The notes below the pieces were generated by a model. The model was not told where the DNA came from and did not search any database. It was given only the letters and a program-made list of their open reading frames with translations. Of a stretch of 64,000 bases of DNA, positions 1 to 64,000 are shown one piece after another. Origin of the DNA: Candidatus Adlerbacteria bacterium (GTDB lineage: Bacteria; Patescibacteriota; Minisyncoccia; Phycocordibacterales; SBAW01); contig DAIDHJ010000001.1 of assembly GCA_027451965.1 (NCBI GenBank), positions 356,799 through 420,798 on the forward strand, in the 5' to 3' direction. Position numbers and translations under genes: made by a program. Numbering within the stretch: position 1 is the stretch's first letter; every line of letters starts with the position of its first letter.

Positions 1-756
1 GACGGATCACTCCATCGATTTACTCCTGAACGCTCCATTGAAATCCAACATGCGCTCGGAGCAGATATCATATTTGCATTCGATGAATGTACGGCACCTA
101 ATGCGGATTATGCATATCAGACAGAAGCGATGGATCGAACGCACCGATGGGCGAAAAGAAGTCTTGCCGCACATCGCAGAAATCTTGATCAACGCCAAGG
201 ATTGTGGGGAATTGTACAAGGAGGCAGATTTGCTGATCTGCGCATCCAAAGCGCCAAGGAACTTGCTTCCATGGATTTTGACGGATACGGGATTGGTGGA
301 TCTTTTAGTAAGCACGACATTCTCGGGATTCTCGATATGGTGAACAGGGAATTGCCGCCGGAGAAAGCGCGCCATTTATTGGGCATCGGAGAACCAGAAG
401 ATCTTTTTATCGGCGTGGCTGCAGGGATAGATACATTTGATTGTGTACTCCCTACTCGCAATGGACGCACTGGAGGTATTTATACAACATATGGAAAAAT
501 ACAGATTCCGAATGCTCAGTACGCGACGGATACGAGACCGTTGGATGAAGGTTGTGCCTGTCCGGTATGCACCATCCATACCCGTGCGTACATAAGCCAC
601 CTATTTCGTACTCATGAACTGCTCGGACCAGTACTTGCTTCCATGCACAATGTTTATTTCTTGACCAACCTTACACAACGTATTCGGCAGTCGATACTGG
701 ACGGTAGGTTTGAGGAGTTTCGCGATTCATTTCTTTCAACCTATATGGCGCGATAA
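1..756 (+). CDS. tgt: queuine tRNA-ribosyltransferase, C-terminal part (5' partial; runs off window start)
   Basis: Frame 1 from nt 1 reads ...DECTAPNADY... and is in frame with ORF 130-756. Zn-binding CxCxxC...H region (CACPVCTIH) typical of Tgt. Confidence 0.85.
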   Translation, partial: DGSLHRFTPERSIEIQHALGADIIFAFDECTAPNADYAYQTEAMDRTHRWAKRSLAAHRRNLDQRQGLWGIVQGGRFADLRIQSAKELASMDFDGYGIGGSFSKHDILGILDMVNRELPPEKARHLLGIGEPEDLFIGVAAGIDTFDCVLPTRNGRTGGIYTTYGKIQIPNAQYATDTRPLDEGCACPVCTIHTRAYISHLFRTHELLGPVLASMHNVYFLTNLTQRIRQSILDGRFEEFRDSFLSTYMAR

Positions 757-765
757 AGTATCTGT

Positions 766-2799
766 ATGAATCGATTTACTCTCGCGTCCCAATACCAACC
801 AGCAGGAGATCAACCAAAAGCCATCGATGCATTGGTAGGGGGTCTGCATGCTGGGGTACAACATCAAACATTGCTGGGTGTCACCGGCTCTGGGAAGACG
901 TTTACTATCGCCAACGTCATTGCGCAACTGCAGAAGCCCACATTGGTTATTGCACATAACAAGACATTAGCTGCACAACTGACTCAGGAATATCGTGAAT
1001 TTTTTCCGAACAATGCCGTACATTACTTTGTTTCCTACTATGACTACTACCAACCCGAGGCATACATTCCAACGAGCGATACCTACATAGAAAAAGAAGC
1101 ACAGATCAACAAAGAGATTGATCGTCTGCGACATGCTTCCACACAAGCGCTCCTTACGCGCCAGGATGTGATCATCGTTGCTTCCGTCTCTTGCATTTAC
1201 GCCTTGGGAAGCCCTGAAGAATATCGAAAGGTGCATCTTGAACTCAGTGCGGGAACGGTAAAAGACCGATCAGAACTCATCAGGGACCTCATCCGGCTCT
1301 ACTTTGTACGCACTACCGCAGATCTTACGCCGGGAACATTCCGTGCTCTTGGAAACAGCGTGGAGATCATGCCTACCGGCGAGCAGGTAATCTACCGGAT
1401 TGAGTTTGAAGGATCTCATATCGCGCAGGTGCGCATTATCGATGCGGTATCTCGAGCAGAAAAAGCCTCACTTCCATCGCTCTTTCTTTTTCCGGCAAAG
1501 CACTATGTGACGCCGGAAGACGAACGAAGCCGTGCTATTTCTGATATCAAAAAAGAACTGGCACGTCAGGTCACGAGTTTTGAACGAGCAGGAAAAATTC
1601 TTGAGGCAGAACGTATCAAACGACGAACCAACCATGATCTCGCACTTATCCGAGAAATGGGATACTGCAACGGTATAGAAAATTACTCGCGGCATTTTGA
1701 TGGAAGAAAACCGGGAGAACCTCCGTATACTCTGCTCGACTATTTTCCCCACACAAAAGATGGCAAACCTGACTTTCTCACCGTTATCGACGAATCGCAT
1801 GTTACTGTTCCTCAAATCGGCGGCATGTATGCCGGTGATCGCTCTCGAAAACAGACGCTGGTAGAGCATGGGTTCCGCTTGCCTTCTGCAATCGATAACC
1901 GACCGCTACAGTTTGAGGAATTCGAGGAACGTATCAGCCAAGTTATCTATACTTCTGCGACGCCGGGAACATATGAGCGATCCGTATCAGATACGCACAT
2001 TGTTGAACAAATTATTCGTCCGACCGGACTGATCGATCCTGAGATTATCGTCCGCCCGGTGACTGGCTCTCAGCATAGTCATGGACAAGTGGAAGATTTT
2101 TTGGAAGAAGCGGAACGAGTGATCGGCAAAAAGGGTCGTATCATGGTAACTACGCTTACCAAAAAAATGGCCGAAGATCTTTCGGAATTTCTCAAAGATA
2201 GAGGATTCAAAGCGGCATATTTGCACAGCGATGTAGAGACACTTGACCGCATCACTACGCTTACCAGTCTTCGGAAGGGGGAATTTGATGTGCTTGTAGG
2301 GGTTAATTTGCTACGTGAAGGATTAGATCTTCCTGAAGTTACCTTAGTGGCAATTCTCGATGCGGACAAAGAAGGATTCTTGCGATCCGAAACGTCCCTC
2401 ATACAAACGATCGGACGTGCAGCGCGTAATGTAGAAGGAAGGGTGATTCTGTACGCTGATACCATGACTGGATCATTGGAGCGAGCAATCGGTGAAACGA
2501 ATCGTCGTCGAGCATTGCAGATGGCATATAACAAGGAACATGACATTACACCGCAAACGGTACGAAAGAACATTAAGGATATCACTGAAGAATTGCGCAG
2601 CGAACATAGTAAGGCAGTCCATGCACTGTGGGAAATAGATAAAGAACTCTACACCAAAGATCCTAAATCGTTTATCGAAGAAAAAAGAAAACAAATGGCC
2701 GAAGCGGTGAAGAATCTTGATTTTGAAACAGCCGCGCTGCTGCGTGATGAAATATACGCGCTGAGCGGTGAAAAGAAGAAGGGTAAACATAAAAAGTAG
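766..2799 (+). CDS. uvrB: excinuclease ABC subunit B
   Basis: 677 aa. Walker A GSGKTFT, helicase motifs, C-terminal UVR domain (ETAALLRDEIYAL). Confidence 0.95.
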   Translation: MNRFTLASQYQPAGDQPKAIDALVGGLHAGVQHQTLLGVTGSGKTFTIANVIAQLQKPTLVIAHNKTLAAQLTQEYREFFPNNAVHYFVSYYDYYQPEAYIPTSDTYIEKEAQINKEIDRLRHASTQALLTRQDVIIVASVSCIYALGSPEEYRKVHLELSAGTVKDRSELIRDLIRLYFVRTTADLTPGTFRALGNSVEIMPTGEQVIYRIEFEGSHIAQVRIIDAVSRAEKASLPSLFLFPAKHYVTPEDERSRAISDIKKELARQVTSFERAGKILEAERIKRRTNHDLALIREMGYCNGIENYSRHFDGRKPGEPPYTLLDYFPHTKDGKPDFLTVIDESHVTVPQIGGMYAGDRSRKQTLVEHGFRLPSAIDNRPLQFEEFEERISQVIYTSATPGTYERSVSDTHIVEQIIRPTGLIDPEIIVRPVTGSQHSHGQVEDFLEEAERVIGKKGRIMVTTLTKKMAEDLSEFLKDRGFKAAYLHSDVETLDRITTLTSLRKGEFDVLVGVNLLREGLDLPEVTLVAILDADKEGFLRSETSLIQTIGRAARNVEGRVILYADTMTGSLERAIGETNRRRALQMAYNKEHDITPQTVRKNIKDITEELRSEHSKAVHALWEIDKELYTKDPKSFIEEKRKQMAEAVKNLDFETAALLRDEIYALSGEKKKGKHKK

Positions 2800-2802
2800 A
2801 AA

Positions 2803-2824
2803 GCCCCGCTACGAGTAGCGGGGC
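2803..2824 (+). terminator. GC-rich hairpin after uvrB (GCCCCGCTAC-GA-GTAGCGGGGC); no clear T-tract
   Basis: Perfect 10-bp stem directly after the uvrB stop codon. Confidence 0.4.
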
Positions 2825-3225
2825 CTTGTGGGTGGGCAGACGCCTTAGTTGCAGCAAAGCTGCGGCAGGCAACGAAGCGGACGGCCTCGTTTGTGAATAC
2901 CCAACAGGGATATAAGGTCAGTGTGTGCCACTGTGTCCAGTCTTCGTAGGACTAGGCATGTGGTTCGGAGACACCATTGGCATGGATGAACTCCTTTTGC
3001 TTTTGCGCGATGCTTTGCGTCTGAATTGCCTTCGATTTGGCAGAGGTTAATTCGGCGACCGGCAGCGATCCTCCACGGACCATACTCCTTTTATAAAGAA
3101 CAGGGATGGACATTACCTTACACCCACTCTTAATTTTGTCAATCGAGTCATCAAGTAAGGTGGTAAGTATGCTATACTCTTCCATACGATACCCCTCGGA
3201 GGAGCCGTGGGGCAATCTGCTATAT

Positions 3226-5826
3226 ATGGAAGACATAATTCACATAAAAGGAGCAAAAACGCACAACCTCAAGAATGTTTCGTTGAGTATTCCACGCAAC
3301 AAGATGGTGGTATTTACCGGTTTATCCGGTTCAGGGAAATCTTCATTGGCATTCGATACTATTTTTGCCGAGGGACAACGCCGTTATGTCGAATCATTAT
3401 CTGCGTATGCCCGACAATTTTTACGCCAAATGCAAAAACCGGATGTGGAAGAGATTACCGGACTTTCTCCGGCTATCTCTATTGACCAGAAAAGTCGTTC
3501 AAACAACCCGCGCTCAACAGTGGCGACTGTTACTGAAATCTATGATTATCTCCGTATTTTATTTGCCCGTATCGGAAAACCACATTGTTTGATCTGTGGT
3601 AGAGAAATCAAGAAACTTTCGAATGAAGAGATCATTCAAAGTATCGTAGAAAGCATTACCAAAGCAGTCCCAAAAAAAACCCGAAAGGTACTGGATGTGG
3701 AAATGGTGGACGATACGGTAAAAATTTTTGCGCCACTGGTAGTCGGGAGAAAAGGGGAGTACTACCAACTGCTCTATGATCTTCTAGGAAAGGGATTTGA
3801 AAAAGCGAACGTTGATGGAAAACTGCTGAGTCTGCGGGAGCGTATTGTCCTTGAAAAAAACAAACCGCATGAAATTGACGTATTGGTTGATGAGATCCTT
3901 ATTTCAGAATTTTCGCGCAATCGTACTAGTGCTCTGGAACGCCTTTCTGAAGCGGTTGAACGATCGCTCCATGAGAGTGATGGACTGGTAAAAATCGAAG
4001 ACACACAAGGATCACGTATCATCTCAGCAAAATTCATGTGCCCATATGACGGATTCTCTTTCCCAGAGGTTGAACCACGCCTCTTCTCATTTAACTCTCC
4101 CTACGGCGCATGTGCGGAATGCAACGGATTAGGCACCAAGCACTTTTGGAGTGATGAACCGTGCCCAGCGTGCCACGGTGCTCGTCTGCGCCCGGAAGCT
4201 TTGAGTGTGCATATCGGGTCTCCATACAAGGATCATCCACACGGAAATAATATTGTTGATGTGACTCATTTTTCCATTGCGGATGCATTCCAATTCTTCA
4301 AATCACTCGAGTTATCAAAAAAAGAGCAAGAAATCTCCAAAACGGTCATCAAGGAAATCTGTGCTCGGTTGAAATTCATGCTGGATGTCGGTCTCGATTA
4401 TCTGACGCTTGATCGAAAAGCCAACACGCTCTCTGGTGGAGAAGCACAACGTATTCGCTTGGCTTCTCAGTTAGGATCTGGATTGGTTGGTGCACTATAT
4501 GTGCTTGATGAACCAACAATTGGATTACATCAACGCGATAATGACCGTCTTATAAAAACGTTGCTCAACCTGCGTGATCTTGGGAACACTATTGTCGTGG
4601 TAGAGCATGATGAGGATACGATCTACTCAAGTGATTTTCTTGTTGATATAGGACCGGCGGCAGGAGTGCATGGCGGTAAAATCATTGTCGCTGATTATCT
4701 GGACACGTTACTCACTGCAAAAAAAAATGAAAGCGGATCAGTGACTCTTGCATACTTGCGAGGAGAAAAAACAATTCCCGTGCCTGAAAAACGACGCAGT
4801 GCAGATAAGGGATTTATCAAAATTCGAGGAGGACAAGTGTTCAATATCAAAAATCTCTCTGTCGACATTCCTTTGGGAAGATTAGTGGCAGTAACCGGCG
4901 TATCCGGTTCAGGTAAATCGAGCTTTCTCTATGAAATTGTGTATGAGAACTTGAAAGCACGATTCGACAAGCGTTATCGAACCAACAAAATACACAACGC
5001 TGCTTCCGTGGAAGGTCTGGAACAACTTTCTCGAGCTATTCTCATTGATCAGTCGCCCATCGGCCGTACACCACGATCAAACCCGGCTACGTACACCGGT
5101 ACTTTTACCTTCATCAGAGATTTGTTTGCTGCCACTACTGAAGCTCGAGCGCGAGGATGGAAATCAAGCCGCTTCTCATTCAATGTACCACAAGCTCGCT
5201 CAGGCGGACGTTGTGAAGCCTGCGAAGGAAACGGGGTAATTGCCATTGAAATGCACTTTCTTCCAACGGTGTATGTCACCTGTGATGTATGCAATGGAAA
5301 GCGATTCATGAAAGAAACACTGGAAGTGAAATATAAAAAGAAGAGCATTTACGATGTGCTTACGATGACCGTAGAAGAAGCACTTGAGTTCTTTAACGAT
5401 ATTCCTGCTATCTATGACCGCCTTAAAACCCTTGATGAGGTTGGTTTAGGGTATCTTGAACTCGGACAAAGCGCGACAACCTTATCCGGTGGAGAAGCAC
5501 AGCGAGTAAAAATAGCTGCTGAGTTATATCGACCACATCTCCAGAAAACAATATATCTGCTTGATGAGCCGACGGTCGGTCTTCATTACGAAGATGTTGC
5601 GAAACTTATTGATATCCTTAATCGATTAGTGCTCGCCGGCAATACGGTGATGCTTATTGAGCATAATATGGATGTCATAAAGAATGCGGATTGGATTCTT
5701 GATTTCGGTCCGGAAGGAGGAATAGGGGGCGGCACATTGGTAGCTAAAGGCACGCCAGAAGATATAGCAGAGAACAAGCATTCGCACACCGGCGCATATC
5801 TCAAAAAAGCATTGCGCCGCTCATAG
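3226..5826 (+). CDS. uvrA: excinuclease ABC subunit A
   Basis: Tandem ABC ATPase modules ([17 protein letters not shown] x2, Zn-finger CxxC pairs). Homology begins at [16 protein letters not shown] (ATG 3226). An alternative upstream ATG at 3169 has a better SD (AAGGTGG). Confidence 0.92.
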
Positions 5827-5831
5827 CGCAT

Positions 5832-7106
5832 ATGACACTTACTGAATTTAGAAAAAAAAGCCAGAAAATACCGGATACACCGGGTGTGTATTTTTTTCTG
5901 GATAGACGTAAGAAGATTCTCTATATCGGGAAAGCGACCAGTTTGCGCGACCGTATCCGGAGTTACTTCTCAAGTGACGTGGTTACCACCCGCGGAAATT
6001 TTATTCATTCCATGGTGGAACATGCTCGTATGATCGAATGGCGTACTACCGATTCGGTGTTGGAAGCTCTCATCCTTGAAGCAAATCTCATCAAACATTA
6101 CAAACCGCATTACAACACGCTGGCAAAAGACGATAAAAGTTTTAATTATGTCGTAATCACCAAGGAAGATTTCCCTCGCATTCTTCTTGTACGAGGGAAG
6201 AATCTTGAACGAGAATTTCCTGGATCCGCGCGTTGGTATACGTTTGGACCATTTCCATATGGGTTACAATTGAAAGAGGCGTTACGTCTCGTGCGAAAAA
6301 TTTTTCCCTATCGAGATACTTGCATTCCAGCTACACACACTATCGCACAAGGGAAAAAACCAAAATCCTGTTTCAATCACCATATCGGTCTGTGCCCGGG
6401 AATATGTTCCGGAACCATTGATAAAAAACAATATCGGCATATTGTCAGGCATATCACACTCCTGTTTCAAGGAAAGAAAAAAGTACTTCTGCAGGAATTG
6501 GAGCGGGATATGAAGCAGGCGGCAAAAGAGGAGCAGTTTGAAGAAGCAAGCAAGCTTCGTGGACAGATTTTTGCACTGAAATATCTTGAAGATATTGCAC
6601 TGGTAAAAGATGAATTTCATGATCCCGCTGCAGTAATTGCCAAACGGGTAGAGGCCTATGATGTTGCGCACCTGCAAGGATCTGCCGCTGTGGGGGTGAT
6701 GTCCGTAATAGCAAATGATTCGCCACAGAAAAATCAGTATCGAAAGTTTCGTATTCGCACGGCATCTTCAGGTGATGATCCTGGAGCTCTGCATGAAATT
6801 CTGACTCGACGATTAGGACATGATGAGTGGCCGCTTCCGCAGCTAATTGTGGTTGATGGAGGCACTGCGCAAATACGCGTTGCACAGCGCGTACTGAAGG
6901 AGTATGGCATTACCATACCAGTTGTCGGTGTTGTAAAAGATGAAAAACACCGACCGAAAGAGATCAGAGGTAGGAAAGAGTTGCCGATAGGAAGCGTTGC
7001 AAGCGATATTTCCGAGCGTACTATTCTATTGGCAAATGCGGAAGCACATCGATTCGCAATTGGGTATCACCGTCTCAGAAGTCGAAAAGAAAAAGGTATA
7101 TACTAA
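5832..7106 (+). CDS. uvrC: excinuclease ABC subunit C, short form (GIY-YIG + UVR + RNaseH-like endonuclease domains; no C-terminal HhH2)
   Basis: N-terminal GIY-YIG (GVYFF...ILYIGKA), UVR motif (EEQFEEASKLRGQIFAL), EAHRFAIGYHR near the end. Protein ends at 424 aa, immediately before ddl. Confidence 0.85.
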   Translation: MTLTEFRKKSQKIPDTPGVYFFLDRRKKILYIGKATSLRDRIRSYFSSDVVTTRGNFIHSMVEHARMIEWRTTDSVLEALILEANLIKHYKPHYNTLAKDDKSFNYVVITKEDFPRILLVRGKNLEREFPGSARWYTFGPFPYGLQLKEALRLVRKIFPYRDTCIPATHTIAQGKKPKSCFNHHIGLCPGICSGTIDKKQYRHIVRHITLLFQGKKKVLLQELERDMKQAAKEEQFEEASKLRGQIFALKYLEDIALVKDEFHDPAAVIAKRVEAYDVAHLQGSAAVGVMSVIANDSPQKNQYRKFRIRTASSGDDPGALHEILTRRLGHDEWPLPQLIVVDGGTAQIRVAQRVLKEYGITIPVVGVVKDEKHRPKEIRGRKELPIGSVASDISERTILLANAEAHRFAIGYHRLRSRKEKGIY

Positions 7107-7110
7107 CTGC

Positions 7111-8070
7111 ATGCGAACAGCTGTGGCAGTGTTGCGTGGCGGTCCTTCAAGTGAATATGAAGTATCGTTGAAAACCGGAGCGCATGTGCTTGAGTCACTC
7201 GCGCCGGAAAAATATGATGCCTGTGACGTATTTATTGACCGTACTGGAGTGTGGCATCTGCACGGAGCTCCCAGCACTCCTGAACAGATATTACAAGGAG
7301 TAGATGTTGTATTTAATGCTTTGCATGGGGAGTACGGAGAAGATGGAAAAATACAACGACTCCTTGATCGTCTTGCTATACCGTATACTGGCTCACGAAC
7401 TATTCCTGCAGCGCTTACCTTTCATAAACAACGAACTAAAGAGCAAGTACAAACATTAGGCATAAAGATGCCGCACAGTATCTTTGTTGAACCACAGGAG
7501 GGGAATATTGAAACGCTTGCTCTGCGCATCTTTCGTTCATTTCCGCATCCAGCCATCATCAAACCAGTGATCGGTGGTTCGTCAGTAGGAATTACATTAG
7601 CAGATTCATTTGAAGCGCTCCAGGACGGGTTGCGTCGAGCTGCGATTATTTCTCCGACGGTCATGATAGAGGAATTTATTAAGGGGAGGGAAGCAACCGT
7701 TGGTGTCATTGACCAGTTTCGCAATGAACGCACTTACGCACTCATGCCAGTGGAGATTATTCCGCCACTAGGCCATTCATTTTTTGATTATGAAGTGAAA
7801 TACAATGGAGAGAGTATTGAACGAGTGCCTGCAAATTTCTCCTATGAGCAAAAACAGGAATTAATGCGCCTTGCTCGTGTGATACATGAACAATTGGAAC
7901 TCAATCAGTACTCGCGTTCAGATTTCATAATAAGTCCTCGCGGCATCTACTTCCTTGAAGTGAATACTCTTCCAGGACTCACAAAAGAATCTTTGTTGCC
8001 TAAGGCACTTATTGCTTCTGGAATACGCATGTCTGATTTTGTTGATCATCTTATTTCTCTTACAAGGTAA
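7111..8070 (+). CDS. ddl: D-alanine--D-alanine ligase
   Basis: VAVLRGGPSSEYEVSL N-terminus, ATP-grasp motifs. ATG 7111 lies after AAAGGT; ORF-track start 6997 would overlap uvrC. Confidence 0.9.
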   Translation: MRTAVAVLRGGPSSEYEVSLKTGAHVLESLAPEKYDACDVFIDRTGVWHLHGAPSTPEQILQGVDVVFNALHGEYGEDGKIQRLLDRLAIPYTGSRTIPAALTFHKQRTKEQVQTLGIKMPHSIFVEPQEGNIETLALRIFRSFPHPAIIKPVIGGSSVGITLADSFEALQDGLRRAAIISPTVMIEEFIKGREATVGVIDQFRNERTYALMPVEIIPPLGHSFFDYEVKYNGESIERVPANFSYEQKQELMRLARVIHEQLELNQYSRSDFIISPRGIYFLEVNTLPGLTKESLLPKALIASGIRMSDFVDHLISLTR

Positions 8071-8102
8071 AAACAAAGAGCCTCATGATATATAAGGCTC
8101 TT

Positions 8103-8846
8103 TCAAGCAAACATTATTCTGTTCTTACCTTCATGTTTTGCTTTATACAAAGCTCCATCCGCCCGCTCCATTATGGATGCAATGTCTTCCCCGGGGTAGC
8201 GAGGTATTGTTACACCAATTGAAGCGGTTATTTTTATTTTCTGAGGATGCTCTCCTATTTCTATTGTGGATATTCCTTGTAAAACGCGTTCTGCTGCTTT
8301 GTGCGCTGATGCATAGGCTCTTTTATTTGAGTTCACGCGATTGGAAAAAAGACATGCAAATTCATCTCCTCCAACTCGCGCCTTCAAATCTCCTTTTCTG
8401 CAAATGCAGGCCAACAAGGTCTCCTTGATCATTTCTAGAACTTGGTTACCAGCAGGATGGCCAAGCGTATCGTTTACCTGTTTGAATCCATCTAAATCCA
8501 CTATGGCCACTCCGGAGTAAGGGTGTTTTAAGAGCTCGCGCTTAGCATGTATCTTGAAACCACGCAGATTATGGAGCTCAGTGAGCAGTGGGTCGGTGAA
8601 ATCCACTCGATCCATCGCTTCTGAGAAGAAATGATATACATCCTCCTTATGCTGTTTTACAGCAGCAAGAATTTTCTCGTTCATTTCTGAAGGAGAAAGT
8701 TGTTCTGCAAACCCTATGGCGATAAGAGGCAAGAGGTTGAGAGTGGGGAAGAGTGCGTGATATCTTTCAATAGTTTTTTCTACTGAAAGTTCTTGTGCCC
8801 GAATCTTGAGGATTTGCCCAGCTATATGATCTTTGTCTCGTTGCAT
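8103..8846 (-). CDS. GGDEF-domain diguanylate cyclase (no recognisable sensor domain)
   Basis: RVGGDEFACLF active-site motif and RxxD-like context; about 80 aa N-terminal helical region. Confidence 0.85.
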   Translation of the reverse strand: MQRDKDHIAGQILKIRAQELSVEKTIERYHALFPTLNLLPLIAIGFAEQLSPSEMNEKILAAVKQHKEDVYHFFSEAMDRVDFTDPLLTELHNLRGFKIHAKRELLKHPYSGVAIVDLDGFKQVNDTLGHPAGNQVLEMIKETLLACICRKGDLKARVGGDEFACLFSNRVNSNKRAYASAHKAAERVLQGISTIEIGEHPQKIKITASIGVTIPRYPGEDIASIMERADGALYKAKHEGKNRIMFA

Positions 8847-8925
8847 CAGAAGCCTCCTTTCTCAAAGAGCTAAGATGTGTACCTCATAAAACGCTAGCAC
8901 GTTTATCGTGCTACTCAAAGAAGTA

Positions 8926-8960
8926 TTGACAAATAGATAATAGTATGTGTATTATATGAA
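8926..8960 (+). promoter_or_regulatory. sigma70-like promoter TTGACA-18 nt-TATTAT
   Basis: Consensus -35 and near-consensus -10, read directly from sequence about 40 nt upstream of an AGGAGG RBS. Confidence 0.6.
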
Positions 8961-8995
8961 AGCAGGGTGTATTTATCTTGCAGAAGGAGGAAACT

Positions 8996-9166
8996 ATGGT
9001 TCCCAAAAGAAGGGAACAACCTCGAGGAAGGTCGCGCCTTATTCATTTACTTCTGGAAGCGAGAAAAACTTCAGAAGGATCAGAAGGAAAAGAAAAGGGC
9101 GAGACGTCCGATAATACCAACCCTGAAGAAAGCTCCGTCGAAGACGGAGCTTCTTTATATAAGTAA
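8996..9166 (+). CDS. small charged protein (56 aa; basic N-terminus, acidic C-terminus), unknown function
   Basis: AGGAGG 6 nt before ATG 8996. Consensus promoter upstream and a strong intrinsic terminator immediately downstream. Confidence 0.5.
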   Translation: MVPKRREQPRGRSRLIHLLLEARKTSEGSEGKEKGETSDNTNPEESSVEDGASLYK

Positions 9167-9203
9167 AAACCCGACTCAGTGGTGCCTGATTCGGGTTTTG
9201 TAT
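9166..9203 (+). terminator. intrinsic terminator AAAACCCGA-loop-TCGGGTTTTG
   Basis: 9-bp GC-containing stem followed by a T run. Confidence 0.7.
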
Positions 9204-9225
9204 GTACCGCAGGTATACTCTTACC

Positions 9226-10038
9226 TTATTGTAGTGTGAAGTAAGAACAGGCATGCGATTCATATAGCTCGCTTGTTATGGTTGCATAGAAGATACTCGC
9301 GTAGTAAGCGTGTCCTTGTGTATTAGGGTGCACATCTCCCAGCGGTCCAATACCATTGTTGTAGTAGTTAGATGGATCATATGCACCTGCGGCGCAATGC
9401 AGATCAACCACTGGAAATCCCATCTGGTCGATCGTGTCATTAAGTGTGGCGTTGAGATTCGAAAGTGCAGTGCGCTGCTCCATGCTAGCCCACTCTTTCC
9501 ATTCAGGAAGATTGGCAAGATTCGGTAGATTTGCCACATAGATCGATGCACCCGGAAATCCGTTGTGCAAAGCCGAACCGATAGCTTGCATGTTTGCTGC
9601 AAATGTTGACTCAACTGTAGCGGGAGTGTTTATGCCCTTCGCCTGCACAGCAGGATCAAGGGTATTGGCGCAAACGCATGACAATTCATCATTCGTTCCG
9701 ATTAAGAGAGTGATTACTTGGGTTCCTGGTGGAATTTTAGATACTTCATCTTTGATAATTCCTTCTGAATATTCTCCGGGGATAGCCAGGTTGATGAGCT
9801 GTGCCTTCAAGTCTTGCGCAACGATAACCGGAAAAGCTTGTGTCTGGATGGAAGTCGCATACAACCCGTAGGGAATCGAATCTCCCAACGACACGTATTT
9901 CGCATTTGGTCGGATCGGCGTGGGGTTGGGAATCGGGGTAGGAAATTCTAAAGGAGTGGGTGGTGTCATAGCACCACCTCCACCACCGCAGGCGGCAAGC
10001 ACCACAAGCGGTAGAAATATCAGATATTTTTTGAACAC
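9226..10038 (-). CDS. SGNH/GDSL-family hydrolase lipoprotein
   Basis: Signal peptide with lipobox (LAAC). GDSI block I, GTNDE block, DxxH (DVHPNTQGH) block V. Confidence 0.7.
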   Translation of the reverse strand: MFKKYLIFLPLVVLAACGGGGGAMTPPTPLEFPTPIPNPTPIRPNAKYVSLGDSIPYGLYATSIQTQAFPVIVAQDLKAQLINLAIPGEYSEGIIKDEVSKIPPGTQVITLLIGTNDELSCVCANTLDPAVQAKGINTPATVESTFAANMQAIGSALHNGFPGASIYVANLPNLANLPEWKEWASMEQRTALSNLNATLNDTIDQMGFPVVDLHCAAGAYDPSNYYNNGIGPLGDVHPNTQGHAYYASIFYATITSELYESHACSYFTLQ

Positions 10039-10122
10039 TCAGTTCTCCTTGCATAACAAAGAACGTAATAGCCGATTGCTATACTAGTAAAACTTCCTTT
10101 GTTATTCAAACGATACTCCGAT

Positions 10123-10194
10123 GTGGACCCGGCGAGAATCGAACTCGCGCCTCTGCAATGCGAATGCAGCATTTTACCACTGAACTACGGGCCC
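10123..10194 (-). tRNA. tRNA-Ala (anticodon CGC)
   Basis: Reverse complement folds as a cloverleaf with G3:U70 and anticodon loop TTCGCAT. CCA is encoded. Confidence 0.8.
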
Positions 10195-10195
10195 G

Positions 10196-10266
10196 TCGGA
10201 GTGCCGAGAATCGAACTCGGGTTTTACGCACCCGAAGCGTACGTAATGCCACTATACCACACTCCG
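10196..10266 (-). tRNA. tRNA-Pro (anticodon CGG)
   Basis: Reverse complement: acceptor CGGAGTG/CACTCCG, anticodon loop TTCGGGT, T-arm GAGTTCGATTCTC. Confidence 0.7.
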
Positions 10267-10294
10267 TTTTTCAAACATCCGTACTAAAGACGGG

Positions 10295-10367
10295 TGCACC
10301 CTGTAGGACTCGAACCTACGACCCCACCCGTGTGAAGGGTGTGCTCTACCAACTGAGCTAAGGGTGC
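10295..10367 (-). tRNA. tRNA-Val (anticodon CAC)
   Basis: Reverse complement GCACCCTTAGCTCAGTTGGTAGAGC...TTCACAC...GGTTCGAGTCC. Confidence 0.75.
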
Positions 10368-10409
10368 AGCAATGCCATCATAATCAAAAATCACCAAAAA
10401 GGCACTGCA

Positions 10410-10856
10410 CTAATTATTACTACCGCGGAGTAATTCTTGCACTTCGATACGTTCTGCATGAAATGCTTGCTGGAGAATCGGGGTACAAGCTTGTGGCTCA
10501 GCATTTCCGCACATAAATACATCAAGAGCTGCATACCCGTATTCAGGCCACGTATGAATGGAAATATGACTTTCTGCCAATACTGCAACACCTGATACAC
10601 CCCCATTTGGTTCGAAGTGGTGGAGATGGATATGTAGCAAGGTTGCTCTAGCTTTGGTTACACATTCTCGAAGTGTCGCTTCAATATATGCAATATCATC
10701 AAGATGATCTGCGTCATACAGATCGATAATGAGATGTGTACCGGCATAACGAAGGCCATTTCGCTCTATGAAATGATCCTGGACTTCTTCGTAAGGCTGG
10801 GAGGCGCTAGCGACTGGTTTCATTTGCTCGTACTCTGATACGGTCATAGCTGGCAC
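10410..10856 (-). CDS. speH: S-adenosylmethionine decarboxylase proenzyme (class 1, pyruvoyl-dependent)
   Basis: LAESHISIHTWPE self-processing motif. About 130-150 aa, the size of the small bacterial/archaeal form. Confidence 0.8.
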   Translation of the reverse strand: MPAMTVSEYEQMKPVASASQPYEEVQDHFIERNGLRYAGTHLIIDLYDADHLDDIAYIEATLRECVTKARATLLHIHLHHFEPNGGVSGVAVLAESHISIHTWPEYGYAALDVFMCGNAEPQACTPILQQAFHAERIEVQELLRGSNN

Positions 10857-10915
10857 AATAAAAAATTATATCAAAAATTGCAATATGTGGATAATATGCT
10901 GTAAAGTACTAGAGC

Positions 10916-10988
10916 GGGCCCGTAGCTTAGTTGGTAGAGCGCCTCATTTGCAATGAGGAGGTCAGGAGTTCGAATCTCCTCGGGTCCA
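10916..10988 (+). tRNA. tRNA-Ala (anticodon UGC)
   Basis: GGGCCCGTAGCTTAGTTGGTAGAGC...TTTGCAA...GGTTCGAATCTCC, G3:U70. Confidence 0.85.
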
Positions 10989-11174
10989 CACATTCTTTAT
11001 TAGTGTATATCTATATTTGACACAGTGTTGTTTGCTCGATAGGGTAAAACGTATGCACTCTAGTGCAACATATTTCACTACAACCGTTACCACCTGCTGG
11101 ATGGGTATTTTTACCATTCTTACAGGAACTACGCGGAGATAGGGGAGATATGTAATAACCACAACATAGAAACC

Positions 11175-11205
11175 AAATCTCCGGGCACACCGGAGATTTT
11201 TTGTT
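11175..11205 (+). terminator. intrinsic terminator AAATCTCCGG-GCACAC-CCGGAGATTTTTTG
   Basis: 10-bp stem plus T6. Lies about 185 nt downstream of tRNA-Ala(UGC). Confidence 0.65.
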
Positions 11206-11298
11206 CGGACTCTGATGCAAGAAAACTTTTTTGCACCAGCGCCTGAAACAGGATGGCTGGAAAGTTCTTTCTATATCCAAACGAGAAAAGGAGTATCA

Positions 11299-11850
11299 AT
11301 GGAACTTACGCTTACTCCGCAAGACCAAGCCGGTGCACGGTTGGCGATACCTGAAGCGGTGTTCTTTGTGGTCATTCACAGCGATGCAAATCCACATCCG
11401 TGCAGTGTGGAGGTACTCACTGCGTTCCTGGAACGATGGCAATCACTTCCCGATACAAAGAAAGAGGAGTACGTCTCTTGCATTGACGCTTCCATATGCA
11501 CCTCTTCGGAAGAAGTATTGGATCATCTCTCGCTTCTTCCGAAGAGTACGGAGATCGTACTCATTTCCGACGATCCACATAATCGCGTCATCTGTTCGAC
11601 GGCCTCTGTGTCGCTTCTTTCTGAAGCGTTTCCTTCCTATGCTATCTGGTCGGCACAAGTATCCACTCGAACCAAAACAGAAAAGCGGATTACCTGGGCC
11701 GCAGGGTACATCACTGCTATTTACGGAAAGAAAAATCGTCAAAACCCTCCGCAAGGACGAAGAACCGCTCGCGGAACTCGCATCAAGACTCCTCGCGAAC
11801 AAAGAAGATTTTCTCGTAGAAGTGATAGACTTGCTTCTATGTACTTCTGA
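11299..11850 (+). CDS. hypothetical protein (Arg-rich C-terminal tail)
   Basis: AAAGGAG RBS before ATG 11299. Two overlapping ORF-track frames here; this one has the RBS and is followed by a terminator. Confidence 0.45.
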   Translation: MELTLTPQDQAGARLAIPEAVFFVVIHSDANPHPCSVEVLTAFLERWQSLPDTKKEEYVSCIDASICTSSEEVLDHLSLLPKSTEIVLISDDPHNRVICSTASVSLLSEAFPSYAIWSAQVSTRTKTEKRITWAAGYITAIYGKKNRQNPPQGRRTARGTRIKTPREQRRFSRRSDRLASMYF

Positions 11851-11854
11851 ATTT

Positions 11855-11892
11855 CATCGCCGCAACTATATCAGTTGCGGCGATTATTTTTA
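11855..11892 (+). terminator. intrinsic terminator ATCGCCGCAACT-loop-AGTTGCGGCGAT + TATTTTT
   Basis: 12-bp perfect stem followed by a T-rich run. Confidence 0.7.
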
Positions 11893-11937
11893 GTAAGACT
11901 TGTAGATGTTTTATGCTAGAATGCGGCTATCTTACAT

Positions 11938-12690
11938 ATGCACAACGGTCTTGAAATATCGCTTGCAGCACAGCGAATAGGGAATCTTTTTGGTCTCCCT
12001 ATTCCCAATACGCTCATTACGGAATGGGTAGTGATGGGCGTACTCATCCTCATTGCTGTATTAGCTGGGCGAAAAATCACCCTGATTCCCGGAAAAGTGC
12101 AGAATTTTTTTGAAATGCTTTTTGAATATGTGCTTGAGTACATGGAAAAGACATTTGAAAGTAGGGATTTGGCAGAGAAATTTTTTCCTCTCATCATGAC
12201 CATTTTTCTATTCGTTCTGACCTCCAATCTGTTTGATTTTTTGCCGATATTTGGCAGTCTCGGATTTACTAAGCAAGGCCACTTCATTCCGCTTTTCCGA
12301 CCAGTGAACACGGATTTGAACGTAACGCTCGCACTCGCGATTATTTCCTATGTGGTCATTGAAATTACCGGCATTACAACGCTCGGTTTCTTGAAATACG
12401 CTTCAAAATTTGTTAATTTCAAGGGAGGCGTCATCGGTTTTTTTGTCGGACTCATGGAGTTAATCAGTAATACTGCGCGCCTCGTGTCTTTTTCGTTTCG
12501 ATTGTTCGGCAATATCTTCGCGGGAGAGGTATTGATCGCTATCGTATCACTCTTTGTGCCTTATATTCTTCCCGTGCCGCTGCTCATGTTCGAGACATTC
12601 GTTGCGGTTGTGCAGGCTGTTGTATTCGCGCTACTGACACTTATTTTTGTGAAGATAGCAATTACCGAGCCGCATCACACACATGCGTAA
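11938..12690 (+). CDS. atpB: F0F1 ATP synthase subunit a
   Basis: Polytopic membrane protein with the conserved R-containing helix (LSFSFRLFGNIFAGE). Confidence 0.9.
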   Translation: MHNGLEISLAAQRIGNLFGLPIPNTLITEWVVMGVLILIAVLAGRKITLIPGKVQNFFEMLFEYVLEYMEKTFESRDLAEKFFPLIMTIFLFVLTSNLFDFLPIFGSLGFTKQGHFIPLFRPVNTDLNVTLALAIISYVVIEITGITTLGFLKYASKFVNFKGGVIGFFVGLMELISNTARLVSFSFRLFGNIFAGEVLIAIVSLFVPYILPVPLLMFETFVAVVQAVVFALLTLIFVKIAITEPHHTHA

Positions 12691-12707
12691 TTATTAATAG
12701 TTTTTAA

Positions 12708-12941
<234 letters not shown>

Positions 12942-12948
12942 CGCATAA

Positions 12949-13395
12949 ATGGCTTCAGTTCTTGGTGTATTCGGTATTGACTGGCACCTGCTCGTCATCA
13001 ATCTTATCAATTTCTCCATTTTGCTTGGAGCATTGACCTATTTCCTGTATCGACCGATTACGAAAACACTTGATGCACGAAGGGAAAAAGTGGCTCAGGG
13101 AGTAAAAGACGCAGAGATGGCTGCACAACACTTGAAGGATATTGAAGCAGCGGAGAGCGAACGAATGACGGAAGCTACCGCAACCGCAGAGAAACTCATC
13201 GCTGATGCTCGGGCGGTAGCGCTTGCTAAAGAGCATGAAATTGTCGCTCGAGGAGAAACTGCTGCTACGGCAATGCTCAGCGAAGCAAAACTGCAGGCAG
13301 CGGAGCTCCAAAGAGAAGCGATCACAAAAAGTAAAGAGGAAGTTGCAAAACTGATTGTGCTCGGAATGGAGCGCACCATGAAAACACAAAAATAA
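12949..13395 (+). CDS. atpF: F0F1 ATP synthase subunit b
   Basis: N-terminal TM helix then a long charged coiled coil. Position in operon supports the call. Confidence 0.8.
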   Translation: MASVLGVFGIDWHLLVINLINFSILLGALTYFLYRPITKTLDARREKVAQGVKDAEMAAQHLKDIEAAESERMTEATATAEKLIADARAVALAKEHEIVARGETAATAMLSEAKLQAAELQREAITKSKEEVAKLIVLGMERTMKTQK

Positions 13396-13396
13396 T

Positions 13397-13654
13397 ATGA
13401 CTACTGCCTTACAATACGCTCGCGCGCTCCACGAGACACTCAAAGCGCATCCCAAAGAAGAAAATATGTACCTCAAGCGTACTATTGCAGCACTGCGAGC
13501 TCGCGGACATGAGCGGCTCTTGCCGCAGATATATGCGGAATATAAAAAACTGTTGCTCCGGGAAGAGCGTAAAGCACGCTCTGAACACTATACTCCGGAA
13601 CAAGAGCGCACCCGAGTGCTTCTTGAGCTTTATCAGACTCTCATACACGCATGA
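13397..13654 (+). CDS. atpH: F0F1 ATP synthase subunit delta, short (85 aa; N-terminal OSCP-like part only)
   Basis: Sits between atpF and atpA. Helical, with ARALHETL-type start. About half the usual length. Confidence 0.6.
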
Positions 13655-15210
13655 ATACATTTATAGAACAATTTAAAAAAGAGATAGAAGGATTTGTTCC
13701 CTCTGATCGACCGGCGAATGTAGGCATCGTCACGCGTGTGAGCGATGGTGTTGCGGAAGTTGAAGGACTCAATCATGCCGTTATGGCAGAAATGGTGCGA
13801 TTTGATACTGCACATGGCAAAACGCTTGAAAGTGCTATTCAGGAACCAAAAGAGGTCTATGGATTGGTACTCAATCTTGAAGAAGATCTTGTGCGCCTTG
13901 TGATTTTGGGAGATGTCGCGCTGGTCCATGAAGGGATGCCGGTTATGACCACAGGAAAGGTGCTTTCCATTCCGGTAGGAGAAGCGCTCATCGGCAGGGT
14001 AGTCTCCCCCTTGGGAGAGGCACTCGATGGACAAGGCCCTATAACGGCAAAAAAGCAGCAGCCGATTGAACGGGAGGCATACGGCGTGATAGACCGAGAA
14101 TCGGTCAATACACCGCTGCAAACGGGCATCAAGGCAATTGATTCTATGATTCCGATTGGTCGCGGACAGCGAGAACTCATTATCGGTGACCGGTATACCG
14201 GAAAGACAACGATTGCCATCGATACCATTCTCAACCAGCGCAATGAGCCGAAAGAAACACGTCCTATCTGTATTTACGTATCCATTGGACAGAAGGAATC
14301 AAAAACGGCTCGCCTGGTAGCGCAACTGCGCGAACTCGGTGCCATGGACTACACGATTGTCGTCGATGCAGGAGCATCTGCTCCTGCGGCACTCCAATAC
14401 TTAGCTCCATTTGCCGGAGCGGCAATTGGAGAGTATTTCATGGAGCAGGGGAAAGACGCACTCGTTGTGTATGACGATCTTTCCAAACATGCCATTGCTT
14501 ATCGACAGCTCTCACTCCTCCTGCGCCGTCCGCCAGGCAGAGAAGCCTATCCGGGTGATATTTTTTATTTGCATTCCCGACTGCTTGAACGTGCGGCAAA
14601 ACTGTCCAAAGAAAAAGGAGGTGGATCACTCACAGCGCTTCCCATTATTGAAACGCAGGAGAACGATGTCTCTGCCTACATTCCGACGAACGTGATTTCG
14701 ATTACCGACGGACAGATCTTTTTGGAAACGGATCTTTTTAACAAAGGCATGCGTCCGGCTATCAACGCCGGTATTTCCGTCTCTCGTGTGGGATCCGCCG
14801 CGCAGACCAAGGCAATGAAAAAGGTCTCAGGAAAAATCCGCTTGGAACTGGCGCAGTTCCGTGATCTCGAAGCATTCATGCAGTTTTCTCAGGATTTGGA
14901 TGCAGAGACGAAGAAACGCATCGACTTCGGACAGCGACTGACTGCCATACTCAAGCAAAAAAACGGTACTCCAATGCCCTTTGAAGCCCAGACGATCGTC
15001 ATCTATATGGCCATTAACGGCTACTTGGGAGGCACGGCGGTCGCTCAGGTACCGCTGGTTGAACAAACGTTCCTCGACTTCCTTTCAGTCGAAGCGCCGG
15101 AGCTGCTTCCCAGCGTCAAAGAAAAACGGGATTTGACTCCAGAATTGGAGGCAGATCTCAAAAAAGAGCTGGAACGGTTTACGAAGACGCATCCGCATCT
15201 TTTCCAATAA
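13651..15210 (+). CDS. atpA: F0F1 ATP synthase subunit alpha
   Basis: GDRYTGKT Walker A and alpha-specific blocks. Confidence 0.95.
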
Positions 15211-15213
15211 CCT

Positions 15214-17507
<2,294 letters not shown>

Positions 17508-17509
17508 CT

Positions 17510-17737
17510 ATGCATGTCACCATCGCAACGGTAAATGAAGTGTTGTATGACGGTACCGCTCAGTCTATGACGGTACCGGGAGCGGATGGGGAGATGACCT
17601 TGCTTGCAAAACACATGCCGCTCATCACGACCCTCAAAGAGGGGACAATTACACTCCGGAATGGAGACACTAGAGAATTTCCTATCACTGAAGGGATCTT
17701 GGAAGTTGGACGAGAGGGCGTCGTTGTGATTTTATAA
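17510..17737 (+). CDS. atpC: F0F1 ATP synthase subunit epsilon, short (75 aa; beta-sandwich only, no C-terminal helical hairpin)
   Basis: Operon position and an N-terminal epsilon-like beta-rich sequence. Stop after 75 aa. Confidence 0.7.
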   Translation: MHVTIATVNEVLYDGTAQSMTVPGADGEMTLLAKHMPLITTLKEGTITLRNGDTREFPITEGILEVGREGVVVIL

Positions 17738-17749
17738 TCTCGTTTGTTT

Positions 17750-17822
17750 GGGCCCATAGCTCATCTGGTAGAGCGCATCCATGGCATGGATGAGGTGAGG
17801 GGTTCGAGCCCCCTTGGGTCCA
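17750..17822 (+). tRNA. tRNA-Ala (anticodon GGC)
   Basis: GGGCCCATAGCTCATCTGGTAGAGC...ATGGCAT...GGTTCGAGCCCC, G3:U70. Confidence 0.85.
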
Positions 17823-17959
17823 CCGATTCTGAATTTTGATCAGATTTAAATATTAAAGATATGTAACTCACTATCTTATCTGTAAAATAGTGGTATAGTA
17901 TCGCTAATTGTTCTTTCCTCCGTTGTTTTTATCTTTATAAATCAATAATATATAGTCGT

Positions 17960-18487
17960 ATGTCAAATCTCCACAAAGCAATTTTTATAGCGCTCGGTGT
18001 CTTTCTTTTTTGCAGTACTCCGTTTGTTTCTGTACATGCACAAACCGTATTTCCTTCATACGGATGTCCTATGAGTTATTGGAATTCATATAATTGCGGT
18101 AACAACTACTACAACAACGGGTATTACAACGGTAATAGCTATTACTATAATAATCCGTACCAGACGTACTACTATTACGATCTTTCATCACCGTATGGAT
18201 ATAGCAACTATCCGTATAACACGACACAGCCGTACTACGGAAACTATAACTACAACTACTACAATAATTACAACAATGGCTACCCGTATTCGTATTACGG
18301 CAATTACAACAACTACTACTCATCAAATATTTATGGAGGAGGATACTGGGGCTATTGCTACCAAACAGTAGCGCCAAACTACGGACCGTCATATAAGTAT
18401 CCGTGCTACTACCCGTACAACACCAACTCCTATTACGGCAACTACAATAACTACTACAACAACGGGTACTATTATCCTGGCTACTAA
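17960..18487 (+). CDS. secreted low-complexity protein with extreme Tyr/Asn/Gly content (YN-rich, 4 Cys)
   Basis: Signal peptide (ALGVFLFCSTPFVSVHA-QT) then about 145 aa dominated by Y, N, G, P and S. No domain recognised. Confidence 0.6.
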   Translation: MSNLHKAIFIALGVFLFCSTPFVSVHAQTVFPSYGCPMSYWNSYNCGNNYYNNGYYNGNSYYYNNPYQTYYYYDLSSPYGYSNYPYNTTQPYYGNYNYNYYNNYNNGYPYSYYGNYNNYYSSNIYGGGYWGYCYQTVAPNYGPSYKYPCYYPYNTNSYYGNYNNYYNNGYYYPGY

Positions 18488-18489
18488 CG

Positions 18490-18735
18490 TTACTGTAAGA
18501 CTCCTCGTTCAGTTAGATACGCTTTGACCTGATCTACATCAGAGTCAGGCAGTAAATGACCATCAATATCGAGTGTGGGGGATTTAGATTGTCCCGTTTT
18601 TTCTAGCACTTCTTTTTCATATGCCGGATTTTGGAAGATATTCCGTTCATCAAACGGAATGTTCTGCGTGCGTAAAAAATCTTTCACATCTTCCGCCCAT
18701 CCGCAGTTTGTTTTGGTATAGATAATGATATGCAT
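18490..18735 (-). CDS. glutaredoxin-like protein (monothiol, CGWA in place of CxxC)
   Basis: IYTKTNCGW...NIPFDERNI...SPTLDIDGHLL matches the Grx/NrdH-like thioredoxin fold pattern. Confidence 0.55.
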   Translation of the reverse strand: MHIIIYTKTNCGWAEDVKDFLRTQNIPFDERNIFQNPAYEKEVLEKTGQSKSPTLDIDGHLLPDSDVDQVKAYLTERGVLQ

Positions 18736-18788
18736 AGTTGGTCTCTAGTATAGCAAAAGCAGCCCATCAAATACCTTCAATGAGCTGC

Positions 18789-19022
18789 TTATTCCGGCCG
18801 TATGATAAGCCAGCGTTTATAGCTTTCTACGGAAGGAGGGTTACCAATCCATGTTGTAGGAACTGGTTTCCAGGTATGACCCTTGACTTCGTTTACCATG
18901 TCTCCTTCCTCTACGATATCGTTATCCTTATGTCGTACCTCTCTTCCTCTGATCGTGTTTGGAGGATCATCTTTATTCCAAGGAGGACCGTTAGGATGTT
19001 TATGTGTAGCTAAAGGACCCAT
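18789..19022 (-). CDS. hypothetical small protein (77 aa)
   Basis: AGAGGAG RBS 6 nt before ATG on the minus strand. No homology recognised. Confidence 0.4.
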   Translation of the reverse strand: MGPLATHKHPNGPPWNKDDPPNTIRGREVRHKDNDIVEEGDMVNEVKGHTWKPVPTTWIGNPPSVESYKRWLIIRPE

Positions 19023-19112
19023 GCGCACCTCCTCTGGAGGTTATACTCCTCATCCTTTTATTTCGCAATTTACGGCAGAAAGAGGTATGTATTTATCTGT
19101 TATACTTTTTAT

Positions 19113-19937
19113 ATGATCTTTGTAGCAGGATTAACTCTTGCTTTTTACCTCATGCAGCAGTTCGGCATGATGCTCGGGTTTGGTGCGGAAATGGTACTTC
19201 TTTTTACCTATCTTGCAGGCCGTCGCAAAGGAGTCATTAACGAAACAGAAGATGGCATTGCGCACGGCATCTACCACATTCTTGTTTTCTCCTTATGTTT
19301 TATCATTATTTCCGGTGTTGGTATTACCGGCATCCACTTCGCCTCTTTGCAGTTCAGTGTACTAGCATCCCCAGCGTTCGTCATTAAATGGATTCTCATT
19401 ATCATTGCCGCCGTCTTGGCGTTTCTGCTTCGCGGGTTTCGTATTTGGAATAGTGCGCTGGAAGGAATCTCAGGAGCGAATTGGGGAGCGCTCTTTCTGC
19501 TCCATATCTTTGCTCCCATTACGACCTACTTCGTACTGATCAAGCTCTATATTGAATTTGTCGCAGTATTTCTCATCCTGTGGTACCTCGTCATAGTTGT
19601 ACTACGCCTCAAGCCTGCGGTCATGCAAAAAGTCGCACCGGCTCGCCCGCAAACAACAACAGCAGAGTATATGCTTCCGCAACAATCGTTCTTTTTTCAA
19701 TTGCAATCATTTTTTACCTCACTTTCTTCTATTCATCTACCTTTTCTGAAGCAATCCGCTCCGCCTGCCGCTACCGTTAAAACAGAACCAGCTACACCGA
19801 AGATTCCTACACAACCTCAGCCAATCATTTTTTCTCCGGAGCGAACCACAGAGCTTCCGCCAATTCATGTGATGCCACAATCAGAAGAGGAATTACTGCA
19901 ACGGAACAGCAGAGAAGGTGATATAAAGGAAGTATGA
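19113..19937 (+). CDS. hypothetical polytopic membrane protein with Pro-rich C-terminal tail
   Basis: About 6 hydrophobic helices. ATGA overlap with the next gene. Confidence 0.5.
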   Translation: MIFVAGLTLAFYLMQQFGMMLGFGAEMVLLFTYLAGRRKGVINETEDGIAHGIYHILVFSLCFIIISGVGITGIHFASLQFSVLASPAFVIKWILIIIAAVLAFLLRGFRIWNSALEGISGANWGALFLLHIFAPITTYFVLIKLYIEFVAVFLILWYLVIVVLRLKPAVMQKVAPARPQTTTAEYMLPQQSFFFQLQSFFTSLSSIHLPFLKQSAPPAATVKTEPATPKIPTQPQPIIFSPERTTELPPIHVMPQSEEELLQRNSREGDIKEV

Positions 19938-20548
19938 AGTTCTTTCACGATATCGAACAGAAAAAAATTCTTATCCTGATCGGTCATCCAGACTCCGGCG
20001 ATACCCTTACCTCGCAACTCGCGCTTCTGTATGAGACTGCGGCAAAAGCTGCCGGTCATGAGGTGCACACATTCCATCTGGCAAAGCTGCAGTTCGACCC
20101 TATCCTTCATAAGGGATATAAAGTGATTCAAGCGCTGGAGCCAGATTTGCAAGAAATGGAGCGTCAACTTGCCTGGTGCGACCATTTTGTAGTGTTCTAT
20201 CCCACCTGGTGGTGCAGCATGCCCGCACTCCTCAAGGGGTTGTTTGACCGCATGTGGCTGCCCGGATTCTGCTTTAACTACTATAAGGAAGGATGGCGCC
20301 AGCATCTCCATCTCTGGAAGAAAAAAATGCGAGGAAAAACAGCCCGAGTCATTGCGCTTTCCGGATCCGCGCCATTTTTTATCTGGATGCTCTTCGGCGA
20401 TTACACCAATGAAATTACCCGAGGCATTTTGTGGTTCGCAGGCTTCAAAGTGCGAGTGACGCGATTCGGCCCCTCTGAAGTTGCACCCGAATGGAAGCGC
20501 AATGAGTGGCGCCGCTTTGTTACCCGCCTTGGCAAAATAGGGGAATAA
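19934..20548 (+). CDS. flavodoxin-like fold NAD(P)H dehydrogenase (quinone) family protein
   Basis: ILILIGHPDSGDTLTSQLA N-terminus typical of the Flavodoxin_2/NQO/KefF-MdaB family. Confidence 0.6.
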   Translation: MKFFHDIEQKKILILIGHPDSGDTLTSQLALLYETAAKAAGHEVHTFHLAKLQFDPILHKGYKVIQALEPDLQEMERQLAWCDHFVVFYPTWWCSMPALLKGLFDRMWLPGFCFNYYKEGWRQHLHLWKKKMRGKTARVIALSGSAPFFIWMLFGDYTNEITRGILWFAGFKVRVTRFGPSEVAPEWKRNEWRRFVTRLGKIGE

Positions 20549-20563
20549 CCCTAGTATGCCTTC

Positions 20564-21664
20564 ATGGGACTTTCTATAGGCATTGTCGGGCTTCCCAACG
20601 TGGGAAAATCAACGTTGTTTCAGGCACTCACCCGCAAAAATGTGCTCATCGCTAACTATCCGTTTGCTACTATCGATCCATCGGTCGGCGTCGTTCCGGT
20701 GCCTGATGAGCGGGTAGATCGTTTGGCAGCATTCAGTAATTCAGAGAAAAAGATTCCGGCGATCGTGGAGTTCGTTGATATCGCAGGACTTGTTAAAGGA
20801 GCAAGTGAGGGAGAGGGATTGGGAAACCAGTTTCTCTCTCACATACGAGAAGTAGATGCCATCGCCCATGTTGTGCGTCTCTTTGATGATCCCAATATCA
20901 CTCATGTAAGCGCGGAAGTGGATCCTATGCAGGATATTGAAACCATTACCTTTGAACTGGTCTTGGCAGATCTTGAGACGGTGCAAAAGCGTTTAGGAAC
21001 CTTGGAGCGAGAATTGCGCAGAGGAGTCAAAGAAGCGGTGGTAGAAGGAGAAGCGCTCCAAAAAGTACATGTGTTTCTTAAAAGCGGTATTGCGCCACAG
21101 CGCAGCAATTTCACTGATGCTGAACTGGCTGCACTCAAAGGTCTTCATCTGCTTACTCTCAAACCAATGCTCTATGTGCTTAATCGGCAAAGCGAAGGGC
21201 ACAACCTTGATGAAGTGCAGGACGGACGATTTGCTCGTCTCAAAGAATTTTTTGACCATACGCATGCGCAATACGTGTTTGTCGATGCACAGGTAGAAAA
21301 TGATCTGCGTGATCTACAGTCGGAAGATAAGACGGTATTTCGGCAGGAGTACGGCATGAGCGACGATGGACTCAATACCCTCATTACTGCCAGTTACCGT
21401 CTCCTCAATCTCATTTCGTTCTTCACGACCGGTACCGATGAAACTCGCGCTTGGACAATTCAGCAAGGTTCAAGTGCTCCTGAGGCGGGGGCTGCCATCC
21501 ATTCTGATTTTCGGGATAAATTTATTCGCGCTGAAGTTATCCAATGGGACACACTCCTTGATGCCGGATCATACGCAAAGGCCCGTGAACAAGGGCTCAT
21601 CCGCACCGAAGGAAAAGAATACCTAGTGAAAGATGGTGATGTGATAGAATTTTTACACAGTTAA
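20564..21664 (+). CDS. ychF: redox-regulated ribosome-binding ATPase YchF
   Basis: GIVGLPNVGKSTLF, TGS C-terminal domain. 366 aa. Confidence 0.95.
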   Translation: MGLSIGIVGLPNVGKSTLFQALTRKNVLIANYPFATIDPSVGVVPVPDERVDRLAAFSNSEKKIPAIVEFVDIAGLVKGASEGEGLGNQFLSHIREVDAIAHVVRLFDDPNITHVSAEVDPMQDIETITFELVLADLETVQKRLGTLERELRRGVKEAVVEGEALQKVHVFLKSGIAPQRSNFTDAELAALKGLHLLTLKPMLYVLNRQSEGHNLDEVQDGRFARLKEFFDHTHAQYVFVDAQVENDLRDLQSEDKTVFRQEYGMSDDGLNTLITASYRLLNLISFFTTGTDETRAWTIQQGSSAPEAGAAIHSDFRDKFIRAEVIQWDTLLDAGSYAKAREQGLIRTEGKEYLVKDGDVIEFLHS

Positions 21665-21668
21665 TACC

Positions 21669-22556
21669 ATGGAAAGCACTTCAGAAAAAATACCAACAAC
21701 TCCAAAGGATTTCTTTTTGTGGCTCGGCATCATCATTACGCTGTATTGGAGTATTCTCTCTCTTGGACATCTTCTTTTCCTCTATATTACCTATCACTTC
21801 GCAAGCGGAATCGATACATTTGATCCGTATCAAAGCGGCATAAGTTTTGACATGGCGTCGATACTGGTGCTCTTTCCGCTCTTTTTGATTCTATCGACTC
21901 TGGTATATCAAGATAGAAAAAAAGATGTCACAAAAGATCGTGTGTGGGTGCGCCGTTGGGCAATCTTTTTGACGCTCTTTTTGAGCGGTATTGCCTTGGC
22001 AGCTGACCTTATCACTCTCCTCAACACCTTTTTCAACGGGAATGACATCGCCACTGCGTTCCTTTTGAAAGTGGCAGTCGTCTTCCTTCTTTCGGTGGCA
22101 GTGTTTTGGTATTTCACTCTGGAGTTGCGTGGTTATTGGTATGCCCGCGGCAAAGCCCTCATGACTACCGGCGGCGTCGCACTGCTCCTGGTCCTAAGCA
22201 TTATTGGAATCGGCTTTTTAATCGTCGGCTCTCCACAGCATGCGCGCATGGTACGCATGGATGCACAGCGCATTTCAGATCTACAAGCACTGCAGTCAGA
22301 CATTAATGTGTACTACGCTCAACGACACACTCTTCCAACATCACTCAGTGATCTCGAGAGTATTGGATTTGCGTTGCCTGCTGATCCTTCCACGGGTGCT
22401 CAGTACGGATATACCATTACGCAACAAACCGGATTTTCTTTGTGTGCTACGTTTGCCGCTTCCGGTACCTCTCAAGTGCCAGGAGGATTTCTCTCACAAG
22501 AGATGTGGAGTCATGGAGCAGGATATACCTGTTTTGCGCGCGCTGCCGGATACTAA
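21669..22556 (+). CDS. membrane protein with C-terminal type IV pilin-like (prepilin-fold) domain
   Basis: Four N-terminal TM helices. C-terminus RISDLQALQSDINVYYAQRHTLPTSL...DPSTGAQYGYT...LCATF resembles pilin-like domains. Confidence 0.45.
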   Translation: MESTSEKIPTTPKDFFLWLGIIITLYWSILSLGHLLFLYITYHFASGIDTFDPYQSGISFDMASILVLFPLFLILSTLVYQDRKKDVTKDRVWVRRWAIFLTLFLSGIALAADLITLLNTFFNGNDIATAFLLKVAVVFLLSVAVFWYFTLELRGYWYARGKALMTTGGVALLLVLSIIGIGFLIVGSPQHARMVRMDAQRISDLQALQSDINVYYAQRHTLPTSLSDLESIGFALPADPSTGAQYGYTITQQTGFSLCATFAASGTSQVPGGFLSQEMWSHGAGYTCFARAAGY

Positions 22557-22565
22557 CGCTCGAGT

Positions 22566-25406
22566 ATGGAACAGTACGATCATAAAAAAATAGAAAAAAA
22601 ATGGCAGCGCTTCTGGCAAGAAAAGCACACATTTGAAGCAGGCGAGGATCAAAAGAAAGAAAAAAACTACATTCTCATCGAATTTCCATACCCCTCAGGA
22701 GACGGACTCCATGTGGGACATGTGCGCTCTTGGACTGCGCTTGATATTGTTGCGCGCAAACGCCGCGCAGAAGGAAAGAACGTGCTCTATCCCATTGGGT
22801 GGGATGCGTTCGGACTTCCGACTGAAAATTATGCGATCAAAACAGGGAAAGATCCTCGGATCGTTACCAAAGAAAATACGGATACCTTTCGCCGGCAGAT
22901 TCAATCTCTCGGTATTTCATTTGATTGGTCCAGAGAAATAAATACCTCTGATCCGGACTACTACCGATGGACGCAGTGGATTTTTTTGCAGCTCTACCGG
23001 CAAGGTCTTGCATATAAAGCGAAGACATATATTAACTGGTGCCCAAAAGATAAAATCGGATTAGCAAACGAAGAGGTGATAGACGGCGCATGCGAACGCT
23101 GCGGCACACCGGTTGAAAAGCGAGAGAAAGAACAGTGGATGATGGCGATTACGAAGTATGCGCAACGGCTCTATGATGATCTCGATACCGTAGACTATAT
23201 CCCGCAGGCAAAATTGCAGCAGCGAAACTGGATCGGTCCTTCTCAAGGCGCAGAGATACGATTTCCCATTAAGGACAGTGATCGTTCTATCGCTGTGTTT
23301 ACCACGAGACCCGATACCCTCTATGGCGCTACGTACGTGGTGCTTGCTCCGGAGTTGCTCTTAGCGGCCCAGCTTGCCGAGCAGGCTGAAAACCGGGATG
23401 AGCTGAAGGAATATATTGTGGCAACACAACAAGTCTCTGAAATGGAGCGCACCGCAGAAGGGAAAGAAAAAACGGGCATAGAGATGAAGGGAATACGCGC
23501 CATCAATCCTGTAACTAAAAAAGAAATCCCTATTTTTGTTGCCAACTATGTGCTTGGCGGGTATGGCACCGGAGCGGTTATGGGTGTTCCTGCGCATGAT
23601 CAGCGGGATTATCTCTTTGCAAAGCGATTTCATCTTCCGATACAAACGGTATTAGAACCATTAATCACAAAAAAAGAGGGGGAAGATGCATTACAATCCT
23701 CTCTTCCGCTCGTAGAGCGCCGATCTGTCGTGGCGGTCATTAAACACTGGAGCGAAGACAAATATTTGGGAGTCCGTTGGAAACGAACAAATTGGCAAGC
23801 GTTTGTGATTGGCGGCATTGAAGCAGGCGAGGATGCCGCAGCGGCCGGCAAGCGAGAAATCAGGGAAGAGACAGGGTATCGCAATGCAACGCCAGTGCGC
23901 TCGCTCGGCGGAACGGTGCATGCCCAGTTCTATCAAACACTCAAACAAGAGAACCGGTTTGCCCATTTTGAACCGATGCTCTTTCAGCTCGAGAATGCGG
24001 AGCGCGATCCGATAACACCCGAAGAGCAGGCACTCCATGATCTCGTCTGGCTTTCTCCAGAGGAAATGGATGCGTTCATCACCCATCCTGATATGCAGAT
24101 CATATGGGACCGCGTGAAAGGAAACGAGTGCTACACCGGCGAAGGTATACTCATCCATTCCGGCACATTTGATGGCTTGGAAAGCGAAGTAGCAAAAGAA
24201 AAAATCACTGCATCTGTAGACGGTGTGCCGCGGACGGTATTTCGCTTGCGTGATTGGATATTTTCTCGACAGCGCTACTGGGGAGAACCAATTCCGATGA
24301 TTCAGTGTCCATCATGCGGATGGGTGCCAGTGCCGGAAAGTGAGCTACCAGTTCTGTTGCCGGAAGTGGATCGCTATGAACCAACCGATAGTGGAGAATC
24401 GCCACTCGCGGCGATTACTTCATGGGTAGAAACCACGTGTCCCTCCTGTAAGGGTCCGGCAAAACGAGAAACAGATGTGATGCCTAATTGGGCAGGCTCT
24501 TCCTGGTACTATTTGCGCTACTGCGATCCGAAAAATACGAAACAGTTTGCTTCAGAAGATACACTGCGCTACTGGACGCCGGTTGATTGGTACAACGGCG
24601 GCATGGAGCACACGACACTCCACCTCCTTTATTCGCGTTTCTGGCACAAAGCGCTCTATGATCTAAAGCTCGTACCAACGAGCGAACCGTATATGAAGCG
24701 CACCTCCCACGGTCTTATTCTTGCCGCAGGAGGAGAGAAGATGTCCAAATCAAAAGGCAATGTCGTCAATCCGGATGACATTGTAGAGCGCTATGGTGCA
24801 GATGCGCTTCGTCTCTATGAAATGTTCCTGGGACCTTTTGATCAACCCGTCGCCTGGAATGAAGACAGTATTATCGGTGTCCGACGGTTTCTTGAGCGAG
24901 TGTGGAAGCTTGCGAAACAACCAACCGCACAAGAACCTGCGCCGGAAACAGAACAGTTGCTTGCGCATACTATAGCGAAAATCACTTCAGATATTGAATC
25001 ACTCAAATGCAATACTGCGGTGAGTCAGTTGATGATCATGCTCAAAACGTTTGAGCAATACGCTCCCACAGAAGAACAATTGCAGATATTCCTCCAATTG
25101 CTCGCGCCATTTGCGCCGCATATTGCCGAAGAGGTGTGGCAAGGCAAGGGGAATACTTCGCTTCTTGAAGAGCTTCCTTGGCCTACCTACAACCCTGAGA
25201 TACTCGTATCCAAGGAAGTAACCATAGCAGTCCAAATCAATGGGAAAGTGCGATCAACGATATCTGCCCCTCTGGATGCTCCAGAACAAGAGGTCATTGA
25301 AAGAGCGCGCAGTGACAACAAGGTACAAACATGGCTTGCTCGAGGAACCGAGACTCGAGTTATGTATGTGCCCGGGCGGGTTGTCAACTTTATACTTGAC
25401 CTATAA
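22566..25406 (+). CDS. leuS: leucine--tRNA ligase with an inserted NUDIX hydrolase domain and apparently shortened CP1 region
   Basis: HIGH (HVGHVRS), TTRPDT, AHDQRD, KMSKS all present. Residues about 385-517 form a NUDIX fold with a perfect Nudix box, GGIEAGEDAAAAGKREIREETGY. Confidence 0.93.
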   Translation: MEQYDHKKIEKKWQRFWQEKHTFEAGEDQKKEKNYILIEFPYPSGDGLHVGHVRSWTALDIVARKRRAEGKNVLYPIGWDAFGLPTENYAIKTGKDPRIVTKENTDTFRRQIQSLGISFDWSREINTSDPDYYRWTQWIFLQLYRQGLAYKAKTYINWCPKDKIGLANEEVIDGACERCGTPVEKREKEQWMMAITKYAQRLYDDLDTVDYIPQAKLQQRNWIGPSQGAEIRFPIKDSDRSIAVFTTRPDTLYGATYVVLAPELLLAAQLAEQAENRDELKEYIVATQQVSEMERTAEGKEKTGIEMKGIRAINPVTKKEIPIFVANYVLGGYGTGAVMGVPAHDQRDYLFAKRFHLPIQTVLEPLITKKEGEDALQSSLPLVERRSVVAVIKHWSEDKYLGVRWKRTNWQAFVIGGIEAGEDAAAAGKREIREETGYRNATPVRSLGGTVHAQFYQTLKQENRFAHFEPMLFQLENAERDPITPEEQALHDLVWLSPEEMDAFITHPDMQIIWDRVKGNECYTGEGILIHSGTFDGLESEVAKEKITASVDGVPRTVFRLRDWIFSRQRYWGEPIPMIQCPSCGWVPVPESELPVLLPEVDRYEPTDSGESPLAAITSWVETTCPSCKGPAKRETDVMPNWAGSSWYYLRYCDPKNTKQFASEDTLRYWTPVDWYNGGMEHTTLHLLYSRFWHKALYDLKLVPTSEPYMKRTSHGLILAAGGEKMSKSKGNVVNPDDIVERYGADALRLYEMFLGPFDQPVAWNEDSIIGVRRFLERVWKLAKQPTAQEPAPETEQLLAHTIAKITSDIESLKCNTAVSQLMIMLKTFEQYAPTEEQLQIFLQLLAPFAPHIAEEVWQGKGNTSLLEELPWPTYNPEILVSKEVTIAVQINGKVRSTISAPLDAPEQEVIERARSDNKVQTWLARGTETRVMYVPGRVVNFILDL

Positions 25407-25436
25407 AGTAATCCGTGATATTAAAAATAGTGAATT

Positions 25437-26480
25437 ATGCCCCAAAAAGTGGATAAAACCGGCTTTAAACCGAAGGCGATTGTGAAGCGCCTTCTCTCTA
25501 GCCTTCCCGAACGCTCGCAGCAGGTTGTGGAAGCTCGATTTGGCTTGGGAACCAGTACAGAATTGGTCACTCTTGAAGCAATTGGAAAGCGCTATGGCAT
25601 TACGCGAGAACGGGTACGCCAGATAGAGAATCACGCACTCAATGCGCTTAAAAAGGCGCCGGCATATGCCGATGCACAGCAAGCATTTCAGGAACTGCAG
25701 CGCATCATTGAATCATTGGGGGGTATTATCTGCGAAGACGACTTGCTCAATTTCATTACCAAGGACAAAAGCATGCAGAACCATATTTACTTCCTGCTCG
25801 TGCTTGGTGATCCGTTTAAATACCGAAAAGAAGACAATGAAGTAAATCGATGCTGGTATGTTGATCCGCAACTTGCTGAAAGCGTGAAATCTGCTCTGGA
25901 AAACCTGTATCACGGGTTGTCTGATGAAGACGTTATCCCGGAAGGAGAGATGGTAGACCGATTCCTCAAAGAACTTGAAAATATCAATCAGAAGTATCTC
26001 AATGAGGAAATTCTCCGGCGCTGGCTCGCCATCTCAAAGAAGCTCAACAAGAATCCGTTGGGTGAATGGGGCCGCACTTCCTCTCCAAATATTAAGACCA
26101 AGGGTGTGCGAGATTATGCATATCTGGCGGTAAAAAAACACGGCAATCCACTCCACTTCCGAGAAGTTGCGCAGCTTATTGAAAAAATGTTCCATCGTGC
26201 TGCACATGTTGCTACCACGCACAATGAACTTATCAAAGATGATCGCTTTGTATTGGTAGGTCGCGGTATGTATGCCCTCAAAGAATGGGGATATTCACAA
26301 GGAGTAGTGCGTGACGTTATCCGTAATATTCTCCGTGCACATGGACCACTCACCAAGGAACAAATCGTTGAACGAGTATTGAAAGAGCGCCATGTCAAAC
26401 CAGGTACGATCGCGGTGAATTTGCAGAATCAGAAATATTTCAAACGAGGAAAAGATAATGTCTTTACCCTTGTGAAATAG
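25437..26480 (+). CDS. DNA-binding protein: N-terminal sigma-70 region-4 HTH plus C-terminal HARE-HTH-like domain
   Basis: ERSQQVVEARFGL...TLEAIGKRYGITRERVRQIENHALNALKK is a classic sigma70 region 4.2. C-terminus FREVAQLIE...HNELIKDDRFVLVGRGMYALKEWGY resembles HARE-HTH. Confidence 0.6.
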   Translation: MPQKVDKTGFKPKAIVKRLLSSLPERSQQVVEARFGLGTSTELVTLEAIGKRYGITRERVRQIENHALNALKKAPAYADAQQAFQELQRIIESLGGIICEDDLLNFITKDKSMQNHIYFLLVLGDPFKYRKEDNEVNRCWYVDPQLAESVKSALENLYHGLSDEDVIPEGEMVDRFLKELENINQKYLNEEILRRWLAISKKLNKNPLGEWGRTSSPNIKTKGVRDYAYLAVKKHGNPLHFREVAQLIEKMFHRAAHVATTHNELIKDDRFVLVGRGMYALKEWGYSQGVVRDVIRNILRAHGPLTKEQIVERVLKERHVKPGTIAVNLQNQKYFKRGKDNVFTLVK

Positions 26481-26712
26481 TGTTTGCAATCCAGCGAATT
26501 ATTTCCCATAGAACGAAAAAAAGTAGTAGAAGGTAAAATCCCCAAATCATACGGGTATTTCCTAATGCTTCTTCTTTTGCATTTTTATTGGAAAGAACAT
26601 ACGTTATAACTCCCCATATAAAGATGAGAATAGCAAATGATGCACACAGCGATAAGACCGACCCGATTGCCGTCAGAGGGGTACTGATAAATGGAGTTAA
26701 TAACTGTTGCAT
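26464..26712 (-). CDS. T4SS-pilin-like (TrbC/VirB2-type) small membrane protein
   Basis: 82 aa, two TM helices flanking a charged loop (SNKNAKEEALGN) and a signal-like N-terminus, as in VirB2/TrbC-family pilins. Confidence 0.5.
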   Translation of the reverse strand: MQQLLTPFISTPLTAIGSVLSLCASFAILIFIWGVITYVLSNKNAKEEALGNTRMIWGFYLLLLFFVLWEIIRWIANTISQG

Positions 26713-26747
26713 GATATAGATACGGTATACTTAGTATACCGTAGGAT

Positions 26748-28082
26748 ATGGCGACGATTTTCTCATACGAGTGGGCAGAAAAACTGCAAGAAAAAGCTGA
26801 AGGAAAGGGAGATGATCCATTTTTCCTTTCTATTGCACGAGTCACTATTCTCTGCATTATTGCTTTCTTTATAGATAGTAGTGCATTACGCGGCACAGCA
26901 TTCGCCTTAGGTATGCTTGCGCCACTTTGGCTACCATTATTGCTTGCTGAAGTAATATTCATTTCATTTGTTGACTACAAACGATTTATTTTTTGGTTTT
27001 CTATTGATCGAGTTTTACTTGAAATACAACTTCCTCCACAAATACAAAAATCCCCCGAAGCAATTGAAGTTATTCTGGATTCTTTATGGAATGCAGGAGG
27101 AGAAACTAATGAATATGATCGTATTTTTTTAGGAAAAATGCGAGCCGTCTGGAGTCTTGAAATCGCCAGTAATGAAGGAAAAATATCATTCTATATTTCC
27201 ATGCCACGAGCATGGAAAAATATCACTTCTGCTCGTATATATGGACAATTTCCTGAAGCACGTGTGGAAGAAGTAGAAGATTATGTTACTAAAGTTCCGT
27301 TTTCTCTAAATACATATGATCTGTTCGCAATGGAATATGAAAAAGGCGATCCAGCCGCTCTTCCTATAAAAACATACAAGCAATATGATCTGGATAAGAA
27401 CACGGATTCTCCTGAGACTCGTGTAGATCCCATTACCCACTTACTGGAGCTATTCAGTAGTATCGGTAAGGATGAATATATGTGGCTTCAGATTATCCTT
27501 CGTGCCCGCAAGAAAGATGAATGGCGTGGTTTGTATTTCGGAGATACATATAAAGAATCCGCTGAAAAAGAGATCAAAAAGGTGATTCAAGGAAGCATTA
27601 AACGAGCTGAGGAAATCAAGCAGCAATTTCCAACTGCCACCAAAGGAGAAAACCAGCGTATTGAAAATATTCAGTATGCTCTTACCAAGGTTCCGTTCGA
27701 TTGCGGTGTTCGTTCTATGTATGTAGCAAAAAAAGATGCATTTAAACCACAGAATATTGGAGCGTTAGTAAATCTATTTGTGCCGTTACGAGGAAATACG
27801 GGGGAATTCAATTCGCTTAGTGTTGCAAACCGTGGTCTTATTCGCTATCAGTATCCATGGCAAGATTTTAAAGATATTTTACATACGAAAGACAAAAAAC
27901 ACCTATGGTTTTGGTATGCGAATCGAGCATACTTTTATGTTCCGCTTAATCAGGTGCCGACCTACATGAACACAGAAGAACTTGCTACTATTTGGCATTT
28001 TCCAAACGAAAGTATTGTCACACCCGGACTACAGCGAGTACCATCTCGCACCGCGGAAGCTCCTACCAACTTGCCTATATAG
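26748..28082 (+). CDS. hypothetical membrane-anchored protein (444 aa), divergent from pilin-like gene
   Basis: Two N-terminal TM helices then a large soluble domain with no recognisable NTPase motifs. Confidence 0.5.
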   Translation: MATIFSYEWAEKLQEKAEGKGDDPFFLSIARVTILCIIAFFIDSSALRGTAFALGMLAPLWLPLLLAEVIFISFVDYKRFIFWFSIDRVLLEIQLPPQIQKSPEAIEVILDSLWNAGGETNEYDRIFLGKMRAVWSLEIASNEGKISFYISMPRAWKNITSARIYGQFPEARVEEVEDYVTKVPFSLNTYDLFAMEYEKGDPAALPIKTYKQYDLDKNTDSPETRVDPITHLLELFSSIGKDEYMWLQIILRARKKDEWRGLYFGDTYKESAEKEIKKVIQGSIKRAEEIKQQFPTATKGENQRIENIQYALTKVPFDCGVRSMYVAKKDAFKPQNIGALVNLFVPLRGNTGEFNSLSVANRGLIRYQYPWQDFKDILHTKDKKHLWFWYANRAYFYVPLNQVPTYMNTEELATIWHFPNESIVTPGLQRVPSRTAEAPTNLPI

Positions 28083-28088
28083 TCGTAT

Positions 28089-29123
28089 ATGCCTGAAACT
28101 CCTTTAGAACCACCGCGCAGGCGTAAACATAAAATATTGCCGCAAAACCTTTGCGGACCGTGGTGTCTCGAATGTCAGATGTATGATCATGCGTTTGCAA
28201 GCATGTTTCTCGTCGGTGTCCTGTTGTTTCTCCTGTACTACATCACCATTGGACCTCCAATCACGTTTCCTAGTGCTACGCTTGTTAAAATAACTCCTGG
28301 AGAATCGCCACAAACAGTTGCAGATACACTTGCAGAAAAGCATATTATTCATTCGTCGTTTCTATTTTTGTTGGGTACACGGTTGTGGAATAAGGGAGAA
28401 ATTATTCCAGGAGAATATTTCTTTCCTGGACCACAAACAGTACTTACTATCGCTCGACGTATTTCACGGGGAGATTATGAATTAATCCCTATGAAAGTCA
28501 CTATCCCTGAAGGATATGATGCACAGCAGATTAGCACCTTGTTAGCAAACAAAATTCCCGATTTTGATGCACAGACATTTTTTGCCCTTGCCAAGCCTCA
28601 AGAAGGATACCTTTTTCCTGATACCTATTTCTTCCTTCCTGGAGAAGATCCAAAAGAGATTGTACAAACCATGCGTGAAAACTTCAGCAAACAAACTGGA
28701 CGGATTTCTACTACTACAGCGGCGTTTAGCAGGCCGATGAACGACATCGTTATCATGGCTTCATTGATAGAAAAGGAAGCTCCGGATATGCAGAATAGAC
28801 GTATCATTGCGGGGATTTTATGGCATCGTCTTGCAATAGGTATGCCGCTGCAAGTAGATGCAGTGTTTCCCTACATTATTAACAAAAATTCATTCCAGCT
28901 GACCAAGCAAGATCTGCAGACAAATTCTCCTTACAATCTATATATTCATGCAGGATTACCGCCGACAGCAATAAGCAATCCAGGAATCAATGCCATCCTT
29001 GCCGCCGCCACACCAATCAAGACCCACTATCTATATTATCTTTCTGATTTAAACGGTAATTTTCACTATAGCGCTACCTATGCAGGTCAATTATCAAATG
29101 AACGGACCTACTTGCATTACTAG
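28089..29123 (+). CDS. mltG: endolytic murein transglycosylase MltG (YceG family)
   Basis: N-terminal TM, YceG-like blocks (EGYLFPDTYFF, PMNDIVIMASLIEKE). True start may be at an internal Met. Confidence 0.85.
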   Translation: MPETPLEPPRRRKHKILPQNLCGPWCLECQMYDHAFASMFLVGVLLFLLYYITIGPPITFPSATLVKITPGESPQTVADTLAEKHIIHSSFLFLLGTRLWNKGEIIPGEYFFPGPQTVLTIARRISRGDYELIPMKVTIPEGYDAQQISTLLANKIPDFDAQTFFALAKPQEGYLFPDTYFFLPGEDPKEIVQTMRENFSKQTGRISTTTAAFSRPMNDIVIMASLIEKEAPDMQNRRIIAGILWHRLAIGMPLQVDAVFPYIINKNSFQLTKQDLQTNSPYNLYIHAGLPPTAISNPGINAILAAATPIKTHYLYYLSDLNGNFHYSATYAGQLSNERTYLHY

Positions 29124-29159
29124 TTGTTCTCTTTCGTAGGCTAAGGTAGTCTCCTCAAT

Positions 29160-30242
29160 ATGTTTTGGAGGCAAAAAAGAGGAACGGTGTTTGTTGGGTT
29201 GTCCGGAGGAGTTGATTCCGCAGTATCAGCAGCCCTACTCAAACAACAAGGTTACGATGTTATAGGGGTCTTTATTCGCATTGTTCTGCCCGGCTATCCA
29301 TGCACTGCAGGAGAAGATAGAAGAGAGGCATTGCGCGTGGCCACGCATCTGCATATTCCATTTCGAGAAATCGATCTTTCCGACGCTTATATGCGTACTG
29401 TATTTACTCCATCCATCGCAGCCTTTGCAGAAGGGAAAACGCCTAATCCCGATGCTTGGTGCAACCGAGAAATTAAGTTCGGCTTGTTTTATAACTATGC
29501 ACGGGAACAAGGTGCAGACTATGTGGCAACAGGCCATTATGCTCGTGTTCTTAGAACGAAACATCAATTTGGCTTGTTTGCCAGTATCGATACAAAAAAG
29601 GATCAAAGTTATTTTCTCTGGAGTATTCCGTACGCGCAACTCCCACACATACTCTTTCCCATTGGAATGTTTAAGAAAGAAAAAGTACGACAATTGGCAA
29701 AACGATTTCACCTTCCAAATGCAGCGAGAAAAGATAGTCAGGGTTTATGTTTTGTTGGTGATCTCGGTATAGAACAGATATTAACCAAAGAGCAGCCACA
29801 GTATCCGGGTAAGGTGCTGGATGAAAAAGGAAATGAAATAGGAGTACATGCGGGTGCCATGCTCTATACCATCGGTCAACGACATGGATTCACACTGCAT
29901 GCCCATACAACACATACCCAGCCGCATTTTGTGGTACGTAAAGATATTGCACACAATACGATCACTGTTTCAGAACGCAAAATACCCACCATGTATTCGT
30001 CTACACGACTCATACTTACCCAAACCAATTGGATAGGAAATGCTCCAGAAGAAGGGCAATACATGGTTCGATTTCGATATCGACAGCCACTTATGCCCGC
30101 ATTCATACACTATGCCGATGACACTACACTGGTCACCTTGCAGCAGCCGCAATTAGTTCCAGAAGGACAATCGCTTGTCGTATATAAGGAAAACCAGTGT
30201 ATCGGAGGAGGTGTTGTTGATAAGGTAGAAATGGAAGCATAA
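29160..30242 (+). CDS. mnmA: tRNA-specific 2-thiouridylase
   Basis: PP-loop VFVGLSGGVDSAVSA, catalytic Cys residues, mnmA length. Confidence 0.92.
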   Translation: MFWRQKRGTVFVGLSGGVDSAVSAALLKQQGYDVIGVFIRIVLPGYPCTAGEDRREALRVATHLHIPFREIDLSDAYMRTVFTPSIAAFAEGKTPNPDAWCNREIKFGLFYNYAREQGADYVATGHYARVLRTKHQFGLFASIDTKKDQSYFLWSIPYAQLPHILFPIGMFKKEKVRQLAKRFHLPNAARKDSQGLCFVGDLGIEQILTKEQPQYPGKVLDEKGNEIGVHAGAMLYTIGQRHGFTLHAHTTHTQPHFVVRKDIAHNTITVSERKIPTMYSSTRLILTQTNWIGNAPEEGQYMVRFRYRQPLMPAFIHYADDTTLVTLQQPQLVPEGQSLVVYKENQCIGGGVVDKVEMEA

Positions 30243-30264
30243 CAAACAGGATATACTGCAAAAA

Positions 30265-31095
30265 ATGCCTCCACGAATTCTAAAAGCAGATGGTTCACTA
30301 GAAGCGTTTAATCGAGACAAATTACTTCGTTCACTGTTGCGCTCCGGTGCAGCGCAGGGTCGTGCTGAGGAGATTACTCAGCAACTTGAACGAGAAGTAA
30401 AAGATGGTATGACTACGGGTGAAATTTATCACCGTGCATTCACTTTACTCCAAGAACATAAAAAAACCGCTGCAGCACGATATTCCCTTAAACGGGCACT
30501 ATTAGATTTCGGTCCATCAGGATTTCCATTTGAAGCATATCTCGCGGAAATGTTTCGAGCAGAAGGGTATAGTGCGCGCATAGATCAGATTATTCAAGGA
30601 AAATGCGTTGAGCATGAGGTAGATGTGGTGGCAACAAAAGGAAACCAAACCTTGTATGTTGAAGCAAAATTTCACAACAATGCCGGATTTAAAACCGATC
30701 TTCAAACTGCCCTATATGTGAAGGCTCGATTGGAAGATATTGCTGCCCGCCCAGGAAATCCGGAACCAATGCAAGGATTGTTAGTAACGAATACCAAATT
30801 TACCTCTCTGGCAGTTGCGTATGCGCAGTGCGCGGGAGTAGAACTTCTGGGATGGGAATATCCGGACCAGGGAAATCTTCATGATCGAATTGATGCGGCA
30901 AACGTCTATCCCATTACCGCGCTTACGACGCTTAATAAGCAGGATAAAATTGCACTGTTAGGTAAAAAAATAGTGCTATGCAATCATCTGGTAGAACAAG
31001 GAGATGCTCTGTTGCAGGCGGGTGTATCACGCAATAAAATCGATTCTGTCTTTTCTGAAGCAGCCGGATTGTGTATACCTGGAAATGATATATGA
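30265..31095 (+). CDS. ATP-cone domain fused to Mrr-like (PD-(D/E)xK) restriction endonuclease domain
   Basis: N-terminal ATP-cone (ILKADGSLEAFNRDKLLRSL). C-terminal FEAYLAEMFRAEGY...DVVA...VEAKFHN...LVTNTKFT matches the Mrr_cat pattern. Confidence 0.65.
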   Translation: MPPRILKADGSLEAFNRDKLLRSLLRSGAAQGRAEEITQQLEREVKDGMTTGEIYHRAFTLLQEHKKTAAARYSLKRALLDFGPSGFPFEAYLAEMFRAEGYSARIDQIIQGKCVEHEVDVVATKGNQTLYVEAKFHNNAGFKTDLQTALYVKARLEDIAARPGNPEPMQGLLVTNTKFTSLAVAYAQCAGVELLGWEYPDQGNLHDRIDAANVYPITALTTLNKQDKIALLGKKIVLCNHLVEQGDALLQAGVSRNKIDSVFSEAAGLCIPGNDI

Positions 31096-31604
31096 GTAAA
31101 GAGCAAACACGAGTAGCTTTTCGTACACCCTTTATGTCTTTGTCGAGTAGTGATATGCGGAAAAGCCTTGTGAGCTTTTTGATTGGATTAGTATTAGGTG
31201 CTCTTGGGGTATGGAGTGTTATGGGACTTCATCAACAACAGGCTGTTTCTGTGCCAGCTTTTTCTTTTACAGGCCAAATGGCTACTACAACACAAGCACG
31301 CGTATCGGAAAGTCTATTTTCAGTTTCTGCTCAACCGGCCGGACGTACGGTGCGCGTGACACACCTTTCTCTAAAACAACCGGAATGGGTCGTGGTCTAT
31401 GAGGGTGTTTCAGGTATGCCCGGTAATGCACTAGGGGCAATCGTTGCTCGCCCGCAAGAGCAAGAAATTGTGGTTCCGCTTCTGCGTCCTACTCTAGCGG
31501 GTAATACCTATTTTGTGGGCACCGAGCCGCTTACAACAGCAAACCGAGGATATACCTATACATTCCCGACACTCAATGTGTTGCAGCAATTTACTGCTCA
31601 ATAA
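31092..31604 (+). CDS. hypothetical membrane-anchored protein
   Basis: Single N-terminal TM helix. ATGA overlap with upstream gene. Confidence 0.45.
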   Translation: MSKEQTRVAFRTPFMSLSSSDMRKSLVSFLIGLVLGALGVWSVMGLHQQQAVSVPAFSFTGQMATTTQARVSESLFSVSAQPAGRTVRVTHLSLKQPEWVVVYEGVSGMPGNALGAIVARPQEQEIVVPLLRPTLAGNTYFVGTEPLTTANRGYTYTFPTLNVLQQFTAQ

Positions 31605-31640
31605 ACGAATCACTTCCTTTTTTGTCTGTTTTGTCAGACA

Positions 31641-32474
31641 ATGGACTGCATGAATGGATATGCAGTGCGGAAAAAAAGTATTTGGTTTGTTCCTGGATCT
31701 ACCTCACCGTACAAGCTGAGCCGAACACGCATCGATAATTTCACCAAATGCCAACGGTGCTTCTGGCTTGAAGAGCGTTACGGAGTAAAAAAACCCGATT
31801 CATACCCTTTAACGCTCAATATCGCCGTTGATGCATTGCTGAAAAAGGAATTTGATCGATATCGTGCGGAACGCACGCCACACCCTCTCATGGAAACATA
31901 TGGCATTGATGCGGTTCCATTTCATCATGAGGCTCTCGATTCCTGGCGACACAATTTTGTTGGCGTACAGTATTTGGACCCGGAAACGAACTTTCTGGTA
32001 TTTGGAGCAGTAGATGATGTATGGATTACTTCAAAAAAAGAACTTCTCGTGGTGGATTACAAAGCTACGGCAAAAGCTGATACACCGACATTGGACGGTG
32101 ATCTTGGGTTGCAGTACAAACGGCAAATGGAAGTATATCAATGGCTTTTGCGGCAAAATGGATTTCCTGTATCTGATACTGGCTATTTTGTATATGTAAA
32201 CGGAAGAAAAGATGCAAAAGCGTTTGATGGAAAATTAGAATTTGATGTAACGCTTTTGCCATGCAAGGGTGATGCGACCTGGATTCCATCCACACTGCGC
32301 AATATCAAGACATGTTTGGAATCAAATACTATCCCGCCTTCCTCCGTGTCCTGTGATTACTGCGGATACCGCACCGCTGCACATGAGGCGCTTTCTACCA
32401 TATCTCCTGAAACACTTCCTAAACAGAAAAAGAGCCCTAAAAAGAAAGAAGAAGAAACTGCAAAGTTATTTTGA
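31641..32474 (+). CDS. Cas4-like PD-(D/E)xK nuclease with two Cx2C pairs (putative Fe-S), standalone
   Basis: CQRC near N-terminus, D...VVDYK, RecB-type QxxxY (QMEVYQW), CDYCGY near C-terminus. No cas genes adjacent. Confidence 0.55.
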   Translation: MDCMNGYAVRKKSIWFVPGSTSPYKLSRTRIDNFTKCQRCFWLEERYGVKKPDSYPLTLNIAVDALLKKEFDRYRAERTPHPLMETYGIDAVPFHHEALDSWRHNFVGVQYLDPETNFLVFGAVDDVWITSKKELLVVDYKATAKADTPTLDGDLGLQYKRQMEVYQWLLRQNGFPVSDTGYFVYVNGRKDAKAFDGKLEFDVTLLPCKGDATWIPSTLRNIKTCLESNTIPPSSVSCDYCGYRTAAHEALSTISPETLPKQKKSPKKKEEETAKLF

Positions 32475-32477
32475 GAT

Positions 32478-33071
32478 ATGGATAAATATGTGCAAATGAA
32501 ACAGATCCGTGATGAGCTGTTTGCGCTCACTGCATCTCCGCTGTATGCCTATCGCACACAGCACAAATACTATCCGGTAGTGGGGGAAGGGAGCCATGAT
32601 GCACCTATACTCTTTGTAGGAGAAGCTCCAGGAAAAAATGAAGCAGAGAAAGGACGACCGTTTTGTGGAGCAGCAGGAAAATTGCTCGATCAATTACTTG
32701 ATTCCATCAATCTTCCTCGCTCCGAGGCGTATATTACGAATATTGTAAAAGATCGTCCTCCGGAAAATCGAGACCCGCTTCCATCGGAGATTGAACTATA
32801 CGGCCCGTTTCTTGACCGACAAATAGATATTATCCAGCCGAAGGCGATAGCAACACTCGGTAGATTTTCTTATGGATATATTATGAATAAATTTGATCCA
32901 TATGCAGTTCTTGAACCTATCAGTAAGGCGCATGGGAAGATATTTGAAGAAGAAGCATCATATGGCTCTATAAAAATTGTTCCTCTTTATCATCCCGCAG
33001 CGGCAATATACAACCAACACCTTAAAGAAACGCTGTTTAACGATTTTAAAATATTAAAGCAGTTTATATAA
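32478..33071 (+). CDS. udg: uracil-DNA glycosylase, family 4
   Basis: GEAPGKNEAEKGRPFCGAAGKLL motif A and HPAAAIYN motif B of family 4 UDG. Confidence 0.9.
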   Translation: MDKYVQMKQIRDELFALTASPLYAYRTQHKYYPVVGEGSHDAPILFVGEAPGKNEAEKGRPFCGAAGKLLDQLLDSINLPRSEAYITNIVKDRPPENRDPLPSEIELYGPFLDRQIDIIQPKAIATLGRFSYGYIMNKFDPYAVLEPISKAHGKIFEEEASYGSIKIVPLYHPAAAIYNQHLKETLFNDFKILKQFI

Positions 33072-35042
33072 CTACCAAATTTCCACGCGATTTTTTTGAT
33101 CCCGATATAATTTGTCTCTCTTGCATACTTTGAAGGTAGTATAAAAAGGAGAAAAATTGGAAAGCGGTCCATTTATCCGCGTAAAGGATGGGGCATGCGG
33201 ATCAACCAATACTTGCATCTTTAGAAACTCCGATCTTGCTATGGTGCGCTCACATTGAGCAAAACCTAAAAAGAATCGTTCTTCCGGAGTAAAACCATCA
33301 ATAATGGATCTCCCTGTTTTCTGAAGACGTTTTTGGTAGGCCTCAAAAGCTATTACCAACCCGCCAAGATCAGCAATATTTTCTCCTAAAGTGAGTGCTC
33401 CGTTCACAGAGATAGTTGGGGTTACCTGGTAGGTATTGAATTGTTGTACCAGTTTTTTTCCTCTCTGCAGGAATGCTTCTCTATCTTTTTTTGTCCACCA
33501 ACTTTTTAAATTACCCCTATAATCAAACTTTGATCCTTGATCATCAAATCCATGGGTAATTTCATGTCCAATGATGGATCCAATAGCACCATAATTTACT
33601 GCATCGTCTGCAGTAAAACTGAAGAATGGCTCTTGTAAGATAGCTGCAGGGAAAACAATTTCATTCAGATTGGAATGATAGTATGCATTTACTGTTTGTG
33701 GTGTCATGAACCATTCTTTTCGATCTACCGGATGCTTTGATTTTCGTATGGCTTTTTTATGATGAAATGTATGCGCTCGGAGCATATTTCCAAAAAAATC
33801 ATCTGGTTTAATGAGTAATCCTTTGTATGTCTCAAAACGAGATGGATACCCTATTTTTCTACGCATAGTGTGCAGTTTACGAATCGCATTACGCTTGGTA
33901 TTGCTGCTCATCCAAGTAAGTTTTCTAATGCGTGTTTCATACACATCAAATAGATCTGATACGAGAAGATCCATTTTTCGTTTTGCTTCTGGATGGAAAT
34001 AAGAATGTACGTACAATGCACCAAGTGCTTCTCCAACTGTTCCATCAACAGCATTAAGCGCCCGACGCCATAACGGTTTCATCTTTATACTTCCTGTCAG
34101 GATTTTTCCATAAAATGCAAAGTGTTCTCGGACGAATGGTTCAGACAAAAGTGCCGCATGATCGTTGAGTAAATGCCATTCAAAATATATCTTCCATTGT
34201 GGAAGGGGAATAGAAAAGAGTAATTTTCCTATCTCTATAAAGAAAGACGGTTGAGCTACATTCACTCTTTTTATGTGTTTTGCACCTAATATACGTAAAT
34301 ATGTTTTCCAGGGAATTTGAGGGATTGTCCGTTCCAATTGAGTAATAGAAAACACATGATATGTTTTTTCAGCATCTCGGGTATCTTCTTTCTTCATTGA
34401 GATACGCGCCAAGCGTGTTTCAATAGACATCACGGTATCTACTGCATTTGCAATTTGGTTTTTTGGAAATTGTGCAATCGTAAACAGTTTTTTAATGTGT
34501 TGTTTGTATGCCTCTCTCACACGTGTGTGTTCTGGAGTATTTTGTAAATAATATTCTCTCTCCGGCATTCCTAATCCTCCCTGCCATAAAGTAAAAAGAT
34601 AGACATCGCTTTTTTTAGCATCTTGATCAAGTGCAAACATCCACGGAGATGTAGAGCCATCCCGATGTGCGAGTGCTAGATATCGAAGGAGTGCAGCGTG
34701 AGAAGTAATGGCGCGAATATCCGCTCGGTATGGATCAAGAGGTGTGCTTCCACGAGCATTCCGTTCTTTCATGTTGAACGCGGATACATACATGTCCCGA
34801 ACCAATTGTTCCGTACTTCCTGGGGTTAATTTTTGTTTACCGATCAAAGCAGTAAATAATTGCTTTATTTGCTGATCTGTATTGTATTTAACGATTTGAA
34901 AACTACCCCATCGATTCTCTTCGGAAGGGATTTTATTTTTTTGTATCCAATTACCGTTTGCAAAACGATAAAAATCATCTTGTGGTCGTACCGAATGTTC
35001 GATGCTGTGCGTATCGAAACCCCAAGTGTCCATCTTCTTCAT
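33072..35042 (-). CDS. pepO: M13-family zinc metallopeptidase (neprilysin/PepO-like)
   Basis: HEITHGFD (HExxH), NAYY, GENIADLGG motifs. ATG 35042 (MKKMDTWG) chosen because longer ORF-track start overlaps alaS. Confidence 0.85.
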   Translation of the reverse strand: MKKMDTWGFDTHSIEHSVRPQDDFYRFANGNWIQKNKIPSEENRWGSFQIVKYNTDQQIKQLFTALIGKQKLTPGSTEQLVRDMYVSAFNMKERNARGSTPLDPYRADIRAITSHAALLRYLALAHRDGSTSPWMFALDQDAKKSDVYLFTLWQGGLGMPEREYYLQNTPEHTRVREAYKQHIKKLFTIAQFPKNQIANAVDTVMSIETRLARISMKKEDTRDAEKTYHVFSITQLERTIPQIPWKTYLRILGAKHIKRVNVAQPSFFIEIGKLLFSIPLPQWKIYFEWHLLNDHAALLSEPFVREHFAFYGKILTGSIKMKPLWRRALNAVDGTVGEALGALYVHSYFHPEAKRKMDLLVSDLFDVYETRIRKLTWMSSNTKRNAIRKLHTMRRKIGYPSRFETYKGLLIKPDDFFGNMLRAHTFHHKKAIRKSKHPVDRKEWFMTPQTVNAYYHSNLNEIVFPAAILQEPFFSFTADDAVNYGAIGSIIGHEITHGFDDQGSKFDYRGNLKSWWTKKDREAFLQRGKKLVQQFNTYQVTPTISVNGALTLGENIADLGGLVIAFEAYQKRLQKTGRSIIDGFTPEERFFLGFAQCERTIARSEFLKMQVLVDPHAPSFTRINGPLSNFSPFYTTFKVCKRDKLYRDQKNRVEIW

Positions 35043-35102
35043 ATGCAATGAGAGTATTCCAGAAGATACACTCCTTGTCGAGAAATTGGTAAGATTGGGG
35101 TT

Positions 35103-37007
35103 ATGGATCTTAATGAAATTCGTTCCAAATTTCTTTCCTTTTTTCAGGAAAAGGGCCATACCATCATTCCTTCCGCATCGTTGATTCCAGAGAATGACCC
35201 TACTACGCTCTTTACCGGAAGCGGCATGCAGCCGTTGCTTCCGTATTTGTTGGGGCAAACACATCCATCAGGCACTCGGTTGGTGGATTCACAGAAATGC
35301 TTTCGTACAGGTGATATTGATGAAATAGGAGACAATCGACACACCACCTTCTTTGAAATGCTCGGTAATTGGTCGTTGGGGGATTATTTCAAACAAGATC
35401 AACTTACCTGGATATTTACGTTCTTAACTGAAGTAATTGGTTTAGATCCGCAGAAGCTCTATGTCACTGCGTTTGCAGGAGATGAGATTTATAATCTTCC
35501 ACGAGACGCTGAAACAGTTTCCATTTGGAAAGCACTCTTCATCTCCAAGGGTATTGATGCGAACGAAGCATACATAGGTTCTGAACAAGACGGATATGAA
35601 CGAGGGATGCATCAAGAGGAACGGATTTTTTACTATGATGCGAGTAAAAACTGGTGGAGCCGTTCAGGAGTTCCGGGCTCCATGCCTGAAGGAGAACCTG
35701 GGGGAGGAGATTCAGAAATATTCTATGATTTTGGAACACCGCATGATACACGGTTTGGCCCGCATTGCCATCCCAACTGCGATTGCGGTCGGTTTGTGGA
35801 AATCTGCAATTCTGTATTTATGGAATATTACAAAAAGGACGGAGGATTTGTGCCGCTCGCACAGAAAAATGTGGATTTTGGCGGAGGATTGGAACGTATT
35901 GCCATGGCGGCCCAGAATACTGAAGATGTGTTTTTAGTCGCGTATAAACCCATAGTAGAGGCACTAGAAACTCATTCTGGAAAATCATATGGCACAGATG
36001 CTGAACATACTCGGTATTTTCGTATCGTAGCCGACCATATGAAAGCTATAACGTTTTTAATGGCTGATGGCATTCTTCCGGCAAAAAATGATCGAGGTTA
36101 CTTTGTGCGCCGCTTGCTCCGTCGCGGTATTCAGTATGCAGATAAACTGGGCATTGAAAATGTAGCATTTGTGGTTGATATCGTGATTGCTATGTACCAA
36201 GACGCTTTTCCGTATCTGGTTACACATCAAGACGACATACGACTTGCGGTGGAAGAAGAAGAAAAACAATTCCGTACTGCGCTTAAACGGGGTATAGGAC
36301 TATTCAATGCATGGAAGCAAAACAGAACGTCGAATGATCTCCCTGCCGACTTGTTATTTACATTAGTAACCACGCATGGATTTCCTTTGGAGATGATAGA
36401 GGAAGTAGCGCAAGAAGAAGGGATACGAGTCGATGTGGACACATTCCATGCGCGTATGCGTGAGCATCAAGATCTTTCTCGCAAAGGAGCAGAAAAGAAA
36501 TTCAAAGGAGGATTGGCTGATACTTCAGAACAGACGACTCGCTTACATACTGCGCACCATCTTTTACTCCGGGCATTACAGCTGGTACTGGGTCCAGAAG
36601 TAAAGCAACGTGGTAGTAACATTACCCAAGAACGGTTACGCATTGATTTTTCATACGGACAGAAGCTTACTGATGCACAAAAAGAAGAAATCGAGCGTAT
36701 GGTGAACACTGTGATACAGGAAGATCTTCCAGTTATTAAAAGCGAGATGGAAAAGACGCAAGCGGAAGCATTGCATGCAGAACATGAATTTGGGGCGGTA
36801 TATCCGGATCGGGTAACAATCTATTCTGTTGGGCCAAAAGAAGCGACTATAGAGGAGCCGTGCTTTGAAAAAGCTTTTTCTATTGAATTCTGCGGTGGAC
36901 CGCATGTTTCCCGTACGGGCGAACTCGGTATATTTACCATTCAGAAAGAGGAGGGGGTCGGAGGAGGAATCCGCCGAATAAAAGCAACCCTGAGTAATGG
37001 ATCATAG
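35103..37007 (+). CDS. alaS: alanine--tRNA ligase, short form (catalytic + tRNA-binding + editing domains; no C-Ala domain)
   Basis: N-terminal class II AlaRS blocks (FTGSGMQP, WSLGDYFK), editing HxxxH...CGGxH. Ends at 634 aa. Confidence 0.9.
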   Translation: MDLNEIRSKFLSFFQEKGHTIIPSASLIPENDPTTLFTGSGMQPLLPYLLGQTHPSGTRLVDSQKCFRTGDIDEIGDNRHTTFFEMLGNWSLGDYFKQDQLTWIFTFLTEVIGLDPQKLYVTAFAGDEIYNLPRDAETVSIWKALFISKGIDANEAYIGSEQDGYERGMHQEERIFYYDASKNWWSRSGVPGSMPEGEPGGGDSEIFYDFGTPHDTRFGPHCHPNCDCGRFVEICNSVFMEYYKKDGGFVPLAQKNVDFGGGLERIAMAAQNTEDVFLVAYKPIVEALETHSGKSYGTDAEHTRYFRIVADHMKAITFLMADGILPAKNDRGYFVRRLLRRGIQYADKLGIENVAFVVDIVIAMYQDAFPYLVTHQDDIRLAVEEEEKQFRTALKRGIGLFNAWKQNRTSNDLPADLLFTLVTTHGFPLEMIEEVAQEEGIRVDVDTFHARMREHQDLSRKGAEKKFKGGLADTSEQTTRLHTAHHLLLRALQLVLGPEVKQRGSNITQERLRIDFSYGQKLTDAQKEEIERMVNTVIQEDLPVIKSEMEKTQAEALHAEHEFGAVYPDRVTIYSVGPKEATIEEPCFEKAFSIEFCGGPHVSRTGELGIFTIQKEEGVGGGIRRIKATLSNGS

Positions 37008-37038
37008 ATGCACATATGCGTTATATAATGGTGTAAAC

Positions 37039-37995
37039 ATGCCTCTCTTTACTGCAAAACCATCAGGAAAAACCATTGCTATCGTTGATGTTGAAAATGG
37101 TACTGTTGGCACTGGACTCGTGCATCTTTCTACCCATTCTTCTCCTCAATTTTTTGCAGAAAAAAGAATTCCATTTCCCTATAAAGAACAAGTGCATGGC
37201 GCCGCACTACTTGCTCACGCAGAACAATCGGTACAAGAGGGATTGTTGCATATAAGCGAGGTGGCAGCTCGTATACGCTTGCATCCATCACTCAATATCA
37301 ATGCAGACATAGAACGCATCCTTTTCTTTCTTGGAGCCCCGTGGAGCGAATTTATGATTTCCGCTCCACAAGAATACCGCACGGTCGCTCCGCGAATATT
37401 AACCACAAAACTTAAACGCCTCGGTGCACAGCAGTTTGATGGAGTATCTGTATCGTTCCATACCAGTAGCGTGGCGACTGCCAATACGATGGCGTTGTTT
37501 TATCCTAACGAAACGAGTGCGCTATGCATTGTAAACGGAGAGCTATCAGAGCTTATTGTGCACCAAGGTGAGCGTATCCTTGGAAGAGCAACTTTTCCGA
37601 CAGGAACACGCACAATAGATCGTACTCTGCAGGTGCATGCAGGAATGCGTCCAAATGAAGTGACTTCTGCACTCCAGCTTTCTCCAGCATACCTTTCAGA
37701 AACGCTCGCCGTTGTACAAGACCATTTTCTGGAACAACTCTATGTCGCTGCACGATCTCTTGTGGAAGAGGGAAATGTAAAACATTTTTTCATTATTGCT
37801 CAAGAACCATATGGCGAATGGTTGGCTAGAGCGATAGCAGACTCTCCGGCAATTGCATCACTTTGTAGCGGCGGGGGGACTGTGCGTGTATTGCGCGCAT
37901 CGCAGTTTACCCCTTATTTCCAAGCAAAGAACGAACGTTCAGACGTAATGTTGCTACTGGAAGCATTGTTTGCGTGCAGTATGCATCGTGTATAA
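37039..37995 (+). CDS. hypothetical protein; weak resemblance to actin-like (ASKHA) ATPase phosphate loop
   Basis: IAIVDVENGTVGTGLV glycine-rich N-terminus. Otherwise unrecognised. Confidence 0.35.
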   Translation: MPLFTAKPSGKTIAIVDVENGTVGTGLVHLSTHSSPQFFAEKRIPFPYKEQVHGAALLAHAEQSVQEGLLHISEVAARIRLHPSLNINADIERILFFLGAPWSEFMISAPQEYRTVAPRILTTKLKRLGAQQFDGVSVSFHTSSVATANTMALFYPNETSALCIVNGELSELIVHQGERILGRATFPTGTRTIDRTLQVHAGMRPNEVTSALQLSPAYLSETLAVVQDHFLEQLYVAARSLVEEGNVKHFFIIAQEPYGEWLARAIADSPAIASLCSGGGTVRVLRASQFTPYFQAKNERSDVMLLLEALFACSMHRV

Positions 37996-38002
37996 TTTTC
38001 TT

Positions 38003-39262
38003 ATGCAAGACATGATTCCTCCACGGGAGCGTTCCATTCGCAATATTCCTATTAGCACTAATACAAACCATCCGATACCGCCTCGCCAAACACCACCTTC
38101 CTCAAGACGCCCTTCTCGAACTCCTTTCTTCCGGAACATTTTATGGATCCTTGGCATTCTGTTGGTATGTGCCCTTGCAGGGGTAGTATTTTCTGCTTTT
38201 TTTGAAAATACAACGGTAACGCTGTACCCGCATACGCAAACAGTCAATACAACCGGAGCCATTACTGCCCAGCCTGACGCAGGAAACGGCACACTTGCGT
38301 ATCAAACCCTTTCTGTTACTCGATCTGCTACTACTAGCGCTTCTGCATCCGGTACGCAGCATGTAGTGAAATCAGCGACCGGTATAATTACTATCTACAA
38401 CGCCTATAGCACTAAACCGCAGAAACTTATTACTAACACTCGTTTTGCAGCGCCCAGTGGAGACATTTACCGCATTCATGCGCCGGTAACTGTGCCTGGC
38501 GCCACAAGGACTAGTACAGGTCTGCAACCTGGTACGGTTTCTGCGACCATATATGCCGATGGTCCTGGCAGCGCATATAATCTTGCAAGTACTACATCGT
38601 TTACAATCCCTGGGCTGAAAAATACACCAGAGTACACGACCGTATATGCTCAATCACAAGGTTCAATCTCCGGTGGTTTTATTGGTAATCAACCAACAGT
38701 GGCACCTGCTGACCTGACCACGGCTGAGGCGAACCTGAAGCAATCATTGGATAGCGGCGTATCGACAGCGGTGAACAGTAGTATTCCACCAGGATTCAGT
38801 CTTATTCCCGGCACATTGCAAGTCTCCTATACCGATATTGCGCAGACCCAAAATCCTGATACGTCGATCACTTTTGCGCAGAGTGCGACCGGTATAGCGG
38901 CGATTGTTCGGGACACGGACTTAGCTGCCGCAGTTGCCAAGCAGACTATTCCTACCTACAACAATGAACCAGTTACCTTCGCACATCCGGAAACGCTTTC
39001 TATTTCTTTGGCGGTAAGCCCTGGAAAAACACTTGGCCCGCTTTCTCTGCTTGTAGGAAACCCAGTCACTATCGTATGGCAGATTGATCAGAATGCGGTA
39101 GCCCAGGCGTTACTAGGTAAGCCGAAATCATCCTTTGAAACTATCATTCAATCATTTGCCCCCGCGGTGGAACAGGCGAAAGCGCAAGTACGACCGTTTT
39201 GGGAATCGCATTTTCCCACCAATCCCCAGAAACTGACCGTCACCGTCATGTCTCCACAGTGA
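38003..39262 (+). CDS. hypothetical membrane-anchored Thr/Ser-rich extracytoplasmic protein
   Basis: Pro/Arg-rich cytoplasmic N-terminus, one TM helix, long T/S/A-rich domain. Confidence 0.45.
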   Translation: MQDMIPPRERSIRNIPISTNTNHPIPPRQTPPSSRRPSRTPFFRNILWILGILLVCALAGVVFSAFFENTTVTLYPHTQTVNTTGAITAQPDAGNGTLAYQTLSVTRSATTSASASGTQHVVKSATGIITIYNAYSTKPQKLITNTRFAAPSGDIYRIHAPVTVPGATRTSTGLQPGTVSATIYADGPGSAYNLASTTSFTIPGLKNTPEYTTVYAQSQGSISGGFIGNQPTVAPADLTTAEANLKQSLDSGVSTAVNSSIPPGFSLIPGTLQVSYTDIAQTQNPDTSITFAQSATGIAAIVRDTDLAAAVAKQTIPTYNNEPVTFAHPETLSISLAVSPGKTLGPLSLLVGNPVTIVWQIDQNAVAQALLGKPKSSFETIIQSFAPAVEQAKAQVRPFWESHFPTNPQKLTVTVMSPQ

Positions 39263-39324
39263 TGAACGGAAAAAAGCGTTGACACATAACAATCTGTACA
39301 GTAGTATGCATAGCGTCGTTCAGA

Positions 39325-39537
39325 ATGGATAAAGAAGCATCGGAAGTACAAGGCACGGTCGAAGAGGCTCTGCCCAATACCTTATTTCGCGTCCAGTTGG
39401 ACGAAACGAAAGAAACGTTGCTTGCCTATCTTGCTGGAAAAATGCGCCTCCACCGCATCAAGGTGCTGGTAGGGGATCGCGTTGTTCTGCAGTTGGATCC
39501 ATATGGCGGCAAGGGCCGGATTGTTCGCCGGCTCTAA
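39325..39537 (+). CDS. infA: translation initiation factor IF-1
   Basis: 70 aa S1-like OB fold ([17 protein letters not shown]...[17 protein letters not shown]). Confidence 0.92.
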
Positions 39538-39542
39538 CTCAT

Positions 39543-39656
39543 ATGAAAGTAAAAGCTTCTATTAAACCTCGATGTGCGCACTGCAAATTCGCTCGACGAA
39601 AAGGACAGCTGCGTATCATTTGCACTAATCCTCGCCACAAGCAGCGGCAGGGATAA
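39543..39656 (+). CDS. rpmJ: 50S ribosomal protein L36
   Basis: [37 protein letters not shown], below the ORF-track length cutoff. Confidence 0.9.
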
Positions 39657-39674
39657 TATTTTTGTAATCAAACT

Positions 39675-40055
39675 ATGCGTATCAGCGGTATCACTATTCC
39701 TAATCAAAAGCGCCTCATGTTCGCACTGACGAGCTTGTACGGTATTGGCCAATCACGCGCAAAAACGATATGTGCGCAGGCAAAGATTGATCCGATGCGC
39801 AAAACAGAAGAACTTTCTTCGGAAGAAGAAGGAACACTCCGATCGATCATTGAAACTTTTAAACTGGAAGGCGATCTCAAACGAGAAGTTGCAGGAAATG
39901 TGAAGCGCCTCAAAGACATTCAATCCTACCGAGGCATGCGCCACGGCAGACATCTCCCTGCTCGCGGACAGCGGACTAAGACAAACTCTCGCACCGTGCG
40001 AGGAAATGTTCGCAAGACGATGGGATCTGGCCGCCGAAAAGTTGAAAAGACATAG
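39675..40055 (+). CDS. rpsM: 30S ribosomal protein S13
   Basis: MRISGITIPNQKRLMFALTSLYGIG N-terminus. Confidence 0.93.
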   Translation: MRISGITIPNQKRLMFALTSLYGIGQSRAKTICAQAKIDPMRKTEELSSEEEGTLRSIIETFKLEGDLKREVAGNVKRLKDIQSYRGMRHGRHLPARGQRTKTNSRTVRGNVRKTMGSGRRKVEKT

Positions 40056-40084
40056 TATTTATTGTATAAATCACCGGTATTCCT

Positions 40085-40513
40085 ATGGGTAAGAAACGAA
40101 TAGTCAAAAAAGGAGGAGACATGGACAGCGGCAAACGCGGCGCCTCTGGTCGTACGCCTCGACGCAAACTGGAAACAGGGATCCTTCACGTTGAATCGAC
40201 ATACAACAATACCAAAGTAAGTCTTACAGATACCGCAGGAAATATGGTGGTATGGTCTTCCAGTGGTAGCCTGGGATTTTCCGGCGCAAAGAAAGGTACG
40301 CCGTTTGCAGCAGCAAAAGTGGGAGAACTAATCGGCGACAAAGCAAATGCTATGGGCGTCAAAGAGGTAGCAGTAATTATTTCAGGCGTAGGAGCCGGTC
40401 GGGAATCTTCTGTTCGTGCATTCAGTACGAAAGGTATTCAAATACAATCCATTAAAGATATTACCCCTGTGCCGCATAACGGCCCTCGGCCGCCAAAACC
40501 GCGTCGCGTATAA
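40085..40513 (+). CDS. rpsK: 30S ribosomal protein S11
   Basis: GILHVESTYNNTKVSLTD...GMVVWSSSG...GVKEVAVIISGVGAGRESSVRAF pattern. Confidence 0.93.
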   Translation: MGKKRIVKKGGDMDSGKRGASGRTPRRKLETGILHVESTYNNTKVSLTDTAGNMVVWSSSGSLGFSGAKKGTPFAAAKVGELIGDKANAMGVKEVAVIISGVGAGRESSVRAFSTKGIQIQSIKDITPVPHNGPRPPKPRRV

Positions 40514-40520
40514 CATCCAT

Positions 40521-41123
40521 ATGATCATCGGACCAAAGTATAAAATTTGTAAACGCCTCGGTGCCTCGGTATTTGAAAAATGCCAAACCCAAAAGTTTCA
40601 ACTTGCAGAAACGCGTTCTCCACGCCGAGTAAAGCGTGGTGGCAGTGAATTCGGCGCACAGTTGCTTGAAAAACAAAAAGCCCGGTTTATGTACGGACTC
40701 TCTGAACGCCAGTTCAGTCGCTATGTGCATGAAGCAATGGAAAAGAAGGGAAGTGATAGTACCGGCACTCTCCTTTCTCGGTTGGAATCGCGCCTTGATA
40801 ACGTGGTCTTCCGAAGCGGCTTCACTAAGACACGCCGTGCCGCTCGGCAAGCGGTCTCTCATGGTCATATCACCGTCAATGGTCGAAGAGTGACAATACC
40901 GTCTTATTGTGTCACAATGGGAGACGTTGTCGCTATTCGACAGGAAAGCCGCATAAGCCCGCTCTTTGCGAATCGCAAGGAGGTAGCAGTGGAACAAACG
41001 CTGCCGGTGTGGCTTTCCGGTGATGAGAGCGGTTTTGCAGTGACAATCCAGGCAAAGCCAAGTGTGGGTGAGACAGAAGCGGCATTTGATGCTGCGAAGA
41101 CTATTCAATTTTATAGTCGATAG
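40521..41123 (+). CDS. rpsD: 30S ribosomal protein S4
   Basis: MIIGPKYKICKRLG start after rpsK stop. S4 domain near C-terminus. Confidence 0.9.
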   Translation: MIIGPKYKICKRLGASVFEKCQTQKFQLAETRSPRRVKRGGSEFGAQLLEKQKARFMYGLSERQFSRYVHEAMEKKGSDSTGTLLSRLESRLDNVVFRSGFTKTRRAARQAVSHGHITVNGRRVTIPSYCVTMGDVVAIRQESRISPLFANRKEVAVEQTLPVWLSGDESGFAVTIQAKPSVGETEAAFDAAKTIQFYSR

Positions 41124-41158
41124 TTTTTATTATTTATCTAGTATTCAACGATTGAGTT

Positions 41159-42112
41159 ATGATGGAGTACTCTATAGCGCTTCCGAGCAAGCCGCGCATT
41201 GTTTCCGAAGGGGAATATGAGGGTGTCTATGAGATAGACGGTTTTTATCCTGGATATGGGCACACGATTGGCAACAGTCTGCGTCGCATCATTCTTTCCT
41301 CACTTCCAGGAGCAGCCATTACCAGCGTGCGCATCGAGGGTGTGGATCATGAATTTTCAACCATGAATGGGGTCCGCGAAGATGTTGTCACTATCCTGCT
41401 CAACCTCAAAAAATTGCGCTTTGAAATTGTGAGTGGGGATACACAGACGGTAACTCTTTCCGTAAAAGGCCCGAAAAAGATTTCCGGTGCAGATATTACC
41501 TTGCCGGGCCAAGTTCGTCTTCTGAATCCTAATTCCTATATCTGTGAAATTACAGATAAAGGAACTTTTACTGCTGAGTTCAAGGTTGAACGCGGACTAG
41601 GATATGTTCCTCGCGAGATGCTCAAGAAAGAACGCGTAGAAGTAGGAGAGATTTCCCTCGATGCTATTTTCTCACCGGTACGCCGAGTAAACTATGAAGT
41701 AGAGAACATGCGTGTGGGAGATAGAACGGACTTCAACCGCTTGCGTATCTCCATTGAAACCGACGGCACACTCACTCCTCGAATGGCGCTTGAACAGGCA
41801 ATTGAAATTATGATCACGCAGCTTAAGGCAATTGTCGGTTTTCGCGAGGAGGAACTTGCCATGCCAAGCACTCCGATGGCACCGCAAGCACCGGTGCAGA
41901 GCGAAGAGAATTCTGAAGTCATGAAAACGCGCATTGAAGATTTGGATCTTTCGCCCCGCACGGTAAGCGCGCTTGATAAGGCAAACATTCGTACGGTGAG
42001 TGGTTTGGCTCGAAAGAAAGAAGAGGATCTTATGGAGATAGAAGGATTGGGACCAAAGGCAATTCAGGACATCAAGCGAGCACTGGCCAATTTTGGCATC
42101 ACGCTCAAATAA
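41159..42112 (+). CDS. rpoA: DNA-directed RNA polymerase subunit alpha
   Basis: N-terminal dimerisation domain and C-terminal alphaCTD (LSPRTVSAL...LGPKAIQDI). Confidence 0.93.
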   Translation: MMEYSIALPSKPRIVSEGEYEGVYEIDGFYPGYGHTIGNSLRRIILSSLPGAAITSVRIEGVDHEFSTMNGVREDVVTILLNLKKLRFEIVSGDTQTVTLSVKGPKKISGADITLPGQVRLLNPNSYICEITDKGTFTAEFKVERGLGYVPREMLKKERVEVGEISLDAIFSPVRRVNYEVENMRVGDRTDFNRLRISIETDGTLTPRMALEQAIEIMITQLKAIVGFREEELAMPSTPMAPQAPVQSEENSEVMKTRIEDLDLSPRTVSALDKANIRTVSGLARKKEEDLMEIEGLGPKAIQDIKRALANFGITLK

Positions 42113-42121
42113 TCACGTATC

Positions 42122-42469
42122 ATGCGACATCACAATACAAACAAAAAATTTGGCCGGAAGGCACCGCAACGCAGAGCATTCCTGCGGTCTCTTTCTCGCT
42201 CACTGGTACTCAAAGGACGTATTGTGACTACTGAAGCGCGTGCAAAAGCCGTTCGTCCGGTGGTAGAAAAGCTCATTACCCGCGGAAAGCATGATTCAGT
42301 AGCAAATCGACGCATGCTCACCTCACAGCTTGGTGATCCAAGCACCACAGCAAAGCTCATAAAGACTGCGGAGCAGTACAAAGCACGAAATGGCGGATAC
42401 TTGCGTATCGTTAAATTAGGAGCACGCAAAGGAGATGCGAGCCCTATGGCACTTATTGAATTTGTGTAA
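42122..42469 (+). CDS. rplQ: 50S ribosomal protein L17
   Basis: MRHHNTNKKFGRKAPQRRAFLRSL N-terminus. Confidence 0.92.
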   Translation: MRHHNTNKKFGRKAPQRRAFLRSLSRSLVLKGRIVTTEARAKAVRPVVEKLITRGKHDSVANRRMLTSQLGDPSTTAKLIKTAEQYKARNGGYLRIVKLGARKGDASPMALIEFV

Positions 42470-42470
42470 T

Positions 42471-42818
42471 ATGGAAACTATGACGATTGATGCAGAAGGA
42501 AAAACATTAGGACGTGTCGCTTCGGCGGCCGCAAAAGCACTGCTTGGAAAACATAGCGCAACATTCGCGAAGCATGTCGTTGCGCCGATTGAAGTTACTA
42601 TCCTCAATGCAGGAAAAATACGTATATCAGGAACCAAAGAACGCACTAAGACATATGTGCGCTATTCTGGTTATCCAGGAGGTCAAAAAGAGGAACGATA
42701 TTCGTCATTAGTGTCTCGTCGCGGTCATAAGGAGGCAATTCGCAAAGCTGTACTTGGCATGCTCCCGAAAAACCGTCTCCAAGCACGTCGAATAAAACTA
42801 CTTACCATCAAAGAGTAA
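42471..42818 (+). CDS. rplM: 50S ribosomal protein L13
   Basis: METMTIDAEGKTLGRVASAAAKALLGKH. ATG directly after rplQ stop. Confidence 0.9.
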   Translation: METMTIDAEGKTLGRVASAAAKALLGKHSATFAKHVVAPIEVTILNAGKIRISGTKERTKTYVRYSGYPGGQKEERYSSLVSRRGHKEAIRKAVLGMLPKNRLQARRIKLLTIKE

Positions 42819-42822
42819 TCGT

Positions 42823-43245
42823 ATGGCATCCACAAAAACATCAACAAAAGAATCATCTCAATATGTCGCTGCAGTTGGAAGACGTAAGACCGCTATTGCT
42901 CGCGCGCGCATGACACCGAGCAATCGTACTGTTGTACTAGTCAACAAAAAGGATATTAACGCCTACTTTGTAACAGAGCCACTTCGAGTGACTGCACTCG
43001 AACCATTTTTGAAAGTTACTCTCCCTACGCAGTTTCAGGTGGAAGTAGTAGTACACGGCGGCGGCATTGCCGGACAGGCAGTAGCAGTACGCCATGCCAT
43101 TTCACGCGCTCTCAATGAATATGACCAGTCGTTGCGCAATACGCTCAAGAAAGAAGGATTTTTGAAACGAGATGCTCGCGGAAAAGAGCGAAGAAAACCA
43201 GGATTGGTGAAAGCACGAAAACGAAAACAGTGGAGCAAGCGTTAA
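42823..43245 (+). CDS. rpsI: 30S ribosomal protein S9
   Basis: GRRKTAIARA...VVHGGGIAGQAVAVRHAISRAL...KRKQWSKR. Confidence 0.93.
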   Translation: MASTKTSTKESSQYVAAVGRRKTAIARARMTPSNRTVVLVNKKDINAYFVTEPLRVTALEPFLKVTLPTQFQVEVVVHGGGIAGQAVAVRHAISRALNEYDQSLRNTLKKEGFLKRDARGKERRKPGLVKARKRKQWSKR

Positions 43246-43248
43246 TTC

Positions 43249-43842
43249 TTGGCAGAGCTCTACTTTTTGCATACAATAGCGCATATGGCGCACAATTCTG
43301 AAGAAGAGCCTCTAGAAGAAGAGGAGATTATCTCTGATGATGATATGGCAAATCCTGTGCAGGTAGTAAAGCGTTTGCGTGAACAGCTGGTACAGGTACG
43401 CAAAGAGAAACAGCAGTATCTGGAGAACTGGCAACGGATGCAGGCGGATTTTGCCAACTATAAGCGCCAGGAACATGAGTTTCAGGAACAGCGTATGTTC
43501 CAACTCAAGGTAATATTCGCCGAAAGCCTTATTCCGACTCTTGATTCGTTTGAAATGGCTCTGCAGGATAAAACTTTTCAGCAGACGGATGTTTCATGGA
43601 AAAAAGGAGTTGAAGCGGTGTATCAAGGTCTACTCAAATCGCTGGAACAGATGGGTATCGCGCGATATACACCTCTAGGAGAACAATTTAATCCCCATTT
43701 GCACGAAGCACTGCAAGAAGTTTCTACTGACGAAAAAACGAAAGACCATACAGTTGAAGCAGTGCATCGAGCAGGGTATAGTATCGGCGATCGAGTGATA
43801 CGTCCTGCACAAGTATCGATCTACACGTTGCGTACAGAATAA
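43249..43842 (+). CDS. grpE: nucleotide exchange factor GrpE
   Basis: Coiled-coil N-terminus, GrpE C-terminal beta domain. Precedes dnaK. Confidence 0.85.
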   Translation: MAELYFLHTIAHMAHNSEEEPLEEEEIISDDDMANPVQVVKRLREQLVQVRKEKQQYLENWQRMQADFANYKRQEHEFQEQRMFQLKVIFAESLIPTLDSFEMALQDKTFQQTDVSWKKGVEAVYQGLLKSLEQMGIARYTPLGEQFNPHLHEALQEVSTDEKTKDHTVEAVHRAGYSIGDRVIRPAQVSIYTLRTE

Positions 43843-43867
43843 TTATTCATAATTCTACATATAGCTT

Positions 43868-45739
43868 ATGGGAAAAATTCTTGGTATTGATCTTGGAACA
43901 ACAAACTCTGCGATGGCCGTCATGCGTGGCGGTGAAGCGCAAATCATTGAAAATGCAGAAGGTGCCCGCACCACACCTTCAGTGGTTGCTCTTTCAAAAA
44001 CTGGTGAGCGACTTGTTGGATTGATCGCACGCCGTCAAGCAGTTACCAATCCCAAAAACACTATCTACCAAATCAAACGGTTTATCGGGCATACGTTTGA
44101 TGAACCGGCAGTGCAGAAAGATCATGCGGTGGTGCCATATGAAATGCGAAAATCCACAAACGGTGGCATTGAGGTACAAATGGGAGATACCTGGTATCGC
44201 CCGGAAGAAATTTCTGCGATGATTCTCCAGAAGCTCAAAAGCGATGCGGAGAAACGCTTGGGAGAGCCGATTACTGAAGCGGTAATTACAGTGCCTGCAT
44301 ACTTCAATGACGCTCAGCGCGCCGCAACGCGGGATGCCGGGAAAATTGCTGGTCTTGAAGTGAAGCGTATCATCAATGAACCAACGGCGGCGGCACTTGC
44401 CTATGGATTTGATAAGAAGAAAAACGAGAAGATCGTTGTATTCGACTTCGGCGGCGGTACATTCGACGTATCCGTATTGGAAGTAGGAGATGATGTGATT
44501 GAAGTGAAATCAACCGATGGCGATGCACACCTGGGAGGAAAAGATATTGATCAGAAAATTATCGACTGGCTTGCCACAGAGTTTCAAAAAGAGAGCGGTA
44601 TCGATGTGCGCAATGATCCGCTTGCTCGCCAACGTCTTGATGAAGCGGCAGAAAAGGCAAAAATAGAACTTTCTACAGCACTCGAAACGGAAGTGAATAT
44701 CCCATTCATCACTTCTGACGCATCGGGCCCGCGTCACCTGCTTATTAAAATGAGCCGTGCAAAACTGGAAGAACTTTCACGGGAGTTTATCGATCGTGCT
44801 ATCGCCATTACTAAACGAGCCATGGAAGCATCGCCGTTTAAGGTAGCGGATATTAACGAAATTATTCTGGTGGGCGGTCAAACACGCATGCCCGCCCTAC
44901 AGGCTGCAGTGGAGCAGTTCTTCGGCAAGAAGGCCAATATGAGCGTCAATCCCGATGAAGTAGTGGCAATCGGCGCCGCTATCCAAGGCGGTATCTTGGG
45001 CGGAGAAGTGCGCGACGTACTTCTCCTTGATGTCATTCCTTTGAGTTTGGGTATTGAAACTATGGGAGGTGTTGTTTCCAAGCTCATAGAACGAAACACT
45101 ACCATTCCAACAAGCCGCTCGCAGATATACTCGACTGCAACAGACAACCAAACAAGCGTAGAAATTCATATTGTGCAAGGAGAACGTGCTATGGCAAGTG
45201 ACAATAAATCGCTTGGACGCTTCGTACTTGATGGTATTCCTCCGGCACCACGCGGTCTGCCGCAGATTGAAGTCGCATTCGATGTCGATGCAAACGGTAT
45301 TCTTTCTGTCAAAGCGAAAGATAAGGCGACCAATAAGGAACAGAGTATTCGCATCGAAGCATCTTCCGGTCTTTCTGACCAGGACATTGAACGGATGCGC
45401 CAAGATGCCGAGACGAACGCAGAGACTGATAAGAAAAAAATGGAATTAGCAGAAGTGCGCAATGCTGCCGATCAGGCAACCTATCTTGCAAACAAAGCAC
45501 TCAGCGATAATGCAGGAAAAATACCTGCCGAATTAGAAGCAAGTATCAAGGAAAAAATTACTGCACTGGAAGCAAAAAAAACATCCGAGGATGTTGCTGC
45601 GCTCAAAGCTGATACCGAAGCACTTACTCAAGAACTCTCAAAAGTGTACGAAGCCATACAGAAAGCAGGCGGTAGTACTCCTCCGCCTCCTCCAGAAACA
45701 GGAAACGATACTGCACCGCAACAAGAAAACCAATCATAG
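43868..45739 (+). CDS. dnaK: molecular chaperone DnaK (Hsp70)
   Basis: [18 protein letters not shown], canonical Hsp70 blocks. Confidence 0.96.
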
Positions 45740-45793
45740 CAGGCGTTTGTTGCGCAGTGCACTGAAGAGCAGTACCATGACCCATACATTGTT

Positions 45794-46858
45794 ATGTCTA
45801 AAAAACGAGATTTTTACGAAGTACTAGGAGTGCAAAAGGGTGCTTCCAAGGAAGAGATAAAAAAAGCATTCCACAAACTGGCGCATAAATACCATCCCGA
45901 TAAAAGCACCGGGGATGCAGAAAAATTCAAGGAAGTGAGCGAAGCGTATTCGGTGCTTTCAGATGATAAGAAGCGCGCTGAGTATGATTCCTACGGACGC
46001 ACCTTTGGCGAAGGCGGTGCTGGATTCCAAGGAGCAAACTTTGATTTCTCCCAATTTCAAGATGCGTTCCAAGGATTTGGATTCGATATGGGAGACATCT
46101 TTGGCGATTTTTTCGGCGGCGGTGCTGGACGGCAACGACGCGGTAGAGACATTTCAATTGATTTAGAAATCTCCTTTAAGGAGTCGGTCTTTGGAACTCG
46201 TCGCCGTGTACTGCTGGCAAAAACAGCGTTGTGTGACATCTGTCACGGCAGCGGTGCAGCTCCTGGAAGCGAAACGGAAACCTGTAAACAGTGCGGCGGT
46301 GCCGGCAAGATCCATGAGACCAATAACTCTATCTTCGGTTCTATTACCACCGTACAACCTTGTCGCGCTTGTCGCGGTACAGGAAAGATACCGAAGGAGC
46401 GCTGCAACACTTGCTTTGGAGAGGGTGTTTACAAGAAACAGGAGGAAATAGAAATCATTGTTCCTGCGGGCATTGAGGGCGGTGAAATGATTCGCCTAAG
46501 CGGTATGGGAGAAGCGATCGTCAACGGCCCATCAGGCGATCTGTATGTGAAAGTGCACGTCACGCCGGACCCCCGCTTCAAAAAAGAAGGAGCGAACATC
46601 CTTACTGATCTTTCTATCAAACTCTCTGATGCTCTCCTGGGAGGCACCTACAAAATCATGACACTTGATGGGGAAGAGCAATTGACCATTCCGGTCGGCA
46701 TTTCTCATGGCACATTGCTTACCATTAAAGGAAAAGGAGTGCCGCATGGCAGAGGCAAGCGAGGAGATTTGTTTGTACGGGTCAAAATCAACCTTCCTCA
46801 GAAACTGTCACGCACCGCAAAACAGCTTATCGAGAAACTCCGCGAAGAGGGCATTTAA
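45794..46858 (+). CDS. dnaJ: molecular chaperone DnaJ
   Basis: J-domain HPD (KYHPDKS), G/F region, four CxxCxGxG zinc-finger repeats. Confidence 0.95.
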
Positions 46859-46893
46859 CCCTGTGAGAGCGGGCGCATTTCTGTTAGTATGAA

Positions 46894-47874
46894 ATGCGTA
46901 TGACAGCGCATAGAAAACGCCTTTTAACCGGCCTTCAGCCTTCGGGCCAACTGCATGTCGGCAACTACTTAGGGGCACTTAAGCCTTTTATTGAACTATA
47001 CCCGCACTATGACAGCATGCTCATGGTGGCTGATTATCATGCGCTCACCTCACTCAAAGACAGCAATCAGCTCCATCGGAATATTCTTGATATCGTCAAA
47101 GATTATGTGGCTGCGGGCGTAGATCCAACACAGACCACTATATTCCAACAGTCTGGCATCTCGGAACATACGGAACTTGCCTGGATTTTTGAATGTTTGG
47201 TCAGCATGCCGTTCCTTATGCAAGCACATGCATACAAGGATAAGAGCAGCAAAGGCAGCGATATAAACGCGGGTTTGTTTAATTATCCGATGCTTATGGC
47301 TGCAGATATTCTGCTGTATGACACCGATATCGTGCCGGTAGGACAGGACCAGCGTCAGCATGTTGAATATGCGCGCGAAGCGGCGAACAAATTCAATATC
47401 GCATACGGAGAAACATTCACCGCACCGCAGGAACATATTCTTAGGGGTGTCGGTACAGTGGTAGGTACAGACGGCAAAAAGATGAGTAAAAGCTATCACA
47501 ATACGATTCCGCTATTCGGCACCGATGATGAAATACGCAAAGCAGTTATGAGCATCACTACTGATTCCACACCTGCAGGAGCGCCGCTTGATCCGGATAC
47601 TGATATTGTATTTTCATTACATCGGCATTTTGCTGCTGATATAGATACCCTGGAAGCGCGCTACCGAGAGGGAAGCATTGGTTACAAAGAATCAAAAGAA
47701 CTGCTGGCACAGCACATCATTGATACCGTTGCGCCGCTTCGGTATAAACGAGAATCTTTGTCAGACGAGATGGTGCGCGACATACTCGTCGAGGGCACGA
47801 ACAAGGCACGTGCATTGGCAAGCGAGAAAATGCGCGACGTGCGTATAAAAGTTGGCGTCTCACTTACCGTATGA
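46894..47874 (+). CDS. trpS: tryptophan--tRNA ligase
   Basis: TGLQPSGQLHVGNYLGAL (HIGH-class), KMSKS (KMSKSYHN). Confidence 0.92.
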   Translation: MRMTAHRKRLLTGLQPSGQLHVGNYLGALKPFIELYPHYDSMLMVADYHALTSLKDSNQLHRNILDIVKDYVAAGVDPTQTTIFQQSGISEHTELAWIFECLVSMPFLMQAHAYKDKSSKGSDINAGLFNYPMLMAADILLYDTDIVPVGQDQRQHVEYAREAANKFNIAYGETFTAPQEHILRGVGTVVGTDGKKMSKSYHNTIPLFGTDDEIRKAVMSITTDSTPAGAPLDPDTDIVFSLHRHFAADIDTLEARYREGSIGYKESKELLAQHIIDTVAPLRYKRESLSDEMVRDILVEGTNKARALASEKMRDVRIKVGVSLTV

Positions 47875-49217
47875 ACAGAATATTGATTCATCATTTAAAA
47901 CAGCATATCGACGCATCTGTATGCATAGAAGGATGGGTAAGCACCCGGCGCGATCAAGGAAAATTGATTTTTTTTGACATACGGGATCGGACCGGCACCG
48001 TGCAAACCGTTGTCCTTCCAGGGAGTACGGCACTGGAGAGTGCAAGACAGGTGCGCGCCGAATCTATCGTGCGCTTGGAAGGCATCGTCCATCTGCGACC
48101 GGAAAAAAATCGGAATCCAGATGCGCAGTACGGGGATATAGAAGTAGAAGTGACAGAACTGACTATTCTGGCAAAACCGATCGATGTACCGTTTGAACTG
48201 AATGCGGATCTCAACATCGACACGTATCTGGATCATCTGCCGTTCACGCTACGCAGCGAAAAAGCGCGCGGAATATTTTCACTGCAGGCGACTATTATAG
48301 AATCCTTCCGTGAAGCACTGCGTAAAGAAGGGTTTACGGAATTCCAGGCGCCGGCACTGGTAGGCGCAGATGCAGAAGGTGGTGCGGCCGCATTTCCGGT
48401 TGAATACTACTATGACCGTAAGGCATTTCTAGCAACCAGCCCACAGTTCTACAAACAAATCATGGTTGGTGTATTTGAACGAGCGTTCACTACGCCGCAT
48501 GTATTTCGCGGCGAAAAACATGCGACCACCCGCCACCTCTCCGAATACGCATCCATGGATTTTGAAATGGGATTCATTCATGATCACCATGACGTCATGC
48601 ACATGCTTGAGACCTGCATGCAGCATATCGTCGCGATGGTAACTGCCCACCACGCAGACACGTTTACGCTGTGCAACGCGGACCTTCCGTTGCTTCCTGA
48701 AACGATTCCCGTCGTAACGCTTTCAGAAGCGCAAGATATTCTTGCACAGCAATACAGCATTGATGCTCGAGGAGAACCTGACCTTGAACCGGAGCACGAA
48801 CGTTTACTATGCCAGTGGTCAAAAGAAACACATCGCTCCGATTTTTTGTTCGTCACCCATTACCCGGTTTCCAAACGACCCTTCTACACCTATGAAGACG
48901 AGGCTCGGCCAGGATATACAAAAAGCTTCGATCTGCTGTTCCGGGGACTGGAAATCACCACCGGCGGCCAACGCGTGCATGACTACGATACATTGATTGC
49001 AAAAATACGCGAGAAAGGATTGAATCCAGATCTTTTTTCCTTCTATTTGCAGGCATTCAAAACAGGTATGCCACCGCATGGCGGCTGTGCGACGGGATTG
49101 GAACGCATCACCGCGCGCATGCTCAACCTTCCCAATGTGAAAGAAGCAACACTGTTCCCACGCGACCTTAACAGAATAGACATACGGCTCTCCGAACAGG
49201 AAAGCGATGAAGCGTAG
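47871..49217 (+). CDS. aspS: aspartate--tRNA ligase, archaeal/type-2 short form (likely non-discriminating)
   Basis: OB anticodon-binding N-terminus; FRGEKHATTRHLSEY and FDLLFRGLEITTGGQRVHDYD...GMPPHGG...LFPRD match type-2 AspRS rather than AsnRS. Confidence 0.8.
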   Translation: MNRILIHHLKQHIDASVCIEGWVSTRRDQGKLIFFDIRDRTGTVQTVVLPGSTALESARQVRAESIVRLEGIVHLRPEKNRNPDAQYGDIEVEVTELTILAKPIDVPFELNADLNIDTYLDHLPFTLRSEKARGIFSLQATIIESFREALRKEGFTEFQAPALVGADAEGGAAAFPVEYYYDRKAFLATSPQFYKQIMVGVFERAFTTPHVFRGEKHATTRHLSEYASMDFEMGFIHDHHDVMHMLETCMQHIVAMVTAHHADTFTLCNADLPLLPETIPVVTLSEAQDILAQQYSIDARGEPDLEPEHERLLCQWSKETHRSDFLFVTHYPVSKRPFYTYEDEARPGYTKSFDLLFRGLEITTGGQRVHDYDTLIAKIREKGLNPDLFSFYLQAFKTGMPPHGGCATGLERITARMLNLPNVKEATLFPRDLNRIDIRLSEQESDEA

Positions 49218-49219
49218 CA

Positions 49220-49957
49220 ATGGGAGCACCCATCGTCAAAACTCCGATCTATGAAGGGCCGCTTGATCTCCTGTTGGAGCTCATAGAGAAGCGTAAGCTG
49301 CTCATCAACGACCTATCACTTGCAAGCGTCACCGACGAGTACATTGCACGTCTCAACGCCATGGAAGCAGTGCCGATCGAAGAAACGGCGCACTTTGTTT
49401 CGCTGGCTGCAACGCTCTTGCTCATCAAATCCCGATCGTTGCTGCCGCTTCTGTCGCTTTCGGATGAAGAAAGCAAAGACATCAAAGAACTAGAATACCG
49501 TCTGGCACTCCATCAGCTGTTCAAGGAAAGCGCACGCGATCTGGGTAAACAGTGGGAGCAGGCGGCCGTGCTCTATGAGGGAACACCGCCTGAGCTGCCG
49601 CCCTTCTTTCTTCCAGACGCTGCTATTACGCCGACTTCGCTCTATGAAGCAGCACTCATCCTGATTGAAGAATTTCCTAAAACAGAATCGCTTCCTAGTG
49701 TTGCCGTACAGAAAATTATTTCCATTGAAGAGGCAGTGGAACAGCTTTCTCAACGCGTCGCAACCGCCTTACGGCTTTCATTTAGGGATATTACTGCCAC
49801 CACGGAAACCGACCGAAAAATAGTGCGCCATGGCCTCATTGTGCATTTTTTAGCCCTCCTCGAGCTCGTAAAACAAGGTATAATTAGAGCCACACAAGAG
49901 GGAAATGGGGACATTACTCTTGAGTCTGACACCGTATCCACCCCGTCATATGAATAA
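49220..49957 (+). CDS. scpA: segregation and condensation protein A
   Basis: YEGPLDLLLELIEKRKLLINDLSLASVTDEY N-terminal ScpA signature. Confidence 0.88.
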   Translation: MGAPIVKTPIYEGPLDLLLELIEKRKLLINDLSLASVTDEYIARLNAMEAVPIEETAHFVSLAATLLLIKSRSLLPLLSLSDEESKDIKELEYRLALHQLFKESARDLGKQWEQAAVLYEGTPPELPPFFLPDAAITPTSLYEAALILIEEFPKTESLPSVAVQKIISIEEAVEQLSQRVATALRLSFRDITATTETDRKIVRHGLIVHFLALLELVKQGIIRATQEGNGDITLESDTVSTPSYE

Positions 49958-50501
49958 CCACGCATATACCATTGAAGCGATCCTGTTTGCCCTCGGCAAA
50001 CCGATGACCTACCAAGAGCTGAGTAATAAAAGCGGGCTCTCCGCGCAAGAAACGAAAGAGGCGATCGCTTCATTGCGCGAACGGCAAGGAGGCGTGGTGC
50101 TCATCGATGACGGCCATACCGTAGAACTACGGATCGCCGGAGCGCTCGCTCCTATTATTGAAACCATTCAGACGGAGGAATACGCACGCGATATCGGCAA
50201 AGCAGGGCTTGAGACGCTGGCAGCAGTTCTCTATAAAGGACCACTTTCCCGAAGCGAAATTGATTTCATCCGCGGAGTGAATTCTTCTCAAACCTTGCGT
50301 ACGCTTGTCATGCGAGGACTCCTGCGCAAGGTGCCGCACCCGCGCCACCAACGCTCTTTTCTGTTTGAACCGACTACGGAATTGCTTGCACATTTGGGTA
50401 TTACTGATACTGCCGCACTGCCGCACTATGACACCATTCGTGAGAAACTGACTGCCCTGCAGGCAGCATATGAAACACAGACAGCCGAGCACACCGTATG
50501 A
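49950..50501 (+). CDS. scpB: segregation and condensation protein B
   Basis: IEAILFALGKPMTYQELS winged-helix ScpB signature. Overlaps scpA by 8 nt. Confidence 0.88.
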   Translation: MNNHAYTIEAILFALGKPMTYQELSNKSGLSAQETKEAIASLRERQGGVVLIDDGHTVELRIAGALAPIIETIQTEEYARDIGKAGLETLAAVLYKGPLSRSEIDFIRGVNSSQTLRTLVMRGLLRKVPHPRHQRSFLFEPTTELLAHLGITDTAALPHYDTIREKLTALQAAYETQTAEHTV

Positions 50502-51397
50502 GATTCAAACCACGAGGCATCATTGAGGCGTCGCTTCTCACCACACTTATTGTGAGTGGCATTTCGATCTGCGTGTTTGCGGGCGTAGTGCTGCTTATGC
50601 CGCACACACAGCGGGTTACTACTTCACAGACACCTCCTCCTACCATCGCGCTTGATCCGTCTCTACTTGCTGCCGATGCAGCGGTGCTCTACGATCCAAC
50701 GACCGGCACGATACTGTTTGCCAAAAATGCCACTGTGCCGCTGCCCCTTGCCTCGCTTACCAAACTGGCAACGGCACAGACGGTGCTTGCGGGACATCCT
50801 GAAGATCAAACTATTGTCATCAATCGAAGCGATCTGCTGCAGCAGGATCAAGCAGATCTCGCCTTGCATGCGGGAGACCGCTTCTCTCTCTCCCAGCTCT
50901 TGCGGCTTGCTCTCATCGGTTCTTCAAATGATGCTATGGCTGCCGTTGCCGCCAGTGTCGGTACGGACACAGTGCAGAAAATGAATTCCACCGCATCCCA
51001 GCTAGGACTCACCGATAGTGTGTTTTACGATCCAACGGGCTTGGATCTGAGCTCCACAACCTCCGGCGCCTACGCATCCGCGCGGGATGTTGCGGTACTT
51101 GCCAGCGTGTTTTATCGGGAACACCCTGATTACTTTGAATTGACAGAACGTCCTTCCGTATCGGTGCCGGGACCGCGCGGCAATGTGCTCGTACAAGCTA
51201 CCGATGCGCCGCTCCTGTCGGTACCTAATCTCGTCGGCGCTAAAACCGGTTACACGACGCTTGCTGGCGGCAATCTGGTCGCCATATTCGACGTACAAGT
51301 GGGACACCCTTTGGTAGCCGTCGTACTAGGTTCGACCGAGAAAGGGAGATTTACCGACATGCGCACGCTTATTGCTGCAGCAGAAGCATCATTATGA
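50498..51397 (+). CDS. dacA: D-alanyl-D-alanine carboxypeptidase (S11 family, low-molecular-weight PBP)
   Basis: SxxK (ASLTK), SxN (SSND), KTG (KTGYT) motifs, N-terminal anchor. Confidence 0.85.
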   Translation: MRFKPRGIIEASLLTTLIVSGISICVFAGVVLLMPHTQRVTTSQTPPPTIALDPSLLAADAAVLYDPTTGTILFAKNATVPLPLASLTKLATAQTVLAGHPEDQTIVINRSDLLQQDQADLALHAGDRFSLSQLLRLALIGSSNDAMAAVAASVGTDTVQKMNSTASQLGLTDSVFYDPTGLDLSSTTSGAYASARDVAVLASVFYREHPDYFELTERPSVSVPGPRGNVLVQATDAPLLSVPNLVGAKTGYTTLAGGNLVAIFDVQVGHPLVAVVLGSTEKGRFTDMRTLIAAAEASL

Positions 51398-52440
51398 ACG
51401 TAAGCGTACTGCAAATATTTATTCCGGCCACCATTTCGTTCCTCATAGGAATTGCACTTACGCCGTTCATTTCCCATATTCTGTACGCGAACAAAATGTG
51501 GAAACCGAAGAGCGGCAAGACAGCGCTCGACGGTACGCCTGCTGCAACATTCAATGAACTGCATCAGGAAGTCGGCACTCCGCGCTTCGGCGGCATTATC
51601 GTGTGGGGGAGCGTATTCCTGACTGCAGTGTTTTTAGAGCTCCTGCAGCTGCAATTTCCTGACGCGTTTCATATGCTGGCATTCATCTCACGAGCGCAGA
51701 CTTGGGTACCGATGGGAGCGTTTGCGATCGGCGCCGCAGTCGGCTTCATCGACGATCTCTTCGAGGTGCGCGGCAAACAAGGCATCAAGCTGCGCACGCG
51801 GCTGGGAGTGGTGGCAGTGGTATCGTGCCTATGTGCGCTGTGGTTTTATGAAAAGCTTTCTGTTACCAGTATTTCTGTTCCGTTTCTTGCCCAACCGCTC
51901 ACCATAGGGATATGGTTCATTCCGCTCTTCATCATCGTGAGCCTGTTTATTTACGCCGGCGGCGTTATTGATGGTATTGACGGCCTTGCAGGCGGAGAGT
52001 TTGCGAGCATTTTTGTCGCATACGCCGGCATCGCCTACTTTCAGCATCAGTACGATATCGCATCGCTATGCGCAGCAATCGCCGGAGGATTGCTTGCCTT
52101 TTTGTGGTTTAACATTCCACCCGCACGCTTTTATCTTTCTGAAACGGGTACTATGGCGCTCACCTTGGTGCTTACTGTCGTAGCGTTCCTCACGGACGTT
52201 CTGGGTGGGGGCAGGGGACTCATGGTGCTTCCCATCATTGCACTGCCGCTGGTAGTTACCGTACTCTCCAACATCCTGCAGCTGTTTGGAAAAAAGATAC
52301 TGAAGCGCAAAATTCTGCGTATCGCACCGCTCCACCATCACTTTGAGGCAATTGGCTGGCCTTCCTACAAGGTGACCATGCGCTATTGGATCGTAGGCGT
52401 CATTGCCGCTATTCTCGGCATGGCCATAGCATTGCTATGA
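51394..52440 (+). CDS. mraY: phospho-N-acetylmuramoyl-pentapeptide transferase
   Basis: Polytopic. DDxxD-containing loop (IDDLFEVRG) and APLHHHFE near C-terminus. Confidence 0.92.
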   Translation: MNVSVLQIFIPATISFLIGIALTPFISHILYANKMWKPKSGKTALDGTPAATFNELHQEVGTPRFGGIIVWGSVFLTAVFLELLQLQFPDAFHMLAFISRAQTWVPMGAFAIGAAVGFIDDLFEVRGKQGIKLRTRLGVVAVVSCLCALWFYEKLSVTSISVPFLAQPLTIGIWFIPLFIIVSLFIYAGGVIDGIDGLAGGEFASIFVAYAGIAYFQHQYDIASLCAAIAGGLLAFLWFNIPPARFYLSETGTMALTLVLTVVAFLTDVLGGGRGLMVLPIIALPLVVTVLSNILQLFGKKILKRKILRIAPLHHHFEAIGWPSYKVTMRYWIVGVIAAILGMAIALL

Positions 52441-53534
52441 AGCGCTCCATCGATCTTTCCTTTTTGCTTGTCGTCTGGGCGCTCGTCATCTGCGGACTAG
52501 TCATCTTTACCTCAGCGGCGCTTGGACTCTTGGCGCACAATAACGGCAACGTGTTCACCTCGGTGGCGATAAGTCAGGTGCTCTTGGGATTGGTGTGCGG
52601 CGCCGTGCTCTTTTTTCTTTGCTCGCGCATGGACTATCGTCTATGGCGCAAATATATTCCGTATCTATTCATCGGCGCGCTATTCCTGACCGGCCTTACC
52701 TTGGTGCCGCACATCGGCCTTTCGCTCAAAGGCGCATCCCGTTGGATCGTCATCGGACCGTTCTCATTTCAACCGGAAGAGATTCTTAAGTTTGCGACCG
52801 TCATGTTCCTTGCGACCTACTACTCGACCAACTACAAGGCAGTGCAGACGATCCGGGGAGGCATTGTGCCGCTCGTCATTATTGTCGGCATTTCAGATGC
52901 GCTCCTCTTGGCGCAGCCGGATACTTCGGGCGCCATTATTCTCGGACTCACGTGCGTTGCGATGCTCTTTGCCGCAGGCGGCCGGGTCACGCATCTTCTT
53001 CTCCTGGCGCTTGTGGGTCTTCTTATCGTAGGTGCTGCGGCATTTGAACGCCCGTACGTCGCCCAACGCATTCAGACCTTCATCCATCAGGAATCTGACC
53101 CGCAGGGATCAGGGTGGCAGATCCAGCAGGCGCTTATTTCCATCGGTTCGGGCGGCTGGACCGGCGTGGGACTCGGACAGGGCGTGGAGAAATTCTCCTA
53201 TCTGCCTGAGCCGATCGGCGACTCGGTATTTGCCGTAGCAGGGGAGGAGTTCGGATTTCTCGGAAGCGCAATGCTCGTCATACTCTTCGGCATATTCGGT
53301 TTGCTTGGGTTCCGCATCGCATCGCGCGCGACGGATCCGTTTGGCGGTCTCCTCGTCATCGGCTACACGGTGCTTATCTTGGGACAATCCTTTCTCAACA
53401 TGGCATCCATTATCGGCCTCATTCCGCTCATCGGCGTACCGCTCATCTTTGTCTCTCACGGCGGCACCGCGCTCGCCTTGGCGCTGGCAGAAACCGGCGT
53501 GGTGCTCAGCGTCTCCAGACGCATGCGCGCATAG
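52437..53534 (+). CDS. ftsW: SEDS-family peptidoglycan glycosyltransferase FtsW/RodA
   Basis: About 10 TM helices. GASRWI, PxEF(I)LKF blocks. ATGA overlap with mraY. Confidence 0.88.
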   Translation: MKRSIDLSFLLVVWALVICGLVIFTSAALGLLAHNNGNVFTSVAISQVLLGLVCGAVLFFLCSRMDYRLWRKYIPYLFIGALFLTGLTLVPHIGLSLKGASRWIVIGPFSFQPEEILKFATVMFLATYYSTNYKAVQTIRGGIVPLVIIVGISDALLLAQPDTSGAIILGLTCVAMLFAAGGRVTHLLLLALVGLLIVGAAAFERPYVAQRIQTFIHQESDPQGSGWQIQQALISIGSGGWTGVGLGQGVEKFSYLPEPIGDSVFAVAGEEFGFLGSAMLVILFGIFGLLGFRIASRATDPFGGLLVIGYTVLILGQSFLNMASIIGLIPLIGVPLIFVSHGGTALALALAETGVVLSVSRRMRA

Positions 53535-53559
53535 GGCTTTTTTGCTACACTTTTGAAAC

Positions 53560-54687
53560 ATGAAGATTCTTTTCACCGGCGGCGGCACAGGAGGCCACTT
53601 TTATCCCATCATTGCGGTCGCAGAAGCCATCGAGGATCTTGTCCGCTCGCAGAAGCTCATTGACCCGCAGCTCTACTACGCCGCTCCCGATCCGTATGAC
53701 CGGGAGATGCTCGCGGCGCACAACATTACGTTCGTGCGCATCAACGCGGGAAAAGTCCGCCGCTACTTCTCGCTCCTTAATATTGTCGATCTCGTAAAGA
53801 CCGGGTGGGGGATTGTCCGCTCTCTCATGACTATTTTCTTCATCTATCCGGATGTGGTATTCAGCAAGGGAGGGTATGCGAGCTTTCCTACGCTCCTGGC
53901 AGCGCGCCTGTTTGATATTCCGGTCATCATCCACGAGAGCGATGCGGTGCCTGGCCGCGTAAGCCTCTGGTCGGGCAAATTTGCCCGGCGCATTGCGGTC
54001 TCTTATCCGGAAGCGGCTTCCTTTTTCCCTAAAGAAAAAGTCGCCTACACCGGCAATCCCGTGCGCAAATCAAGCCGCTTGCCTGCCAAAGAAGGCGCAT
54101 TCGAATTCTTGAAACTCCATCCCACCCTGCCGGTCCTTCTCGTCTTAGGAGGTTCCCAAGGAGCGGTAGCGCTCAATGAAGCGATACTCTCGGCACTTCC
54201 GCAGCTCGTCGAGTCCTACCAGATCATCCATCAGACCGGTACTGCAAATATTGCGGACGTGGAAGGAAGAGCGCGGATCATTCTCGGAAACACCGAGTAC
54301 GCCGACCGCTACAAACCGTTCGCATACCTCAACGATCTTGCACTGCGCATGAGTGCGGGCGTCGCCTCCTTGGTCATTTCGCGCGCCGGTTCGACTATTT
54401 TTGAAATCGCCCTGTGGGGCACTCCTTCTATCATCATCCCGCTTCCCGGAGCAGCGGAAGATCATCAGACCAAGAATGCGTTTTCATACGCCCGGGCAGG
54501 AGCGTGCTCGGTCATCGAACAGAATAATCTCACACCGACCGTGCTACGATCGGAAATAGAGCGCATCCTCGGCAACAAGGAGCTCACGCATCATATGAGC
54601 GAAGCGGCAAAAAAATTCGGCAGAAGCGATGCGGCAGAGCTTATTGCCTCGGCGCTCGTCGAAGTCGGCCTATCCCATGAATCCTGA
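53560..54687 (+). CDS. murG: UDP-GlcNAc:undecaprenyl-PP-MurNAc-pentapeptide GlcNAc transferase
   Basis: KILFTGGGTGGHFYPIIAVAEAI N-terminal G-loop, GT-B fold. Confidence 0.93.
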   Translation: MKILFTGGGTGGHFYPIIAVAEAIEDLVRSQKLIDPQLYYAAPDPYDREMLAAHNITFVRINAGKVRRYFSLLNIVDLVKTGWGIVRSLMTIFFIYPDVVFSKGGYASFPTLLAARLFDIPVIIHESDAVPGRVSLWSGKFARRIAVSYPEAASFFPKEKVAYTGNPVRKSSRLPAKEGAFEFLKLHPTLPVLLVLGGSQGAVALNEAILSALPQLVESYQIIHQTGTANIADVEGRARIILGNTEYADRYKPFAYLNDLALRMSAGVASLVISRAGSTIFEIALWGTPSIIIPLPGAAEDHQTKNAFSYARAGACSVIEQNNLTPTVLRSEIERILGNKELTHHMSEAAKKFGRSDAAELIASALVEVGLSHES

Positions 54688-56011
54688 CACCATTATCACG
54701 CGTTTTGCTCCCAGTCCTACCGGATTCTTGCATGCGGGCAACTACCGCACCGCCATTTTTGCCTACCTGTGCGCCAAACGCTCTCCCCGGGGCATTTTCA
54801 TCCTGCGCATTGAGGATACGGACAAGGAACGCTCCAAAAAAGAGTACGAAGACAACATTATCGAAACGCTCGCCTGGTTGGGCATCACTCCCGATCAGAC
54901 GTTCCGCCAGAGCGAGCACAGCGGCCGGCATCGGGAACTGCTTGAGAAGCTCATTGCAGAAGGCCATGCCTACCGTTCTGCGGAAACGCCGACCGAAGAA
55001 AATCGCCGCAGCGAAGTCATTCGCTTTCGCAATCCCAATATCCCTGTCACTTTTACCGACGTCATACGCGGCCCTATCACGATGGATACTACCGACCTGG
55101 GTGATTTTGTGATCGCACGCAGTATCGATGAACCGGTATTTCATTTTGCAGTTGTCGTCGATGATGCTGATGAGGGAATCTCCCACGTCATACGCGGAGA
55201 AGATCACATCTCCAATACGCCGCGCCAGATTCTCATCCAGCGAGCTCTTGGTGTGCCCACGCCCGTATATGCGCACTTGCCGCTCGTATTCGGTCCCGAC
55301 CGGACAAAACTCTCCAAACGCCGGGGTGCAAAAGCGCTCACCGAGTACCGGGACTTGGGTTATCTTCCCGAAGCGCTCATCAATTATCTGGCACTCCTCG
55401 GTTGGCACCCGGAAAACAATCAGGAACTCTTTTCACTGGAAGAACTGCTTCGGGTATTCAACCTTTCCCGCATTCAAAAATCTTCAGGCATTTTCGACGA
55501 AACAAAACTCCTATGGTACAACGCGGAGCACCTCAAACGGCTCTCATCTGAAGCGTTTGAGGCTGTCCTGCGCGACTATCTACAGCGAGAGGGAAGCTCG
55601 GTGCCCGAGTATCTCGAGAAAATCATACCGCTTCTGCAGGAGCGCTCCACCACGCTCAAGGAAGCCGCAGACGCACTCGGGAATGGAGAGTTCTCTTTCT
55701 TTAGAGAAGCACCGATCACGCCGGAGCTCCTGATCAAGGGAGCAAAGACGGACGCAGAAACGGCGAAGCGGCATCTCGTTCACCTTGAAACACTGCTTAT
55801 CGATATTCCGGAATCAGCATGGGATGCGGGATTCTTGAAAGAGCAGCTCTTTGGGTATGCAGATCAAGAGGGAAGAGGGGTAGTCCTCTGGCCCTTGCGC
55901 ACCGCGCTCTCCGGCAAAGAAAAATCGCCCGACCCTTTTACTCTGCTTGCACTGCTGGGAAAACAGGAGTCGCTTGCCCGTATTGGAAAAGCGATTACAG
56001 CTTTAGTTTGA
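54677..56011 (+). CDS. gltX: glutamate--tRNA ligase
   Basis: RFAPSPTGFLHAGNYRTAIF (HIGH), KLSKRRG (KMSKS-like). Confidence 0.92.
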   Translation: MNPDTIITRFAPSPTGFLHAGNYRTAIFAYLCAKRSPRGIFILRIEDTDKERSKKEYEDNIIETLAWLGITPDQTFRQSEHSGRHRELLEKLIAEGHAYRSAETPTEENRRSEVIRFRNPNIPVTFTDVIRGPITMDTTDLGDFVIARSIDEPVFHFAVVVDDADEGISHVIRGEDHISNTPRQILIQRALGVPTPVYAHLPLVFGPDRTKLSKRRGAKALTEYRDLGYLPEALINYLALLGWHPENNQELFSLEELLRVFNLSRIQKSSGIFDETKLLWYNAEHLKRLSSEAFEAVLRDYLQREGSSVPEYLEKIIPLLQERSTTLKEAADALGNGEFSFFREAPITPELLIKGAKTDAETAKRHLVHLETLLIDIPESAWDAGFLKEQLFGYADQEGRGVVLWPLRTALSGKEKSPDPFTLLALLGKQESLARIGKAITALV

Positions 56012-56143
56012 GCCACGAATCGGTATTTTCTCCTTTTTTATCAACATAGTTTTCTTTTTTTCCTTCTCTGAACAGCTCATACTGAAGAAGCGGGTTGGTC
56101 GAGCCGCACGACTCAAATTTCGGTACAACTCTCTCATCATTCT

Positions 56144-56353
56144 ATGAAAGCTATTCATATGATCGCACACGTGCTCCTTATCATCGGCGGCCTCAACTGG
56201 GGACTCGTTGGTCTCGGCGGTTTCGCCGGAGCAGATTGGAACGTAGTGCATCTTATCTTCGGAAGCATGCCACAACTTGAATGGATCATTTACATTCTCG
56301 TAGGCATCTCTGCAGTTATCTGCATCTTCCACAAGCACAAGCAGACTGCATAA
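56144..56353 (+). CDS. DUF378-family small membrane protein
   Basis: LLIIGGLNWGLVGL...NVVHLIFG signature of DUF378. 69 aa. Confidence 0.7.
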   Translation: MKAIHMIAHVLLIIGGLNWGLVGLGGFAGADWNVVHLIFGSMPQLEWIIYILVGISAVICIFHKHKQTA

Positions 56354-56374
56354 CCTGCAGGCTCTGTGTAAAAG

Positions 56375-56405
56375 AAAACTCCCTTAGTGGGAGTTTTCTT
56401 TTTTG
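56375..56405. terminator. bidirectional intrinsic terminator AAAACTCCC-TTAGT-GGGAGTTTTCTTTTTTG
   Basis: 9-bp stem flanked by an A-run and a T-run. Lies between convergent genes. Confidence 0.7.
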
Positions 56406-57061
56406 TGCGTATGCATGGTATATGGAATTCGTTTCTTCCCGTTCCATTCCACCAGCTCCATCGCTTTGCGCTCAATGGGAAGCCCTCTGCGCAAACGGCG
56501 CATCGCTGCCTTGGGAGCAATGGGATAGTGGCGCGCGTCATCAAGATCTTCCGCGATCCATTCAAGTTCCTCTTCTGCAATAATCCACTGCGGGTCATAT
56601 CGGCGCAGATCGAACGCTCCGGAATACGCGAGAAGCGATTTCTTCCCGTTCCAGAGCAGATACTCGTGGAAATATGACATAGCGAGTTCCCGTATCGATT
56701 TGTATACCGGATCGCGCCAGCGCAGTATCGCATGATTCGTTTTACTGATGGCGCCCCACAATCCGTCCTGCTTGAAGATCGCGACGACGTGATCCTCATC
56801 TATCGGCAGCGTTCGAAAATCCATAAGAAGCGGGGGGTAGCCATGGTAGGCGAGGGAAGCGGCAGCGAACAGTGCTCCTTCCAGGCAATGAGCTTTCTTT
56901 TCTCGCAGCACTCTTCGCGGCGAGAGTACTCCTTCCTTCGTCTCTTCAAAATTAATAGGGAGAGTGTCTAAAAAATCTTGTATCTTTTGCGGAGTACGCA
57001 GTGACTGAAATACCTTCCGTTCCTGAGAGGAAAGAAGAGGTTTGAAGCGGTCGGCATACAT
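56384..57061 (-). CDS. hypothetical protein; possible Cys/His hydrolase fold (AHCLEGA...DEDHVV)
   Basis: ORF plus a TATAAT and G-rich RBS upstream on the minus strand. Catalytic assignment is speculative. Confidence 0.4.
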   Translation of the reverse strand: MYADRFKPLLSSQERKVFQSLRTPQKIQDFLDTLPINFEETKEGVLSPRRVLREKKAHCLEGALFAAASLAYHGYPPLLMDFRTLPIDEDHVVAIFKQDGLWGAISKTNHAILRWRDPVYKSIRELAMSYFHEYLLWNGKKSLLAYSGAFDLRRYDPQWIIAEEELEWIAEDLDDARHYPIAPKAAMRRLRRGLPIERKAMELVEWNGKKRIPYTMHTHKKENSH

Positions 57062-57497
57062 AACCCTTCCATTATACGGCTCATCGAGGATTTGGATAAA
57101 AAAAGACCCTCAATCTTTTTAGGGAGAGAGGGTCAGGGACTCACGCTTCTGGAGGATTGAATGGCGTCCGGGGCGTAGTGCGCTACGACTTCGCTCCCGG
57201 ACAAGTAGAGTATATCATGTGTCTTCTTATGAAAGGAAAAGGATCTGAAACCTCCTGGGAACAAGCTTCAGATCCTCGTCTCATGCTAAGTGCATGGACA
57301 TTGATTACCATAGCATTTTCTATATAAAAAGTTTACCGAATTTTGAGAAAGGGGGTAAATTTATTACAAATCCTTACTTGTTTGATTACATAAGCATTGC
57401 ACAACCCTCGTTTAAGGGATAAAAGAAGTCGAAAAACTTGTCGAAATAAATGATGTGGTGCAATTTATACTAGTGATATAGGATTATTAATAAATAG

Positions 57498-58196
57498 ATG
57501 ATCCCCAAATTACGCAGTCTCTATGATTGGATATTAGTTGCAATAGCGAACTTAGTTTTTTTATTTGTAATTTATCATTGGTTACAGCCTGGAAAATCTT
57601 TCCCTGATTTAAGTAACTGGTCATATATAGCTCAAATAATAACAGCGATTGGCGTAGTTGGAATTTTATATACTGCAGCCGCATATAAATATCAAATTAA
57701 AAGAGATAATGATACATCTGCTATTGCTCAAATAGAGTTTTTTAGAGAAAAAATAATTCCAAAAACTAATGATCTAATCGATATAATCCAAAAAATTAAT
57801 CCTTTATATTCTTTTCCTAGACCTAATTGTTCTCTTAAAGAATTTACTATAACTTTTTGGTGGAAAAATTTTCCAGATATATCTAAAATTCAAGCTGATA
57901 TATCAAAAAATAATAAAGTTTATGAAGTCCAAATTGATTTATTAAATATACTAGAAGATTTTTCTTTAAAGGTTTTATATATAGGTACGGTTAAACATGA
58001 AGCCCTTAAATCTATTCAAGGATTATTTATAAAAAACGTTGAACAAAATCTTTCGAGTATTTTTGCAATGGAGCTTTCAACTGGTGCTATATACCCAGGC
58101 ACCAGAAAACTCTATGAATATTGGAAAAACCTTGTTGATAGAAGGAGTCGCTCAGAAAGAGCACATGACCTAGGGATGACTCTCCCTAGTGTCTAA
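57498..58196 (+). CDS. hypothetical membrane protein in AT-rich island
   Basis: Two N-terminal TM helices. Low-GC codon usage distinct from neighbours. Confidence 0.4.
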   Translation: MIPKLRSLYDWILVAIANLVFLFVIYHWLQPGKSFPDLSNWSYIAQIITAIGVVGILYTAAAYKYQIKRDNDTSAIAQIEFFREKIIPKTNDLIDIIQKINPLYSFPRPNCSLKEFTITFWWKNFPDISKIQADISKNNKVYEVQIDLLNILEDFSLKVLYIGTVKHEALKSIQGLFIKNVEQNLSSIFAMELSTGAIYPGTRKLYEYWKNLVDRRSRSERAHDLGMTLPSV

Positions 58197-58426
58197 CCCC
58201 TCTTGGCGAGCTCTCTCCAGTATTTTTTTACCAATATTAGAATCTCTTCCGAAGAGATCCATGGCTGCATTAAAGCTATCCTGGTCTAACATGTTTATAT
58301 TTCTATTCTATATCCTTAATATATTAATATACAAGTATACTCTTGGGATTGTGAAAATTAAGGAAATTTAAACAGAGAAATCAGTTCTTTATACAGGAAG
58401 GGAAGTAGGATAGAGTAGAGGGGTGT

Positions 58427-58888
58427 ATGGAATTAAAAATAGCCATAGTCGCAGCAATTTTTTCTTTTTTAGGATCTATAGGAGGAGGGTATTTGGTTTG
58501 GTTTCTAAGTGCTGAGAATGAAAGATATTTAAAACTTTACGGTCCTCTGAAATTTAATTTAGAAATGATGAAACTTATTACTCAAAATAGAGATGATGTA
58601 ATTACAGATATCAAAAAATGGGAAAATCCTCAAAATCAAATAGATTTAATAAAAAAACATATAAACCCACTAGTAAAAAAATGGATAGAACACAAAGATA
58701 ATGTAAGAAATCTTTTTGAAAAATATCCTGGTTTAATACGAAAGAAAGACTTTAAAAAGGTTTCTGATTTTATGGATGGATGTATTAAAAGAGAAATTAC
58801 AGAAGATTTACAGAATTTTCTCGCCCTAGAGGAAGAAAGGGTTGATAAGCTTTTAAGAATAGTTACCCTACTTCAAGAAAAAATATAG
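58427..58888 (+). CDS. hypothetical protein with N-terminal TM helix (AT-rich island)
   Basis: GAGGGG RBS-like run before ATG. Lys/Glu-rich helical body. Confidence 0.4.
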   Translation: MELKIAIVAAIFSFLGSIGGGYLVWFLSAENERYLKLYGPLKFNLEMMKLITQNRDDVITDIKKWENPQNQIDLIKKHINPLVKKWIEHKDNVRNLFEKYPGLIRKKDFKKVSDFMDGCIKREITEDLQNFLALEEERVDKLLRIVTLLQEKI

Positions 58889-59604
58889 ATTACTCTTTAT
58901 ACCCTAAATTCTTTTTAGTAATTTCATACCATTTCCTAATAAACCATCCTTTGAACCAGTTTGCAGGATAAAAATAAAAAGGTTTATTAGAAACATTTTT
59001 TACATATACATAATAAATATGATTAGATTCCGCTTTGAGAGCTTCAATTAAAAGTGTATTGAATGAAGAATCATTAAAACCACTAAATAGGGGAGAGTAG
59101 ATCTACCTCCTAATCGTACCTCAGCTTCTTCTCCCCTGGCCCTTTGTTAAGGGAAGAGAACGTTAAGCATTGCATGGGCGAACTTATTTTTTTTCTTGTG
59201 CATGAATGTATAAGGGTATTTAGGCGGATATAGTTTTGTGACCAAGGATGAAAGAGGAAGGATGTTAAACGGCGTTATGGTGCACAGCTTGTCGAGTATA
59301 TATACGTCGCACAATCCTTCTTTTGCGACGTATATATAATAAATAATAAAGGGATTTCAAACAAGACTTATAAACCAACAAAACAATAAGCCTTGTTACT
59401 ATTCCTATTCTAAAAGATCAGTATGTTACTTCTCTTTTGTGAATAAAGTATTTCCTTTTTAGAACTCTCTTCAGCGGTATACTGGACAATTTTTTGCAAT
59501 CAAATTTCAATAACTTCTTACTTACAATTATCAGATACAGGGTTTCAGCCTCATTAAAAATTTCTCCATAAAAAGGGAATTGGCTTCCCTTTTAATTCCC
59601 TTTT

Positions 59605-59760
59605 TTATTTAAATGCAAACGCCATCAGTATAATGGTCAGCGCATTAAGTACTACCAATACTGTAACCATTTGCCCTTTAGATGCAAGTGGGTGCATCAA
59701 TATATAAATTGTATAGATGATAGCTACGATTGCTGCGCCAATAAAATTTCCTCGTATCAT
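59605..59760 (-). CDS. possible 51-aa two-helix membrane peptide
   Basis: ORF below track cutoff, found by reading the reverse complement. Followed on the minus strand by an AAGGGAATT/AATTCCCTT hairpin plus T-run. No clear SD. Confidence 0.3.
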   Translation of the reverse strand: MIRGNFIGAAIVAIIYTIYILMHPLASKGQMVTVLVVLNALTIILMAFAFK

Positions 59761-59834
59761 AGATTTATAAGGTTAAGACCTTAATATATTTCTATTGTAC
59801 TATCTTTTTTATATAAAAAAGAAAAAGGCTCTGG

Positions 59835-60140
59835 TTATTTACCAGAGCCTTTGATGAGACTGATGACAATGTAATCCTGTCTCTCGCCGCAGTAGATGGA
59901 AAACGTGTGCTTCGGCATGAATGCCGAGGAAATGTTTGTGATTGACCGTTCACCGGGGTGATTCTTGTAGCTGCATTCGATGATGAGATCGCCTTTGATT
60001 TCTTGCGGGTTTATGGAAACAGTGTCACCGAATTCCATGGTAATGGTGGTGCCGTAGACTGGATCAACTTGCATCGTTGCGGCATTGCTGATGCCGCACG
60101 AAACCAGAACCACGAGAATTACTAAAACTGCCTTGTACAC
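59835..60140 (-). CDS. small secreted lipoprotein (lipobox LVSC)
   Basis: AGGAGG then 6 nt then GTG start (ORF-track TTG start lies inside the RBS). Signal peptide. Consensus promoter upstream and hairpin terminator downstream on the minus strand. Confidence 0.55.
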   Translation of the reverse strand: MYKAVLVILVVLVSCGISNAATMQVDPVYGTTITMEFGDTVSINPQEIKGDLIIECSYKNHPGERSITNISSAFMPKHTFSIYCGERQDYIVISLIKGSGK

Positions 60141-60171
60141 TATGTTCCTCCTCAAAGAACTGTTAATTAAT

Positions 60172-60200
60172 AGTATATAATATTAATATATACTTGTCAA
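60172..60200 (-). promoter_or_regulatory. sigma70-like promoter on minus strand: TTGACA-17 nt-TATACT
   Basis: Reverse complement of 60172-60200 gives a consensus -35 and good -10 about 25 nt upstream of the lipoprotein RBS. Confidence 0.55.
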
Positions 60201-60468
60201 GTATCTGACGGACGGAGGATCTGATCCTTTTCGCACTTTTGAGACCTTAGATTATGCTCCTGCTATCTCGCAGTAAGATGGATTTACAATAAAATAAAAT
60301 GTGGTATTTTGTCATCGGGACAGAACCGGTACCTACTAAGCACCGTCAGTTGCTTAGACTAGACCGAGTTTCATCCAAGAGCTCGCAAATGACTGCTTGA
60401 GCTTCGGAAGCCTCTGGGACCCACACCTGCCCAGAGGCTCTCTGTTTTTAATCCTTTCGTCCCCTATC

Positions 60469-60498
60469 TTGACTTCCCTTTCAAGCAAGTAGTATAAT
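60469..60498 (+). promoter_or_regulatory. sigma70 consensus promoter TTGACT-18 nt-TATAAT
   Basis: Read directly from sequence. No ORF follows within about 250 nt. Confidence 0.6.
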
Positions 60499-60653
60499 AT
60501 AATTCTGCGATGCTCAGTCGTAGAGAACAGGCTCTGGGTTTGGTTGACCACCTTTTCCCAGGGCCTTCTATTTTTCCAAAAACCAGCTATAGTGACAATG
60601 GATCACATTGATCCTCCATGAAGACTAGTTCCATCTCTCACGGATGAGCCCGG

Positions 60654-60693
60654 GCCTCGAGTAACACATGTTACTTGAGGCCTTTTACTTTTC
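60654..60693 (+). terminator. intrinsic terminator/attenuator GGCCTCGAGTAACA-CATG-TTACTTGAGGCC + TTTTACTTTT
   Basis: 12-bp stem plus T-rich tail. Lies about 150 nt downstream of the consensus promoter and 60 nt upstream of a small ORF's RBS. Confidence 0.55.
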
Positions 60694-60754
60694 ACTGTAC
60701 AACCATACCTCTATTTGTTATCTTCCATATCGGAGGATTAGTACATGCAAAAAC

Positions 60755-60880
60755 GATGGTTAGCTATTGCTGCAGTTGGCGTGATCGCCATCGGAGTGGG
60801 AACCCACTTCGCCCGGACGATCGCGTCCAGCAAACCTCCCAAGGAAGGAGAATCGCAACCTGCATCATAAGCTGATCAAC
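60755..60880 (+). CDS. 41-aa membrane peptide (MQKRWLAIAAVGVIAIGVGTHFARTIASSKPPKEGESQPAS)
   Basis: GGAGGA 7 nt before ATG. Single TM helix. Hairpin terminator (AAAGCCCTG...CAGGGCTTT) follows. Confidence 0.45.
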
Positions 60881-61170
60881 TGACACCAAAGCCCTGGATC
60901 AACCTGATTCAGGGCTTTCTCTTGTTTGTACCAAAACTGGTAACTATACAATTAATAAAAAACATTGTATAATTGCTCCAGAAAGCATTGGGAAAAACCC
61001 AGAAAGGAAATAAGGTGCATAGGTTCATAGAGGCTGGCACGCTGGTCATAGTTGCCATGAGCACTCTCTTGTATCGTCGACACATCATCAGACGTGCAAA
61101 GGCAAGAGAACATCAGAATGAATCACGTTGCCCGTATAAAGTAGAACCCAAAACATGAACGGAGGCTATT

Positions 61171-61413
61171 ATGGTACCGTTTCTCATTGGAGTGGTGATT
61201 ACTCTTTTGGTCCTGTGGGATGCAATGCATACCCACCTGCTCAAGAGTATAGGCATACTCTTCCTGGTAGTCTGCTTTCTGAGTTATCTCACTCTTTATC
61301 CTCGATCGGAAGCTTTTGCTTATCTCTGCGGAGGTATTGCACTTGGATTGATCATCGGGTTCATCAGTTGGCTTATCTTCAAGAGGATGGGTATTACTTC
61401 TGAGCACAATTAA
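61171..61413 (+). CDS. small two-TM membrane protein, paralog family member (CGG...WLIF motif)
   Basis: GGAGG RBS. Own terminator at 61425-61455 (AGCCCGC-loop-GCGGGCTTTTTATT). Confidence 0.55.
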   Translation: MVPFLIGVVITLLVLWDAMHTHLLKSIGILFLVVCFLSYLTLYPRSEAFAYLCGGIALGLIIGFISWLIFKRMGITSEHN

Positions 61414-61505
61414 TTCTATCGATACAAGCCCGCTCAAAATGCGGGCTTTTTATTGCATGTACAAAAACAGTCGTAGTGGTAAGGTAACCCTAGAAAGGAG
61501 GTGGA

Positions 61506-61616
61506 ATGGTGGATCGATCGGTACTGTTTCTTGCCGCAATTCCGATTGCCGTAGGACTTCTCACCGTAATTCTCATTTGGAGAACCAGGAGAAAAGACAA
61601 ACAATTTCTTCTATAA
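61506..61616 (+). CDS. 36-aa single-TM peptide
   Basis: AAAGGAGGTGGA then ATG. Hydrophobic core then RTRRKDKQ. Hairpin GAGCCGCG...CGCGGCTC follows. Confidence 0.4.
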   Translation: MVDRSVLFLAAIPIAVGLLTVILIWRTRRKDKQFLL

Positions 61617-61720
61617 CACTACACGAGCCGCGTGGATTCCTTTCCCCGCGGCTCTAATAGTACTCGGTAACCATGTACTAATGAAATAATTCATGGTATT
61701 ATTTTAATAGGAGGTAGCTC

Positions 61721-62032
61721 ATGAAAACATGGCATGCCGGCACCTTGGTTGCCGCTGGAATCCTCGGGTTTCTGTTTGCAGGCTTCGGCCTCGTGGTATC
61801 CGCATTCTGGGGAGAACTATTCTTTCGTTCCTTCCCCACCCCCGAGCAGGGCGCTACGCTCGTACAGCTCAACTTTTACCTGGCGCTTGCGCTCATCGCT
61901 TCCATCATCAGTACGATCTGCGGAGGTGCATGGCTGATCTTCTCACAACCAGAATTTCGACAAACACACAAAGGAAACGAGCAAGATTCGATCAAGCTCC
62001 TCAAAGGTCGTTATGCGGTCCCCAGCAATTAG
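61721..62032 (+). CDS. small two-TM membrane protein, paralog family member (ICGGAWLIF)
   Basis: AGGAGG RBS. Terminator GGTCCCCAGC-AATT-AGCTGGGGACC + T-run immediately after stop. Confidence 0.55.
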   Translation: MKTWHAGTLVAAGILGFLFAGFGLVVSAFWGELFFRSFPTPEQGATLVQLNFYLALALIASIISTICGGAWLIFSQPEFRQTHKGNEQDSIKLLKGRYAVPSN

Positions 62033-62111
62033 CTGGGGACCCTCTTTTTGTAGCATGCATTGTAAAACATGCAAGGTTGGGTAAGATATCTCACAGAAAA
62101 GGAGTTTGTCA

Positions 62112-62408
62112 GTGCTCAATCATTGGAATATTTCAACTCTCATAGGTTCTTTCCTTATAGCGGCGGGGGTAGTTCTCATATACGCCAAGACGATACGAAC
62201 ATGGAGCTTCCGGTCGAGTGTGCAGTTTTTTTGCTTTGCCATCCCGCTCTTTCTTGTCGTCTTCTGCGGCTCTCTCCTTCTGAGCTACAACGTGACGCAT
62301 ATAAAAAAACCATTTCCTCTCATTCAACCAGCAAACCACTCCCTAGGTTTTGTACCATCAAACATTACACCCGAGAAAAGCTCGGGTGTTTTTTCTCCGT
62401 CAATCTAA
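62112..62408 (+). CDS. small membrane protein, paralog family member
   Basis: AAAAGGAG 7 nt before GTG 62112. Terminator CACCCGAG-loop-CTCGGGTG + T6 at its 3' end. Confidence 0.5.
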   Translation: MLNHWNISTLIGSFLIAAGVVLIYAKTIRTWSFRSSVQFFCFAIPLFLVVFCGSLLLSYNVTHIKKPFPLIQPANHSLGFVPSNITPEKSSGVFSPSI

Positions 62409-62782
62409 ACATCTTCATCCTCGCTTTAAACAACATCATGTACATTGTTGTAGTGCTATCCTACAGCACACTCCGGTAGGCCTTAGCGGTGCAACCTGTT
62501 AAGGCCTTATTTTTTATTATTTTTATTTAGAAGCAGACATCATGGGAAAAACAGAACCAGCAGATTATGATTCCAGTCAAGAAGAACAGCTCGATGAAAT
62601 GCGTATAGGTGGTGCTGATACTGACGGAAGTCTGACTATGGATGAGAGGGAGGCTCCGGAAGATGAAGCTCTTTCATGAACCATAAGAGTCTTCCGTGCA
62701 CACGTGCCATCTGTACAAACCCCTCTGTAGCGGTATGCTACAGGCAGTCGCCCTTTGCCTGTACGGAGGAAAAGTATAAAGG

Positions 62783-63184
62783 ATGACGTCTCTCATATTC
62801 CTGGTTCTCATACTCCTGACCTTCTGCTTCGCCCGACTCCTCAAGGAACAAGAAGCGGTCTCGGGCGCCCTCGGCGCACTCGCATTCTGCTACGGTCTGT
62901 ACCTCATGCTGGTCTTCCAGAGCAACGATCTGCTCTCCTGGGCTCTTCTCGTCGCCGGCATGATCGTCATCGGATACGCACTCAGGGAGCGCATCCGCTC
63001 CGGATACGAGATGGTCATGGGTATCCTCGGCGCACTCGTATTCTGCTACGGTCTCTACATCATACTGGACGCACACCATACCGATGCGCTCTCACTCATC
63101 GCACTCGTCGTCGGACCGCTCCTATACGGGTACTCTCTCAAGGTACTACCGTTCGGTCCATCGCCGACACCACAACGTCGGTAA
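62783..63184 (+). CDS. four-TM membrane protein made of an internal tandem duplication of the same two-TM unit (GALxFCYGLY x2)
   Basis: Two repeats ~50 aa each. Terminator GAGCCCTCG-loop-CGAGGGCTC follows. Overlapping ORFs in other frames here have no such support. Confidence 0.55.
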   Translation: MTSLIFLVLILLTFCFARLLKEQEAVSGALGALAFCYGLYLMLVFQSNDLLSWALLVAGMIVIGYALRERIRSGYEMVMGILGALVFCYGLYIILDAHHTDALSLIALVVGPLLYGYSLKVLPFGPSPTPQRR

Positions 63185-63235
63185 CGCGCACACACGAGCC
63201 CTCGGAAATTCGAGGGCTCTCTTCTTTAAAAATCA

Positions 63236-63631
63236 ATGTATAGTGTAAAGAACCGTATGCGAAATGCTTGGCAACAACTCTATGCTCCACTTATCGGACG
63301 CATCCTCATCGGCGGCTTTTTCCTGTGGAACGGCATTCAGGAGTCGCTTAACCTCTCCGTCACTATTGATTCGTTTGTCGGAGCACATATCACTCACGCC
63401 AGTATGTGGGCCCTCATTGCAGTATGGATTGAAATCCTTGGCGGTCTTGCGTTAGTGGTCGGATTCAAAACGCGTTTTGTCGCACTTATCATGGCCGTCT
63501 TTGTACTTCTCATTTCGACCCTCCTTGGTAAATTTGTGAGCGACGCCGAGATCACCTTCTTCCTCCAAAATATGGCTATTGTCGGCGGACTCTTCTATAT
63601 TTCCGCATTCGGTTCCGGATCCTGGGAATAA
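63236..63631 (+). CDS. DoxX-family membrane protein
   Basis: GRILIGGFFLWNGIQ DoxX signature, four TM helices. Terminator AAAAATCACCGC-loop-GCGGTGATTTTTG after stop. Confidence 0.7.
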   Translation: MYSVKNRMRNAWQQLYAPLIGRILIGGFFLWNGIQESLNLSVTIDSFVGAHITHASMWALIAVWIEILGGLALVVGFKTRFVALIMAVFVLLISTLLGKFVSDAEITFFLQNMAIVGGLFYISAFGSGSWE

Positions 63632-63661
63632 CAAAAATCACCGCCGAAGCGGTGATTTTTG

Positions 63662-64000
63662 TTACTGAGCGCTGGCAAGCGCCTTGCCGGCATCTGTCTT
63701 CTCCCAGCAGGGTGAAGAAGAAATCCAGGGCTGTGTACCTTGCTTTTCATAGAGGTACTGCGCATACGCGACGTTGCCTTGCAGTGTATTGAGATCGAAG
63801 CCGAGCTGTTTGGCCGTATCTCCCTGATAGTATTCGTTGATCTGCATCACGCCGAGATCGTCATGATTGATCTGACCGTGATATACCGAGCCGTCCGCGT
63901 TGTATTGATGGAAGTGCGACTCACACTCTGCAATGGAAACCATGATCGGCTCCTTTGCGAAGTAGTGCGCCACGTACTCCCGAACGGACTCAGCGGAAGG
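63662..64000 (-). CDS. SLT-domain lytic transglycosylase-like protein (partial; continues past window end)
   Basis: ECESHFHQY...GVMQINEYY resembles the E-S...GLMQI catalytic region of lysozyme-like SLT domains. The reading frame stays open to the window edge. Confidence 0.55.
   Translation of the reverse strand, partial: PSAESVREYVAHYFAKEPIMVSIAECESHFHQYNADGSVYHGQINHDDLGVMQINEYYQGDTAKQLGFDLNTLQGNVAYAQYLYEKQGTQPWISSSPCWEKTDAGKALASAQ

Follow-up and report, generated by a model that had tools for sequence, protein, structure and literature searches.

A predicted exported tyrosine- and asparagine-rich protein of Patescibacteria and its unannotated family with paired-cysteine modules

Several proteins of very high tyrosine content, namely Bacillus CotC/CotU/CotG, Eimeria GAM56/82, trematode eggshell proteins and plant extensins, contribute to resistant extracellular layers. 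In spore-coat, oocyst-wall, eggshell and extensin-type proteins, oxidative cross-linking of Tyr hardens the layer. Such coat proteins are mostly charged (Lys/Asp/His-rich) and are accompanied by dedicated oxidases. Self-assembling extracellular matrix proteins are also represented by curli CsgA, which is Sec-exported and contains Asn/Gln. The small secreted animal protein Mfp-3s is composed of 27 mol% Tyr plus Dopa, 18 mol% Asx and 29 mol% Gly, exhibits low charge, is polar yet hydrophobic and was described as self-coacervating and adhesive (PMC5132118). Prion-like domains such as Sup35 N display an uncharged, disordered composition of Asn/Gln, Tyr and Gly, and such domains were reported to be overrepresented among bacterial proteins of the cell periphery and the cell wall (PMC4606120).

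The locus described here is part of a 64,000-nucleotide stretch of DNA from Candidatus Adlerbacteria, referred to as the window. An open reading frame (ORF) with a signal peptide was found at exactly the coordinates given in an earlier note on this sequence, and the gene's setting, with tRNA-Ala(GGC) following the atp operon, an AT-rich upstream region and a convergent glutaredoxin-like gene, is likewise as described there (Table 1). The mature part of 148 aa consists of 35% Tyr, 21% Asn, 11% Gly, 8% Pro and 8% Ser and contains two charged residues only (one Asp and one Lys; net charge ~0). Cysteines are located at positions 36, 46, 133 and 149, in addition to C18 within the signal peptide. 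The count agrees with the previously noted dominance of Y, N, G, P and S and with the four spaced cysteines, and the runs NYYNNGYYNGNSYYYNN and YGNYNYNYYNNYNNGY quoted in that note can be read in the protein. The extreme Tyr bias was upheld in a comparison with the 52 other ORFs of the window, which contain 3.3% Tyr (maximum 6.6%) and 3.1% Asn (binomial P for at least 52 Tyr in 147 residues, ~5e-39), and the Shannon entropy of 2.9 bits contrasts with a mean of 4.0 for these ORFs. The protein had been considered to resemble no enzyme, and indeed no match was obtained in Pfam, NCBIfam or the PDB, where hits to TPR and Menin structures were insignificant.

Table 1. Features of the locus (window positions; aa, residues of the encoded protein).
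Feature	Position	Strand	Basis or remark
tRNA-Ala(GGC)	17750..17824	+	ARAGORN, Rfam; after atpC, bounding a variable slot that follows the atp operon
AT-rich upstream region, ~34% GC	17825..17959	+	GC profile; candidate promoter elements
Candidate promoter element TGGTATAGT	17891-17899	+	Read from sequence
Candidate promoter element TATAGT	17951-17956	+	Ends 4 nt before ATG
ORF, 175 aa	17960..18487	+	ATG start, TAA stop
Predicted Sec (SPase I) signal peptide, aa 1-27, MSNLHKAIFIALGVFLFCSTPFVSVHA before Q	17960..18040	+	n/h/c regions, -3/-1 rule by inspection
N-terminal Cys-loop motif, aa 31-46, FPSYGCPMSYWNSYNC	18050..18097	+	Degenerate form of family signature
Uncharged Tyr/Asn/Gly low-complexity core, aa 47-125	18098..18334	+	Composition; predicted disordered
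C-terminal Cys-pair module, aa 126-152, GGGYWGYCYQTVAPNYGPSYKYPCYYP	18335..18415	+	Conserved motif; predicted β-hairpin
Tyr/Asn-rich tail, end ...YYYPGY, plus TAA	18416..18487	+	Sequence
Convergent glutaredoxin-like gene	18490..18735	-	Pfam PF00462 at 5.6e-15; 2-nt gap to ORF

By inspection, the signal peptide is composed of the n-region MSNLHK, the h-region AIFIALGVFLFC and the c-region STPFVSVHA, followed by Q28. Cleavage is predicted between VHA and Q, as V-H-A, read by eye, fits the -3/-1 rule, and homologues have A/V-x-A in the corresponding position, with Q or Y as the next residue. The presence of a Sec signal peptide with an SPase I site can be considered nearly established, and Sec-type export is predicted from it. 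The protein contains no cell-wall anchor in the form of an LPXTG motif, a lipobox or a TM segment, a point against the model proposed below, in which any retention at the surface would need another basis.

An exhaustive phmmer search of 1.84e9 representatives identified P0001 (ENA ERZ27241256; E 7.7e-12, 47% identity over full length), which exhibits the same architecture and is regarded as a true homologue. This relation stands at 5e-15 in composition-adjusted BLAST, the type of search proposed in the earlier note. A second true homologue, P0026 (HY417_00500, Candidatus Kaiserbacteria, GCA_016204705.1), shares a PYGCP-type variant of the N-terminal loop, while P0002 (2168 aa, phmmer E 4.8e-4) was judged to be a composition match and not a relative. 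Together with searches by two profiles and a scan of metagenomes for the DNA motif, the exhaustive HMMER search defines a set of 39 small secreted proteins of common architecture, and all those named in their source are called “hypothetical.” The degenerate DNA pattern for the N-terminal motif detected 16 metagenome loci, 13 of them real and three spurious (L098, L100, L104). For an alignment-derived pattern, none of 308 matches in metagenomes was confirmed by tblastn, probably as a consequence of low-complexity masking. A word-indexed single-sequence search with the window protein returned no match; this is a limitation of the tool, because the identical protein is present on six contigs and its phmmer self-score is 1.5e-100. 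Word-indexed searches can therefore miss such proteins completely, and similar families may be under-counted. A literature search for the family motif or for tyrosine-rich proteins in the Candidate Phyla Radiation retrieved nothing relevant.

The shared layout comprises a signal peptide, an N-terminal disulfide-loop motif, an uncharged spacer of Tyr and Asn/Gln, a second Cys-pair module and a Tyr-rich tail. The spacer varies in length and contains Gln as well as Asn, with ~28% Tyr being kept, and each family protein carries between zero and five charged residues. Cysteines nearly always number four and are arranged as two local pairs inside the conserved modules. In homologues beyond the same species, the low-complexity part is highly divergent. 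The C-terminal residue is Tyr (20) or Trp (15) in 35 of 36 complete members, even though Trp makes up only 2.4% of family residues, and the ending ...PGY of the window protein fits this pattern. Pfam revealed a single match in the family, a TIG domain in P0009 (2e-9); matches to PKD and Keratin_B2 were weak and insignificant. The window protein is the family member richest in Asn and among those richest in Tyr, and its N-terminal motif is degenerate; most relatives contain as much Gln as Asn. The family is small and unannotated, its proteins are predicted to be exported, Cys-stapled and disordered, and the window protein is one of its divergent members.

Membership in a conserved family with two Cys-pair motifs settles the concern, raised in the earlier note, that the ORF might be an artefact of a low-complexity DNA repeat. 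Tandem Repeats Finder detected weak, short arrays only (scores 31-39), so the Tyr/Asn bias is not a DNA tandem repeat. Tyr codons favor TAC over TAT in comparison with the flanking genes (62% vs 40%, p=0.003), and the same preference was found in three of the six other family loci with enough flanking genes for the test. The identical protein occurs on contigs from several samples, and same-species contigs show no differences in the gene. Two features speak for a spurious, untranslated ORF: alternative-frame ORFs overlap the gene and no Shine-Dalgarno sequence precedes it. However, Shine-Dalgarno sequences are nearly absent from all window genes, a lack that is genome-wide, and the start context resembles that of other such genes in the same genome. 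Together with the repeat and codon data, the conservation of motifs, paired cysteines and signal peptide in 39 homologues across loci of 43-60% GC makes this explanation extremely improbable, and it is effectively refuted by family conservation. On these sequence grounds, the ORF is taken to be a real gene under selection. A -10-like box is found 9-16 nt upstream of the start in 6 of 46 window genes against a background of 3%. Upstream of this gene, a consensus scan called no two-hexamer promoter and an Rfam search identified no RNA element; TATAGT and TGGTATAGT are candidate elements whose promoter function is inferred only.

The N-terminal module follows the family signature (V/I)TTPYWCGSY[WY]SSxPC, which is situated within ~10 residues of the cleavage site and in its canonical C-x8-C form is found in 35 of the 39 family sequences. 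The window variant FPSYGCPMSYWNSYNC is a C-x9-C motif that retains Y34, C36, Y40, W41, S43 and C46. P0026 and P0029 have this longer variant as well, and the sequence of L105 is cut short by the 5' end of its contig. In composition-adjusted BLAST, the N-terminus matches that of P0026 at 2.7e-8. The C-terminal module differs among relatives and consists of a hairpin motif, an Ig-like domain or the sequence CPxGYYxxxGxCYP. The window protein belongs to subtype 1, whose second module reads GYWGYCY[QE]TVAPxYGxSY[KR]YPC: its GGYWGYCYQTVAPNYGPSYKYPC aligns with eight other members, the motif being common to P0001, P0003, P0004, P0005, P0007, P0011, P0015 and P0017 (2.5e-10 against P0005 in composition-adjusted BLAST). 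The GYWGYCYQTVAPNYGPSYKYPC module is the sole part folded by AlphaFold, as a β-hairpin whose predicted strands (128-135 and 145-152) reach a pLDDT of 76-79 in AlphaFold2 with an alignment; C133 and C149 are located on opposite strands. Outside the hairpin, two AlphaFold2 runs gave pLDDT values below 50 (mean pLDDT 42-46). The pairing of the cysteines suggests that C36-C46 and C133-C149 form disulfides.

The closest resemblance in composition is to Mfp-3s, with a cosine of 0.87 to this likewise small, secreted, Tyr/Asn/Gly-rich protein. Mfp-3s differs in being an animal protein with more Gly, some Lys/Arg and no Cys motifs, and there is no sequence homology. Moreover, it relies on Dopa made by tyrosinase, an enzyme not found among the scanned ORFs of the 64-kb window or in the neighborhoods of relatives. 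The cosine to Sup35N is 0.66, or 0.80 if N and Q are counted as one, and the Tyr content of the window protein is twice as high; unlike prion-like domains, it would act outside the cytoplasm after export, and conserved modules with predicted disulfides flank its low-complexity part. Both likenesses are analogies of composition and not homology. An estimated PAPA-like prion score of 0.14-0.36 (nominal cut-off 0.05) and a FoldIndex of -0.19 agree with the adhesive or prion-like composition recognized earlier. Membership in the curli system is contradicted by the absence of Curlin repeats and other Pfam matches, of imperfect β-solenoid repeats and of csgB/E/F/G-like partners (the neighbors are unrelated), and by Tyr taking the place of Ser/Gly/Gln/Asn ladders.

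Taken together, these features lead us to propose, with slightly less than even confidence, that the protein is an exported, self-associating adhesive or envelope/matrix material of a Patescibacteria-like family. In this model, export via the Sec signal peptide and its SPase I site, the best-founded step, would be followed outside the cell by the formation of two local disulfides, C36-C46 closing a nine-residue aromatic loop at the new N-terminus and C133-C149 stapling the β-hairpin. The remaining ~105 residues, judging from composition and predicted disorder, would form an uncharged, disordered Tyr/Asn chain of poor solubility that could self-associate through Tyr stacking and Asn hydrogen-bond ladders into an amyloid-like form, gel or coacervate. 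Such a chain would therefore yield a sticky material of structural function, located on the cell or in its surroundings as an envelope coat, matrix or adhesive, in which the conserved N-terminal loop may act as a specific docking or nucleating element. Export is further supported by Ig-like extracellular modules in some members (TIG in P0009; weak PKD). The interpretation offered in the earlier note consequently stands in part: a non-enzymatic exported protein of adhesive or prion-like composition is supported, while a surface, sheath or matrix role and dityrosine cross-linking would go beyond the direct evidence.

A small loop that exposes Y, W, Y and W/Y is conserved more strongly than any other part of the family proteins and could instead indicate ligand binding. 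In this case, the aromatic loop(s) and the Tyr-rich chain would use CH-π stacking to bind a polysaccharide (that of the cell's own wall or of a host's wall, chitin or cellulose), and the protein would serve as a lectin-like attachment adhesin of an episymbiont. Aromatic platforms are established in small disulfide-rich carbohydrate-binding modules, and the Ig-like modules of some members are typical of surface adhesins. However, none of 31 members showed a CBM, hevein or LysM-type Pfam match and there is no PDB relative, so that this explanation appears rather unlikely; it overlaps with the proposed adhesive or matrix material rather than excluding it.

A Tyr content of 35% in an exported protein is a hallmark of substrates for oxidative cross-linking, in which an extracellular oxidase would convert Tyr into dityrosine or DOPA-quinone to yield an insoluble layer. 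At the P0004 locus, the family gene is adjoined by one whose product combines a Cyt-b5 domain with a hydrophobic segment at the N-terminus, and a Cyt-b5 gene is also located near P0003. On the other hand, these represent one orthologous pair of loci, the only one with Cyt-b5 nearby, and no tyrosinase, laccase or peroxidase was found in the ORFs around the window gene or in the neighborhoods of relatives. The “Cu-oxidase” genes near L095, L109 and L106 form a single cluster of homologues, of which those of L095 and L106 were tested and match TIGR02376 with 313 and 330 bits (cut-off 296), identifying these multicopper-type neighbors as NirK copper nitrite reductase and not as laccase or another tyrosine oxidase. 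In addition, known cross-linked coat proteins are mostly charged and the window protein is not. A cross-linked coat is thus considered quite improbable.

Flavin and redox genes are situated within a few genes of many family members: Flavodoxin_2 and Grx in the window, FMN reductase at -1 of L103, riboflavin kinase at +1 of L105, an FNR-like protein at +1 of L093, NirK near L095, L109 and L106 (with PNPOx in the first two) and PNPOx and DoxD near L088. This association might point to a Tyr chain acting as a sacrificial sink or conduit of oxidizing equivalents at the cell surface, for example for NO2 radical/peroxynitrite from NirK-derived NO or in quinone chemistry. We know of no precedent for such a layer in bacteria. 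This grouping was made post hoc from loci that are phylogenetically non-independent, no single gene is conserved and most of the neighboring enzymes lack a signal peptide and would be cytoplasmic, rendering this role very unlikely. A broader proposal, also doubtful, envisages a lineage-specific, disulfide-capped, charge-free Tyr/Asn(Gln) material of Paceibacteria/Kaiserbacteria-type Patescibacteria, which would be either an Mfp-3s-like glue for hosts or surfaces that functions without a Dopa enzyme or a redox-active Tyr layer tied to membrane-anchored NirK, Cyt-b5 and flavin reductase genes. No neighbor is conserved across the whole family, so the genomic surroundings offer no link between these proteins and envelope biogenesis.

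The small size and four cysteines are also compatible with a Gly/Tyr-rich antimicrobial toxin or a RiPP precursor in which a maturase would link aromatic residues to one another. The aromatic-x-Asn motifs bear a superficial likeness to cyclophane RiPP precursors, and three members match Myticin-prepro in Pfam, albeit far below significance (best E 0.0055). However, Gly/Tyr-rich antimicrobial peptides are cationic whereas the net charge is ~0 here, the N-terminus resembles a Sec signal peptide and not a leader peptide, and 12 neighborhoods contained no radical-SAM, P450, LanM-type or ABC-export maturation genes, which leaves this explanation highly improbable.

Patescibacteria are ultra-small bacteria. 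To our knowledge, how they build their envelope and attach to hosts is poorly understood, and most of the proteins that they export lack an annotation. What appeared as a compositional oddity is now a defined family of 39 with a sharp signature, two predicted disulfide modules and a charge-free composition of ~30% Tyr, providing a concrete candidate for an adhesive or matrix component of these organisms. If the material properties hold, the sequence would deserve attention as a Tyr-rich bioadhesive that needs no enzyme or as a scaffold of self-assembling peptides.

So far, the family has been seen on Patescibacteria-like (Paceibacteria/Kaiserbacteria-like) contigs, as judged from the one member annotated as Candidatus Kaiserbacteria, contig gene content and the relatives of the window, whose AtpD is 87% identical to that of a Paceibacterota MAG. 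The slot downstream of the atp operon is variable: in relative L007, the same tRNA-Ala is followed by unrelated genes, L006 carries no tRNA and a different insert, and an AtpD-based synteny search detected a Tyr-rich ORF at the corresponding position in none of 80 related loci. The convergent glutaredoxin-like gene, which matches NCBIfam below cut-off only, was not found beside other family members and is not a conserved partner. Both the window gene and that of P0026 are located ~2 kb upstream of a ychF-DUF5671-tRNA-synthetase block.

The Tyr-rich ORF of the window encodes 175 aa between an ATG start and a TAA stop and occupies exactly the interval in which an earlier note on this DNA had placed it. 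The signal peptide claimed in the same note, MSNLHKAIFIALGVFLFCSTPFVSVHA followed by QTV, shows on inspection an n/h/c layout, with V at -3 and A at -1, as expected for SPase I. The mature protein of 148 residues consists of 35% Tyr, 21% Asn, 11% Gly, 8% Pro and 8% Ser, contains one Asp and one Lys as its charged residues and carries four cysteines (C36, C46, C133 and C149), in agreement with the bias and the four Cys described previously. Compared with the 52 other long ORFs of the window, which average 3.3% Tyr (maximum 6.6%) and 3.1% Asn, it is a strong outlier: at least 52 Tyr in 147 residues has a binomial probability of ~5e-39, and the entropy of the sequence is 2.9 bits versus a mean of 4.0. 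An artefact arising from a low-complexity DNA repeat had been considered as an alternative. Tandem Repeats Finder detected three weak short arrays only (scores 31-39) and the bias is thus a property of the protein rather than of a DNA microsatellite.

The identical protein was found on six contigs, drawn from two NCBI MAGs (GCA_021834085.1 and GCA_021825025.1), two ENA assemblies and one Logan assembly, whose DNA is 99.9% identical to the window without a single difference in the gene; because they represent one species, these copies give no divergence information. A single-sequence, word-indexed protein search returned no matches even though the protein is part of the collection. Since its phmmer self-score is 1.5e-100, this empty result reflects a failure of candidate selection, which low-complexity words appear to swamp, and families of extreme composition may be systematically missed by such searches. 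When 1.84 billion cluster representatives were scanned exhaustively with HMMER, one convincing relative emerged, P0001 (157 aa, E 7.7e-12), which is 47% identical to the window protein end to end. Profiles built from the growing alignment extended the set to ~30 proteins of 98-213 aa, and 13 additional genes came from JGI metagenomes by way of a degenerate DNA pattern for the N-terminal motif, three other matches of which were judged spurious. Three relatives were still matched after composition adjustment (P0001, 5e-15; N-terminus of P0026, 2.7e-8; C-terminal motif of P0005, 2.5e-10). As specific motifs are kept across loci of 43% to 60% GC, a chance ORF is ruled out. Weaker support for a real gene comes from the Tyr codons, which in the window gene are shifted to TAC relative to flanking genes (62% vs 40%, p = 0.003; also significant at three of six further loci whose flanking genes sufficed for the test), a pattern that selection on the translation of a message with 30% Tyr would produce. 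There is little doubt that the window protein is a real exported member of this family.

The family comprises 39 sequences (alignment A3 plus eight further sequences from loci L099-L112). Their Sec signal peptide has a site of the form A/V-x-A, and within a few residues of cleavage comes the motif [VI]-T-[TA]-P-Y-W-C-G-S-Y-[YW]-S-S-x-P-C, whose Y, W, C, P and C do not vary among the 35 canonical members. A variant with a longer loop occurs in the window protein (FPSYGCPMSYWNSYNC), P0026 and P0029, and L105, the one sequence left, is truncated at a contig end. A low-complexity spacer of 35-90 residues (mean Tyr 28%, Asn plus Gln ~19%) leads to a second module with another Cys pair. The Cys count is nearly always four, and charged residues number zero to five per protein. 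This second module exists in three forms: GYWGYCY[QE]TVAPxYGxSY[KR]YPC in the window protein and eight others; an Ig-like domain of ~80 residues (…TLSWSSxNATSAYIS…MTVYGPGGxNxC…) or, in P0009, a TIG domain (2e-9); and CPxGYYxxxGxCYP. The Tyr-rich tail ends in Y (20) or W (15) in 35 of the 36 complete sequences, often as ...G[YW]-COOH. Although just 2.4% of the residues in the family are W, 15 members have it in last place, and the Y/W ending may be a conserved C-terminal signal.

AlphaFold2, run with the window protein alone and with a nine-sequence alignment, both times predicted low-confidence coil except for one β-hairpin (residues 128-135 and 145-152, pLDDT 76-79), which would place C133 and C149 on opposite strands. 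The window protein matched no sequence in Pfam, NCBIfam or the PDB and the family profile none in Pfam or the PDB, the NCBIfam scan being confined to the window protein. Members are labelled “hypothetical” by their sources, and among the papers searched there was none on the motif, nor any on Candidate Phyla Radiation proteins rich in tyrosine. As judged by these comparisons, the window protein belongs to a family outside Pfam and PDB coverage. Patescibacteria have many small secreted families that are uncharacterised; this one combines a striking composition with a sharp motif, and the hypotheses about it are easy to test.

A Sec-type export signal, conserved Cys pairs in local modules and an uncharged, Tyr-rich, predicted-disordered sequence are established or nearly so for the window protein. 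In the proposed model, two local disulfides (C36-C46 and C133-C149) would form, the disordered part would be poorly soluble and self-associating, and the protein would therefore be a material of the envelope, a matrix or an adhesive, in which the invariant aromatic loop at the N-terminus is a putative specific element for docking or nucleation. This reading is tentative, at slightly below even confidence, and draws on analogy. The closest composition is that of the mussel foot protein Mfp-3 “slow” (Mfp-3s; cosine 0.87), a low-charge, self-coacervating protein with Tyr plus Dopa 27, Asx 18 and Gly 29 mol% (PMC5132118). Prion-like Q/N/Y/G domains are similar as well (PAPA-like score estimated at 0.14-0.36, FoldIndex -0.19), and bacterial prion-like domains are reportedly concentrated in cell-periphery proteins (PMC4606120). 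The likeness to adhesive or prion-like proteins rather than any enzyme, as put forward in the earlier note, thus stands as a compositional one, and no enzymatic domain was found in the Pfam, NCBIfam and PDB comparisons; its suggestion of a surface, sheath or matrix component is the tentative part. Low-charge adhesive or prion-like proteins rich in Tyr and Asn would be its nearest functional counterparts, but it has no homology to them and belongs to none of their families; its kind is probably that of extracellular low-complexity, prion-like bacterial proteins. Against an envelope or adhesive role stand the lack of an anchor motif in the window protein and of a conserved envelope-biogenesis neighbour. 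Carbohydrate or host binding is a less likely alternative role for the exported protein. An antimicrobial peptide or RiPP precursor is improbable: the protein has no cationic charge, and the neighbourhoods of family members contained no maturase gene. Dopa enzymes were not found among the window ORFs scanned or near the relatives, and the Pfam comparison gave no curlin repeats.

Clustering of all neighbours revealed no gene conserved across the family. Neighbours are shared within pairs of orthologous loci: P0001 and P0005 both have a VOC/glyoxalase-like gene upstream, and P0003 and P0004 both have a Cyt-b5 protein and a ~140-aa membrane protein downstream; the only readable Cyt-b5 copy (L087) has an N-terminal hydrophobic, membrane-anchor-like segment. 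Oxidative cross-linking of the tyrosines, an unlikely alternative, would be favoured by a laccase neighbour, and “Cu-oxidase” genes, mutual homologues of 54-90% identity (L109 is 90% identical to L095), were found close upstream of three members. The laccase reading was dropped because the two scanned genes (L095 and L106) exceed the trusted cut-off of NCBIfam TIGR02376, the copper nitrite reductase NirK. The NirK proteins at the three loci are membrane-anchored, and a PNPOx-like gene adjoins NirK in L095 and L109. A further, improbable alternative is that the protein has a redox or radical role. Genes for flavin and redox proteins turn up repeatedly close to family members, a few genes away at most (Flavodoxin_2 or FMN reductase in the window, L095 and L103; PNPOx in L088, L095 and L109; riboflavin kinase in L105; FNR-like reductase in L093; NirK, Cyt-b5 and Grx). 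None of them is conserved throughout. With a post hoc grouping and loci that lack phylogenetic independence, this recurrence is a lead only.

Coordinates of features in the window and at related loci
Location	Coordinates	Strand	Feature
Window	8103-8846		GGDEF diguanylate cyclase
Window	9226-10038		GDSL lipase-like lipoprotein
Window	10123-10989		tRNA cluster: Ala-CGC, Pro-CGG, Val-CAC (-), Ala-TGC (+)
Window	17750-17824		tRNA-Ala(GGC)
Window	17825-19112		variable slot: Tyr-rich gene, grx, 77-aa ORF
Window	17960-18487	+	Tyr-rich ORF
Window	18490-18735	-	glutaredoxin-like gene (PF00462, 5.6e-15)
Window	19934-20548		Flavodoxin_2/FMN reductase
Window	22566-25406	+	class-I aminoacyl-tRNA synthetase, 946 aa
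Window	37970-39262	+	ORF, 430 aa
L006	6880-9130		variable slot: 621-aa secreted protein
L007	7720-11020		variable slot, after tRNA-Ala(GGC): 631-aa ATPase-like ORF, membrane protein
L087	4010-4744		Cyt-b5 protein
L093	8430-9152		FNR-like reductase
L095	4237-5460		“Cu-oxidase”
L103	1344-1931		Flavodoxin_2/FMN reductase
L105	812-1159		riboflavin kinase
L106	2381-3619		“Cu-oxidase”
L109	911-2134		“Cu-oxidase”

The genomic surroundings described in the earlier note were recovered in full: atpD, atpC and tRNA-Ala(GGC) lie upstream, separated from the gene by a 135-nt spacer of ~34% GC, and the convergent glutaredoxin-like gene has its stop codon two nucleotides after the window gene. The window AtpD is 87% and 84% identical to those of two Candidatus Paceibacterota MAGs and 77-79% identical to those of Kaiserbacteria MAGs. 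In these relatives the block from the atp operon to membrane protein, Flavodoxin_2, ychF and DUF5671 is syntenic, but the slot between atpC (with tRNA-Ala GGC) and the membrane-protein/Flavodoxin_2 pair varies even among close relatives. Its GC content in the window is 34-44% versus 48-55% in the flanks, a Tyr-rich ORF occurs in none of 80 related loci, and the slot looks like an integration or replacement hotspot. P0026, an annotated hypothetical protein of a Candidatus Kaiserbacteria MAG, is encoded ~2 kb upstream of a ychF–DUF5671–tRNA-synthetase block, as is the window protein (YchF identity 66%), suggesting loose positional conservation. Other family contigs carry sortases, type-IV-pilin-like genes and DUF5671-type genes, a content compatible with Patescibacteria.

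In the glutaredoxin-like protein, CxxC is replaced by CGWA, a site with one Cys, and its scores are below the NCBIfam cut-offs for the YruB, NrdH and Uxx-star families; it is thus an atypical monothiol Grx-fold protein. Inside the class-I aminoacyl-tRNA synthetase lies a NUDIX domain match, taken from the precomputed Pfam annotation of its identical copy on L001; such an insertion or fusion is unusual. The 430-aa ORF matches, below threshold (23 bits, cut-off 27) and too weakly to interpret, the β-barrel domain of GlxA, a radical copper oxidase that uses a Tyr-Cys cofactor. The four-tRNA cluster, with the GGDEF and GDSL genes nearby, precedes the atp operon. A Shine-Dalgarno sequence is absent at the window gene, as at nearly all genes of the window, and a TATAGT box ends 4 nt before its ATG, a start context that also agrees weakly with a real gene. 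TATAnT-like boxes 9-16 nt upstream of the start codon occur at six of 46 window genes versus a 3% background (starts considered include 17960, 19113, 28089, 30265 and 56384), which hints at leaderless or very short-leader transcripts for the first genes of operons.

Follow-up and report, generated by a model that had tools for sequence, protein, structure and literature searches.

What is made from a stretch of DNA that is laid out with promoters and terminators and has no credible ORF on either strand? The stretch in question is a gap of 585 nt (60160-60744) in a single uncultured Patescibacteria (CPR) genome. All positions given here refer to the window, that is, the full 64-kb stretch of DNA that was analyzed. 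To the left of the gap lies the start of a minus-strand gene for a secreted ORFan of 101/106 aa (59835-60155), and to its right the ATG, at 60745, of an ORF for a 41-aa peptide with one predicted transmembrane (TM) helix. A first-pass annotation of the same DNA had offered two readings of this layout, namely tandem sRNAs, or a riboswitch- or attenuator-controlled leader of the peptide.

Organization of the Gene-Free Stretch

The left edge of the gap is occupied by the divergent promoter of the 101/106-aa gene on the minus strand (TTGACA-17-TATACT, an 11/12 sigma-70 match, 60172..60200) and by a spacer (60205..60282). All further elements lie on the plus strand. Promoter A (TTTACA-16-TATTTT with a TG extended -10, 60283..60310) precedes unit A, a candidate sRNA of about 130 nt that contains three hairpins, the last of which is a terminator (60317..60450). 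Promoter B (TTGACT-18-TATAAT, 60469..60498) precedes unit B of about 72 nt, which consists of a 5' hairpin, terminator 1 and a U-tract (60504..60576), and unit C, a putative read-through extension that ends in terminator 2 (60577..60695). A hairpin that would sequester the Shine-Dalgarno (SD) sequence (AUCUUCC/GGAGGAU, 60720..60738), the 41-aa ORF (60745..60870) and terminator 3 (60888..60925), a 14-bp stem with a T-rich tail that is predicted to end the peptide transcript, complete the array. The terminator hairpins have folding energies of -20.7 to -24 kcal/mol, with z-scores of -4 to -8.6 against shuffled sequences.

Much of this had been read correctly in the first-pass annotation. The roughly 250 nt that follow promoter B hold no credible ORF, just as was claimed for them and as is true of the whole of 60160-60744, and promoter B itself is present exactly as given. 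The hairpin and T-run placed at 60654-60693 are terminator 2, whose stem (60652-60683) is followed by UUUUACUUUU, and the terminator said to follow the peptide is terminator 3 (stem 60888-60918, z -5.1). The hairpin and T-run before terminator 2 are also real, but the coordinates of that first hairpin were off: its stem spans 60529-60566 and not 60539-60575. The promoter and hairpin reported upstream, at 60283-60446, exist as well; that this promoter, our promoter A, was ranked as the weaker one is at odds with its conservation, as described below.

ORFs of 30-65 aa within the gap are either broken in the diverged strain L092 or differ from it solely by non-synonymous changes. Those within units A and B remain open in L092, yet they carry non-synonymous changes only, a pattern that speaks against a coding role. 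The locus is single-copy, and no second copy, repeat family or significant repeat was found within the 64-kb window; a repeat or mobile-element origin was dropped on these grounds. Between 57 and 64 kb we counted 17 terminator-like sites, against 5.0 ± 2.4 expected. Strong sites of this kind are almost absent from 20-57 kb. Conservation of the terminators as such is to be expected, however the RNA bodies evolve.

Predicted Stems Diverge More Slowly than Their Surroundings

For comparison we used a contig of 1683 nt from strain L092, which is 91.8% identical to the window, spans 59905-61500 and represents the only diverged strain; L082-L085, L093 and L094 are about 99% identical and too similar to inform. 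Spacer 1 (60205..60282), which evolves fast and serves as a local near-neutral baseline, differs by 20.5% with three indels, and spacer 2 by 16.7%. Units A and B diverge 3-5 times more slowly than these adjacent spacers (Fisher p=3e-5 in this one comparison with L092). Two neighboring coding-like genes have dS values of 0.13-0.16 and dN/dS ratios of 0.2-0.3.

The stems were predicted from the window sequence alone and then scored against L092. The 198 nt of stem carry 7 events, against 55 in the 397 nt of remaining non-coding sequence (p=5e-5). When the count is confined to the units, the same 7/198 compares with 13/133 for positions outside stems (p=0.03). In five of the seven cases a C-G, A-U or G-U pair has given way to another allowed pair (G-U/A-U); the other two events are the loss of the outermost pair of terminator A and a 1-nt deletion at a marginal loop-closing pair. 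No pair changed on both sides between the units and the single L092 sequence, so that the count of double compensatory changes is zero. The predicted stems are apparently under purifying selection, a conclusion that rests on one comparison at about 8% divergence.

Unit A Resembles a Stand-Alone sRNA Gene

Unit A folds at -53.4 kcal/mol (z -4.8), and its body without the terminator still reaches a z-score of -3.9. It begins with a long irregular hairpin (60318-60376), continues with a second hairpin (60379-60404) and ends in the terminator, a 14-bp stem followed by U5 (60405-60444, or to 60449 with U5; -22.6 kcal/mol, z -4.3). Relative to L092 we find nine substitutions and one deletion, a divergence of 7.2%. 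Seven of the changes are unpaired and fall within loops or the 3' tail, one turns a CG into a UG pair and one removes the outermost pair of the terminator. The two hairpins other than the terminator, with about 56 paired nt, are untouched while the loops and spacers change. The terminator of unit A is weakened in L092, where, besides the loss of its outermost pair, UUUUU has become UUUCU.

Promoter A differs from its L092 counterpart at 1 of 29 nt (3.4%), immediately beside the spacer that has diverged by 20%. The emphasis that had been placed on the near-perfect promoter B over the "weaker" promoter A is thereby reversed, since it is promoter A that is conserved and promoter B that has diverged. 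Together with its own promoter, unit A has its own intrinsic terminator and no gene on the opposite strand, and it fits, on consensus-level evidence, the sequence criteria for a stand-alone sRNA gene. "Bona fide" sRNA genes have been defined as those with their own promoter and their own terminator that are not antisense to a gene (PMC5826253). Since another promoter lies 3' of unit A, it would not be a leader product, and a stand-alone sRNA gene is the best reading of its sequence.

Within unit A, the segment GGGACAGAACCGG resembles the CR-V motif of RNase P. We dropped an RNase P assignment, for which there is no space for the remaining RNA and no Rfam signal.

Promoter B Precedes a Short Terminator-Bounded Unit and a Possible Leader

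Sigma-70 matches at 11/12 number just three in the 64 kb, promoter B among them, and all are intergenic; dinucleotide shuffles give 1.0 ± 1.0 such matches. The segment that contains it is the most diverged of all, with 10 changes in 35 nt (28.6%). In L092 it reads TTGACT-18-TACAGT, with the -35 element intact, T1, A2 and T6 of the -10 element kept and the spacer between them heavily substituted. Both promoters remain plausible from their sequences.

Unit B opens with a hairpin at 60504-60524 (-9.7 kcal/mol), followed by the stem of terminator 1 and by UUCUAUUUUU (-21.7 kcal/mol, z -4.0). Its divergence from L092 is 4.1%, made up of three changes that are all compatible with the structure: one is unpaired, one turns UA into UG and one UG into UA, and the 5' hairpin is untouched. 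Formally, unit B also has a promoter (60469-60498) and a terminator (60529-60576) of its own. It may be a leader product, since a co-oriented ORF without its own promoter lies 3' of it, and its sequence is best read either as an sRNA or as the premature-termination product of a long leader of the peptide.

The 14-bp stem of terminator 2 is nearly perfect (-24.0 kcal/mol, z -8.6); the terminator differs from L092 by 6.8%, and both changes are in the loop. The rest of unit C, for which no own promoter was found, is less uniform. Its 5' part is variable (13.3%), a hairpin at 60599-60614 loses two of its six pairs in L092 and the helix that would close the unit loses one, and judged from these sequences neither is probably real. 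A CCUCC anti-SD-like motif (60613-60617) could pair with the SD. It is followed by a block of 29 nt (60622-60650) that is invariant in L092.

No promoter matching at 9/12 or better was found between terminator 2 and the SD. The best candidate found there by eye matches at 8/12, and its start would fall inside the SD. Without a promoter of its own, the peptide can be expressed only by transcripts that read through both terminators 1 and 2. This arrangement would suit a conditional attenuator: the roughly 240 nt that separate promoter B from the ATG would be a riboswitch-, protein- or ribosome-dependent leader, unit B would be its "off" product, and under some signal both terminators would be overridden and the membrane peptide switched on. 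The placement of two terminators and the SD hairpin in series before the ATG fits such a device, as does a block of 70 nt over the SD and the start codon that is invariant in L092. When the transcript was folded stepwise from its predicted start, one competing long-range helix appeared, which pairs 60512-60526 with 60632-60649 over 14 bp, competes with local hairpins and has both strands invariant in L092.

That helix, however, encloses terminator 1 and leaves both terminators intact, and in the stepwise folding no arm of either terminator was drawn into another structure, hence no fold that is mutually exclusive with either terminator stem was found. In this modeling neither the long-range helix nor the CCUCC motif amounts to an antiterminator. 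The region in which a sensor would be expected (60577-60621) is the RNA's least conserved portion, at 13% divergence or more, and its hairpin is the one broken in L092; no Rfam aptamer or leader matched, even at E<=10; a candidate leader ORF (60510-60611) has changed solely at non-synonymous positions; and the strength of terminator 2 itself speaks against a leader that is to be read through on demand. We consider a conditional attenuator unlikely. The riboswitch or attenuator half of the earlier proposal thus keeps the support of the layout, a peptide with no promoter of its own, and lacks that of an antiterminator, an aptamer or a conserved 60577-60621.

The 41-aa Peptide Is Preceded by a Ribosome-Binding Site in a Predicted Hairpin

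The SD and TM peptide that had been annotated are real, but the ORF, which encodes MQKRWLAIAAVGVIAIGVGTHFARTIASSKPPKEGESQPAS (one TM helix and a polar tail), runs from 60745 to 60870 and not from 60755 to 60880. Its SD, GGAGGA (60731-60736), lies 8 nt 5' of the ATG (7-nt spacer), a canonical arrangement like that of other genes of this genome. The hairpin that would occlude it has an energy of -7.7 kcal/mol (z -2.5). The 70-nt block without change in L092 (60710-60779) covers this hairpin and the first 12 codons. Overall, the 5' UTR with the SD hairpin differs from L092 by 4.1% and the ORF by 4.0%; the ORF is intact, with two synonymous substitutions and three conservative amino-acid replacements (A to V, P to L and P to S), corresponding to a dN/dS of about 0.5 on tiny counts. 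It is identical in all six versions of about 99% identity that cover it. Both changes in the stem of terminator 3 keep the pairing.

The peptide is an ORFan, and a word-index search with it matched solely the peptide itself. The JGI metagenomes gave one chance match to a hand-made pattern of the SD and MQKRWLAI; it belongs to a 369-aa protein, in whose lipoprotein signal peptide it falls, and was rejected as a homologue.

The size and shape of the peptide (41 aa, one TM helix, polar tail) would also suit a type I toxin-antitoxin-like system, in which a membrane toxin is silenced by its leader and unit A or B acts in trans as the antitoxin sRNA. The long structured leader with its sequestered SD, the presence of one or more sRNA-like genes directly upstream, the location in a lineage-specific variable island (see below) and the unusual conservation of the peptide and its initiation region (4% divergence, 70 nt invariant) are all in keeping with this. 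The predicted duplexes are not: the energies of units A, B and C with the peptide mRNA lie within those of shuffled sequences (z -0.7 to +0.7). Across the duplex search for sRNA targets no complementarity exceeded that of shuffles; the best |z| was about 2, and not with the peptide mRNA. Moreover, no convincing antisense pair of promoter and terminator was found over the ORF, the units point in the same direction as the peptide gene instead of diverging from it, the peptide has no match at curated cut-offs in Pfam/NCBIfam and none in PADLOC or PHROGs, and the locus occurs once in the window. A toxin-antitoxin function appears very unlikely to us.

The Locus Lies in a Hypervariable Slot

The best matches of GltX, whose gene lies 4 kb upstream, reach 63-64% identity and come from Paceibacterota/Parcubacteria MAGs, which places the window on a Patescibacteria chromosome without a close representative genome. 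Among Paceibacterota relatives the gene order is conserved on both sides of the locus, as MurG-GltX ... p225 (56384-57061) upstream and as p156 (63662 onwards)-p282-L27-L9-S41-CorA downstream. The distance between the homologues of p225 and p156 is 150 nt in L005, 1.5 kb in L003, 3.4 kb in L004 and 6.6 kb in the window, and the slots of L003 and L004 hold unrelated cargo. The variable gap puts the locus inside a lineage-specific insertion of 6.6 kb (57.1-63.7 kb) in a hypervariable slot. Part of the insertion has a G+C content of 33%.

DoxX is the sole protein of the insertion that reaches a curated Pfam/NCBIfam cut-off; the others have only Pfam/NCBIfam matches far below the curated cut-offs, and no protein of the insertion has a match in PHROGs or PADLOC. 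We ran an exhaustive phmmer search of 1.84e9 cluster representatives with a concatenate of five called small proteins and a 61-aa ORF (106-, 41-, 61-, 80-, 36- and 103-aa products). It returned self clusters only, which were those of the five called proteins, with nothing for the 61-aa ORF. Every small protein tested in the insertion is thus an ORFan. Paralogy among the small membrane ORFs was considered and rejected, the similarity between them being compositional only. A blastn search of the whole island against phages gave no match. The 47-aa ORF nearby has a dN/dS of about 1.1, and a 36-aa ORF is deleted in L092. Judged from these sequences, both look dispensable, and the island around them evolves fast.

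Such a neighborhood invites the view that the promoters and terminators are relics of small genes that decayed in a fast-turnover island and have no function as RNA, with the low divergence produced by selection on the terminators alone, as insulators, and by the sampling noise of a single comparison. Its setting in an ORFan insertion, in a slot whose cargo differs from relative to relative, the dN/dS and the deletion just given for the two neighboring ORFs, the drift of the -10 element of promoter B and the zero double compensatory changes in the single L092 comparison all lend themselves to this view. What it leaves unexplained is that hairpins other than terminators, two in unit A and the 5' hairpin of unit B, are untouched too, that promoter A is conserved right next to its diverged spacer, and that the body of unit A folds significantly with the terminator removed. 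Relics are, in our judgment, an improbable account, to about the same degree as the conditional attenuator.

Searches for RNA Families and Homologous Loci

By eye, the first-pass annotation had recognised no known RNA family, and a scan of 60160-60744 against the families of Rfam 15, with riboswitches, leaders, sRNAs, 6S, SRP, RNase P and tmRNA included, bore this out. Nothing reached a gathering score, and the matches at E<=10 were at chance level, below half of the cut-off of each family. The E-value scan of the whole window gave no Rfam signal in the region, and ARAGORN found no tRNA or tmRNA. The only Trp_leader match in the area is a sub-threshold one at 61363-61454 (35.9 bits, with the cut-off at 41). 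We rejected that identity, as the segment forms the next gene's terminator and not a leader of the peptide.

Searches with nhmmer and blastn among 80 GltX-anchored Paceibacterota loci found no homologue of the locus. The relatives carry different DNA at the slot, and there is no homologous region among the loci examined. A covariance model of unit A, run over 1.3 Mb, matched itself only, and a transition-tolerant pattern of unit A had 0 matches in the JGI metagenomes. The 80 related loci, the remainder of the window and the JGI metagenomes yielded no counterpart of units A and B, and none was found outside the species. Since most sRNAs of S. aureus are species-specific (PMC5826253), the lack of homologues is no argument against function.

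Discussion

The account that we favor, with some hesitation and at a little less than an even chance, is that the sequence holds two small, independently promoted and terminator-bounded non-coding units followed by a peptide whose expression is limited by read-through. Promoter A, the conserved one, would give a stand-alone RNA of about 130 nt with three hairpins. Promoter B would mostly give an RNA of about 72 nt that ends at terminator 1, and transcripts that escape this terminator would run on for about 120 nt to terminator 2, yielding a minor form of about 190 nt. The peptide mRNA would be the rare product of double read-through, past terminators 1 and 2, and its translation would be further damped by the SD hairpin, so that the low level of peptide would be set by read-through and by SD sequestration together.

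The promoter and terminator elements are present, the folds are thermodynamically significant, the gap carries no coding signal and the stems are spared from substitution. These observations, with the slow divergence of the units, make the tandem sRNAs of the earlier proposal its better-supported half; that the units are transcribed is predicted. It is likewise from sequence that we expect the terminators to work, and any part the units may play as regulators, and the targets they would act on, are conjecture at present. We favor tandem sRNAs over a riboswitch, with the read-through-limited leader as a compatible overlay, and regard the proposal as partly supported.

The stand-alone, trans-encoded Rsa RNAs of Staphylococcus share several features with the present units: unit A, and formally unit B, has a sigma-70-type promoter, the units are multi-hairpin bodies of 70-130 nt with an intrinsic terminator, they have no opposite-strand gene or coding signal and they are species-specific. 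The differences are that the host belongs to the CPR and that these candidate units have no Rfam family. Unit B, placed between a promoter and a co-oriented, promoterless ORF, is also reminiscent of sRNAs that arise by premature termination in a leader, such as the riboswitch-derived SreA/SreB of Listeria and the read-through form RsaE-S390; it ends at an intrinsic terminator, and a longer read-through form of it would end at the second one. As points of difference, no ligand-binding aptamer or antiterminator was detected for unit B, and the downstream gene is an ORFan of 41 aa.

The resemblance to tisB/istR-1, zorO/orzO and shoB/ohsC lies in the small hydrophobic single-TM peptide, the structured 5' UTR with an occluded SD, the sRNA-like gene or genes directly upstream and the variable island. 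Those pairs differ from the present locus, in which the units run in the same direction as the peptide gene and show no above-chance complementarity to its mRNA, and in which the peptide has no homology to a toxin family. Like the trp leader (RF00513) and T-box attenuators, the locus has a strong promoter and, between this and an ORF, a terminator hairpin with its U-tract; in contrast to them it has two full terminators in tandem and no competing antiterminator.

The locus is an ordinary-looking sRNA or leader candidate, unclassified and built of elements of a familiar kind, and it is a lead rather than a discovery. By their sequences its features are real, non-coding and species-restricted, and the units stay candidates for an sRNA role.

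Patescibacteria have tiny genomes with few recognisable regulators. Post-transcriptional regulation in the superphylum is apparently little charted, and a full-text search of the literature gave, among the papers listed, none that pairs the CPR with sRNA terms. A more ambitious possibility, which we hold to be distinctly improbable, is that the locus is a lineage-specific, RNA-controlled membrane-peptide module, either type-I-toxin-like or an sRNA-gated cassette, carried by a CPR symbiont in a hypervariable slot. If this were true, few if any regulatory sRNAs would have been recognised in the superphylum before units A and B, which would act on the peptide mRNA or on genes for interaction with the host. 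A species-specific, sRNA-like pair beside an orphan membrane peptide offers a concrete and testable starting point for the study of such regulation in these organisms.

A hypervariable interval between p225 and p156

The genes p225 (56384-57061) and p156 (63662 onwards) are syntenic across Paceibacterota and form the left and right flanks, respectively, of a lineage-specific, 6.6 kb insertion of ORFan genes at 57062-63660, part of which has a G+C content of only 33%. The gap between the two genes is 150 nt in one related locus (L005), 1.5 kb in a second (L003) and 3.4 kb in a third (L004), and its cargo is unrelated from one of these relatives to the next. Variable in both size and content, the interval is a hypervariable cargo slot.

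A membrane ORF of 133 aa (62783-63184) contains an internal duplication, in which segments of ~44 nt, spaced by 156 nt and 91% identical, encode the peptide repeats GALGALAFCYGLY and GILGALVFCYGLY. The coding strand of this region is called differently by gene callers in other strains.

The 41-aa peptide gene and its small neighbors

Within unit C, the read-through extension upstream of the 41-aa peptide ORF, the motif AUCCUCC (60613-60617) is perfectly complementary to the SD region of the peptide, GGAGGAU (60731-60737). The motif is kept in L092, the only diverged strain contig, despite variable flanks, and could possibly act as a second, distal anti-SD element.

Two further small ORFs lie downstream of the peptide gene. 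The first, a 47-aa ORF with a GTG start (61015-61158), follows terminator 3, has a promoter graded as good (TATACA-17-TATAAT, 60945-60973) and remains open in L092. Its coding status is doubtful, since comparison with L092 gave 10 amino-acid changes and a dN/dS of ~1.1. The second, a single-TM ORF of 36 aa (61506-61616), is mostly deleted in L092 (region 61501-61594, with the L092 sequence picking up at 61594), and is either dispensable or not a gene.

Similar short blocks (60912-60937 and 61443-61468; 60995-61008 and 61486-61499), with 81-86% identity over 14-26 nt, were found in two terminator-to-RBS spacers, one 3' of the peptide gene and the other 3' of the small 80-aa gene, hinting that the intergenic modules of this small-gene array are related to one another. 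The Rfam Trp_leader match at 61363-61454 was below threshold (35.9 bits, cut-off 41); it arises from the 80-aa gene's terminator (GCCCGC/GCGGGC), and a trp leader was rejected here.

Other features of the window

The leucyl-tRNA synthetase (22566-25406) has an unusual architecture: adjoining the editing domain, residues ~399-501 form an inserted NUDIX hydrolase domain (Pfam PF00293, E 2e-11).

The third promoter in the window to match the sigma-70 hexamer consensus at 11/12 positions, TTGACA-18-TATTAT, lies within 8926-9165. The ORF that it drives is small and very basic, with an ATG at 8997 preceded by GAAGGAGG, and the same region holds a hairpin-plus-T-run site (9130-9152). As this arrangement demonstrates, small independent genes do have consensus promoters in this genome.
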